From Podarcis gaigeae (Eukaryota), in the NCBI GenBank assembly GCA_964106915.2, contig OZ066920.1: 64,000 nucleotides of DNA. One strand, given 5' to 3'. The first letter of the stretch is position 1; every line of letters begins with the position of its first letter. Below the pieces are notes generated by a model, which saw only the letters and a list, made by a program, of their open reading frames with translations, did not search any database and was not told the origin of the DNA. The position numbers and the translations under genes were made by a program. Shown here piece by piece: positions 1 through 64,000 of the stretch.

Positions 1-1084
1 TGGTTTTAATTAAACCAACTTGTGATCTTTCAGATGAAGGGTGGTATACAAATTTTAACAACAACAGGCTATTCAGTAAATGCTAATTTACCATTGTAGA
101 TATAACTTTAGAAACTGGTTGCCCGTAGTTCCTGCCAAAATCTGAGAAGCATTTTAAAACATGTTCAGTCAGAAAGCATCATCCTGTGTTAAGCTGCTAC
201 CTCTATTTGTCCACTGTTGCAGCAACCGATGACTCACATTTATCTTAAGATCAACTGAGTAACACCCAAACTTGGCTGCCAAATGTCTCCTTTTGCCTGC
301 CATTTTTAAGTGGCCCGCCTTTATATCAAAAAGTTGGTTCTGATACAAAATTACACATGTGATTTGATGATTCAAGAGAAGCCCATAAAAAGAACAAAAT
401 GTCTTGTGGTACCTCAAAGACTGAAATTTGTTGCCTGAAAACAACTGAGTTTTTTTAAGCCTAGCAAATTTATTATGCCGAAAGTTTTTGTGGGCTAGAG
501 TCCACAATGAAAGCTTATTCCACAATACATATGTTAGCTGCCAAAGAATTCTCTTGTTTTCGTACTATGAAGCAAATCAATTGATTCAGCTGAGCCAGAA
601 CAGAACAGTATGAAACTTGCTGAGAAATTCTAGTACAGCAACTCTAGGCTGGAACTGCCTGTTTAAGTCTTTTTGCCAGAGTATTGTTAATTTTGGGTCA
701 CCAGCAGGGGATCCTGCTCTTCCACTGAATGCTGCCATTTTTTATATCAGATTTGTGTTCTTTAGTACAAATGGCCTGTTTATGGGCCAGCCTAATACTT
801 TTTGGCACCTGAGGCAAACCACAAAATGGCACCCCCTCCCTGGCAGGGAAGAAGGGGTGAGTGAATATCTACACCAGGAAAAAGGGAGGAATAAAGATCT
901 ATTTTGGGATCTGCTGCCCCTGTAGATCCTGCCACCTGAGGCTGTTGCCTCTCCTTGTCTCATGGGTGATCCAGGCCTATTCAGACAAAGGCATTGTTGG
1001 TAATGGTGTTTTATGGGCAGGTGAATGAACTCTGATGGCCTGGCTGATGTTATTAGGTCCTGTCTCCTGCTTGAAACCTTATTT

Positions 1085-1185
1085 GATAATGATGATAATG
1101 ATAATGATAATTTATAATTTATACCCCGCCCATCTGGCTGGGCTTCCCTAGCCACTCTGGGCGGCTTCCAACAAAATATTAAAAA
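1085..1185 (-). mobile_element. LINE (L2-like) 3' end with simple-repeat tail
   Basis: Minus strand GCCGCCCAGAGTGGCT..GATGGGCGGGGTATAAAT followed by (ATTATC)n; recognised from memory, family not verified. Confidence 0.55.
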
Positions 1186-1613
1186 TATTTTATCACTGCC
1201 TCTCCTTCTTTCTCAGTCTTACAGTTTTTCCCTAGCTTACAGATGACTTAGTCCTAACAGATGACAAATATTATCTTTAGCAGAGTCAATCCATTCAAAT
1301 GAGTCTTATGCCTCTTTACAATTCCTATAATCCAATTTTTAAAAAGGCAGAATCACATTTCAAGATTACTATTTTTAAACAGATGCAATGTGCAGAAGGG
1401 AGTAGTAGACATTGATAAGTCTGTAAGATCTTCTTGATCACAAGGTGATAGATGGATGCTGAATGCACACATACTAAAAAAAAATGGAGATAGGTGCTGC
1501 TTCTAAGTATTTGTCTCACCTTTGTGGAAGATAGAAACATGCAATATCATATCCCATTTATAGCATGCTTTGATCCAGCATCTTCCCTCCATCACCCTTG
1601 ATAGCCAGTATCC

Positions 1614-1844
1614 TTGCAAAACTCTATCACTGATCATAACACTTTAAATTCCGTGTTATACAGTTTCACCTGTGTCACAGAATGTAAGTACCCGGCGTGC
1701 CATATGCACCATGTTGGAAAAACGAGGGCAGACCTTTGTTACAATTTCAAAAAATCACAAATGAGTAGTCGCACACACACAAGCCTTGAAAAACCTGTTG
1801 CCACCTGCTTAAACGAGCACAACCTTTCAGATTTGGAAATATAG
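1614..1844 (+). mobile_element. Degenerate Penelope-like element GIY-YIG endonuclease fragment
   Basis: Translation SFTC...HHVGKTRADL...EKPVATCLNEHNLSDLEI resembles the PLE GIY-YIG pattern SFTC...YIGQT..L...KPV..HFN..H.LSDL. Confidence 0.6.
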
Positions 1845-1929
1845 CCAAAAGGAAAACAAACAAAACTCATGTACTACTCATATTACATTTGAAGAACTGT
1901 GCCCAGTCCTGGACATCACATATTCAGAA

Positions 1930-2045
1930 GAATATAGATAAACTGGAACAGGTTCAGAGGAGGGCAGCGTAGATATGGTCCATAGTATAAAAGGCAAACC
2001 CTATAACTGGGTATGTTTAGCCTGAAGAAGAGAAGATTGTGACAG
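1930..2045 (+). mobile_element. CR1 LINE ORF2 fragment
   Basis: IDKLEQVQRRA..LGMFSLKKRRL-like translation. Confidence 0.65.
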
Positions 2046-2050
2046 TATTC

Positions 2051-2052
<2 letters not shown>

Positions 2053-2091
<39 letters not shown>
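2053..2091. repeat. (CA)n microsatellite
   Basis: Direct reading. Confidence 0.98.
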
Positions 2092-2094
<3 letters not shown>

Positions 2095-2211
2095 GCAACA
2101 AATAAGACAAGGTATTTAAAATCAACACAAAGTAAAACTGATTTGTAGCTAAATATTATTAAGTTGGTTGCGCTTGTAATAAAGTCTAGGAACACTATGC
2201 TAAACCCAGAA

Positions 2212-2245
2212 CTGCAGTATAACATATGATCAGTAGAGGGCAGAC
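2212..2245 (+). promoter_or_regulatory. Candidate CTCF site, opposite orientation to the promoter CSEs
   Basis: CTGCAGTATA-ACATA-TGATCAGTAGAGGGCAGAC: upstream TGCAGT module, 5-bp spacer, core CAGTAGAGGGCAG. Confidence 0.55.
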
Positions 2246-2674
2246 ATAACCCAACAAATCTGTACCAAAGAAGAAATTACATTATTGCGATAGAATGATT
2301 GTCCTGTTACCTTTGAAGAATAAAGGGACAATTCTGACATTGTTAAATGTCTTCTTGGGTCCATTACCCTCAAATCTAAAGGAAAGTTCAAGCTTACCAG
2401 GTTCCATGAAAATATCTCACTTTATGGAAACATTCATACCTTAAAGGTGCAGAGGACTACTGTATATTCTATGCCAAGATACCACCTTTTGCTTATATTA
2501 TTCATCAGGGTTCCTCCCCCCTAAAAAAGAAGCATCTTAACTAAGCAGTTTTCGAAATGTAGGTGAAATCTGGGTGCCACCAAGCTGCTTTTCTTCACTC
2601 TGAACAAACAGGTTAGAAAACGGAAATATTACAGCCTTGCAGTCTAGGTCTTAAAATGTATCTGTGATTCTCAC

Positions 2675-5116
2675 CTGTACACTGTTATCAGGGATGAGAT
2701 TTTCACCCAAAGATTCATTCCCAATTCCAGAATCATCCTTCAGAATGGGATCATCTGTGGCCACTGAGGGGTTTGGTTTCAGAAAGGCAAACTCATTCCG
2801 GTCTGCCTTAGACGCTAAGCACACTTCATATGAATAGGGCAATGTCAATGTCCCATTATTGTAATTGCAGGAAAATTTGTGTCCCAAGCTAGAGTACAAG
2901 TCCGTATTGTAGGATCCAAGCACTGTTGGGCTTCTCTGTCTCCGACATTTAAGTATTAAAACTGTTAAGACTGTAAAAAGGAATAAGAATGAGACCAAAG
3001 CCAAGGCTATAACTAAAATGGCATTCATATCAGACTGATACTTAGAGTCAATGGCTGGTTTGCTCATTTCTGGAAGTGCTTCTTGGAAGTTCTCGGCAAC
3101 CACGAGGTTGAGGACCACAGTAGCTGAGAGCGGAGCCTTCCCATTGTCCTTCACCAAGATGACCAGCTTCTGTTTCACAGCATCTTTCTCCAGAAGGGCT
3201 CGTGACGTCCTGATCTCTCCTGTGTGGGTCCCAATGGTGAAGAGGGCCGGCTCCGTGGCCTGCAGCACTTGGTAGGAGAGCCAGGCATTGTGCCCAGAGT
3301 CCGCGTCCACAGCCACCACTTTGGTCACTAGGTAGCCTGGCTCTGCCGAGTGAGGCACCATCTCAAACAAGGCAGAGCCCTCAACACCCGGGACAGGATA
3401 CAGAACGCGAGGGCTGTTATCATTCTGATCCAAAATGTACACCCACACGGTGGCGTTGTTGCTGAGAGAGGGAGAGCCGCCATCTTGGGCCTTCACTTGG
3501 ATCTGAAACTCCCGGAATTGCTCATAGTCAAAAGAGCGCTGTGCATAGATAGTTCCCGTCTCAGAGTTGATGGAGACGTAAGAGGAGAGAGGCAGCTCCT
3601 CCATGTTGCTGTTGAGGATGGAGTAAGTGATACGTGAGTTGCGGTCCAGATCCGGGTCTGAGGCTCTGAGGGCAAAAATGGAGGCACCTGAGGGATTGTT
3701 TTCAGGCACAAAGACACTGTAGGTTGGTTTTTCAAAGGCAGGGGGGTTGTCATTGATGTCTGAAATCTGCAGGGAGATGGTTTTGTTGGAGGAGAGAGGG
3801 GGGCTACCTTTGTCGGTGGCCGTGATTGTGATGTTGTACTCTGAGGCTTTTTCTCTGTCTAGGGGGCTTTCTGTAAGTAGCTTGTAGTAACTGTTAGATG
3901 AAGAAATAATTTTAAAAGGTAAATTATATTGTATGTGGCAAGTAACCTTCCCATTTTCTCCTTCATCTCTATCATCCACATTGATCAAAGCTATCACAGT
4001 TCCTGGTAGGGAGTCTTCAGGAACTGGACTAAACATAGATGTTAGCAAAATCTCTGGAGCATTGTCATTCTCATCCAGAACATCAATCTCAACTTTACAA
4101 TGTGCCAGTAGTCCACCACCATCTTTGGCTTCCACTAACATCATATAGCTTCTGGATTCTTCAAAGTCTAAAGTCTCCCTAACTAGAATTGCTCCACTTT
4201 CAGGATCCAGGCTGAATTTCTGTCTTGCTTTAGCGGGGATATTGCTAAAACTGTATCGTATCTGTGCATAAGGACCTTCATCTGCATCTGAGGCTTTCAC
4301 CTGGATCACTAATGATCCTTTTGGTGCACTCTCTTTTAGGCTGAGTTTATAGACTTCCTCAGTGAAAACAGGTGGGTTGTCATTGGCATCAGTGACATTA
4401 ATCCATATCTGGACTGTTCCAGTTTTTCTTGGTTCCCCACCATCCAGGCCTGTAAGGATCAAGTGGAGTTTGTGCTCACTTTCCCGATCCAGAGGTTTGC
4501 TTTGCACTAAGATAGGGTATTTATTTCCATCTGGACTTTCTTTAACTTGCAAGGTGAAGTACTGATTACTGCTCAGCTGGTAATTTTGCAGAGAATTTAT
4601 CCCAACATCAGGATCTTCAGCACTTTCAAGGGGGAATATGGCTCCAGTCGAGCTAGATTCGCTTATTTCTAGCTTGATATCATCTTTTAAAAATTGTGGT
4701 GCATTATCATTAATATCCTCTATGGTGATGCTTATATGAAAAACATTTAGAGGGTTTTCAACCACAGTTTCAAAGTTAAGGACACAACGTGGTGATTTCC
4801 CACAGATTGCTTCTCGATCTATTTGGTCTCTGACATAGAAGTCTCCATGTTCCTCATTCACAGTAAAGAACTGAGCATTAGCTGCAGAAACAATACGGAG
4901 CTTCCTCTTCACCAGGTCTCTCTTACTCAGACCCAAATCCTTGGCCAGATTTCCCACAAGAGAACCCTTCTCCCTTTCCTCAGGAATTGAATACCAGACC
5001 TCTTCCGACATTGTCAGGCAGAACAAAGAGAATAACAAGGAAAGCTGTACTTGCCGCCGGAGTGGCTCCCTGCTCCCTGTGATCTTCAGCCATTTCCTCG
5101 GCTGCTTTGTTTGCAT
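2675..5116 (-). CDS. Protocadherin gamma-B-like variable exon 1 (chimeric: X-type late EC4-EC6, unique 5' half and TM/tail)
   Basis: ORF track 2651..5221. Probable ATG at 5116 (MQTKQPRKW...[15 protein letters not shown] signal peptide). Donor CAG|GTGAGA at 2675/2674. Gamma-B motif [36 protein letters not shown]. Confidence 0.93.
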
Positions 5117-5345
5117 CTTTTCTTTTCTGATTCGGGTCTTCAAGTTTCTTTCATGCTGCAAGAAGTTGTTGTCAGGAGCAGGCATCATTCTGTGATGCAG
5201 TCTCAACGGGGAGGGATCCATTTTTGGTAGGATGCTATATTGTTGTCCCTCAATTCCAGCTCCTTCAGATTTGCAGAACTTAACTCAGTAATTGTTACAT
5301 CACAGGAAAAGTGAATGGACCCCTGATTTCTATCCTTATCCCGTA

Positions 5346-5388
5346 TTGGCCAACAGCGGCACTCTGAGTCTCTGCTGGAAAACTGCAG
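5346..5388 (-). promoter_or_regulatory. Pcdh promoter CSE / CTCF site, exon 1
   Basis: Minus strand CTGCAGTTTT..GACTCAGAGTGCCGCTGTTGGCCAA; CGCT core intact; ~230 bp upstream of the ATG. Confidence 0.85.
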
Positions 5389-5950
5389 GAGTACCTACTG
5401 GCACAACATGCTGATAAGAGTTCAGTGGCTGACAGGGTAGCAACATTTCTCACGAGATGTGCACAGGTTTATGAAATTATTTGGTTGTGTGTGCATTTCA
5501 CAATTCTCTCTAAGGCAGTATGTGCAAGAGTGAGCACACATATGATGAATACAGGAAAAACTCTGAAGTTATTACCTTAAGTATCATTGGGCTTTGTATG
5601 AACAAAGTTCCCCAGGCAGAGATACAGCACTTGGCACTTAATTGAGAAGGTTTCCTTCACAATAGCCCCCCCCCCCAGCAAAACCTTATATTGTTCAGAA
5701 GGTCTAAAGGCAATGCCCATAGTACCAGCTTTTGTGCCAGACTGCCAACCTCTTTTTATGTTTAGAGGAAGAAACTGAAGCAGAAAGGGGTGGGAGTCAT
5801 TATGAAGAGCTGTTATGTGGGGAACGACTACAAGTGCTGGGCCCTTGCTCCCCACCCCCTAGAATTTCTGAATCCACAATACTTCCATTTCATAGGACAG
5901 GAATGGGCAGACATCAAGTTAATCTATCAGTCAGAACCAGGTGCAAAAGA

Positions 5951-6073
5951 CATAGGGTTGTAGTCAACTAAGTCCTGCTCTGAGGTAGACTCAGTGACAT
6001 AATTGAACCTAAGTTAGTCATGTCCATCAACTTCAACAGGTCTGAGTAGGACTAGCATTGGGTACCACCCATA
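5951..6073. mobile_element. Old palindromic MITE-like repeat
   Basis: Imperfect inverted arms GGGTTGTAGTCAACTAAGTCCTGCTCTGA / TCTGAGTAGGACTAGCATTGGGTACCACCC. Confidence 0.45.
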
Positions 6074-6389
6074 GAATTAAAGAACAGGCTTCTTCTGAGC
6101 ACATTCTGAGCCAAGGAATATGTTTTCAGTACCAGAACAGAACTGTTCCACAATCATTCTATACAAAAGTTCACTCCGGGTTAGTTTCCCTCATTTCAGC
6201 AGCCTAATTTAGGTGAAAAAAGTTTTTTGTTATTGTTAAGCTGGGAGCCACAAACCCTTGCCATTCTGCTGAAAATCACCCAAAGATCTATCGGTGGATC
6301 CTGACCCACCACCTGCCCATCTCTGTCTAGGATACTGCATGCGATACTTCTGCAATAATTGCAACAATTTTGTTTTTTAGTCTTATATC

Positions 6390-8030
6390 CTATTCAGTCT
6401 ACAGAGACTGATGATAGGCAAGAATGTTATATAAACAGACAAGTTGCAAACGATAATTGTAGTCATGATGACAAAATCACAGAGTTTGACATATGTTCCT
6501 AAAATCAGTATGGGCCATACAGGAAGTATATGTCTGAGTCCACATCCATGGCCACCACCTTAGTGACCAGGTAGGTAGCGTGGCTCAGAGGAGTGAAGGG
6601 ACAGCTCTATCCCTATGGAACCATCAGTGGGAGGGGAGGGGTACAGGGTTTGGGGAGCATTGTCATTTTGGTCCAGGATGAAGAGAGTCACTGAGACCTT
6701 GGAGCTGAGTGGTGGAGAGCCTCTATCCTTCCATGGAACTTAATATCCTGGAACTTTTCATAAATGAAGGAACACCAGGCATAAATAACCCCAGACAGAA
6801 TTAATAGAGTTATATAGACAAATTACTGATCTCATTTTTAATAAGTTGTTCTCAGCCTGGATAAGTTGTTCTTCATGGACCTCACAACCCTGCCCCAAGA
6901 CTGGATAGCTGAGATCCTGGCTGGCTCTCAGAATCTTCCTCATCTCTTTGGGGGCCACAGGCTCAGAGAAGAAGGTGAACCAGGCAGGAACATAAGAGTT
7001 GCCACAGTGCCTGGCTAGCTGCTGCAGAGGCTACTCATGAGAAGGAATCAAATGGAAACAAGTCCTGAGATCCTGGAAGAGGTGGATCCTCTAGCTCCTG
7101 TATAAGTTCCCATTCTAAGTTCCTTCACTGCTGAAGCAACAGCTCCCATCTCCTCTTCAGTCTGCCTGACGCACAGAAACAGCCACCACCTGGTACCAAA
7201 CTGTAATGATTGCTGATCGATTTCTTTAGTTTGAAAGGGAGACTGTCAGAACTGAACACAGGATTTCTCTATGGATCTTTAATCCTGATTTTGCATGTTT
7301 AGGAGGGCTTCTGTTGTCATCTTGAGAGAGATTTCTTTGGGGGTTTTTTTTGGCAGCACAATGAGGATATGGCTAATTAAAGAGCATAGCCATACACAGG
7401 TAACAAGGAAAACAAATCTTGGCAATCTCCATATTGAGCCTGGACTCATTGTATAATGGAGGCTTGTTTAAAGCCCAAGGCACTGTCATTGCATCAAGAA
7501 TTGTGATTCAGGTTTTTGAAGTACCAGACCTTACTGACTCTCCTCCTTAGTATACTGTGAGGAGCACATGGTGAGCAGCTTCCTCTTTGTGGTTAAGAAT
7601 TCTTTCTACCACCAGTTCAACATATCTGGCACCTCCAGCTGCTATTTTCATGTGCAGGATTTTTTCCCCCTTTAGCTGATTTTGTAGTTCTAGAGAGAAT
7701 TGGTTTCCAAATCAGTATCTTGTGCCTTATAGATGGCAAACTGGAGTTCTCTTGCTTTATTCTCACCAACTTTTGTTTCTGGTTCTTCTGATGGGAACCT
7801 GGGTGCATTTTCATTAATAGCTATCATTTCAATTTCCACTCCATAAATTTCCATTGACTCCTCCACATATAATCACAAAATTCATGACACACTTCTCTAC
7901 ATGGCCACAAATTCCTCTCCATATATTTGGTCTGTGGTGTGTAAATGACCAGCTTCAGAGTAAAATACTGAGACCTATATTGTGAAAACAATGTACACCT
8001 CTCTCTGAAAGATCTCTTATATCCAGTCTC
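6390..8030 (-). pseudogene. Degenerate gamma-A-like variable exon
   Basis: 6536-6748 aligns with exon 4 at 24840-25055 (EC5/EC6 junction, ~90% by eye) with a 4-bp GTAG duplication frameshift. 7480-8030 aligns more weakly with exon 4 EC1-EC2 (25915-26475). ~6390-6460 gives a frameshifted TM-like FATCLFI/TFLPIISLCRLNR. Confidence 0.85.
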
Positions 8031-9750
8031 ATCTCATTTGTGCAGAAGAAGCATGCACTCTACTACTGAAGCCACAGTTCTCCCTTTAATTACTGTTAGA
8101 GCTGACCATGATTGGGCCACAACACCATTTTAAAGAGCCCCAGAATACGAGGAAAGCACTTTTGAGTATGTGTAGACTGCCTGTCTTTTATTGCTAAGTC
8201 ACCGCAATAAACTTTCACGTGTCTGATGTTGGTGGGAAGTATAACAGGGCACAAGTAAAGTTGGGTTCCAAAATATTGTACTTTCTGACTTCTTATAACA
8301 GCTGATTGTCTCCCACACCCTATTACAAACCATTCTTGAAACTCAGTTTTTAATAGCTTCAAAAGCCCCATCCATTATGGCATGGGGACTGCAAGTGAAC
8401 AAAAACACGGCCCACAAATGCTCCCAGATTGATGGAAAGAATCTTCTCTGGATCCTGGCCCAAGCCTTTCATGAAGCAGAAAACATTGGCACGATCTGAA
8501 CTATTTTGGGGGAAATGTTTTACAGTTGTAAAATATATGCAAAATTTGTAGTACACAAAGAGTTCAAAAATATGAACAGATTATTTTAAACAGATTTTAC
8601 GCAAGTGCAGCATTGAAAATGTCTCCTCATACTACCCTCTTCAGAGATCCCTATTTCTATGTGGAGGTTTGTGGCCAACATCAATATACTATTAATTAGC
8701 AAGAAGAGATCAATTCCCTATCTCCCGACAGCTACAAAAATAGTAACTTTTTAAAAAGCAAAGCTAATCAAGTAAAATTGCTACCTTATTTAATGAAAGT
8801 GGATACAACAAACACGCTTCTCAGATTGTTATGAGCTCCTCTTAGAATGGTAGTACTTCACTACTTCATTCTGCTAAGCATAATTACATGTCAGGAAGTC
8901 CAATAGATTTTAGTGACGCATACTTCCAAGTACATAGGATCATGAGAGCAGCCAATGAAAATCAAAGTTATTACTAGGAAACAAACCTAAACAGAAACAA
9001 TGCTAAAGTAAATGATTCACAGTGAGCTCAGTGGTCTAGATAAAGGAAAATGAGTCATTTCAGCAAGAGATGCCCACCTCATTGCCTCTTTCTATGGTTG
9101 TTCACTGATTATTCCATCATGTGTAGAATTCATGCACATTCCCCAATGTTTGTGCTGTCTCTGGCCCTGTCCAACATCTGCATATTCAGTGGAGCATTGG
9201 GAAGAAGAACCTACACGTTTACAGCTGTATGTGCATAGGTTTTAACCTGGCTTGGGTGTTATGACTGAACAAGGAATTGCAGTATTGTAAGGGTGCTGCA
9301 TTATCAGGGTTCTCAATTGTGAGGAGGCTTCTAAGAGCTCAGTGCAGTGGATGGAGTCAGCTGACTGCAGGGCTGGCAAACAGGACCCCATGCTCCTTAC
9401 TTGTGTTACGATTCTTTTCAGGTATAATAAAAAAACCTCTTTGTACTCAGTTTCTGTTGCATGGATTCAGCCTCTCCTGCACTGAAGCCATTATGCCACA
9501 CCCTAGGCATCTCTTTTGTGTTACATCACATCTCCATGGCAGCCACTTTGTGTCAAGACACGCCTCTATAGCAGCCATTTGTGACTGGTGCCCACAACAC
9601 TCTCTCCAAATTCCAAATGTGCTTACTGGACAAAAAAGGCTGGCTACCCTGCTTTATATTCACTATGCAAGAAAGGCCATTATTTGACTTGAGCATTATC
9701 AGTTTGGACATTGTCCTGTGCAAATGTCAGAAAAAGTGAATGCATTACAT

Positions 9751-9790
9751 TATATCTATATCTATATCTATATCTATATCTATATCTAAT
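9751..9790. repeat. (CTATAT)n simple repeat
   Basis: Direct reading. Confidence 0.9.
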
Positions 9791-10840
9791 CATCTGTATC
9801 ATTTGTATCTATATCTATATCATTCTGATAATTCACCTTGTATGAATGGCAGATTTTTTAAAAAAACCTATGTTTATTTTAAGATAGGTTTCGTTTCATT
9901 TGGAGCTCAAAGGTCAAACCCTGAGGAAGATAAGGAAAGCGGACCAAGGTGGTCTCCTCAGGTGAAGTACAAAATACAACACGAAAAGAATCCCAGGCCT
10001 CATTAGATTTTTACTCCATTCCCATAAAAGGTCACTGAAATTCCTCGAACATATTGGGTTTAAATGAAGTTACCTTTACTCTTATCAAGGTTTTATTCCA
10101 TATTCTGATTGTAAAACATGCCACAGGAAATGTGAACATGGATGGCTCTCTTGCTAAAGAGCATATTTCATAGTCTGTAAGTTCTTTTCCAGGTGCTGTG
10201 ACCCCAGCACACATAGGATCCACACAATATCTGTTGTTGACACATGAACAGCCAAGACTATTCTCAATCACAGCCACGTGGAGAAATGTGTGTGAACCAG
10301 CAATACGTGCAACCAAACAAAATGTCCATGATAAGGGAATGTCACAAAATGCTGATTTCTATATTTTTGTATTACTAGTTCACAACATGTAGTTATATTA
10401 TCCCTTTGTTGTCAAGCTTCTACTAGGATGGCATATGTGTGGGAGAATGCTATTCTATTAGATGCTATTAATTTTCGGGGATAGAAAACCATATGGATAG
10501 AATTAATCTACTCAACAGATTGGTAAAAACCAAGGGAAATTATTCAATCTATAGCTACACTGATATAGCCAGATCACAACAAAAGCAGAAAAATAAGATG
10601 CTCAGCTTAATTTAGGAATGACTCACTTGTAAGAGTGCCATGAATCCAAGTACCCGTTGGATGTGCTAAGTAAGCATGTTCAGAATGCGTCAGTGGCATG
10701 CCGTTCAGGCAGGTCTACGTACTGGTTCTTCCCATATAAAGCATCAGACACTTGAGCAGATAATGATCTAAAAGCAGTAGCTCATAATACCTATGAGGAA
10801 GAAAGATGCCTACATCACAGTTTCTGAAAGCAAAGCTTAC

Positions 10841-13273
10841 CTGCTCACCAACCTCCTCTTTGGCATTGGTATCCCCACAGTTGCCATCCACAAGAACCAC
10901 CTGAGAGCTATCATTGCATAGCAAGTTTTCTGCCACCTGGATATGGGGTTTGGGGAAAGAGATCTGCTCTTTCCTCAACTCTGATGATAGGCAGAGTTGG
11001 TAGGAATAAGGTAAAGTTCCTTCTTCATAGTTTGGTGGAAATATGACCTGCGCCTTAGAAAAAGCATTAGGTTCGAAGCACTGGAATAATTTGGGATTTC
11101 CTGATTGTCGAAGTTTCATGACAATGACCAGTATCACCGTCAGGAGGAATAAAAATGAGATCAATGCCAAAGCCAGCACCAAGTAAAACTGGAGGTCAGA
11201 ATGATGCTCTGTGTCACTGGATTGTCTAGTCATTTCCGGAAGTGCCTCTTGGAAGTTCTCAGCAACCACGAGGTTGAGGACCACAGTAGCTGACAGCGGA
11301 GCCTTCCCATTGTCCTTCACCAAGATGACCAGCTTCTGTTTCACAGCATCTTTCTCCAGAAGGGCTCGTGACGTCCTGATCTCTCCCGTGTGGGTCCCAA
11401 TGGTGAAAAGGGCCGGCTCTGTGGCCTGCAGCACTTGGTAGGAGAGCCAGGCATTGTGCCCAGAGTCCGCGTCCACAGCCACCACTTTGGTCACTAGGTA
11501 GCCTGGCTCTGCCGAGTGAGGCACCATCTCAAACAAGGCAGAGCCCTCAACACCCGGGACAGGATACAGAACGCGAGGGCTGTTATCATTCTGGTCCAAA
11601 ATGTACACCCACACAGTGGCGTTGTTGCTGAGAGAGGGAGAGCCACCATCTTGGGCCTTCACTTGGATCTGAAACTCCCTGAATTGCTCATAGTCAAAGG
11701 AGCGCTGTGCATAGATAGTTCCCGTCTCAGAGTTGATGGAGACGTAAGAGGAGAGAGGCAGCTCCTGCATGTTGCTGTTGAGGATGGAGTAAGTGATACG
11801 TGAGTTGTGGTCCAGATCTGGGTCCGAGGCTTTGAGGGCAAAAATGGAGGCACCTGAGGGATTGTTTTCAGGCACAAAGGCACTGTAGGATGATTTTTCA
11901 AAGGCAGGGGGGTTGTCATTGATGTCTGAAATCTGCAGGGAGATGGTTTTGTTGGAGGAGAGAGGAGGGCTACCTTTGTCAGTGGCCGTGATTGTAATGT
12001 TGTATCCTGAGGCTTTTTCTCTGTCCAATGGACTATCTGTGAGAATTTTGTAATAATTGTTAGATGAGGATAAGATTTTAAATGGTACATTACCTTGTAG
12101 ATGGCATGAAATTTTTCCATTTTCTTCAGAATCTTTATCCTTTACATTGATAACAGCAATTACTGTCCCAGGAACAGAATCTTCAGGAATTGGACTAGAT
12201 AAGGAGGCAAGAATGACCTCTGGAGCATTGTCATTCTCATCTATAATCTTTATTTCAATTTTACAGTGAGCCACTAATCCTCCTCCATCTCTTGCTTTTA
12301 TTGCCATAGTGTACTTTTCTGTTTCCTCAAAATCAAGATTCTCTGTATTCATAATTATTCCATTTTGTGCATCTATCCTAAATTTCTTGTAGACTTTTTC
12401 TGGTACTTTACTGAAACTATAACTGATCTGACTATTTGGACCTTCGTCTCTATCAGAAGCTGCAATCTGAAGTATGGGAGACCCAGGAGGGGAATTTTCC
12501 CTCACACTGACCTCATAGACCTCTTGAGTGAAGACTGGTGGGTTGTCATTGGCATCTGTGACATTAATCCATATCTGGGCAGTCCCAGTTTTTCTGGGTT
12601 CACCCCCATCCAAGGCCATAAGGATCAACTGAAGCGAGTGCTCACTTTCCCGATCCAAAGGTTTTTGCAGGAGCAATTCTGCATATTTATGGCCATCCAG
12701 ACTATCTTGAACCTCCAACGTGAAAAAGTGATTTTGGCTTAACTGGTAGTCATGAAGGGAATTCTTCCCAATATCAGGATCTTCAGCTTTCCCAAGGAGA
12801 AATCTGGCACCTGGCAATGTGGATTCAATTATTTCAAGCCTTATATTGTCATCCAGGAAATGCGGTACATTGTCATTAATGTCCTGAATTGCTACACTTA
12901 CATGGAAAACATTTAATGGATTTTCAACTAAGGCTTCAAGATTAATGAAGCACTGTGTGCTCTCTCTGCACATTCCCTCACGGTCTATCCTCTCATTCAC
13001 ATACACATTTCCATTTTCTGCATTGATACTGAAATATGGTTTTTTACCTTCAGAAATGATATGCAGGTTTCTATTCCTCAGTTCTCTGGCATTCAGTCCC
13101 AAATCCTTGGCAAGATTTCCTACAAAGGACCCCTTTGCCATCTCCTCAGGGATGGAATAGTGAATTGACTCTGAGATCTCCCAGCAGAGGAAAAACAATA
13201 ATAGTAGAAGCAAAATGTGGCTTCTGAGTGCCCTGAAGCTTTCTCTAGGAATAACTTCCATCCTCATCTCCAT
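10841..13273 (-). CDS. Protocadherin gamma-B-like variable exon 2 (subfamily X)
   Basis: ORF 10715..13273; donor CAG|GTAAGC at 10841/10840; EC1 CRESTQC; gamma-B-type [14 protein letters not shown] and [15 protein letters not shown]. Confidence 0.95.
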
Positions 13274-13487
13274 TCTCCTGCTAATGAGCAGGTGAGCTTT
13301 TTGTTGTTGTTCAGAAAACAGGGATACAGAAGAATAAGTTGATTCCCTTGATTTCCCTCTCGGTTTGCTTGTATCCCATTTGTTTCCTCATCTCAGTAAC
13401 AGCAGGCAGGACTTTGTAGTCTGTTCTTTCTGTAGCTGGTAAGTAGCAATCTGACAGTGGATCCCTAATAGCTCTTTGCTTCCCAAA

Positions 13488-13529
13488 TTGGCCAACAGCG
13501 GCACTGTGAGTTCCAGCTGAAGAACTGCA
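13488..13529 (-). promoter_or_regulatory. CSE / CTCF site, exon 2
   Basis: TGCAGTTCTT..AACTCACAGTGCCGCTGTTGGCCAA; CGCT intact. Confidence 0.85.
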
Positions 13530-15378
13530 AGTGAATCAGCTCCAAGAATAAACCGGAAGAACTGAAATATATGCTTTCCCTCTCCATAAAAAAACATTTT
13601 AATACTTTGAAAGCAACATTTAGTGACTAAAAGCAATAGTGTTATGTATTACAGTACTAAGTTCTTGACCATATTGATGGATGTGTGCAACCCCTTCAGA
13701 CTTTTAATGTTTTCAACAAAATATCCCTCACAGGCCATTTGCAAGAAAATCACTTTACATATATAAAATATTATATTTTACTTAGATGAAAGTTCTGGAT
13801 TTCATCCCTTATATTCCCTTCTTTTTTGAAATAAGAATTGCTTTAAAAATATATATATCCACACTTTTAACATTCCTTATTTTTTAAAAAATGTATTTGT
13901 AAAAAAGTATTTTTTAAAAAAGAAGGGAAAGGATCACTTTTTTGTAGATTCAGTCCAGTAAAGATGGTCTGTGTTCATGGGATTCTTGTACAGTACCTGA
14001 AATGTTTGATGCCAATGGGCAATTTTCTGAAACTCTTCCCTCAAGACCAGTAGATTTTTTTGACTTTGACTACTCACAACAATGTTTCAGTACATTTTCC
14101 AAACAAGGGAGGAAATGTGCCACTAACAATTAGGTATGTAGATGCATATGCAGAGGATACAACAGCTTGCCAATATGGCAAAGCTGAAAACATTTATACT
14201 ACATCTATCACCAATGTATTGATCCCCACAAACTGTGAGAAGGGAGCACCACTGAAATTCACACTCTCCAATTCAACCAGCTGCGAATTTCCTCATCTGT
14301 GCAACCTGATGGCCAGTAACACAAGGAGGAAGATGAGGAACAAGCAGGAGACAAAAGCCACTGTAAGGACCAGGTAGAAGGTGAGGTTAGACGGAGGAGC
14401 AGATGATGGAAGTTTCTGTGCTAACTTAGAGAAACATAGAGAGAGGAAACAAAGTCAAATTTCAAAACTATGTTAGAAAAAAAGAAGGTTCAGCACCAGA
14501 AGAGAGATTTATGGTGAACATTTCCAGTTGTAGGAGCAATTCAGACATTGTATAGAACATTGTGCCGTATCATTCTTTGGATATTTTCATGAAAAAAGTT
14601 ATAAAACAATCTATTAAGGAGTCTTTAAGTCTGGGGTACATTGCCTTAGATTAGTTTGCTTTCTCTTTCTCTTTCCAACAATATGATATTTTGATTCGGT
14701 GGGGGAACACTGGTGGGAGCAACACTGAAATAAGAGTGGCCCAGATACATTGCATGGAATTCATTCTCTTGTTGATCAGGAGGGGTGGAATTGTGAGAGG
14801 AAAGAGACCCTCTCAGGCCACAATACTCCCTTATATACACATCTCCTAAAAACACAGAAACCTATGCTTGCACCATATAACCTGCTGCTTCTGGTTAGTT
14901 AATCAGTTAATCCTACTTCATTACTCATAAGCACTGATAAATTAAGATCCTCACTACAAGTAACACACAGAAGGAATGTATAAGAGAGCATTTTTAGATT
15001 ACAACTCTGAAAGTGTGTTTAGGGGCAACACGTTTATGTTAAATGTTAACATAAACTGTGAGAGAATGGCCAGGATTGGGATGAGATGGTGGTTTCATTG
15101 GTTTGATGTTGCCTCTGATTCCTGGAATAGGATGGGTGTAGTAATCATGTGATCTGATATTTTGCTGCCATAAAAATGCTAAGTTTTGTCATAGTGCATT
15201 CATGGTGTATGCAAAAATTACTACAGTAAGTCTGGAACGCATCTGGAGAACAATTGCAAATCCAACCAAATGACCGGTTTGCGCAGGGTTTTAAAGACAG
15301 GCTTTAAAAGGATGGTCTACACAGAAACCTAGGAGGCTGCAACAAAGAAATAAAAGAAATAAAATTGAATCCATGTCA

Positions 15379-15531
15379 TAGGGTTGCCATATGTCCTCTT
15401 TTGCCAGGACATGTCCTCTTTTTCATGGGTATGTATAATGAGAGTCGTCATTTTACATACATTAAAACATTAGTTAAAAGTAGAGGTTGGCAAATGTGTC
15501 CTCTTTTTTCTATTCAAAATATGGCAACCCA
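15379..15531. mobile_element. hAT-type MITE
   Basis: 12-bp TIR GGGTTGCCATAT (15381-15392) / ATATGGCAACCC (15519-15530); internal TGTCCTCTTTT repeats; no TSD seen. Confidence 0.65.
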
Positions 15532-16337
15532 GGAAGATAAAAAATGATAAGAGGACCACAAGAAACAAATAAATGGAACAGAGATGGATCAGGTGGACTG
15601 CGTATTTCAAGGAGAAGAATAGTTGACAAAATGCAAATAGAAGAAGAATGGCAATAGAATGAAAAAATGTAAAACAAAATTATAATTTAATGGCAGTATG
15701 CCATAAATAGAACTTCCGGTATAGATGAGATGTATCAGAAAATGGAATCACAATGTGTAGTTTTTGTTCTCACTCTTACATTTAGCCTTATTTTGATTTA
15801 CAGTATTTATAGCACACTCTTCATTGAATATTTTCAGTCCCAATGACTTGAGTCCACTGAAGTTTATACCATAACCAATATGTTTGGTTTGCATCCAATG
15901 CTTATGTTTCTTCTCCCCTCCCCTCCCTGCAGTCCTGACTCTGCTCTGGAGGATCCCCAAATTGTCCTAATAAACAGTATTTAAGAGATCAGCTTGGCCC
16001 TACAACACTGAAAAATGGCAAAGCCCAACCCCTGCCCCAAATGAGGAAGCAACTACAAATGAAGAAAGAAATGGTCAGTTTGCATCTAAAGCAGCATGCT
16101 GGCCATTACTTTTGATGGGAATCGCATAAAAACTTCCCCTATACTTTTCCAGCCCCCAGAGCTCCAGTTTACAACTAGCTGCTGTACAGAGCTTAGATAA
16201 TTTGAAGGCTGGGTGATGGGAAAAGAGAGAGGGCAGGAGAAGGCAAAGCCACACATTGCCATTTGTGTGCACCTGAGGATATGGCAGGAAAGAGGAGTGG
16301 AAGCAAAGCCTTTCCTCCTCCCAGGAAGGGAAGGGGT

Positions 16338-17104
16338 TGTGATCGGGAGATGATTCCTGCGTCATGCAGGGGGCGCTTCGCCCCCTGCTTCAACTCCAGG
16401 GCTGGCGTGCCACGCCCCTCCCCAGTTGGGCACCCAATAGGGAAGCTCGGCGGGGGCGTGGCTTGCTGCTCAAACGCAGCCGCGGCAGCCATCCCCACCA
16501 TTGCACACACATTTTCTTTGAGTCACCCACCCTCCACTCCCTTTAGATTAGCTGTTCCTGAGACTTTGCTATGGACCTCTGGTTGGTCGCCCTGTTTAAC
16601 CAGGGGGCCTGGAAGGAGTTTTTTCCAATTGGCTAAATTGGCCCGGCCTCTTGGGTTTTTTCCCGCCTACCTCGTAGCAACCGTCCCAACTTTCCTGGTA
16701 TTTGGTGGTTAGGCATTGGAATGTGTTGTTGGTGTTTCAGGGGGCAAGGAGTGGCCATCGCCTTCCCCGGCAATTTTGGGTATTCCGCTAAAGGAATCCG
16801 GCGGTCGTGGATCCTGTCCGATGCCCGTGTAGTGGGGAGCCATGGCACGACCCTTGGTGACATCCGGAAGAGAGCCTATAGTTGGATTAGCATCAACAGG
16901 CTTCCCCTACTGGGGGTTAACCCCTCCTCAGACTCACCCCTCTACGAGTGGGTGGAGTCTAATGTTCCGTGGTCCAATGCCTAAGCCAATACCTTCTCAC
17001 ATGCTGTAATCAATAAAGTTGTGGCCTTTTCCTTACCCATTAACCTTACATTCTGTGTCCACGTGTCTTTATTCCCCAAGCGGGGATTGGGTCCTCGAAT
17101 CACA
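16338..17104 (+). mobile_element. LTR-like element (probable solo LTR)
   Basis: TGTGAT...ATCACA termini, CpG-rich, CCAAT and GC box at ~16433-16462, AATAAA at 17012-17017. No TSD found. Confidence 0.6.
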
Positions 17105-17627
17105 AGCAAGAAGCTTGCATACAGATGCATCCTAAATATAATTATTCTTAAATCATTCAGCACTTCTGCACACTACTTCTGGAAACCTCAATAAAGCTAC
17201 TTCTTATGGACATCATTACTTTGAAAGTCCAAGACACTGAGACTGCAGTCTTATACATGTTCACTTCACCTGGAGTTCCTTTTGAGTAGACATGCATGGG
17301 ATCCTACTGTTAACTTCCAACGTCATAAATACCACAGAACTGGTTTAGTAGTCCAACTGAGTAAAGCAAAGCTACTTGGATCCAATGCTTAGATATTTTT
17401 GCCTTGACACTATAAACCTTACTCTTTTATCATGCATAAATGAGTAGACGGTTCATGAGGGGCCCAATAAATAAGGCTGAGCTACTGCTTTCCAGATTTA
17501 AATAACTCATTTTTCAGTAAACATATATGTCAGAGAAAATGAATTCTCCTCCATATAATGTTTCAGTGTCAGTTATGGTAAAAGATCATGCAGCGTGCAA
17601 TGAAAAATATTCTGGAATAAACCCTAC

Positions 17628-20048
17628 CTTATCATCACTTGCCATATCAGAAATTAAATTGCTTCCTCCGTTGCTTGTAAAAGGCACAGCAGGATTTTCA
17701 CCAACAATAATATTGTCTGCAATCTGAACATTGGGTGTCAGGAAGGCAAACTCATTCTTCCTGGTCTCAGAAGACAGACACAGCTGGTAGGAATAGGGCA
17801 AAGTCCCATCTTCAAAGTTGGGTGGGAAGATGGCACCATTCTTGGAATGGGGAACAGGACCAAAGCACTGTAGGAACCTGGGATGCCCTGATTGACGGAG
17901 CTTCATTGTAACGGCCAGAATCACAGTCAAGAGGAACAAGAAGGAGATCACAGCTAAGGCCAGCACCAAGTAGAACTGCAGGTCAGACTGATACTCCGAG
18001 CTGATGGGTTGGCTCTTCATTTCCGGAAGGGCCTCCTGAAAGTTCTCAGCAAACACCAGGTTCAGAGTAATGGTGGCCGAGAGAGACGGCTGCCCGTTAT
18101 CCTTCACCATAATGACCAGTCTCTGTTTCACAACGTCTCTCTCCACAAAGGCCCTGGCGGTCCTGATCTCTCCAGTATGAGAACCAACCGTGAAGAGTGC
18201 CGGCTCAGTGGCCTGAGTCAGGTGGTAGGAGAGCCAGGCATTGTGTCCAGAATCTGCATCCACGGCCACCACCTTGGTGACAAGATAATCTGCCTCGGCC
18301 GAACGAGGCACCATCTCAAACAAGGCTGAGCCCTTGGCTTCTTGTGAGGGGGACAGGATACGAGGGCTGTTATCATTCCTGTCAAGAACAAACACCCTGA
18401 CGCTCACATTGGTGCTGAGAGGGGGAGAACCCCCATCTTGGGCCTTCACTTGCACCCGAAACTCTCTGAATTGTTCATAGTCAAAGGATCTCTGGGCATA
18501 GATGGTGCCGGTCTCTGAATTTATGGAGATATAGGAGGAGATGGGAAGCTCCTCAATGTTGCTGTTGAGGATGGAGTATGTGATCCGTGAGTTCTGGTCC
18601 ATATCGGGATCAGAGGCTTTGATGGTGAAAATGGAGGCACCTGAAGGATTGTTTTCTGGCACGTAGATGTTGTAGGATGGTTTCTGAAAAGTAGGGGCAT
18701 TATCATTGATATCTGAGATCTGTAGTGAGATTGTTTTGTGTGTGGAAAGAGGTGGAGTTCCTTTATCAGTTGCTGTGATTGTAATATTGTATGCAGGAGC
18801 TATTTCTCTGTCCAAAGGACTGTCTGTCTGGAGCTTGAAGTAATTGTTAGATGAGGGAAGAACTTTGAAAGGTAAATCATCGTTTAAGTAGCAAGTAACC
18901 TTCCCATTATCACCACTATCTTTGTCATTCACATTAATCAGAGCAATTACAGTTCCCGGCAGAGAATCTTCAGGAACAGGACTGAACATGGAGGCTAACG
19001 TCACCTCTGGGGCATTATCATTCTCATCAAGCACAGTTATTTCAATATTGCAATGTGTCAACAATCCGCCACCATCTTTTGCTGTAAACATCATTGTATA
19101 TTTTTCGGTTTCCTCAAAGTCCAACGGATCTATAAGAGTGATTGTACCGTTGATTGGATCCAGTCTGAATTTCAATTGGACATTTGCTGGTATATTGCTG
19201 AAATGATACCTGATTTGGGCATTTGTACCTTCATCTTTATCTGAGGCTGAAACCTGAAGCACAGGAGATCCAAGGGGAGTATTCTCCCTCAAACTGACCT
19301 TGTACACCTCTTGAGTGAAAACAGGTCGGTTGTCATTGACATCAGTAACATTTATCCGTATCTGGGCAGTCCCAGTTTTCCTAGGCTGACCGCCATCCAA
19401 GGCTGTAAGGATTAAGTGAAGGGTCTGTTCATTTTCCCGATCCAGTGGTTTATTTAGCACTAATTCTGCATAACTATTTCCATCTTTTCTCTCTCTAACT
19501 TCCAAAGTGAAGTACTGATTGGAGCTCAGCTGGTAATCCTGGAGAGAGTTCATCCCAATGTCAGGATCTTCCGCCTTCCCAAGGAGAAACTGTGTACCTA
19601 GCAGAGTGGATTCAAGGATCTCTAAACTGATATTGCTATTCAGGAACTGGGGTGCATTATCATTAACATCCTGGATTTCTACTGTTACATGGAAAACATT
19701 CAGCGGGTTTTCTACCACAACTTCAAACTGAACAAAGCAAAGTGGATTTCTGCCACATATCCCCTCCCTATCAATCCTGTCATTTACATAGAGGTTTCCA
19801 TTCTCTGCATTGATACTGAAATGCTGCATTTTAGCCACAGACACAGTGTGCAGATTGCGATGTTTTAGCTCTTTGGTGCTCAGTCCCAGGTCCTTGGCGA
19901 GGTTCCCCACAACGGAACCCTTTGCCATCTCCTCAGGGGTTGAATAATGAATCTGCTCTGATGCAGCCCAACAGGTAAAAGACAATAGAGAGAGAAGCAG
20001 TACTTGCCTTGTGAGTGCCCTGCCATTCCCTGGGTGCCTTCTCTCCAT
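17628..20048 (-). CDS. Protocadherin gamma-B-like variable exon 3 (subfamily Y)
   Basis: ORF 17586..20048; donor AAG|GTAGGG at 17628/17627; EC1 CGRNPLC; [24 protein letters not shown] signature. Confidence 0.95.
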
Positions 20049-20320
20049 CTGGCTGGTTCTCTCAAAAACAGGCTGCTTCCTTTTCTCAGTTTCCTATGCT
20101 TAAGCTCTCACAGTGATGAAGGAAACAACATGAGGTATCACTGAGGAAGAATAAACTGCCCTTGTTCTCATATGTGTGCAAAGCAAAAGAGATTTTTCCT
20201 TCTCTGCAAGAGTTCCCTGTCTCTGTGCTCTTCAGTTGGCCTGATCTGAACAGCAGTGATGGGAGTTACTGCAGTCTAGGAAGCATCACTGAATCTCTAT
20301 CCTCTCTCTGGCTCTCATAC

Positions 20321-20361
20321 TGGCCAACACTGACACTTAGAGGACCACTCAAGGAACTGCA
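20321..20361 (-). promoter_or_regulatory. CSE / CTCF site, exon 3 (CpG-less variant)
   Basis: TGCAGTTCCTT..CCTCTAAGTGTCAGTGTTGGCCA; CAGT in place of CGCT. Confidence 0.75.
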
Positions 20362-20604
20362 AGGAAAACCATGTTCACCATAACATAGAAAGATGGAGCT
20401 AAAAAAAAGTACGTTTCCACAATGTGAACTTTCTCTTTAGCCAATTGCAAGTGGGGCATTTGAAAAAGCTTTTCCTTTGTTTAGCATATTTATTACTTAT
20501 TACTTTTATTGTCCACACCTTCAGCAACAAAGGCTTCCAGGGTGGGGCACAGGTTCAAAACGACAATATAAATAAAACAAAAATAAAACAAACTATACTC
20601 ATTA

Positions 20605-20778
20605 TAGAGACCAACGAAGTTTGTTATTGGAATGAGCTTTCGTGTGCATGCACACTTCTTCGTGCATGCACATGAAAGCTCATACCAATAACAAACTTAG
20701 TTGGTCTCTAAGGTGCTACTGGAAGGAATTTTTTTATTTTGTTTCAAGTACAGCAGACCAGTACAGCTACCTACCTGT
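20605..20778. mobile_element. Penelope-like element terminal fragment with inverted arms
   Basis: 49-bp inverted arms 20605-20653 / 20662-20710 (3 mismatches); flanking AACTATACTCATTA / AACTACACTCATAA duplication; truncated hammerhead core. Confidence 0.75.
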
Positions 20779-22642
20779 AACTACACTCATAATGTTTGGT
20801 TATGAATAGATTTCATTTATTTTTTAACTGGCCTCAATCCAGCTCCCTTTCAAAATGGGATTGGTGACTCTGGCAGATTTTCATTATTCCCCTTACACAT
20901 ACATGCAAAAGAAGCACAAACTATCCCTTTTTAAATGCAGTGGAAGGCCCTTTGAGATACTAAGTGTGAATAAACTTCTGGATAATTCCCCCCACCCCCC
21001 CGCTTCACTCAGTTCCCTTCAGCAACAAAGTGAAGTATGGGCTCTCTTTTCCCTGCTACTCTTCTCAGTAACCTCAGTTCATGGTAGATGTGGGCAGAGA
21101 TGGCAGTTAGCGTTTTGCAGACATATTCAAAGGAAGATTCCTCTTTTGCCTTCCTTGTCAATAATGGGTGTAGCTTCTTCATGCACTAGGACTTTGACTG
21201 AAGAGACTGCAGCTCCCAGAGGAGGCCAGTGGCTCTCTCCAAGGTCTTCAGCAAAGGGGTCAGAAGACAGCAGAGGAACACACAGGCTAGAGCTACTTTC
21301 AGTGGCTTTTTAGATAGTATTGTGAAAATTGAGATTGCATCTGGGACTGCAGTTTCGTTTACATGAAGATGATACTCATGTCCACTTTTTATTGGTAATA
21401 TGGTGACATTGTTAATATATATACTTGTGTATAGTTATAACCAGTATATTTAACGTTTCCCCACCATATTACATATCTGTGTAGCACAAATAAACTGTGC
21501 CATTAATTTGAAGCAGAGAATTGAATCCTGTCATGGTAAACAGTGTGGGATGGTTCATGGTTTGAGAGTTTCTTTATCACCAGTAGTTGCTGATCCTTGG
21601 TGATACTTCCAAGTGAAGAGCCTTCCTCAGTTTCCTCAGGGAAAAAGTGGCGAATCTTCAAGGAGTGGTAATGAGTTGCCAATGTTAACAGATAAAAGAG
21701 ACAGCGTGATAAAAGAATTGTAAGTCTAAGGTGTTAGAAGGGAGATCTTTAGATTCTGAGGTATAAATAGGACCAATGTGAGCAATTTTGTTAGGTTTTA
21801 TTGAAAATATGCCACAGTGGTCTTTAGGAGGTAGCTTGCTTTGGGTGGTGGCGATAGATTGAGTAGTAACTTCCTGTCAACAGCTAAAACAATCCTGCGT
21901 GGCACCCCCATGCAATTTCAGCGAACAAGGAAAATCTCTTTGCTGCTCCTAAGACATATCATAGAAATGCAAACAGGCCTTGTGCCATGTTCAGACATAT
22001 TTAACAAAAGCCTGACATTCTTTATAAAGTTATCTAACTCCATCCAGAACTGAAAGATTTTCATTGCTCTCATTCATATTGCAGAAAGTTTTTTTTTTAA
22101 TCATATAAAATACCAGGATGATAAAGCTACAATTACATATGGCTTGAGCTAACTGGAGGCAACTATAGGAGGACACACATCAAAACTACCCCCCTCCCAC
22201 AGTTGGGACTTTGCAGAGTTATGCGGCCACTGCCAATCCACAGCCCTGCTGTTCACATTAGCCATAGCAGAATATGGAGATCCAGAATGACCTGGTCCGA
22301 GTCTGTTACATGACTGCAGCAAGACTGGCTCAGGATACAGCAGTTACTGGGCCAGCTCAGCCATGTCCCTGCCCTCAGAATGCCCCATTTGGGGCTCTCC
22401 ATTGGCTCCTGCACATCCAGCAGGTAGAAGGTGATGTCAGCTGAGCTGAGAGAGCCAGGCAGGGGGACGTCTCTGCCTAATCCAAACTCCGTCCCCTGGC
22501 TCAGTGGAAATGGGGGTTGGATTGCTTTGTGTATCATCACTGGCTTATTAAAATACCTGTCTGACCTCTTTAGACTCTCAGATGATGCCAAATATTATTG
22601 CTCAAAATGTGAAATAAATTTGCCTTGTTATAATATCCTACT

Positions 22643-22991
22643 TGAGAGTCCCATGGACTGCAAGAAGATCAAACCTATCCATTCTGAAGGAAATCAGCCG
22701 TGAGTGATCACCGGAAGGACAGATTGTGAAGCTGAGGCTCCAGTACTTTGGCCACCTCATGAGAAGAGAAGACTCCCTGGAAAAGACCCTGATGTTGGGA
22801 AAGATGGAGGCCACAAGGAGAAGGGGACGACAGAGGACGAGATGGTTGGACAGTGTTCTCGAAGCTACCAGCATGAGTTTGACCAAACTGCGGGAGGCAG
22901 TGGAAGACAGGAGTGCCTGGCGTGCTCTGGTCCAGGGGGTCACGAAGAGTTGGACACGACTAAACGACCAAACAACAACAACAACAACAAC
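22643..22991 (+). mobile_element. BovB (RTE) LINE, 5'-truncated
   Basis: KLRLQYFGHLMRREDSLEKTLMLGK..RRRGRQR.RWLD C-terminus, (CAA)n tail, TSD AATATCCTACT at 22632-22642 and 22992-23002. Confidence 0.93.
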
Positions 22992-24219
22992 AATATCCTA
23001 CTACACTAATATTTAACACACCATTGTTTTCTATATGATGAAATTCTGGGAGATTGAACCAAGGGAAGGGAAAGGGCAGGAAGCCATTCCCCACTGGCAG
23101 AGACAATACTTGGCCATTATATGGCACTTCTGAGTGTTAGGCCAGTGTTATTTATTGCACTGGTATTACAGATTAGCAGCTGAGAATGAGAAAAAGTGAC
23201 ATGCCTAATGAGGGCAAAAGTATATGTGGCTTTAAATGTTTTATTACACTGAATGAGAATGCATTCTTAATGGAAATAGATGTCACTGGGGGAGCAGGAT
23301 CATGACCATGGGTGCAGAGACAGTATCAATGGGACCATTCTTCTTCTCAGTGCAAATAACGAAGTGGGTTAGGATTTTTCTTGCAACCCTGCTCTTGCTG
23401 CCCCATCCAAGGGATCTATTTCCATTTTTAAATGCAATAAATCATTTAATGTCACCAAAAAGAGCCAAAATTCAAATTACAAATTTCATGCCTTTCAGCT
23501 CATATACTTGGCCAATAAACTAAATTAGTTCTTACTTAGTATACAGGTTTAATTCCTGATATCTCAAGTTTTTTTAAAACATCTAACAAAACTAGGCTGA
23601 GAAACACCTGAGCTGTTACCTACTGCTCATAAGGTTGGATAATACTAATTAGATAGATTATTGACCCTGTTTAGTAAACACACAACTGATTTATGCAATG
23701 AGTAAAGACATATACTATTTCAGACACAGAATTAGAGGGCAGTAAATCAAAGTTCAAATATTTTGGGAAGGCTGGATTTCCCACAGATACTATTCTTTGA
23801 GAACTAAATAACCTTTCTAAGAGGCAAGAAGGTCAAGAAAGAAGCTCCAAAAGAAGCATTCAATTAAAACAAGATAACCAGCACAATCATGCAAAAATTG
23901 CTGAACAAGAAAATATATGAATATCTCAAATATTTGTCTCATGGTTGCTCTTTAAGCGCTTAAGCTCTTGTGGGACAAGCTGTTTACAATTCTCCTATTT
24001 CTACATGCATTTGCTTGTGACAGAAACAACCACATATACAAAAAGTGAAGTATGTGAACTCCAAAACCTCATTTTATCTGAAGAGAACAAGTATAAATGA
24101 GAGAATATGTCTCCAGTTCCATTTCTTCAGAACAAGTGCAAAACAAATAATATCAATGGCATTAACGTCTAACTGAAAATATAAAGCGAAAAACCTTTGA
24201 TTTGATAGCAAGACTTCAC

Positions 24220-26631
24220 CTGTATATTGGCTGAATCCCCATTACTGTTTGCAATCTCTTCAGCAATGAGAAAGGGATCATTTATCTCACAGGGCTGGTG
24301 ACTGGTCATAGTATTGGAAATATTTCCCTTGGGAAATCCGAAATTGCTCTTCCTAGAGTCTGTAGTGAGAGAAACCTCCTGGCAGTAGGAGTGCAGAAAT
24401 GCTCGGACTCCGTCAATCCCCACAAACTGGGAAACTGGAACTCCACTAAACTTCTCAGTTCCAGACTGTGAATATCTCCACCTATGAAGTTTAACTGCCA
24501 GTAACACAAGGAGGAAGATGAAGAACAAGCAGGAGACAAAAGCCACTGCAAGGACCAGGTAGAAAGTGAGGTCAGACGGAGGCTCTACAGGAGCTGAGAT
24601 GCTGCTCAGGTCTGAGAGGATTGCAGGGATGGTGTCAGCCAGCACTACAGTGAGAGTGGCTGAAGCAGAGAGAGGTGGCTGCCCATTGTCCTTCACTAAA
24701 ACCACCAGGCTTTGCTTGAGGGCATCTTTCTCCAGAAAGAAGCGGGCTGTCCTGATCTCTCCCGTGTGGAGCCCCAGAGTGAAGAGCCCTGGCTCGGTGG
24801 CCTTGATCAGCTGGTAGGAGAGCCAGGCATTCTGGCCAGAGTCCGCATCCACAGCCACCACCTTAGTGACCAGGTAGCCTGGCTCAGAGGAGTGAGGGGC
24901 CAGCTCTATCCCCGTGGAGCCGTCGGTGGGAGGGGAGGGGTACAGGATTTGGGGAGCATTGTCATTCTGGTCCAGGATGAAGAGAGTGACTGAGATGCTG
25001 GAGCTGAGTGGTGGAGAACCTCCGTCCTGAGCCTTGACCAGGAACTTAATCTCCTTCATCTCTTCATAATCAAAAGAGATCAGGCCATAGACAATCCCAG
25101 TCTCAGAGTTAATGGAGAGGAAGGAAGATACTGGGGAGTCACTGATGTTGTGCTCAATGATGGAATAAGTGACTCTGGAGTTCTCTCCACAGTCTGGATC
25201 ATCGGCCTTCAGGGAAAATATGGAGGCCCCTCTTGGGTTGTTCTCCATTAAATAAGAATTATAAATGGATTGCAGGAAGTGTGGAGGGTTGTCGTTTGTG
25301 TCTAAAATCTCAAGTGGAATAACAATTGATGTTGAAAGTGGAGGGGCTCCATGATCCGTGACTGTGACAGTGATGTTGTAGGCTGCCACCTGCTCTCTGT
25401 CCAGGGCTCTTGCTGTCACCAAACTGTAGTAGTTGCCATAGGCTTTTGTCAGTAGAAAGGGGAGGTTGCTGGGGATAGAGCATGTGACTTCTGCATTCTC
25501 TGCCGAATCCTCATCTTGCACATTCAAAAGGGCTATTGCAGTCGCTGGTGGAGAGTTTTCAGGGATGGAGCTGATAAGTGAAGTTATTTCCAGTTTGGGT
25601 GCATTGTCATTTACATCAGTAACAAATACTATGACAGTTGAAGTGTCAAATAGACCTCCACTATCATGGACTTGGACCTCCATTTCATAAAGAGCAGAGT
25701 CTTCGTAGTCTAAGCTTCCTATGAGAGTTATCTCACCTGTGTGTGTATCTAAGTGAAATATCTGGGAAATCTTTTCTGTCATTTTTGCAAATAAAAATGT
25801 CATTTCTTTGTTGGTCCCTTCATCCAAATCAGTAGCTTTTAATGTAACCACAATGGTTCCTATAGGTAAATCCTCCCTTGCGCTCACTTCATAAATGCGT
25901 TGGCTAAAAATTGGTGCATTGTCATTCACATCCAGGACTGTAATGTGCAGCTGTGCAGTGCCACTCCTGACTGGATCACCACCATCATATGCGGTGATGA
26001 TAAGATTATGAACTGCTTCTTTTTCATGGTCCAGAGGTCTTTCCAACACAATTTTTCCATATTGTTTGCCCTTAACTGATGTTTGGAGAATCAAAGAAAA
26101 ATGGCTATTGTTGCTGAGTTTGTAGCCCTGTAGAGAATTGTTTCCTAAATCAGGATCTTGAGCTTCCAAGAGGGGAAACTGGGACCCCAAAGCTGCATTC
26201 TCGCTGATATTTATCACTAGTTTCTCTGACGGGAAGGTGGGTGCATGGTCATTGATATCTGTGACTTCCACTTCAACTCCATAAATTTTCATTGAATCTT
26301 CAACTATAATCTCAAAATTCAAAATGCATTTCTCTTCCTGACCACAGATCTCCTCTCTGTCTATTCTCTTTGTGGTGTGCAAATGGCCACTCTTATAATT
26401 CAAAGCAAAATACTGAGTCCTACCTGGGGAAACAATGCGAATTCCACGATCTGAGAGCTCCTTTGCATCCAGTCCAAGACCCCTCGCAATATCCCCCACC
26501 AAAAAGCCTCTCTCCGTTTCTTCAGGAATGGAGTACTGGATCTGTCTGGTGATGGCTTGGCAGATGTTAGCAAATAGAAATAAAAAGAAAACTCTCCTTT
26601 TGCAAGCTTGAGGATGCTTTGCTGTTGCCAT
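24220..26631 (-). CDS. Protocadherin gamma-A-like variable exon 4
   Basis: ORF 24169..26724 starts at a TTG; first ATG is 26631 (MATAKHPQ...[13 protein letters not shown]). Donor CAG|GTGAAG at 24220/24219. Gamma-A hallmarks: [19 protein letters not shown] and tail [29 protein letters not shown]. Confidence 0.95.
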
Positions 26632-26817
26632 TCCTGGTCTGATATGAAGCTGTTGAGGAGATCTGTGTTTCAGGATGACGGAGTGTTGCCAGAAAGGGAC
26701 TTGCAGCTGAGATTCCCAACGCAAAAATGTTCACTGAAACTCTGATCTCTCAGCATTTTCTGAGCTGAGCTGCTCATCTGGGAAGGCTGAATTTCTCCGT
26801 GTATTTCTTAGCCTTGG

Positions 26818-26858
26818 TTGGTCAACAGCGACACTCAGAGTCACAGCCAGGAACTGCA
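26818..26858 (-). promoter_or_regulatory. CSE / CTCF site, exon 4
   Basis: TGCAGTTCCT..GACTCTGAGTGTCGCTGTTGACCAA; CGCT intact. Confidence 0.85.
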
Positions 26859-26904
26859 CACACTACATTTTTTTGTTTCGATTCTCATTGTATATCCAAC
26901 TCCA

Positions 26905-26946
<42 letters not shown>

Positions 26947-27070
26947 GAGAAATATTTAAATACAATGCACAAATTAATTACTAACCCATTTTATCACTAA
27001 ATGTCATGCTTGTGTTTCCTTGCTCTATCAATTTAATGGATTTATTTGTGTCAATACACAAGACATATAA

Positions 27071-27188
27071 TAGGATCACAGATTTTGAAGGTGATCTAGT
27101 CCAATCCCCTGCAATTCAGGAATCTTTTTGTCCCACATGGGGCTCAAACCCACATTAAGAGTCTCATACTCTACTGACTGAGGTATCC
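27071..27188 (-). mobile_element. tRNA-Lys-derived SINE with CR1-like tail
   Basis: Minus strand CTCAGTCAGTAGAGTATGAGACTCTTAAT..GTGGGTTTGAGCCCCA then TTGCAGGGGATTGGACTAGATCACC. Confidence 0.7.
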
Positions 27189-28115
27189 CACATAAGCGGG
27201 AATGCTGCTGATGTGCACACTGTTTCACAGATAAACAAAACCAAGTGAGTATTTATTTTAATTTATCATGAAACACCAAGTTATCCTTTGTAAGCGTAGA
27301 AGTGGATTCTTATTTGCTAGAAAAGGAGAGAACCCCAAAAACCAACAAGTCAGTTAAACCTCCCTTGGTAAGATTAAGTTTTCTACATAGGTATGTAATG
27401 GGCAACTCCACAGTTATCGCATAAACAAGTAAGGAAATTTGTACATAGGAATCCTAATGTTAGATGAAAGTCATGAAAATCTTATGTTTCCATGCATTTT
27501 CCCTAGCTCTTGGAACATTGACTCCTAAATATATATAGTATTTTAAAAACATTTTTACTGGAAATATGTGTGTCTTTTCAAGGCTTAATACATCACAGCA
27601 TCTACTAGGAATTCCTCACAAAACATTATGAGGGGAGGGAACTTGTAAAATAATTTCAAAGTAAAACATTCTAAAACTTTTTTATATGAAAAAGGCAAAC
27701 TAAGGGATGCTTAATTAAACATTTTCTGAAAATTTATTTATTATAATTATTTTCTGCAGCAGAGGGGCTGGAATAATTCTTTTTTGAATCTTTCCTAAGT
27801 TGTTAGATGTCTGTCAATCAGCATTTATGGAATGCATGTATCCAGAACAGTTCTTCTCGGTCCCTAGTAGGAATCTGGCTACTCCAAGAGTTCTCCTGTA
27901 AATGCAAACTACACATGGTCCAGCTCTTTTGCGCCACAGCATCACAATGCTGACTCATATAACAGTATTCATCTAGGGTCTGCTCCCTCTGTCTTTCAGA
28001 AGTGCTATTTTCTGTGCTTTTGATTATAGTTTCCTTACAAGTCCTTACAGTTGAATCTTTACAATCTGCCAAATTCTGGAGGTAAGGAACATTTTCAGAG
28101 AATCCCATGCACCCA

Positions 28116-28179
28116 CCTTCCTTCCTTCCTTCCTTCCTTCCTTCCTTCCTTCCTTCCTTCCTTCCTTCCTTCCTTCCTT
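28116..28179. repeat. (TTCC)n microsatellite
   Basis: Direct reading. Confidence 0.98.
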
Positions 28180-28548
28180 TTTTTCTTCCTTTCTGTTTAC
28201 TGAGAGTACAATAAGCAGCAATGTTAAGATCTCTCCCGCTTCTACTTAGGCAGTGGTGAGTCATAAAAATCTGTTCACTGGTATTAGTTCCATAGCAGAC
28301 CCTGCCTCCTGCCTCCTACTTGCTGGTGCCATGCAGAGCTCCTTCTGCAGCATTTGCTCCCCTGTGGCCGGAGCAGGATCTAACCACCAATGCAGGAACA
28401 ATTACAGTAATTGCTCTACCAGCGCTTGGCATGGTATTGGATCCAACAGCGTGAAATAGGTTTGTTGGACACCATAGGCTGTGTACACGTAGCCTCTAAA
28501 ATGCACAGGGGAAATCCCCCCTTCACTTTGTACGTAGTTGTTTGCACC

Positions 28549-28549
<1 letters not shown>

Positions 28550-28579
<30 letters not shown>

Positions 28580-28627
28580 CTTCTTCTTCTTCTTCTTCTT
28601 CTTCTTCTTCTTCTTCTTCTTCTTCTT
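28550..28627. repeat. (TTC)n / (GAA)n microsatellite
   Basis: Direct reading; source of the spurious poly-S and poly-E ORFs. Confidence 0.98.
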
Positions 28628-29704
28628 TACTAAGAGAGGTGAAGGAACTCCCAAAGTTGTCAAGCTTCTTTTTGGGAGCCGTCAAAAACACACACCACAT
28701 CAACTACCTTAAAAAGAGCCCAAAACTCTCACCACGCCAAGTCCCAATCCATCCCAGGTCTGCCGGAACGCTCAGGAGAGGTGCTACTGAAAAAAAGACC
28801 TGGTTGTTTGCAATTTCACACACCTTTGTGCAATAACATCATCAAAAGTAGCAGCTACTCTCTGTATTGTCTGTACACAGGTGGGCATGTTTTCAAACTA
28901 GTGTGTAATGAAGTTCTGTGTTCCCCTCCCCATCAGTACTTCCTATTTTCACATACCTTTTAAAAAGCACATATTTTTCAGTCTTTTGAGAGGGGGTTGG
29001 AAACTGATGTGTTGATATACATATACATATACATATGTTTATGGAGAGAGCTAAGTTGCTGTACTGCTCCGTTTTTGTTTTTGCCTCTTTCATTCACAGA
29101 CAGGTTAAACAAGGTGAGGAGCAGTGGCACAGCCATGCAACACCAGTAGATCTGCTCCAATAGGAGGTGACCTAAGAAAGCATTCTTGGTCTACACATGC
29201 ATGCAACAAGTGCTTGAGAAGTACAATCTTGGCACAAAACAGATTATATCCATTCCAGAAGGATACACCTAAAATGACAAATAGTGTGGGACAGGGCTGA
29301 CATCGGGATGACGTGTGCACAGCACCCCCAAAAGGTGTATCTGAATCCGGCACTGAATGCACATTATCATGCAGTTTGTACACACCATTACCGGTATATT
29401 TGAACTCATTTGCTCTAGATGAAGGAGGATGTCAAAGTACTGCCAGATTAGAGACTTTGGCAATTAAGTTGTATATGAAAAATACATTAAATAAAAAGAT
29501 TGTGATAATTACATTACGATGGTCAGGAACTGAGAGCAACAGAAAGACAAAGTAAGAGAGTGATACAAGAAATCAAGATTTCTAATTCATAAGGATTTTA
29601 TGATACTTTAGAGGTTTCCTTGGAAAATAACAGAAGTAGTTTGATTTTGATTTGTCCACATTAATGCTAATAGCCCCTATTATTGTTCTGTATAATAGCC
29701 CACA

Positions 29705-30060
29705 TGGAGGAGGAGACTCTTGAGAGTCCCATGGACTGCAAGAAGATCAAACCTATCCATTCTTAAGGAAATCAGCCCTGAGTGCTCACTGGAAGGACAG
29801 ATCGTGAAGCTGAGGCTCCAATACTTTGGCCACTTCATGAGAAGAGAAGACTCCCTGGAAAAGTCCCTGATGTTGGGAAAGATGGAGGGCACAAGGAGAA
29901 GGGGACGACAGAGGATGAGATGGTTGGATGGTGTTCTTGAAGCTACCAGCATGAGTTTGACCAAACTGCGGGAGGCAGTGGAAGACAGGAGTGCCTGGCG
30001 TGCTCTGGTCCATGGGGTCACGAAGAGTTGGACACGACTAAACAACTAAACAACAACAAC
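29705..30060 (+). mobile_element. BovB (RTE) LINE, 5'-truncated
   Basis: Same 3' sequence as the 22.6k copy; TSD ATAATAGCCCACA at 29692-29704 and 30061-30073. Confidence 0.93.
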
Positions 30061-30177
30061 ATAATAGCCCACAAGATGCAATTTTCCCCAATTAATTAAT
30101 TTCATTAAGTTTTCATCTTACGGTCTGTCCCACAACACCACACAGCAGACCCATGCACAGAATTCCATTCCATAAAA

Positions 30178-31000
30178 ACATAAGAACAGTCCTACTGAAT
30201 CAAACCAATGGCCTATCCAGTCAAGCATCCTGTCTCCCACAGTGGCTGGCCAGATTCCTCTCAGAAGCTCCATTCTTGGACCACAGCAACTAAAATCAGG
30301 GGCACAATGCCTCTGGGACTAGAGGTAATATTGCCACCATGACTACAAACCAGTGATGGCTTTATCCACCATAAATTTCTTTATTAAATTTACATCTTGC
30401 CATTTTTCCTGTAGGAGCCCTCATATGATCTAATTCTCCTTAAAGCCACCAAGTTGGGGGTGATCACTGCATCTTGTAGTAGCAAATTCCATAGCTGAAC
30501 TATAAGGTGAACTATAACTTACATTGTTATAAAGAACAAAGAAACATAACATAAGAAGAAGCCTGCAATATTGGCCCAAAGGTGGGGCTTGTCCAGCACT
30601 CATGGAGGCCACCGGAAGCCCATGAGAAGCCCCCAAGCAGAACATGAGCACAACAGCACTGCCACCACCTGTGATTCCATGAACCTCATACTCACAGGCA
30701 TATAGCCTCTGGCAGTGGAGGCAGAACCTAGATATCATGGTTAGTAGCCATGGAATTTGTGTAAATTGCTTTTAAAGCCATTCAGGCTGTGGGCTATCAC
30801 AGCCTCTTGTTAGTTATGAGAGAGAAAAAACTTTTCTATTTCTGCATATTCCACACTATGCTGAAATCTATGCCTCTCAATTATGTCCTTCCTTATTTGC
30901 CTTTTCTCCCCTAAACTTAAAAATAAAAAATGTCATAACCTTTTTTCATAGGGGAATTACTCCACCCACCTGTCATTGTGCTTGCTCTTTCCTGAACATT
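30178..31000 (-). mobile_element. Old CR1 3' fragments (nested or fragmented)
   Basis: ACATAAGAACAGTCCTACTGAATCAAACCAATGGCC and CATAAGAAGAAGCCTGC CR1-tail motifs. Confidence 0.55.
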
Positions 31001-31221
31001 CTTCAGTTTTATTTTCAATTCCTTTCCTAACAATTTCTACCATGGTTTTGTCACCGCTGATGACAAAATATGTGAAAAAAAGATTTCTTTGCACTTTCTT
31101 ACATGGGGTCTTACATTGAATTGCTGTTACTTTATTATTGATATCTACATTAGTATGGAAAACTCAAATTCACCGCACTCTTCCATTTCATTCATAATTA
31201 CTAGAAGTTAAACCATAACAA

Positions 31222-31580
31222 CAGGGACGCGGGTGACACTGTGGGTTAAACCACAGAGCCTAGGACTTGCCGATCAGAAGGTCGGTGGTTTGAATCCCCG
31301 CGACGGGGTGAGTTCCTGTTGCTCGGTCTCAGCTCCTGCCAACCTAGCAGTTTGAAAGCACGTCAAAGTGTAAGTAGATAAATAGGTACCGCTCCTGCGG
31401 GAAGGTAAACAGCGTTTCCGTGTGCTGCTATGGTTCGCCAGAAGTGGCTTAGTCCTGCTGGCCACATGACCCGGAAGCTTTATGCTAGCTCCCTTGGCCA
31501 GTAAAGTGAGATGAGCGCCGCAACCCCAGAGTCGGCCACGACTGGACCAAATGGTCAGGGGTCCCTTTACCTTTACCTTT
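31222..31580 (+). mobile_element. Sauria SINE, full length
   Basis: GGGACGCGGGTG.. head with pol III boxes, (ACCTTT)n tail, TSD TTAAACCATAACAA at 31208-31221 and 31579-31592. Confidence 0.92.
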
Positions 31581-31970
31581 AAACCATAACAAGATCAAGA
31601 CTCACCTGAACATAATTTTCAGCTACAGCATTGAAAATGCCCCTGCCATTGCAACTTGAAGGCTTGTAAAAAAAATTCTCTACATTCTGAACAGCAGGTT
31701 CTAGTAATATAATTTCATGTTTTTCTAGTTCTCTCATGTACTAAATCAGGTAGGTAAGAGGACGGCAAGCTAAAAATATTAGTTTTACTCAGTGCAATTT
31801 GTTTAGGCAAAGAGGTGCCTACTTTGTTCTCATATAATGGCAAAAGTGCCTACCTGAGAGGGGCCAGAACTGAGTGCTGGTGCATTCTGACAGAAAGACA
31901 GGATTGGTTTTATTCCTACAAGGAGCAAGCCTGGGCTGCCAACATCACAGTTTCTGAAAGCAAAGCTTAC

Positions 31971-34400
31971 CTGCTCACCAACCTCCTCTTTGGCATTGAC
32001 ATCCCCACAGTTGCCATCCACAAGAACCACCTGAGAGCTATCATTGCATAGCAAGTTTTCTGCCACCTGGATATGGGGTTTGGGGAAAGAGATCTGCTCT
32101 TTCCTCATATCTGACGATAGGCAGAGTTGGTAGGAATAAGGTAACGTTCCTTCTTCATAGTTTGGTGGAAATATGACCTGCGCCTTAGAAAAAGCATTAG
32201 GTTCGAAGCATTGGGATAATTTGGGATTTCCTGATTGTCGAAGTTTCATGACAATGACCAGTATCACCGTCAGGAGGAACAAAAATGAGATCAATGCCAA
32301 AGCCAGCACCAAGTAAAACTGGAGGTCAGAATGATGCTCTGTGTCACTGGATTGCCTAGTCATTTCTGGAAGTGCCTCTTGGAAGTTCTCAGCAACCACG
32401 AGGTTGAGAACCACAGTAGCTGAGCGTGGAGCCTTCCCATTGTCCTTCACCAAGATGACCAGCTTCTGTTTCACAGCATCTTTCTCCAGAAGGGCTCGTG
32501 ACGTCCTGATCTCTCCCGTGTGGGTCCCAATGGTGAAAAGGGCCGGCTCTGTGGCCTGCAGCACTTGGTAGGAGAGCCAGGCATTGTGCCCAGAGTCCGC
32601 GTCCACAGCCACCACTTTGGTCACTAGGTAGCCTGGCTCTGCCGAGTGAGGAACCATCTCAAACAAGGCAGAGCCCTCAGCGCCCGGGACAGGATAGAGA
32701 ACACGAGGGCTGTTATCGTTCTGATCTAAAATGTACACCCACACGGTGGCATTGTTGCTGAGAGAGGGAGAGCCACCATCTTGGGCCTTCACTTGGATCT
32801 GAAACTCCCTGAATTGCTCATAGTCAAAGGAGCGCTGTGCATAGATAGTTCCCATCTCAGAGTTGATGGAGACGTAAGAGGAGAGAGGCAGCTCCTCCAT
32901 GTTGCTGTTGAGGATGGAGTAAGTGATACGTGAGTTGCGGTCCAGGTCCGGGTCCGAGGCTTTGATGGAGAAAATGGAGGCACCTGAGGGATTGTTTTCT
33001 GGTACAAAGACACTGTAGGTTGGTTTTTCAAAGGCAGGGGGGTTGTCATTGATGTCTGAAATCTGCAGGGAGATGGTTTTGTTGGAGGAGAGAGGGGGGC
33101 TACCTTTGTCGGTGGCTGTGATTGTGATGTTGTATCCTGAGGCTTTTTCTCTGTCCAAAGGACTGTCTGTAAGGATTTTGTAGTAGTTCTTAGATACAGA
33201 CTCTATTTTAAATGGTACGTTACCTTGTAGATGGCATGTAATTTTTCCATTTTCTCCAGAATCTTTATCCTTTACGTTGATGAGAGCTATTACTGTTCCA
33301 GAAACAGAGTCTTCAGGAATTGGGCTAGATAAGGAGGCAAGAATGACCTCTGGAGCATTGTCATTCTCATCTATAATCTTGATATCAACATTACAATGAG
33401 CCACTAATCCACCTCCATCTCTTGCTTCAACGGTCATAGTGTACTTCTCTGTTTCCTCAAAGTCAAGAGCTTCCTTAATTGTAATTGTTCCACTTTGTGG
33501 ATCTAGTTCAAATATTTGGTGGGCTGTTTCTGGGATGTTATTAAAAATATAACTAATATGTGCATTTAGACCTTCATCCCTATCAGAGGCTTTTACTTGC
33601 AGTATTGGGGACCCCACGGGGGAATTTTCCCTCAGGCTAACTGTATAAACCTCTTGAGTGAAGACTGGTGGGTTGTCATTGGCATCTGTGACATTAATCC
33701 ATATCTGGGCAGTCCCAGTTTTTCTAGGTTCACCCCCATCCAGGGCCGTAAGGATCAACTGAAGGGAGTGATCACTTTCCCGATCCAAAGGTTTCTGCAA
33801 CATCAATTCTGCATATTTATGGCCATCTTCTCTCTGTCGAATCTCTACAGTGAAATAGTGATTTGAACCTAGCTGGTAATTTTGGAGAGAATTAATCCCA
33901 ATATCAGGATCTTGAGCTTTCCCAAGAAGAAATTTGGCACCTGGCAATGTGGATTCAATTATTTGAAGCCCAATATTGCCCTTTATGAATTGTGGGGCAT
34001 TATCATTAATGTCCTGAATTGCTACACTTACATGGAAAACATTCAATGGCTTTTCCACCACAGCTTCAAAATCAATAATGCAGTGTGTGCTCTCTCTACA
34101 CATTCCCTCACGATCTATCCTCTCATTCACATACAGGTTTCCATTTTCAGCATTGATAGTGAAATATGGCTTTTTACCTTCAGAAATGATATGCAGGTTT
34201 CTATTCCTCAGTTCTCTGGCATTTAGTCCCAGATCCTTGGCAAGATTTCCCACCAAAGATCCCTTTGCCATCTCCTCAGGGATGGAATAGTTAACCTCTT
34301 CCAAAACTGCTCCACAGAACAAAGATGAAAATATCAGAAGTGTTATATACCTTCCTCGTGTTTGAAAGCTCTCTCCAGGCAGGATTCCTCTTCTCTTCAT
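31971..34400 (-). CDS. Protocadherin gamma-B-like variable exon 5 (subfamily X)
   Basis: ORF 31830..34424 starts at a GTG; first ATG is 34400 ([11 protein letters not shown]). Donor CAG|GTAAGC at 31971/31970. Confidence 0.95.
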
Positions 34401-34648
34401 TTTCCTCTTCTGTTTGATGAGCACAGGATTTCAGATTTCCACCAAGACAGGATATATATATATATATTTGCACTGAAAAAAAAAGAACTGGATCCTTTGG
34501 TTTAATTAGTATATGCTGCAGTGTTTTCTGTTTTCCAGCTGAAACGCTTGCTCCAGTGTCTGCTGGTATTCCCGATGTGCAGTTTGGGACAAAGAGATCT
34601 CTCTGCAGAAAGCATCAGTGGAACTTCAGCTGCCCTTGGATTGCCGTC

Positions 34649-34690
34649 TTGTCCAACAGTGACACTGTGAGTCTGAAGCAGAGAACTGCA
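34649..34690 (-). promoter_or_regulatory. CSE / CTCF site, exon 5 (CpG-less variant)
   Basis: TGCAGTTCTC..GACTCACAGTGTCACTGTTGGACAA; CACT in place of CGCT. Confidence 0.75.
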
Positions 34691-35094
34691 ATCTTTTCCC
34701 AGTGATTTTTCTTCATGGTGGTATTTATATTTAATGACTCAAACTATATTCTGATACAGGATATGTGAACCCTCTTCTGTTATAAAGCAGAAATATTTGT
34801 GTTTTGTTTGTGTTATCTTTTCACTAGTATTACAGGTAAGAAAAAAAATCAACTCCAAAGGAGTATTTGCAATAAAGAACAAGCAATAAAAACATAGTAT
34901 AGATTCATTTCCTCAATTTAAAGCACTTACAATTTTTACCAAGAATATCAATCTGTAAACCTCTCTAAGAGAAAAATTGAATTTCTCTAGTGGATTTCTC
35001 TATGAAGTGTTACGGTGTATAAAGAAAAAAGACGATGGGAGAATTGAGGAAATTATTTTATTCAAGGTTTTAAAAGCCTCCAAGGAAGGAGAGA

Positions 35095-35210
35095 TAGAAT
35101 GATGGAATCTTAGAGTTGAAAGGGACCCCAGGGGTCATCTAGTCCAACCCCCGGCAATGCAGGAATCTCAGTTAAAGCATCCATGGCAGATGGACATCCA
35201 ACCTCTGTTT
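35095..35210 (-). mobile_element. CR1 LINE 3' end
   Basis: ATAGAAT..GAGTTGAAAGGGACCCCAGGGGTCATCTAGTCCAACCCC motif. Confidence 0.75.
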
Positions 35211-36036
35211 ATAAATTGAATTAAGTGCAATTCAAGTGTTCAATGTGCTTTAAGTGTCTTCAGCTGGTGTAGTGTAAGAAACAGAATAGTAATGCAGTTT
35301 ATGTCCTGCATTTGGCATGAACTCAGCAGGTTCCTTTAAGTAAGCCACACTTCCCTCAAGGCTCTTCTGCAGTATGGGAATAATTGCACTAATACTATAT
35401 AATATTATACATTATAAGTATTTTAACCCGGGAGGTAATGTAGCTGTTCTGACAAATCCTGGATATTTGAGGAACTTTACTCAGCTTTAGCTCCAGACTT
35501 AGCCTGCAATCTTTTGCACTGCGCTGGTGGTGGTGATAGGGTTTGGATTGGTTGGAGCTGTTCCTCAGCCAAGCCCTACTGGCCTCTACCCACAGGGGGT
35601 CACTCTGCTGGGGCAGAATTGCCTGTTCCCTCTGCCAAATGTATGCTTGGTTAGAAGTCATGCCAGTGGGATCTCCACTCATGACAGCTGATGAAAAATT
35701 CTGAAAGGGGCAAGGACAGGGAGAGACAGGAGCCAGTCCCACTACTGTCCTGGGATGGCAATGGACCTGATGTGGGTCTAAGTGAGGTGCCCCTCCACCT
35801 TCTGCCCAGACCAGCAGCAATGCTGCCGATGTGACAGTGGTCTCTTTGCTCTGTTATGCCTCACGACACCCAAGCCAGGATTTGGATAGCAGCCTTAGTC
35901 ATGGCTATAGCTGAACCACAAAAATCAATGTGGTTTAACTCAGTAATAGCTAACTTGTCAAGTTGATTTCAATGCTTCGGCTCTATGTATGGCCAAGTCT
36001 GGATTCAGCCCACTATATACATAACCCTAAATAATA

Positions 36037-36220
36037 TTTGCTTTCGTAGATTTTCACGGGTACAGGAATGCAGGTTTTGGTGTCCTCGGGTGTCTTCCCG
36101 TGTAAAAGTTGGGGTAGCCGAAAGCACCAGCCTGAAGATGACGAGTGAGACCTCGTCGAAACGTCGCCTAGACACCCCAACTTTTACACGGGAAGACACC
36201 CGAGGACACCAAAACCTGCA
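36037..36220. mobile_element. Penelope-like element terminal fragment with perfect 47-bp inverted repeat
   Basis: Arms 36069-36115 and 36174-36220; TSD AACCCTAAATAATA at 36023-36036 and 36220-36233. Confidence 0.8.
36126..36172 (+). ncRNA. Minimal hammerhead ribozyme motif (PLE-associated)
   Basis: CUGAAGA (36132-36138), U, stem II GACGAG/CUCGUC, GAAA (36158-36161), CGUC. Stems I and III are weak or minimal. Confidence 0.6.
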
Positions 36221-36253
36221 ACCCTAAATAATACATATACCTTCCAAGATAGC

Positions 36254-36311
36254 CACAATTCAGATTTCTTCAGCAAAAGCAGCACAATTCAGATTTCTTC
36301 AGCAAAAGCAG
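36254..36311. repeat. Perfect 29-bp tandem duplication
   Basis: CACAATTCAGATTTCTTCAGCAAAAGCAG x2. Confidence 0.95.
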
Positions 36312-36723
36312 CCTCTAAGCAGTTTACAACTATAAAATAAATATGATCAACTAGTTGCGCATAAAGGGCATTAATGTATCTCCAGCTAAATAACCAATAT
36401 CCACGCTCTACTCTAGAAGACCACTGCCAATTAGTCTTGACCTGGTGGTGGATTTTATATCACACATACTGAAACATGATTGATCTACACAATACAGGAA
36501 AAAGAAAAAAAAGTGTGGTCTGTGTTTGCTTCCACACCCCAGCATGAAGCCAGACACAGTTAATGGATTTGACTATGTGCCACAACTTATTTACTTACAA
36601 GTCTGATCTACATATGATTAAATAATACTACTTCTACAACCTCAGTGATGACATACTTAATGCCAAGATGGAGGCTAGGAACTGTCTTTTCTGCCAAACA
36701 CATTAAGCAGTTGTCGCCATTCT

Positions 36724-37487
36724 GGGTCCAAGTATTGGATCAATATTGAAACTGGTCTTTTCTCTTCAGTGCCCACCCCCTCAGCTACACTGAGTGCAAA
36801 TGAGGACCTTTAGGTATCATCAGCCCTGAGCCAGTAAGTGCTACAGTCACTGAAGTCATCAGTACAGAAGAATAATTGCCATGACCAGATTCTCCCAAAT
36901 TAGTAAGAATACCATGGAGGTTGGTTTGGGTAACTCTCCTTTCAGGTCTTGGGCTGCCCACTATAGGATCCTCATGCTTTCTAACCTACATAGCACTTGC
37001 TAGTTGTGGCACATTTAAAAAGAATGGCTGGGGTCCAAATACAGCCAGTCTTTAATTATTGACTGCCTAGCAGATGAGAAAGCTCCTGTCATTCATCCTC
37101 TCATTCGGCCAATTTAGCAACAAGAACAAAATACTACCATTCAGCCCCAATTGGAGATACTGCCATGCCAAAACAGAGGCCTAGAGATGGTGCCGCCATA
37201 CCCACCACAACTGTCCACAGAGGCAGCATTGAGAACATGCTGCACAATTTACACCTCCGAAAGATTAAAGTAAAAGCGTCTTCTGTGGAGTTCAAAGATA
37301 CACATAAAAAGGTTGCATCCACATTACACATGACCTCCTACATTAAAACAATGGGTTAAGCATTGCATCCAGTGCTCAATTAAATACCAACAATTTGATC
37401 AGTGAAATCCAATCTGCACTGTTAAATGAAACAGGGAAACTGTAGATCCGAACTATGATGTCAAAGTACTTTGTACAATGTTCTTCA
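36724..37487. repeat. Intergenic segment duplicated at 47338-48143
   Basis: Co-linear, >90% identical by eye, one ~45-bp indel. Confidence 0.9.
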
Positions 37488-37747
37488 ACATGAACCACAA
37501 GTAGCCTATTCAGACTTTTGTAAGGACTCTAGTATATCTGAAATTAACATCATTTTAGACCTAGTGAAGCCATATCATATTATTTTAAATCCAGGTAGCT
37601 ACAATGCACTACTGGTGAAAAATGATACATTGTACTCCAATAATTCAATGTTGTAGTTGACCATTCTTGATTCAAAAGGAAATAATTATCTTCCTCATTT
37701 ACTATATTATTTAATGTTCAAGCTACTTATGCTGGAAAGCCGGAATA

Positions 37748-37998
37748 CGATCGTACTTTGTATCCCAAACACCCTGGAACTCGGACGTTTTGGCTCCCGA
37801 ATGCCGCAAACCTGGAAGTGATTGTTCCGGTTTGCAAACATTCTTTTGGAACCCAAATGTCCAATGGGGGTTCCGAGACCTCTGATTGGCTGCAGGAGCT
37901 TCCTGCATCCAATCAGAAGCAACAATTTGGTTTTCAAACATTTTGGAAGTCAAACAAACTTCTGGAACAGATTCTGTTCGACTTCCAAGGTCTGACTG
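37748..37998. mobile_element. Tc1/mariner-pogo (Tigger-like) MITE
   Basis: TA-flanked degenerate TIRs CGATCGTACTTTG / CAAGGTCTGACTG; internal palindrome CTGATTGGCTGCAGGA-GCT-TCCTGCATCCAATCAG. Confidence 0.7.
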
Positions 37999-38511
37999 TA
38001 CAACCTGGGAGTAAGCACGATTGAACTCAATAGCACACGACTCTGCCATACAGAAAGAAGTGCACCTCCTCAATGACATAATAAAAACGTCGGCACATTC
38101 CACACCCATTCATAAGATTAAATGAGCAATATATATATCCATCTAACTTCATTTAATTTCATGTTCCCACTATTCAAATTCCAAAGCTTAAATCCTAAGC
38201 ACTCTTACTTGAGAGAAAGTCACACTGAATTCAACAGGACTCACATCTGGGTAGATATGGTTAGGACTGAACTGAAAATCTCAAAATGCAATGGAGAAAA
38301 TAGACTACACCTGAAACAGATAGTTTAGCCTCAGCTGTTTACTATATATAAAGAAGGTGATGATTTATGAATCTAGATGGAAAATTAACTAAAGACTGAA
38401 AATTTAAAAGGCAGGTACATATGCTGCATAAAAAGGTTGTATTGCAATGCCACTTAATGGTAAAGAACTACAGAGTGTACAACACATGTAAATACAGAGA
38501 ACAAACCTTAC

Positions 38512-40932
38512 CTCTTCACCATTAGCCATCTCAGAATGAAAATTGTTTCCTTCATTGCCTGTAAAAGGCACAGCAGGTTTCTCACCGCTAAGAATATTGT
38601 CTACCATCTGAACATTGGGTGTCAGGAAGGCAAACTCATTCTTCCTGGTCTCAGAAGACAGACACAGCTGGTAGGAATAGGGCAAAGTCCCATCTTCAAA
38701 GTTGGGTGGGAAGATGGCACCATTCTTGGAATGGGGAACAGGACCAAAGCACTGTAGGAACCTGGGATGCCCTGATTGACGGAGCTTCATTGTAACGGCC
38801 AGAATCACAGTCAAGAGGAACAAGAAGGAGATCACAGCTAAGGCCAGCACCAAGTAGAACTGCAGGTCAGACTGATACTCCGAGCTGCTGGGTTGGCTCT
38901 TCATTTCCGGAAGGGCCTCCTGAAAGTTCTCAGCAAACACCAGGTTCAGAGTAATGGTGGCCGAGAGAGACGGCTGCCCGTTATCCTTCACCATAACGAC
39001 CAGTCTCTGTTTCACAGCGTCTCTCTCCACAAAGGCCCTGGCGGTCCTGATCTCTCCAGTATGAGAACCAACCGTGAAGAGTGCCGGCTCAGTGGCCTGA
39101 GTCAGGTGGTAGGAGAGCCAGGCGTTGTGTCCAGAATCTGCATCCACGGCCACCACCTTGGTGACAAGATAATCTGCCTCGGCCGAACGAGGCACCATCT
39201 CAAACAAGGCTGAGCCCTTGGCTTCTTGTGAGGGGGACAGGATACGAGGGCTGTTATCATTCCTGTCAAGAACAAACACTTTGACGGTCACATTGCTGCT
39301 GAGAGGGGGAGAACCCCCATCTTGGGCCTTCACTTGCAGATGGAGCTCTCTGAATTGTTCATAGTCAAAGGATCTCTGGGCATAGATGGTGCCAGTCTCA
39401 GAATTAATGGAGATATAGGAGGAGATGGGAAGCTCCTCGATGTTGCTATTGAGTATGGAGTATGTGATCCGTGAGTTCTGGTCGATATCGGGATCAGAGG
39501 CTTTGATGGTGAAAATGGAGGCACCTGAAGGATTGTTTTCTGGCACATAGATAACATATGAAGATTTCTGAAAGGAAGGGGCATTATCATTGATATCCGA
39601 AACCTGTAGTGAGATCGTTTTGTGTGTGGAAAGAGGCGAAGTTCCTTTGTCAGTGGCTGTGATTGTAATATTATATGCAGGAGCTTTTTCTCTGTCCAAA
39701 GGGCTGACTGTCAGAAGTTTGTAGAAATTGTTAGATGAGGAAATAATCTTGAAGGGCAAATCACTGTTTAAATAGCAGGTAACTTTTCCATTATCACCAG
39801 CATCTTTGTCATTTACATTGATCAGAGCAATTAAGGTTCCAGATGGTGAATCTTCAGGAACAGGGCTGAACATGGAGGTTAAGGTCACATCCGGGGCATT
39901 ATCATTCTCATCAAGAACCCTTATCTCAATATTGCAATGAGTCACCAATCCTCCGCCATCTTTTGCAGCAACCGTCATAGTATATTCATCGTTGTCCTCA
40001 AAATCCAGTCGCTCCAAGAGGTTGATTACGCCACCAATGGGATCTAGACTGAATTTCTCTTGGGAAGTTGCTGGTATGTTGCTGAAATGATACCTGATTT
40101 GGGCATTTGTACCTTCATCATCATCAGAGGCTATGACCTGGAGCACCGTGGATCCAATAGGAGCATTTTCACTCAAACTGACCTTGTACACCTCTTGAGT
40201 GAAAATGGGAGGGTTGTCATTGGCATCAGTGATATTAATCCGTATCTGTGCTGTTCCAGTTTTCCTAGGCTCACCCCCATCCATAGCGGTAAGAACCAAG
40301 TGAAGGGTCTGCTCTTTTTCCCGATCCAAAGATTTCTGCAACACCAGTTCTGCATATTTATTTCCATCTTTTCTCTCTCTAACTTCCAAATTGAAGTACT
40401 GATTGGAGCTCAGCTGGTAATCCTGGAGAGAGTTCATCCCAATGTCAGGATCTTCCGCTTTCCCAAGGAGAAATCGAGTGCCTAGTAAAGTGGATTCAAG
40501 GATCTCTAAATTGATATTGCTATTCAGGAACTGGGGTGCATTATCATTAACATCCTGGATTTCTACTGTGACATGGAAAACATTCAGAGGGTTTTCTACC
40601 ACAACTTCAAACTGAACAAAGCAAAGTGGATTTCTGCCACATATCCCCTCCCTATCAATCCTGTCATTTACATAGAGGTTTCCATTCTCTGCATTGATAC
40701 TGAAATGCTGCATTTTAGCCACAGACACAGTGTGCAGATTGCGATGTTTTAGCTCTTTGGTGCTCAGTCCCAGGTCCTTGGCGAGGTTCCCCACAACGGA
40801 ACCCTTTGCCATCTCCTCAGGGGTTGAATAATGAATCTGCTCTGATGCAGCCCAACAGGTAAAAGACAATAGAGAGAGAAGCAGTACTTGCCTTGTGAGT
40901 GCCCTGCCATTCCCTGGGTGCCTTCTCTCCAT
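38512..40932 (-). CDS. Protocadherin gamma-B-like variable exon 6 (subfamily Y)
   Basis: ORF 38404..40932; donor GAG|GTAAGG at 38512/38511. Confidence 0.95.
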
Positions 40933-41204
40933 CTGGCTGGTTCTCTCAAAAACAGGCTGCTTCCTTTTCTCAGTTTCCTATGCTCAAGCTCTCACAGTGA
41001 TGAAGGAAACAACATGAGGTATCACTGAAAAAGAATAAACTGCCCTTGTTCTTATAGGTGTGCAAAGCAAAAGAGATTTTTCCTTCTCTGCAAGAGTTCC
41101 CTGTCTCTGTGCTCTTCAGCTGACTTGATCTGAATAGCAGTGATGGGAGTTACTGCAGTCTAGGAAGCATCAATGGATCTCTATCCTCTCTCTGGCTCTC
41201 ATAC

Positions 41205-41245
41205 TGGCCAACACTGACACTTAGAGGACCACTCAAGGAACTGCA
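41205..41245 (-). promoter_or_regulatory. CSE / CTCF site, exon 6 (CpG-less)
   Basis: Same sequence as the exon 3 CSE. Confidence 0.75.
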
Positions 41246-42377
41246 AGGAAAACCATGTTGTGCAATGTACAGTACTTTCCCTTTAACAAATTTCAAGTTA
41301 TTTGCTTTCAGTTTGTACACATTAAAGCAACAGCTCCTCTGATTGCTGCGCATAACAGCTCACAAGACTCAAAACCCAGTCTGGAGATATACAGCCTATT
41401 GAAAACATGTTTTGCGTTGATGTCTATCCCACTGAAATTGAACCCCATTGAATGGAAGCTACATACCCAAGGGATCTCCAGCAGAGCATTGCCTCACTTT
41501 AACATGCTTATAGTCCTTTGTCAGTCTATCATACAACATCAGGGCACACAATTCCTTTCATTAAAATGTAGCAACATAAGAAGAGCCTTGCTGGATCAGA
41601 CCTAAGGCCTTTCTTATTAAGCAGCTTGTCTCCCACTGTGGCATCTGGAGGCATCCTGCTTCTAGTACCTGACGGGATATAGTCAGCACGACTTGCGACC
41701 ACCATGAAGTTGTCTATAAGGCATCCACGTTAGTGGCCATCACAGCTTTTTGTGGGAGCAATTCCCATAAGTTATTTATTTATTAAAATGTGTAAAGTAT
41801 GTGTGATTGTTCTGTATAAATAAAAATAATGTCTGGATACAAGTTTCAATAGTTTTATATTATACACTCTAAGAAAGCATACCGATTTATAAAGTTTCTA
41901 ACAGTGTGTGTGCGTCTGTATTATCTTGAACCTTATTGCACAAATTAAGTATGAAAATGGTCTATTTTTCCACAACAATGTTATCAGTCTCCCCACTCTG
42001 ACTCTTACCATATTCATTAGTTTAATGATAGATAAAATATCCCATACCCTAATAATCCACTCCTGTAAAGCTGGTGTTCTTAACCACACACTCCACTCAA
42101 CTTATACCAAATAGTTGTTCTTGCTATAGTTAGTAAATCTTGGACTAATACTCTGCTAGTATTCAACCCTTAAGACAACTGAATAAAACAATCAGAATAA
42201 CTGTTGATAAAGTGTATCCTGTTATTATTTCAACTTCCCTTATTATAAACACCCGGAACCTTTCATTTCAGGACATGCCCCACAAAAATGTTGCATCCTA
42301 GCATTGGTTGCCTTGCACCTCCCACTTAAATTACTTGCTGTCCTGTAGATGTGGTTGAAATGTGGCACTGGAAGGAC

Positions 42378-42500
42378 CATATCGCTTCTCCCTTGTCTTT
42401 GATCTAAACTAAATATTGTTAAGCGTTGCATTTTTTCCGAATAAAGAAGTTGTTCCACCCACTTGACCATCTTAGTTGCCCTTTTCTGAGCATTCAGCAT
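42378..42500 (-). mobile_element. CR1 ORF2 fragment
   Basis: AQKRATKMVKWVEQLLYSEKMQRLTIFSLDQRQGRSDM. Confidence 0.75.
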
Positions 42501-43033
42501 CTCATACAAGATCTTTATACGTAAATCTTCCAGAGAAGTCCAAAACACTCCAAAAGATCTACTATGAACAAATAGGAAGCATTCATGTTCTACACATTTT
42601 TCAGTTAACTCGAACCAGAACAGGATGAATAAACTATGTGAGTGAACGAAGTAAAAATCCACATATTTAACCTCTAGGAGGAACTAAAAAATAACTACTG
42701 TATATAATGATAGTGATATTTTAATAACCTACAGGAAGAAAATTACTAGAAGGAAGAACAGGATATAAATTCCATAATTCATGAAGACTCACCTGAATGT
42801 CATTTTCAGACTTAGCATTGAATTTGCCTCTGTCATTGCAATTTGTAGACTACTTGTAAAAAAAGTTTTCTACAGTCTGAACAGCTGGTGCTAGTAATAT
42901 AATTTGATTTTTTTTAGTTCTCTCATTTAGTAAATCAGGCAGTTAAGAGGAAGACAACTAAAAATACTAGTTTTGCTCATACAAGGAGCAAGGTTGTGGT
43001 GCCTACATCACAGTTTCTGAAAGCAAAGCTTAC

Positions 43034-45463
43034 CTGCTCACCAACCTCCTCTTTGGCACTGGCATCCCCACAGTTGCCATCCACAAGAACCACCTGAGAG
43101 CTATCATTGCATAGCAAGTTTTCTGCCACCTGGATATGGGGTTTGGGGAAAGAGATCTGCTCTTTCCTCATCTCTGATGATAGGCAGAGTTGGTAGGAAT
43201 AAGGTAAAGTTCCTTCTTCATAGTTTGGTGGAAATATGACCTGCGCCTTAGAAAAAGCATTAGGTTCAAAACATTGGAATAATTTGGGATTTCCTGATTG
43301 TCGAAGTTTCATGACAATGACCAATATCACCGTCAGAAGGAATAAAAATGAGATCAATGCCAAAGCCAGCACCAAGTAAAACTGGAGGTCAGAATGATGT
43401 TCTGTGTCACTGGATTGCCTAGTCATTTCTGGAAGTGCCTCTTGGAAGTTCTCGGCAATCACAAGGTTGAGGACCACAGTAGCTGAGAGCGAAGCCTTCC
43501 CATTGTCTTTCACCAAGATGACCAGCTTCTGCTTCACAGCATCTTTCTCCAGAAGGGCTCGTGACGTCCTGATCTCTCCCGTGTGGGTCCCAATGGTGAA
43601 GAGGGCCGGCTCTGTGACCTGCAGCACTTGGTAGGAGAGCCAGGCATTGTGCCCAGAGTCCGCGTCCACAGCCACCACTTTGGTCACGAGGTAGCCTGGC
43701 TCTGCTGAATGAGGAACCATCTCAAACAAGGCAGAGCCCTCAACACCCGGGACAGGATACAGAACTCGAGGGCTGTTATCATTCTGATCCAAAATGTACA
43801 CCCACACGGTGGCGTTGTTGCTGAGAGAGGGAGAGCCGCCATCTTGGGCCTTCACTTGGATCTGAAACTCCCGGAATTGCTCATAGTCAAAAGAGCGCTG
43901 TGCATAGATAGTTCCCGTCTCAGAGTTGATGGAGACGTAAGAGGAGAGAGGCAGCTCCTCCATGTTGCTGTTGAGGATGGAGTAAGTGATACGTGAGTTG
44001 CGGTCCAGATCTGGGTCCGAGGCTTTGATGGCAAAAATCGAGGCACCTGAGGGATTGTTTTCAGGCACAAAGACACTGTAGGTTGGTTTTTCAAAGGCAG
44101 GGGGGTTGTCATTGATGTCTGAAATCTGCAGGGAGATGGTTTTGTTGGAGGAGAGAGGGGGGCTACCTTTGTCGGTGGCTGTGATTGTGATGTTGTATCC
44201 TGAGGCTTTTTCTCTGTCCAAAGGACTGTCTGTGAGGATTTTATAGTAGTTCTTAGATGTTGACACTATTTTAAATGGTACATTACTTTGTAAGTGGCAT
44301 GTACTTTTTCCATTTTCTCCAGAATCCCTATCCTTTACGTTGATGAGAGCTATTACTGTTCCAAAAGCAGAGTCTTCAGGAACTGGACTAGATAAGGAGG
44401 CCAGAATGATCTCTGGTGCATTGTCATTCTCATCTAGAATCTTTATATTGACATTACAATGAGCCACTAATCCTCCTCCATCTCTTGCTTCAACTGTCAT
44501 AGTGTACTTCTCTGTTTCCTCAAAGTCAAGAGCTTCCTTAATTGTAATTGTTCCATTTTGTGGAAATAGGTCAAATTTTTGGTAGGCTCTTTTAGGAATA
44601 TTACTAAATGTATAATGAATTTGGGCATTCAGACCTTCATCTCTATCAGAGGCTTTTACTTGGAGTATGGGGGAACCCACACGAGAATTTTCCCTCAGGT
44701 TAACTGTATAAACCTCTTGAGTGAAGACTGGTGGGTTGTCATTGGCATCTGTGACGTTAATCCATATCTGGGCAGTCCCAGTTTTTCTGGGTTCACCCCC
44801 ATCCAGGGCCGTAAGGATCAACTGAAGGGAGTGATCACTTTCCCGATCCAAAGATTTTTGCAACACCAATTCTGCATATTTATGGCCATCTTCTCCCTGT
44901 CGAATCTCTAGAATGAAATAGTGATTTGGACTTAGCTGGTAATTCTGGAGAGAATTAGTCCCAATATCAGGATCTTCCGCTTTCCCAGTATGAAATCTTG
45001 TACCTGGTAATGTGGATTCAATAATTTCAAGCCTCATGATTTCATTTAAGAACTGTGGCATATTATCATTAATGTCTTGAATTGCTACAATAATATGGAA
45101 AACATTCAAAGGATTTTCAACCACAGCTTCAAAATTAATTAGACAGTGTACACTCTCCCCACATATTTCCTCACGATCTATCCTTTCATTTACATACATG
45201 TTTCCATTTTGTGCACTGATAGTGAAATATGGCTTTTTACCTTCAGAAAGGATATGCAGGTTTCTGTTCTTCAGTTCTCTGGCATTCAGTCCTAGATCCT
45301 TGGCAAGATTTCCCACCAAAGACCCCTTTGCCATCTCCTCAGGGATGGAATAGTGAACCTCTTCCAAAACTGCTCCACAAATCAAAGATGAAAATATCAG
45401 AAGTGTTATATACCTCCCTGATGTTTGAAAGCTCTCTCCATGAAGGATTCCTCTCATCTTCAT
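43034..45463 (-). CDS. Protocadherin gamma-B-like variable exon 7 (subfamily X)
   Basis: ORF 42977..45487; first ATG 45463 (MKMRGILHG); donor CAG|GTAAGC at 43034/43033. Confidence 0.95.
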
Positions 45464-45702
45464 TTTCCTCTTCTGTTTGATGAGCACAGGATTTCAGATT
45501 TCCACGAAGACAGATTTTATTTTGCCCAGTAAAAGAAAGAACTGGATCTTTTGGTTTAATTAGTATATGCTGCAGTGTTTTCTGTTTTCCAGCTGAAACG
45601 TTTGCTCCAGCGTCTGCTGATATTCCCGATGTGCAGTTTGGGACAAAGAGATCTCTCTGCAGAAAGCATCAGTGGAACTTCAGCTGCCCTTGGATTGCCG
45701 CC

Positions 45703-45744
45703 TTGTCCAACAGTGACACTGTGAGTCTGAAGCAGAGAACTGCA
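45703..45744 (-). promoter_or_regulatory. CSE / CTCF site, exon 7 (CpG-less)
   Basis: Same sequence as the exon 5 CSE. Confidence 0.75.
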
Positions 45745-46522
45745 ATCTTTTCCCAGTGATTTTTCTTCCCAATACATGTCACAGAAGGTCTCTGTTGGTG
45801 TTTATATGTGATGACTCAAGGCAGGCTTTTAAACAGAATATGTGAACCTTCTTTACTAGGTTTAATTTTCACTCCAATCTTGATATTTTGTAGGTTAATT
45901 TTTTACTCTATGTTGATAGAGATATTTACAATTATTTCCAAACTTATTAATGTGCAGTGTTGCTGACAAAAATGGAATTACAGGCTGCACAATTAAACAT
46001 TATCATTTATCATTTATAGTATGGGACTATTAAAAAATTGAGGAAAATATATTATTGCCTATACTTAGGCCTTAGACCATGAACCTTAGACACAAGAATG
46101 TCTCCTTTTATAGGTACGCATCTTTCTGTGTTTGAGGGCATATCCTAAGGAGGCATCTTGTATTACATTGCTTATCACTGAAATTAGTCCTACATCTCAT
46201 GCTTAGTTTTGTCATCTCACCCCGTATTAGTGCTCAAATTATTGGTCTATTTGTGTAGACATCCCCTTCAATAGGTTTATTTAGCAGCTCTCAACTTTGC
46301 CATTGTTCCCCCCACATCCATGTGCTCCAGTGATCCAGTCATGGTAGATAGCTTTCTGATTTCTAGTGTTAACTTAATTTACTGTGGGATATGTGTTTCT
46401 GACCTTGCACATCTACTTCACAGTCTCTCAGGTATGGCTCATCACCCTCTTTACACAGAACAATAACATTTTAGGTTTTTCGTAAGCCAATATGTAAGGG
46501 ATCCTGAGTGTGCAGCTTGAAT

Positions 46523-46527
<5 letters not shown>

Positions 46528-46559
<32 letters not shown>

Positions 46560-46571
46560 CACACACACACG
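46528..46571. repeat. (CA)n microsatellite
   Basis: Direct reading. Confidence 0.95.
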
Positions 46572-46974
46572 AGTTAACTTCCTCTGCATGGCCTCCACTG
46601 GTTTCCACCCACAAAGTGATGTTAGTGCCACTCTGCTGGTGCATAATTGCCCATTGTTAGTAGAGCTTTCAGCATGAATCAGATTGGAATAATCACTTTC
46701 AGTTTCTGGAGTTCAAATGCTTCATTCATGCAGAAACTATCTACAGGATGATTAGTGATGAGAGAGAGAAACAGAAGACATCTTATCTCAACAAGTTGGG
46801 AGACAACAACAAAATCGCTCAGCTTTTAGGGGTGAAGTTAACTTAGACATAATAGATACAAACAAGTGCTCACTAGATTGTTACACAATCAAGGATTAAT
46901 TATAAATTATTAGCAGATGACATCCAATTGTCTTACGGACTACACTCTGGATTTGTGTAGGGGATAGCCTACAA

Positions 46975-47335
46975 GGCATCAGAGTTTTGGATCAGAGTTT
47001 TCCTTCTCCTAAATGTGTTACCTTCCCAGGGTGAAGAGGAAGTGATCTGCCACTCACTTCCCTCTACGGCATGTGCAGTAACCACCTTCTTGATTGCTGA
47101 ACCCACTATTATTTTGTCTGCTCAATCCACCAGAACTTGTCTTCACATGCAGAGAAAGTCCTTAACTCACTGAGGGTTTGAGACCCATCAGCTACCCTCA
47201 CTTGCTTTAGCCAGTCAGTCAAAGTCATATCCCAGGATGTGGCCACTGCCATAGTGCCTGTGTGCATGGTGGGGACCAAAGACAGACAAACTACCTCAGA
47301 AGTAGGATGACGTTTCTCCCTTGATGCCCACCCGC
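46975..47335. mobile_element. Probable interspersed-repeat fragment (RTE-like UTR; family uncertain)
   Basis: GGATCAGAGTTTTCCTTCTCC..TACCTTCCCAGG motif recalled from squamate repeats; not verified. Confidence 0.4.
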
Positions 47336-50182
47336 TAGGGTCCAAGTATTAGATCAATATTGAAACTGGTCTTTGCTCTTCAGTGCCCTCCCCCCCAGCT
47401 CCACTGAGTGCAAATGAGGACCTTTAGGTATCATCAGCCCTGAGCCAGTAAGTGCTACAGTCAATGAGGTCATCCGTACAGATGAGTAATTGCCATCACC
47501 ATATTCCCCCAAGCTAGTAAGAATGCCATGAAGGTTGGTTTGGGTAACTCTCCTTTCAGGTCTTGGGCTGCTCACTATACAATCCTTATGCTTTTTAACC
47601 TACATAGCACTTGCCAGTTGCGACACATTTAAAAACAATGGCTGGGGTCCAAATACAGCCAGTCTTTAATTACTGACCGCCTAGCAGATGAGAAAGCTCC
47701 TGTCATTCATCCTCTCATTTGGCCAATTTAGCAACAAGAACAAATACTACCATTCAGCCCCAACTGGGAACTGATAGATCCTGCCTTGTTTGAAGCTAGA
47801 AGGAGAAGGCCAGATACTGCCATGCCAAACAGAGGCCTAGAAAATGGTGCCACCATGCCCACCACAACTGTCCACAGAGGCAGCATTGAGAACATGCTGC
47901 ACAATTTGCACCTCCAAAAGATTAAAGTAAAAGCATCTTCTGTGGAGTTCAAAGATACACATAAAAAAGTTGCATCCACATTACACATGACCTCCTACAT
48001 TAAAACAATGGGTTAAGCATTGCATCCAATGCTCAATTAAATACCAACAATTTGATCAATGAAATTCAATCCTCACTGTTATATGAAACAGGGAAACTCT
48101 AGATCTGAACCATGATGTCAAAGTACTTTGTACAATGTTTTTCACAATTGTTCACAGAGGCAGCACTGAGAACATGCACAACCATTTATATCTCCATATG
48201 ATTAAAGCAAATGCATCTTCTGTGGAGTTCAAAGATGCACGAAAGAAAGGTTGCATCCACATAACAGATGAAGTCCTGTATTGAAATAATGGGTTACATG
48301 TTGCAGCCAATGTTCAATTAAATGCCAACAATTTAAGGAGAGGAACCCAATTCTTGCTATTGAATGGAACAGGGAAATTCTGTATCTGAACCACCGGAGG
48401 TGTGGGTGTTGGGGTGTATTACAATGATCTTCAATATAAACTATAGGCAACTATTCAGACTTGTAAATATAAGCAGCCTAGTACTAGATTAAAATCAATT
48501 TATAACATAAATCCAGATTGCTACAGCTCATTACAGGTTAAAAACGATACAGATACACTATATTGGGTGATAATAATAATAGTATAGTAATAGTAATAAC
48601 TGTAATAGTAATAGTAATAACTGGGTGAATGTTGTAGTTGTCCATTCTTGAGTCAAATTGATGCCAAAAAACACAAGGTACTTAGATTATCATGTCACAA
48701 AGTACTTTATGCAAGGTATACATGTGCGTTGTGTGTGTATGTGTGTAACCAACCCCCCCCCCCGAACAAATCTTGAAAAAAAGAGATTTATAACTAGCCT
48801 AGCTTTAGGGAGATTTAAGTAAATCATAAGCCCCCCCCCCCATGCCATTTTTATTGTGACTCATGATGATGTATGAATGCTTATTTTGTTTTTGGTTCTT
48901 TGTTAATGTTCTTGATTTTGTTTTGTGGACTATGAGAGCTGTAATGCTTTGTGAATTTTATAATATGACTTTTCTTGTGGCTGTACTGTTTAGCCTATTT
49001 TTAAACTTGTTTTGTTAAAAGTGTATTTTAAAAGGTGGTTGTTTTACTTTAATGATGATTTGTTTATTATTTTATATGATTTTTATTGTGCTTGTGATGT
49101 TCTACTGTGTTATTTATAGTACAATAAGCCGCTTTGTGACTAATGTGAGTGAGTGTCCCATATTTTCCTGCTGAAATCCTGCAACTTTTTATAACACCAA
49201 TGTTCTGGTTTATTCTTTGTCCCACTTTCATTATACAGTACTGCCCCTACAAATGGCAATAGTTTAACTAGCAAGTAGTGATATTTTTCATGTAAGTTTA
49301 TGTAAATCTTATTACCTAGTTTAGATTTTGTTACCTTGCTCTGTGCTGAGGATTAATGCAATGACAGCTATTCTCTTCAAAAATGCAATAACACTGGGGA
49401 GGCAGCTCAAAACAACTAATAAAGAAGAATGATGTGTGGACAATCCAGTATACATTGCCTATTAATACACTATTATAGTGTCAAATGTTGAAGAATGCAC
49501 CAGCAGAACAAAGAACAAAATTGCAATATCCCCTGAAAGTAGTATGTACTTATAAGCAAAAGTATGCATATCACTGAAGATATTTTCTGCCAACAGAAAG
49601 AAGTATATTTCCTTGATTATATAGTAAAAATAATAATAAAAATGACACACTCTAAACCACGTGCCATAAAAGGAGCACAAAAACCTCACTTCTTATCATT
49701 TAATATTAAATTTATTTAAGCACTAAAGCTGAGATTGTAAGCCATCTTCCCTGGAAGTAAGCCTTGTTGAATTCAATACAACTACTGAGTAGATATTCTT
49801 GGGATTGAACTGTCAATATAAAACAAAACAAAACAAAACAAATCAGAAAATGGAATACCCCAACTGACTACGAAATAGCTAATTGCACCAGGTGGTTTAG
49901 CCTCAGCTACTTAGAATAGATAGGAAAGATGATGACTCATGAAGGCTTTTATATTGCAAGCTGCCATGTGATCTTTGGATGAAAGGCAGTATAGAAGGCT
50001 AATAATTAAAATGAACATAAAAAACGAAATAAAGCCCCACCTATTGATTTCTATATGAAAAACTAACTAAAGACGGAAAAAGGCAGGTACACTTGCAGTA
50101 TAAAAGGTTGTATGGAAATGTCACTTAACAGTAAAGAACTACAGAGTGTACCATGCATGTAACTGCAGAGAACAAATCTTAC

Positions 50183-52603
50183 CTCTTCACCATTAGCCAT
50201 CTCAGAATGAAAATTGTTTCCACTGTTGCCTGTAAAAGGCACATCAGGTTTCTCACTGCTAAGAATATTGTCTACCATCTGAACATTGGGTGTCAGGAAG
50301 GCAAACTCGTTCTTCCTGGTCTCAGAAGATAGACACAGCTGGTAGGAATAGGGCAAAGTCCCATCTTCAAAGTTGGGTGGGAAGATGGCACCATTCTTGG
50401 AATGGGGAACAGGACCAAAGCACTGTAGGAACCTGGGATGCCCTGATTGACGGAGCTTCATTGTAACGGCCAGAATCACAGTCAAGAGGAACAAGAAGGA
50501 GATCACAGCTAAGGCCAGCACCAAGTAGAACTGCAGGTCAGACTGATACTCCGAGCTGCTGGGTTGGCTCTTCATTTCCGGAAGGGCCTCCTGAAAGTTC
50601 TCAGCAAACACCAGGTTCAGAGTCATGGTGGCCGAGAGAGACGGCTGCCCGTTATCCTTCACCATAATGACCAGTCTCTGTTTCACAGCGTCTCTCTCCA
50701 CAAAGGCCCTGGAGGTCCGAATCTCTCCAGTATGAGAACCAACTGTGAAGAGTGCTGGCTCAGTGGCCTGAGTCAGGTGGTAGGAGAGCCAGGCGTTGTG
50801 TCCAGAATCTGCATCCACGGCCACCACCTTGGTGACAAGATAATCTGCCTCGGCCGAACGAGGCACCATCTCAAACAAGGCTGAGCCCTTGGCTTCTTGT
50901 GAGGGGGACAGGATACGAGGGCTGTTATCATTCCTGTCAAGAACAAACACCCTGACGCTCACATTGGTGCTGAGAGGGGGAGAACCCCCATCTTGGGCCT
51001 TCACTTGCAGCCGGAACTCTCTGAATTGTTCATAGTCAAAGGATCTCTGGGCATAGATGGTGCCGGTCTCTGAATTAATGGAGATATAGGAGGAGATGGG
51101 AAGCTCCTCGATGTTGCTGTTGAGGATGGAGTACGTGATCCGTGAGTTCTGGTCCATATCGGGATCAGAGGCTTTGATAGTGAAAATGGAGGCACCTGAA
51201 GGATTGTTTTCTGGCACGTAGATGTTGTAGGATGGCTTCTGAAAGGAAGGGGCGTTATCATTGATATCTGAGATCTGTAGTGAGATTGTTTTGTGTGTGG
51301 AAAGCGGTGGAGTTCCTTTGTCAGTGGCTGTGATTGTAATATTGTACGCAGGAGCTATTTCTCTGTCCAAAGGACTGTTGGTCTGGAGCTTGAAGTAATT
51401 GTTTGATGAGGGAAAAACTTTGAAAGGTAAATCATTGTTTAAGTAGCAAGTAACCTTCCCATTATCACCACTATCTTTGTCATTTACATTGATCAGAGCA
51501 ATAACAGTCCCTGGCAGAGAATCTTCAGGAACAGGACTGAACATGGAGGCTAAAGTCACATCTGGGGCATTATCATTCTCATCATGAACCCTTAGCTCAA
51601 TGTTAGAATGTGTCATCAATCCACCTCCATCTTTTGCAGCAACTGTCATAGTATATTCATCGTTGTCCTCAAAATCCAGTTGCTCCAGTAGTGTGATTCT
51701 ACCACTGATGGGATCCAGCCTGAATTTCCGTTCAGCACTTGCTGGTATGTTACTAAAATGATACCTGATTTGGGCATATAAACCTTCATCCTTATCAGAG
51801 GCTGCAACCTGGAGCACAAGTGACCCAACAGGAACATTTTCAGATAAGCTGACCTTGTATACCTCTTGAGTGAAGACAGGCGGGTTGTCATTGGCATCAG
51901 TGACATTAATCTGTATCTGGGCCGTCCCAGTTTTCCTAGGCTCACCCCCATCCATAGCGGTAAGAACCAAGTGAAGGGTCTGTTCACGTTCTCGATCAAG
52001 AGGGTTCTGTAGCACCAGTTCTGCATATTTATTTCCATCTTTCCTTTCTCTAACTTCCAAAGAGAAATACTGATTGGAGCTCAGCTGGTAATCCTGGAGA
52101 GAGTTCATCCCAATGTCAGGATCTTCTGCTTTCCCAAGGAGAAAGCGGGCCCCAGGCAAAGTTTGTTCTCCTGTCTCCAAGTTGATGTTGCCATTGAGGA
52201 ACTGGGGTGAATTATCATTAACATCCTGGATTTCCACGAGCACATGAAAAATATTCAAAGGGTTTTCTACTACAACTTCAAAATTAACAAAGCAATTTGG
52301 ATTTCTGCCACATATCCCCTCCCTATCAATCCTGTCATTTACATAGAGGTTTCCATTCTCTGCATTGATACTGAAATGCTGCATTTTAGCCACAGACACA
52401 GTGTGCAGATTGCGATGTTTTAGTTCTTTGGTGCTCAGTCCCAGGTCCTTGGCGAGGTTCCCCACAACGGAACCCTTTGCCATCTCCTCAGGGGTTGAAT
52501 AATGAATCTGCTCTGATGCAGCCCAACAGGTAAAAGACAATAGAGAGAGAAGCAGTACTTGCCTTGTGAGTGCCCTGCCATTCCCTGGGTGCCTTCTCTC
52601 CAT
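50183..52603 (-). CDS. Protocadherin gamma-B-like variable exon 8 (subfamily Y)
   Basis: ORF 50063..52603; donor GAG|GTAAGA at 50183/50182. Confidence 0.95.
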
Positions 52604-52875
52604 CTGGCTGGTTCTCTCAAAAACAGGCTGCTTCCTTTTCTCAGTTTCCTATGCTCAAGCTCTCACAGTGATGAAGGAAACAACATGAGGTATCACTGAA
52701 GAAGAATAAACTGCCCTTGTTCTTATAGGTGTGCAAAGCAAAAGAGATTTTTCCTTCTCTGCAAGAGTTCCCTGTCTCTGTGCTCTTCAGCTGACTTGAT
52801 CTGAATAGCAGTGATGGGAGTTACTGCAGTCTAGGAAGCATCAATGGATCTCTATCCTCTCTCTGGCTCTCATAC

Positions 52876-52916
52876 TGGCCAACACTGACACTTAGAGGAC
52901 CACTCAAGGAACTGCA
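52876..52916 (-). promoter_or_regulatory. CSE / CTCF site, exon 8 (CpG-less)
   Basis: Same sequence as the exon 3 and exon 6 CSE. Confidence 0.75.
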
Positions 52917-53667
52917 TTTTGTTCTATGAAAATAGACAGAAGTGAATAAAAGCAGATATTTCTCCAGCACATACTGATACCTTCCTTTCTGCTCACTTAG
53001 TGGAGCATTTGAGAAAGCTTTTCCTTGGTGTTCTTTCTTAGTGTACAGCTACCCTCATTTATGTTCGTGGCTTTTCAGTACTGTGAAAATTGGGGTCGTA
53101 TCTAATACTGAAATTACATGAAGGTTATGCACATCTTCATTTTTTATTGGAAATATGGAAACATTATTATTAATATATAAATATCCAGTTACAGAGTAAA
53201 ACTTTATCTTAAAATTAATGTATTACGATAATAATTATGCTATAGTAGCACAGGAGCTGTACGTCTACTGTATTTTTGTTGTTGCTTAAATAGAATATAA
53301 ACACCCTCTTGAAATTATTCTCTTTTTTTATCTCTCCTAAGTTGTTGGATGCCTGTTCATCAACATTTATAGAACACAGCACAAGTTCTTCTCAGGGTTG
53401 GGTAGGAATTCCAAGAGTAACTTACTATTCCAAGAGTTCTCTCTCTGTCTGTTGAGGATAAGATAAGATGCAACACATGTAGCTTCTGTCTAGGCAGCAC
53501 GAGGTAATAAAAGTGTGTTCGCCGGTATTGGTTCTACATCAGACTCTGCCACCTGCCTCCTACCTGCTGGTGCCACACAAATGTCCTTGCTTAGCAGTTG
53601 CTCCCCGTGACCAAAGCAGGAACTCAGCACAAGTGCAGGACCAATGGCTATAGTTGCTCTACCAGCA

Positions 53668-53850
53668 GTAAAAAAGTTTAAAGGACCCCCTGGATAGTTA
53701 AGTTCAGTCAAAGGAGACTATGGGGTGGCAGCGCTCATCTCTCTTTCAGGCCGAGGGAGTCGGCATTGGTCCACAGACAGCTTTCCAGGTCATGTGGCCA
53801 GCATAACTAAACAGCTTTTGGCACAACAGAACACCTTGACGGAAGCTAGG
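53668..53850 (-). mobile_element. Sauria SINE 3' half
   Basis: Reverse-complement similarity to 31440-31580 (GCGCTCATCTC, GGTCATGTGGCCAGCA). Confidence 0.8.
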
Positions 53851-55108
53851 CATGATCCAAGAGAATAAAATGTTTGTTGGCACTTTGCACATGATTTCAT
53901 ATAAAGATAATAGCATCATGAAGTTTGGGAACTGAGAACAGTGGAGAGACAAGAGGTGTTAGAAGAAATCAATAGTGTCTAATTGAAAGAGTATATGATA
54001 GAGGTTTTATTAGAAAATAAGTAATTTACTTTCAGTTTGTATGCATTAGAGGGAATAGTTCCTCTTATTGCTCCATAGAACAGCCTACAGGACCATAAAC
54101 CCAATCTGGAGATGTGTATGCTATTCAAATCTTTTTGCCTGCCCTATATACCCTTGAAACTGGACCCCCACTGAACGGAATTTACATTTCCAAGTGATCA
54201 CAACCAGAGTGCTGCCTAATTTTCAACATGCTTCTAGTTTTTCATCTGCTAGTCTATCACACAGAAACATTGCACACAATTCTATTTCATAAAAACATAA
54301 AAGCATAAGAAGAGCCCTGCTGGATCAGGCCAGAGCTCTATTGAGTCCAGCATCCTTTCTCCCACTGTGGCCAACCAGATGCCCCTAAAAAAGCTCTGCC
54401 CTTGGTCCACAGTCAGAGGTGTCTGGTACTAGACATAATATAGCCAACATGACAATGAATTTTTTTCTAATCCCCCTTTAAAACCACCCAAGTAGGTGAC
54501 CATCATTTCTTCTTGTGGTAGTGATTTCCATTGTTTGTTTGTTTGTTTAAATAAGTAAATTATTTAGAAATGGGTTATATAAAAAGAAAATGGTTGGGTA
54601 TACAATTACCATTAAATTTCTATTATGAACTTAAATAAAGCATATAGCCTTCATAAAGATCCGAATAAAGTATGTGGGTCTGCGTTATCTTGAACTTCAT
54701 TGCACCAATAAAATATGAAAATAAACACAGAAAGTTATCAGACTGCCTCCCCTCTCTGACTCTTACTGTATTAATTAGTTGAACCATTGATAAAATATTC
54801 CATGCTGTAGTAATCCATTCCCCTAAAGTTGGTGTTCTTAGCCCCTGCCCTCAGTTATAACAAATAGTTGCTCTGGCCACAGACGGTTACTGTTGGAGTA
54901 ATTATCAGTCTTCTGTTGTACTAAATCCTTAAAGTAACTAGAGAAATCAATGAGAGGATCCATTGGCAAAGTGCATCCTGTCATTATTTCATTTTCTCTT
55001 ATCATATCCACCCACAAATTCTTAATTTAGGGACATGCCTTCCAAATCCGTTGCATCCTAGCATTGGTTGAATTGTACTTCCAACGTAATTATTTGCTGT
55101 ACTATAAA

Positions 55109-55213
55109 TTTGACCAAACTGTGGGAGGCTGTGGAAGACTGGAGTGCCTGGCGTGCTCTGGTCCATGGGGTCATGACGAGTCGGGCACGACTAAACAGCT
55201 AAACAACAACAAC
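55109..55213 (+). mobile_element. BovB extreme 3' fragment
   Basis: TTTGACCAAACTGTGGGAGGC..GGAGTGCCTGGCGTGCTCTGGTCCATGGGGTCA..(CAA)n. Confidence 0.88.
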
Positions 55214-55364
55214 TAAAATGTGACAAAGCCACAGTAGTGTCATGTACCATCAAAAAATAAACGTATACAAGTGTTTCTTAAGATTCACACTAATTGTTTG
55301 CTGCCATATCCATTTTCACTGATCTGATGTCCCAGACTTCTCTGGCAATTACTTTTTGCATTTA

Positions 55365-55640
55365 GTTGTCAACAAGGAATTCGATAGTTTAACTATGCAT
55401 TGTATGAAGAAGGTCTTCCTTAAATCTGTTCTGAATCTCCCAATGTTCAGCTTCACCCAATGGCCACAGGCTCCAGTAATATGGGGGAGGGGGATCTCTC
55501 TATTCATTTTCTCAACCTTGTTCATAATTCTATACAGCTGTTTCACTTCCCTTCTTGTATTTTATCTAAACTAAATATCCCTACAGAAGTTGTTACACCC
55601 ATTGATCATTTGGGATGCCTTTTTCTGTGCTTGCTGTATT
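55365..55640 (-). mobile_element. CR1 ORF2 C-terminal fragment
   Basis: QKKASQMING..YRIMNKVEKMNRE..GHWVKLNIGRFRTDLRKTFF. Confidence 0.75.
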
Positions 55641-56125
55641 TCACACAACTTCGTTTTATGAATCCTCCAGAGAAGCCACACACAGCCCAAAATAATACTA
55701 CAAATAAATAGGAAGCATTCACGTTTTATGCATTCTTCAGTTAAGCTGATCATAACAGGACAAATAAACTGTGCTTTGTGTGAGTGAAAAAGTACAAATC
55801 CTTATTTTTAATAGATGAGGGATATATAAATAACTATATATTTATGGTGACATGCTAATACCCCACAGGAAGATTGAACACTCAAGCTCTATGCATGCTT
55901 ACATTTCTTTTAATTCCTGAGATGAAGGCTCACTCTGCCATTATTGCATGCCTCAGAATTAATCCTTCGTCTAGCATTTCTATGTGTAGGGAAAGTTCTT
56001 CACAATCAGAACAACTGCTGTTAACACTGTAATTTTATTTTCCTGACCCCTTTATATAGTAAAATGAAATAAAAATATTAGTTTTATTCCTATAAGGTAA
56101 GGCCATTTCTGAAAGCAGAGCTTAC

Positions 56126-58555
56126 CTGCTCACCAACTTCCTCTTTGGCATTGGCATCCCCACAGTTGCCATCCACAAGAACCACCTGAGAGCTATCATT
56201 GCATAGCAAGTTTTCTGCCACCTGGATATGGGGTTTTGGGAAAGAGATCTGCTCTTTCCTCATCTCTGACGATAGACAGAGTTGGTAGGAATAAGGTAAA
56301 GTTCCTTCTTCATAGTTTGGTGGAAATATGACCTGCGCCTTAGAAAAAGCATTAGGTTCGAAGCACTGGAATAATTTGGGATTTCCTGATTGTCGAAGTT
56401 TCATGACAATGACCAGTATCACCATCAGGAGGAATAAAAATGAGATCAGTGCCAAAGCCAGCACCAAGTAAAACTGGAGGTCAGAATGATGCTCTGTGTC
56501 ACTGGATTGCCTAGTCATTTCTGGAAGTGCCTCTTGGAAGTTCTCAGCAACCACGAGGTTGAGGACCACAGTAGCTGAGAGCGGAGCCTTCCCATTGTCC
56601 TTCACCAAGATGACCAGCTTCTGTTTCACAGCATCTTTCTCCAGAAGGGCTCGTGACGTCCTGATCTCTCCCGTGTGGGTCCCAATGGTGAAAAGGGCCG
56701 GCTCTGTGGCCTGCAGCACTTGGTAGGAGAGCCAGGCATTGTGCCCAGAGTCCGCGTCCACAGCCACCACTTTGGTCACTAGGTAGCCTGGCTCTGCCGA
56801 GTGAGGCACCATCTCAAACAAGGCAGAGCCCTCAACACCCGGGACAGGATACAGAACGCGAGGGCTGTTATCATTCTGGTCCAAAATGTACACCCACACG
56901 GTGGCGTTGCTGCTGAGAGAGGGAGAGCCGCCATCTTGGGCCTTCACTTGAATCTGAAACTCCCTGAATTGCTCATAGTCAAAGGAGCGCTGTGCATAAA
57001 TAGTTCCCATCTCAGAGTTGATGGAGACATAAGAGGAGAGAGGCAGCTCCTCCATGTTGCTGTTGAGGATGGAGTAAGTGATACGTGAGTTGCGGTCCAG
57101 ATCCGGGTCCGAGGCTTTGAGGGCAAAAATGGAGGCACCTGAGGGATTGTTTTCAGGAACAAAGACACTGTAGGTTGATTTTTCAAAGGCAGGGGGGTTG
57201 TCATTGATATCTGAAATCTGCAGGGAGATGGTTTTGTTGGAGGAGAGAGGGGGGCTACCTTTGTCGGTGGCCGTGATTGTGATGTTGTATCCTGAGGCTT
57301 TTTCTCTGTCCAAAGGACTGTCTGTGAGGATTTTATAGTAGTTCTTTGAAGTTGACACTATTTGAAATGGTACATTACCTTGTAGATGGCATGTAATTTT
57401 TCCATTTTCTCCAGAATCTTTATCCTTTACGTTGATGAGAGCAATTAGTGTTCCAGAAGCAGAGTCTTCAGGAACTGGACTAGATAAGGAGGCCAGAATG
57501 ATTTCTGGGGCATTGTCATTCTCATCTATAATCTTTATATCAACATTACAATGAGCCACTAATCCTCCCCCATCTCTTGCTTCAACGGTCATAGTGTACT
57601 TCTCTGTTTCCTCAAAGTCAAGGGTCTCCTTAATTGTAATTGTTCCACTTTGTGGATCTAGTCTAAATTTTTCATAGACTTTTTCTGGGACTTTACTGAA
57701 TGTGTAACTGATCCGACTATTTGAACCTTCATCCCTATCAGAGGCTTTTACTTGGAGTATTGGGGACCCCACGGGGGAATTTTCCCTCAGGGTAACTGTA
57801 TAATCCTTTTGAGTGAAGACTGGTGGGTTGTCATTGGCATCTGTGACGTTAATCCATATCTGGGCAGTCCCAGTTTTTCTGGGCTCACCCCCATCAAGGG
57901 CCGTAAGGATCAACTGAAGCGAGTGCTCACTTTCCCGATCCAAAGGTTTCTGCAGCACCAATTCTGCATATTTATGGCCGTCCAGACTATGCTTAATTTC
58001 TAATATAAAGAACTGATTTAGGCTTAACTGATAATTCTGGATAGAATTAATCCCAATATCAGGATCTTCAGCTTTCCCAATATGAAATCTGGCACCCGGC
58101 AATGTGGATTCAATTATATCTAGTCTAATATTGGCTTCTAAGAATTGTGGGGCATTATCATTAATGTCTTGGATTGCTAGACTAACATGGAAAACATTCA
58201 ATGGCTTTTCAACCATCGCTTCAAAATCAATAATGCAGTGTGTGCTCTCTCTACACATCCCCTCACGATCTATCCTCTCATTCACATACAGGTTTCCATT
58301 TTCAGCATTGATAGTGAAATATGGCTTTTTACCTTCAGAAATGATATGCAGGTTTCTATTCCTCAGTTCTCTGGCATTGAGTCCTAGATCCTTGGCAAGA
58401 TTTCCCACCAAAGATCCCTTTGCCATCTCCTCAGGGATGGAATAGTTAACCTCTTCCAAAACTGCTCCACAGAACAAAGATGATAATATCAGAAGTGTTA
58501 TATACCTTCCTCGTGTTTGAAAGCTCTCTCCATGAAGGATTCCTCTTCTCTTCAT
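56126..58555 (-). CDS. Protocadherin gamma-B-like variable exon 9 (subfamily X)
   Basis: ORF 56090..58579; first ATG 58555; donor CAG|GTAAGC at 56126/56125. Confidence 0.95.
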
Positions 58556-58799
58556 TTTCCTCTTCTCTTTGATGAGCACAGGATTTCAGATTTCCACCAA
58601 GACAGGAGATTTTTTTTGCACAGTAAAAAAAAAAGAACTGGATCCTTTGGCTTAATTTGTATATGCTGCAGTGTTTTCTGTTTTCAGCTGAAACGTTTTT
58701 TCCCCAGCGTCTGCTGATATTCCCGATGTGCAGTTTGGGACAAAGAGATCTCTCTGCAGAAAGCATCAGTGAAACGTCAGCTGTCCTTGGATTGCCGCC

Positions 58800-58841
58800 T
58801 TGTCCAACAGTGACACTGTGAGTCTGAAACCGAGAACTGCA
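58800..58841 (-). promoter_or_regulatory. CSE / CTCF site, exon 9 (CpG-less core)
   Basis: GACTCACAGTGTCACTGTTGGACAA core as in exons 5 and 7; two spacer substitutions. Confidence 0.75.
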
Positions 58842-60163
58842 ATCTTTTCCCAGTGATTTTTCTTCCCTAATTCATGACATGACGTAGTAGTATTTTAAAG
58901 TAATGACTCAGACCATATTCTCATACAGGTTTTCTGAATATGCCTGTTAGAAAGTGTTATCTGTTCACCATTACAATAGGTTAAAAGGAATCAGCTTCAA
59001 ATTAATATTTGCAGCAAAGAAAAAGCAGTAATGAATTTATAGCACTATTTCCACTATTTCTTTAGAAAAAATCAGAATAGCAGACAGCAGTATGAGAATG
59101 ATATTGTTGTTTATAATAAAAGACTTTAAAACAAATTAGAAAAATATTGTATTAGGTATTTACAGGCATCTTAGACTGTGTGTGGAAAGCCTGAGGCCGT
59201 GTCTGAAAATTGTGTTTATCTTTACATAATTTCACTGAAAATAGTGCCACATCTCAAGTCCTATTTTGTCACCTTATGTCCACACGATTTCTGGTCTGTT
59301 TGTGTAGCTTTCTCCTTCAACAGATGTACTGTGTCAGTATTTACATTTGCCATTTTCCCCACCTGCCCATTTGTTCAGTTACGATAGACACTTTGCTGAT
59401 TTCATTTACTTTGTGGTGTGTGCTTTTGACCTTACACAACACCCCAGCTACTTCACAATATCACAGATATGGGTCATCCCCTCTAAATATGCAAGCAATA
59501 TGGAGACCCCTATTTTGCCGGTGGGGACTTGGGGTGGGACAGGACAACCAGAAAGCTACTCAGAAATCACTACGGTCCTTTCAGTATTTTAGGAAGCTAC
59601 ATATCGTCTCCAGCTGTCAATGCAACTTCATTTAATCAAGGAACAAAACTACATAAATAAGCCCTGGGTGTTATATGCTGAACCTCAAATGTTCTGAGCT
59701 TTCCCCTCCATTTTTAAACTTCTTTTTCTATGTTGAGCACACTGCAATTGTCAGTCATGGTCCTGTCCCCTAATTCCTTCCAACACCTAGCACCAACCCT
59801 GGCAAGAACACTCCTCCATCCTGACACCTGCCCTACTGGCCATGAGCCCAGCAGGGAGTTGGAGCGGGTGGTTCATTGCAGGCTTAAGTAACTCAAGAAC
59901 CTGCTAAGATATCCCACAATGCTATGATCAGAAATATAGTTATCCATCTATTCATGCATTCATGTCATGTAAGCAGCATAGCTAACATGTTGGTAGAGCA
60001 GTTCAAGAATTCAACATGCTTCATGTATATTGAGCTGGTCTCATGTAAAGAACAAAACTGTGAACCAGGAATTCCATGGTATGAATTTTGCCTTTGACAG
60101 GAACTCACTTATATAAGAATTATAAGATAATGTGTCAAATCCAGACTTCATCATACTTAGAGT

Positions 60164-60249
60164 AAGGTAAAGGTAAAGGGACCCCTAACCACCCGCATCC
60201 CGCTTCATACAAAAAGGGACCCCAGCACCACCCGCATCCCGCTTCATAC
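60164..60249 (-). mobile_element. Collapsed, doubled Sauria SINE ends
   Basis: SINE head GGGATGCGGGTGG joined directly to tail GGGGTCCCTTT, twice in tandem. Confidence 0.65.
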
Positions 60250-61608
60250 CTAAGAGTAGCCCGACTTAAATAAAATTGACTTAAATTAGTCTTGCTTTAC
60301 TAACTTGGTCTAAGGATAACTAATTCTGAATCTGACCCATTATATGCAATGCCCTTTGAAACATATAAATATAATGTAACTATCATTATTAGTGTCTAAA
60401 TCATGAGGCAGAAATACATGATGCAGGCAGTGCAATCTGGCAGGTAGCATTATTGAAAAAACTGACATGGAAATTGAAGATAGCAAGAGGCCAAGGGAAA
60501 TATGATAACTTTTATGCAGTCTTGGATGACTTTATAGATTATACAAACAGTGAGGCATGTGGCAGAACGGTGCCTTGGCCTACAGCACAGTTTGGTGTGC
60601 ATGAAGCACATATTTTATTTTATTTTTCCTCCTTGCCTTTGTATAATCCCTGCAGACCAGCACTGCTGCTGATACAATATATATTTGTAGTTGTGGGCAA
60701 CAGTCAAAGAGATGGAGGTTATTACATACCATTTTGTTTTTGTTAAAATTGAAATGATTTTAGAATATACACTTTAGCAAAGCTCTGTGGAGTATTCGAA
60801 GATAACTCTCTGTCTGTATGTAATTGTTTTATTTTTGTTTTAAATAAATTTAAAAAATAAATAAATGCACAATTCATGTCTTTAACAAAATATCCCACAT
60901 TATCTGTCCGCCTGTCCACCTTTCAGACAGTTGTTTAGAAAGAGCTTTAATGCAATGTGGTTTCACTTAAAGGAATATGGGGGCTGGAAATATCCACAAT
61001 CTACTCTAGAAGGCCAGTCAGTCAGTCAATCAGTCTTGACTTGACTTTTTTTTACATCACTCATGCAGGAACACACATGCCTATTAATTTGATTTTATGG
61101 AGAAGGAAATAAAGCATAATTTACAGAAACCTCTCAAAAGTGTATGTCTTTAAAATCTATTGCTTAAAAAAATGCTAGTAATACTAATAACAGTGATAGT
61201 ATTTTCTGCTATATAGCAAGGTGCCCTCCTTTGATTCTACAGCCAAAATTGCTGCCCCCCCAAAGCCAAGTAATGTGAAAAATAAAGTTCTTTCCCTCAC
61301 TTTATTTAAGTTAATGAAAGTAGTTGAAGGTCAACTCCTCAAAATACTAGTTGTTCAAATGACAACAAGATAAGTTCTACCAGATGGTTTCAAGGGCATG
61401 GCTCGAAGCTGCAATGTGTAGCTTCCCCATGGAGTGAAAAGGACGCATCCTGATTCATGAAAGCCAAATGATGTAAGAGCCAAACTATTCATTTATATGA
61501 TGAAAAACAAAAAGGCAGTCACATTTCTGGATAAAACGCACTGTGACAATGTCACTAATGGCAAAGAATGATGGATAATGGCATTTAATTTCAGAAAACA
61601 AACCTTAC

Positions 61609-64000
61609 CTGTTCTCCATTATCTACTGCAGAATCAAAATTGTTTCCTACATTGCCTGTAAAAGGCACAGCAGGTTTCTCACTGCTAAGAATATTGTCTG
61701 CCATCTGAACATTGGGTGTCAGGAAGGCAAACTCATTCTTCCTGGTCTCAGAAGACAGACACAGCTGGTAGGAATAGGGCAAAGTCCCATCTTCAAAGTT
61801 GGGTGGGAAGATGGCACCATTCTTGGAATGGGGAACAGGACCAAAGCACTGTAGGAACCTGGGATGCCCTGATTGACGGAGCTTCATTGTAACGGCCAGA
61901 ATCACAGTCAAGAGGAACAAGAAGGAGATCACAGCTAAGGCCAGCACCAAGTAGAACTGCAGGTCAGACTGATACTCCGAGCTGCTGGGTTGGCTCTTCA
62001 TTTCCGGAAGGGCCTCCTGAAAGTTCTCAGCAAACACCAGGTTCAGAGTAATGGTGGCCGAGAGAGACGGCTGCCCGTTATCCTTCACCATAATGATCAG
62101 TCTCTGTTTCACAGCGTCTCTCTCCACAAAGGCCCTGGCGGTCCTGATCTCTCCAGTATGAGAACCAACCGTGAAGAGTGCCGGCTCAGTGGCCTGAGTG
62201 AGGTGGTAGGAGAGCCAGGCGTTGTGTCCAGAATCTGCATCCACGGCCACCACCTTGGTGATAAGATAATCTGCCTCGGCTGAACGAGGCACCATCTCAA
62301 ACAAGGTTGAGCCCTTGGCTTCTTGTGAGGGGGACAGGATACTAGGGCTGTTATCATTCCTGTCAAGAACAAACACCCTGACGCTCACATTGGTGCTGAG
62401 AGGGGGAGAACCCCCATCTTGGGCCTTCACTTGCAGATGGAACTCTCTGAATTGTTCATAGTCAAAGGATCTCTGGGCATAGATGGTGCCGGTCTCTGAA
62501 TTAATGGAGATGTAGGAGGAGATGGGAAGCTCCTCGATGTTGCTGTTGAGGATGGAGTACGTGATCCGTGAGTTCTGGTCCATGTCAGAATCAGAGGCTT
62601 TGATGGTGAAAATGGAGGCACCTGAAGGATTGTTTTCTGGCACATAGATGCTGTAGGTTGATCTCTGAAATGCAGGGGCATTATCATTGATATCTGAGAT
62701 CTGTAGTGAGATTGTTTTGTGTGTGGAAAGAGGTGGGGTTCCTCTATCAGTGGCTGTGATTGTAATATTATATGCAGGAGCTCTTTCTCTGTCCAGGAGA
62801 CTGTCTGTCTGGAGCTTGAAGTAATTGTTAGATGAGGGAAGAATTTTGAAAGGTAAATCATCCCGTAAATAGCAAGTGACCTTTCCATTATCTCCACTAT
62901 CTCTGTCATTTACATTGATCAGAGCAATAACAGTTCCTGGCAGAGAATCTTCAGGAACAGGACTGAACATGGAGGCTAAAGTCACTTCTGGGGCATTATC
63001 ATTCTCATCAAGCACAGTTATTTCAATGTTGGATTGTGCCACCAATCCACCACCATCTTTGGCTTCTACTGTCATGGTATATTCTTTAGTTTCCTCAAAG
63101 TTGAGCAGTCCCGTAAGAGTGACTATGCCATTAATTGGATCCAAACTGAATTTCTTGTGGGTGTTTGCTGCTATGTTGCTGAATTGATACCTGATCTGAG
63201 CATAAGAGCTTTCGTCTTTATCTGAGGCTACAACCTGGAGCACAAGTGACCCAACAGGAACATTTTCAGGTAAATTGACTTTGTACACCTCCTGAGTGAA
63301 AACAGGTGGGTTGTCATTGGCGTCCGTGACATTAATCCGTATCTGGACAGTCCCAGTTTTTCTTGGTTCACCCCCATCCAAGGCTGTAAGGATCAAGTGA
63401 ATTGTCTGTTCACTTTCTCGATCCATAACTTTAGTTAGCACTAATTCTGCATATTTATTTCCATCTTTTCTCTCCCTTACTTCCAAGGTGAAGTAGTGGT
63501 TGGAGCTCAGCTGGTAATTCTGGAGAGAGTTCAACCCAATATCAGGATCTTCTGCTTTCCCAAGGAGAAATCTGGTTCCTAGAACAGTTGATTCTATGAT
63601 CTCCAAGTTGGTTATATCACTGAGGAACTGTGGTGCATTATCATTAATATCCTGTATAACTATGGTTATATGGAAAACATTTAAAGGATTTTCCATCACC
63701 ACTTCAAAATTAATAAGGCAGAGTGGAGTTGTGCCACATATTTCCTCTCTGTCAATCCTGTCATTTACATAGAGATTTCCATTTTCTGCATTGATACCGA
63801 AATACTGCATTTTGTTCACAGAGGCAGCATGCAGATTGCGCCTTCCTAGATCTCTGGCATTCAGTCCCAAATCTTTGGCGAGATTTCCCACAATTGAACC
63901 CTTTGCCATCTCCTCAGGGATAGAATAGCGAATCTGCTCTGAGGCAGCCCAGCAGGAGAAAGGCAAAAATAAGAGAAGCAGTACTTGCCTTCTGAGTGTT
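61609..64000 (-). CDS. Protocadherin gamma-B-like variable exon 10 (subfamily Y), 5' end beyond the window
   Basis: ORF 61591..63966; the frame stays open to the window edge ([22 protein letters not shown]). Donor CAG|GTAAGG at 61609/61608. Confidence 0.93.

Follow-up and report, generated by a model that had tools for sequence, protein, structure and literature searches.

Does an optional coding segment lie between a protocadherin gamma-B variable exon and the constant exons in Podarcis gaigeae, or is the segment in question the remnant of a dead exon? The stretch of DNA that was analysed here, 64,000 nucleotides in length and hereafter called the window (G000:C16:86490001-86554000), lies within the protocadherin-gamma (Pcdh-gamma) cluster on the minus strand and contains ten variable exons; 200 kb on each side were also analysed. 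The three gamma constant exons are located beyond the window start, at downstream distances of approximately 36, 47, and 56 kb; the first of them, constant exon 1 (at about G000:C16:86453558), opens with QAQP in phase 0. The host of the segment is a gamma-B variable exon (exon 5) whose closest proteins, among those listed, are Podarcis models with 95%–98% identity over the C-terminal 171 amino acids; gamma-B models of Podarcis and Zootoca are the nearest listed proteins to this exon. In the promoter choice scheme, every variable exon is driven by a promoter of its own and joined by splicing to the constant exons (PMC7811963). A preliminary description of the locus proposed that 135 nt behind exon 5 could serve as an in-frame cassette encoding an optional second tail. 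We consider it highly probable that this stretch is instead a decayed gamma-B exon end, and that exon 5 splices straight to constant exon 1. The features on which this assessment rests are collected in Table 1.

Table 1. Positions of the host exon, the relic copies, and the adjoining insertions in the window.
Feature	Coordinates	Strand	Remarks
Host gamma-B variable exon (exon 5)	31971..34400	-	Donor CAG/GTAAGC, ending at 31971
Relic 3' end of gamma-B variable exon (copy 1)	31594..31771	-	From nhmmer and upstream-block profile; includes 31740-31606
Upstream part of relic, inherited frame, SLPSSYLPDLVHE	31733..31771	-	Matches TLPYSY..E profile; holds candidate pyrimidine tract and AG (31742-31741)
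A-run, one extra base versus copy 2	31719..31725	-	From alignments; splits inherited upstream frame from tail frame
Dispersed-repeat insertion, ~125 nt	31782..31914	-	Between host donor and relic; 8-nt near-duplicate flanks
SINE-like insertion	31208..31591	-	15 nt after relic donor; 13-nt target-site duplication
Relic copy 2	42782..42979	-	Behind sister exon with donor 43034; AC for AG, 137 nt to donor, in-frame TAG
Relic copy 3	55923..56089	-	Behind sister exon with donor 56126; all three frames interrupted by stops, deletions present

The elements that suggested a cassette are all present as first described. A gap of 230 nt (31970-31741) separates the exon 5 donor from the 135-nt stretch (31740-31606), which comprises 45 stop-free codons between a candidate TAG acceptor, with pyrimidines at 13 of the 17 positions from -20 to -4, and a CAG/GTGAGT donor at 31606/31605. 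This donor is at least as close to the consensus as that of the host exon. A plausible branch point (CTAAT) places its A at 31779, 38 nt before the AG. Another AG at 31771-31770 is out of frame, as the preliminary description also held; its use would produce an exon of 164 nt that meets a stop at codon 8. When 189,544 non-exonic bases were searched under strict pseudo-exon criteria, copy 1 was the sole candidate (one of nine perfect donors), which, together with its homology to real tails, argues that copy 1 is not random intron. The relic is truncated and is without signal peptide, ectodomains, or transmembrane segment, as just 230 nt lie between it and the host donor and 125 nt of these are repeat insert.

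Insertions have arisen on both sides of copy 1. The upstream repeat, flanked by the 8-mers at 31914-31907 and 31789-31782, is absent from the introns of the sister exons and has 40 scored genome matches of 370 candidates; it may be hAT/MITE-like. The downstream insertion, with target-site duplications at 31591-31579 and 31220-31208 and partial matches elsewhere in the window, is presumably a Sauria SINE. A non-Pcdh open frame of 623 codons is also present inside the cluster (L025:956-2824, minus strand), and an open frame of 1255 codons at G000:C16:86742459-86746223 (minus strand) bears what we take to be a resemblance to a LINE endonuclease/reverse transcriptase.

The origin of the stretch is most evident at the DNA level. 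In nhmmer searches of 464 kb, a DNA profile built from the ends of 25 real gamma-B exons (four training rows of which were shortened by a wrong automatic donor call) matched 31721-31597 at E=6e-6 with the donor in register. The same profile matched copy 2 at 42906-42784, and the next non-tail match stood at E=2.5. Reciprocally, a profile of the relics matched real gamma-B tails with a best E-value of 6e-8. The earlier suggestion of a left-over exon end is thereby supported, and the claimed likeness to real tails is clear in the DNA profile; for the 45-residue peptide alone it is weak, with tblastn giving E=0.11 in the window and blastp a best E of 0.007 against 120 homologues, the best matches falling on the tail.

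Homology to real exons does not begin at the proposed acceptor but continues 30 nt upstream of the AG, one base out of the 45-codon frame. More specifically, the 39 nt at 31771-31733 score against the real-exon block profile within the top 5.2e-5 of 344,457 non-exonic 39-mers (shuffle p=1e-4), a significance for which a factor of ten or more should be allowed, as the register was picked by eye. By this alignment, the candidate acceptor appears to sit within old coding sequence, and the AG is absent in both sister copies; both points speak against the optional in-frame cassette that had been envisaged. In copy 1, the inherited upstream frame lies one base off the tail and reaches a stop at 31717-31715. 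The first seven cassette codons are probably read off the inherited frame, and the AG-to-donor distance most likely owes its being a multiple of three to one extra base. The match of the first residues ELEK to ELRK, quoted earlier in favor of the cassette, is probably accidental because these residues are read one base off the inherited frame. This homology upstream of the AG in another frame and the two further copies in the window go beyond the preliminary description. As to parentage, pairwise scores favor other gamma-B tails and a maximum likelihood tree places the relic outside the host clade, while an AU test does not reject a grouping with host-type tails (p=0.41). The relic may be what is left of a neighbouring exon that was deleted, or it may have been copied long ago from the tail of its host.

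Exon 5 is one of four sister exons with a common tail (donors 10841, 31971, 43034, and 56126), and the relic is present behind three of them; none is detectable behind the donor at 10841. The three relic copies group together in a single clade (98/96), whose stem is long (0.43). Of 196 aligned bases, 166 are identical between copies 1 and 2, and copy 3 is 63%–64% identical to both. Each copy bears disabling changes, namely the one-base offset and stop in copy 1, two stops in copy 2, where the inherited upstream frame continues into the tail, and stops with deletions in copy 3, which also has AC for AG and an altered donor context. Acceptor, donor, and frame-preserving length occur together in copy 1 only. 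Both copies 2 and 3 read TTTAC at the acceptor position, and the AG is therefore most simply explained as a change private to copy 1. The caveat attached to the original proposal, that a plain relic is likelier, gains support from these broken sister copies. Copies 1 and 2 are 85% identical over the relic versus 73% in the other alignable intron blocks; gene conversion spreading from homogenised exon ends could explain this excess.

The sister exons themselves have near-identical 3' ends, with 10–12 differences from exon 5 in 396 nt, although the whole proteins are only 82%–91% alike (by proxy). These comparisons suggest homogenisation of the 3' ends, although little gene conversion is reported for the anole (PMC2764143). 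Elsewhere in the window, a 215-nt block is 100% identical between 41245-41031 and 52916-52702, just upstream of two A-type variable exons, in introns that are otherwise approximately 70% identical. A recent conversion of a promoter or 5' region is a likely explanation of this block.

Splicing was considered through four contig sets, two of them presumed RNA (X1 and X3, RNA status guessed) and two DNA-sized, drawn from four of 24 listed runs, none of which is on record as RNA. In X3, a contig of 422 nt spans 31971-32366 and passes at 31971, through its loose end, into the sequence of constant exon 1. This contig differs at 5–7 sites from each of the four sister exons, and so it stands for the sister group and not for the splicing of exon 5 as such. 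Direct splicing to constant exon 1 is thus seen for a host exon of the sister type. Neither of the two RNA-like contig sets, which drop rare forms and are too insensitive to exclude inclusion, holds a joint into the relic; likewise, the zero cover of X1 and X3 over 31582-31805 was not counted as evidence of silence.

The cassette peptide is present in none of the 14 retrieved protein models with a sister-type tail, six of which join directly to QAQP while eight run into intron or elsewhere. The distance from LPYSY to QAQP is 54–59 residues in all 53 retrieved models that have both landmarks, and none approaches 103. Protein searches with the 45-mer, which constitute weak evidence, yielded no candidate among longer or similar-length proteins. 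A HMMER scan of 1.84 billion representatives returned two matches to tandem-repeat proteins without sign of Pcdh sequence, and these were rejected as spurious. One UniRef model of Podarcis muralis (P0028) runs into the relic, follows the inherited frame there, and terminates at the stop of that frame in copy 1. It is probably a prediction artefact; P0028 also appears chimeric between exon types.

Low-level use of the stretch is the likeliest of the alternatives. An accidental acceptor might be used in fewer than approximately 5% of exon 5 transcripts, adding 45 cytoplasmic residues in frame and immune to NMD, with no selected function. The size suits exon definition, and the perfect donor, the TAG with 13 of 17 pyrimidines, and the plausible branch point would all permit such leakage; contig data lose rare variants and are hence compatible with low inclusion. 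We nonetheless regard it as unlikely, given that neither RNA-like set holds a joint into the relic (a weak point), that the competing AG at 31770 leads to a stop, and that similar arrangements are commonplace. An in-frame YAG with at least 13 pyrimidines, 60–300 nt before the donor, occurs in 22 of 39 real variable exons (counted from automatic donor calls, at least one of which is misplaced). No report of the use of such internal AG-donor pairs, or of a cassette between Pcdh variable and constant exons, was found in literature listings and abstract openings that took in few subscription papers. Many of the 39 exons carry an in-frame YAG with a good pyrimidine tract 138–159 nt before the donor, and in gamma-B exons this shared YAG falls in the conserved LPYSYQ block. 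It may represent a candidate latent internal acceptor in variable exon ends.

It is considerably less probable that wall lizards have brought the end of a dead Pcdh exon back into use, as an optional in-frame exon supplying a second distal tail segment to one gamma-B isoform. Slighter still is the chance that the relic, recruited recently in this lizard lineage, is now a functional segment of this kind held by purifying selection. An argument for selection comes from a DNA contig of a close relative, organism D, the one independent close relative available, which keeps the AG, frame, and donor of copy 1. It shows no differences in the 135 nt versus 11 differences and one gap in 269 flanking nt (ten differences are listed by position, and the eleventh was placed outside the relic since otherwise it would be listed). 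The contrast between relic and flanks has a Fisher p of 0.019, which becomes 0.056 if clustered changes are counted as eight events. However, this is one pairwise comparison of close relatives, and 0 differences in 135 nt at 2% divergence has a probability of 0.065. The contig set of organism C is identical over 31582-31971 and was not counted as independent. P0028 from Podarcis muralis also implies the same AG-bearing codons and the same offset.

The pN/pS ratio of copies 1 and 2 is approximately 0.5 on 20 differences, with little power, and it might be read, together with identity to copy 2 above flank level, as a sign of constraint. Against such constraint, the differences are spread flatly over codon positions (7/6/7), both paralogs are broken, and no retrieved protein model carries the segment. 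The ratio itself says little because real tails give pN about equal to pS. When seven A-type gamma-B exons (from window 17628 to G000:C16 ~86607000) are pooled, their last 37 codons give pN 0.18 versus pS 0.19. Among paralogs, the distal variable tail may thus evolve close to neutrally or under mixed selection. By position, the segment would also hold distal tail only. In mouse gamma-A3, the last 39 variable residues can be removed with endolysosomal targeting kept (PMC3216661); by analogy, the same may apply to lizard gamma-B.

That the relic donor serves exon 5 as a second 5' splice site, lengthening it by 365 nt, is very improbable: its consensus match equals or betters that of the host donor, but read-through meets a stop at 31832-31830 to give a truncated NMD target, and no RNA-like contig bridges the intron.

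The reading of copy 1 as a decayed exon end can be assembled into a simple history. A deletion or an old partial duplication would have left approximately 170 nt of an exon end just behind the donor of the ancestral host exon, after which host exon and relic would have been copied together by tandem duplication. A C-to-G change in copy 1 may then have created an AG within old coding sequence, and through an extra base in the A-run the distance from AG to donor may have become divisible by three. Donor and stop-free last 37 codons would have been inherited and not newly selected, and the relic would leave with the intron. The cassette look is probably accidental, given the alignments and the frequency of equally good in-frame AGs in real variable exons. 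Under promoter choice, we infer, downstream promoterless donors are routinely passed over; since transcripts already pass many of them, an extra relic donor needs no special silencing.

Pseudo-exons, or cryptic exons, are short intronic segments that have an open frame and whose ends look like an acceptor and a donor. Copy 1 resembles them in being intronic, in both ends, and in its open frame. Unlike transposon-derived pseudo-exons, its source is an old coding exon end, and its inclusion is a candidate event only. Wu et al. 2001 reportedly used the word relic for degenerate variable-exon fragments in mammalian Pcdh clusters. The term also appears in the figure legends of a Ugt cluster paper (PMC2819257). 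In the anole, the cluster holds 14 pseudogenes, decayed to various degrees and half of them with single-base indels, beside 71 intact variable exons (PMC2764143). Like such clustered Pcdh pseudogenes, copy 1 is a fragment of a variable exon that is truncated, carries indels, has no promoter, and lies among the intact exons of a birth-and-death array. It differs from them in keeping just the last ~170 nt, very close behind an intact donor, in having been triplicated with its host, and in that one copy has a chance in-frame AG. Its donor is in phase 0 and inherited, as in Pcdh-gamma variable-to-constant splicing, where exons of the host type are joined straight to constant exon 1. Contrarily, the relic has none of the promoter, ectodomains, and transmembrane segment of the units in the promoter-choice scheme, which as described holds no internal cassettes (PMC7811963).

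If re-recruitment were true, two single-base changes in a pseudogene relic would have given rise to splicing diversity beyond that of promoter choice. Real inclusion would represent a datable birth of an exon out of a dead paralog, and the Pcdh-gamma scheme would gain alternative splicing of an internal kind, although only one of dozens of isoforms would be altered by its product, in a part of the tail that evolves fast. As an ordinary relic, the stretch would be a further trace of gene birth and death in the reptile Pcdh cluster, and it would help to mark how one gamma-B unit was triplicated.
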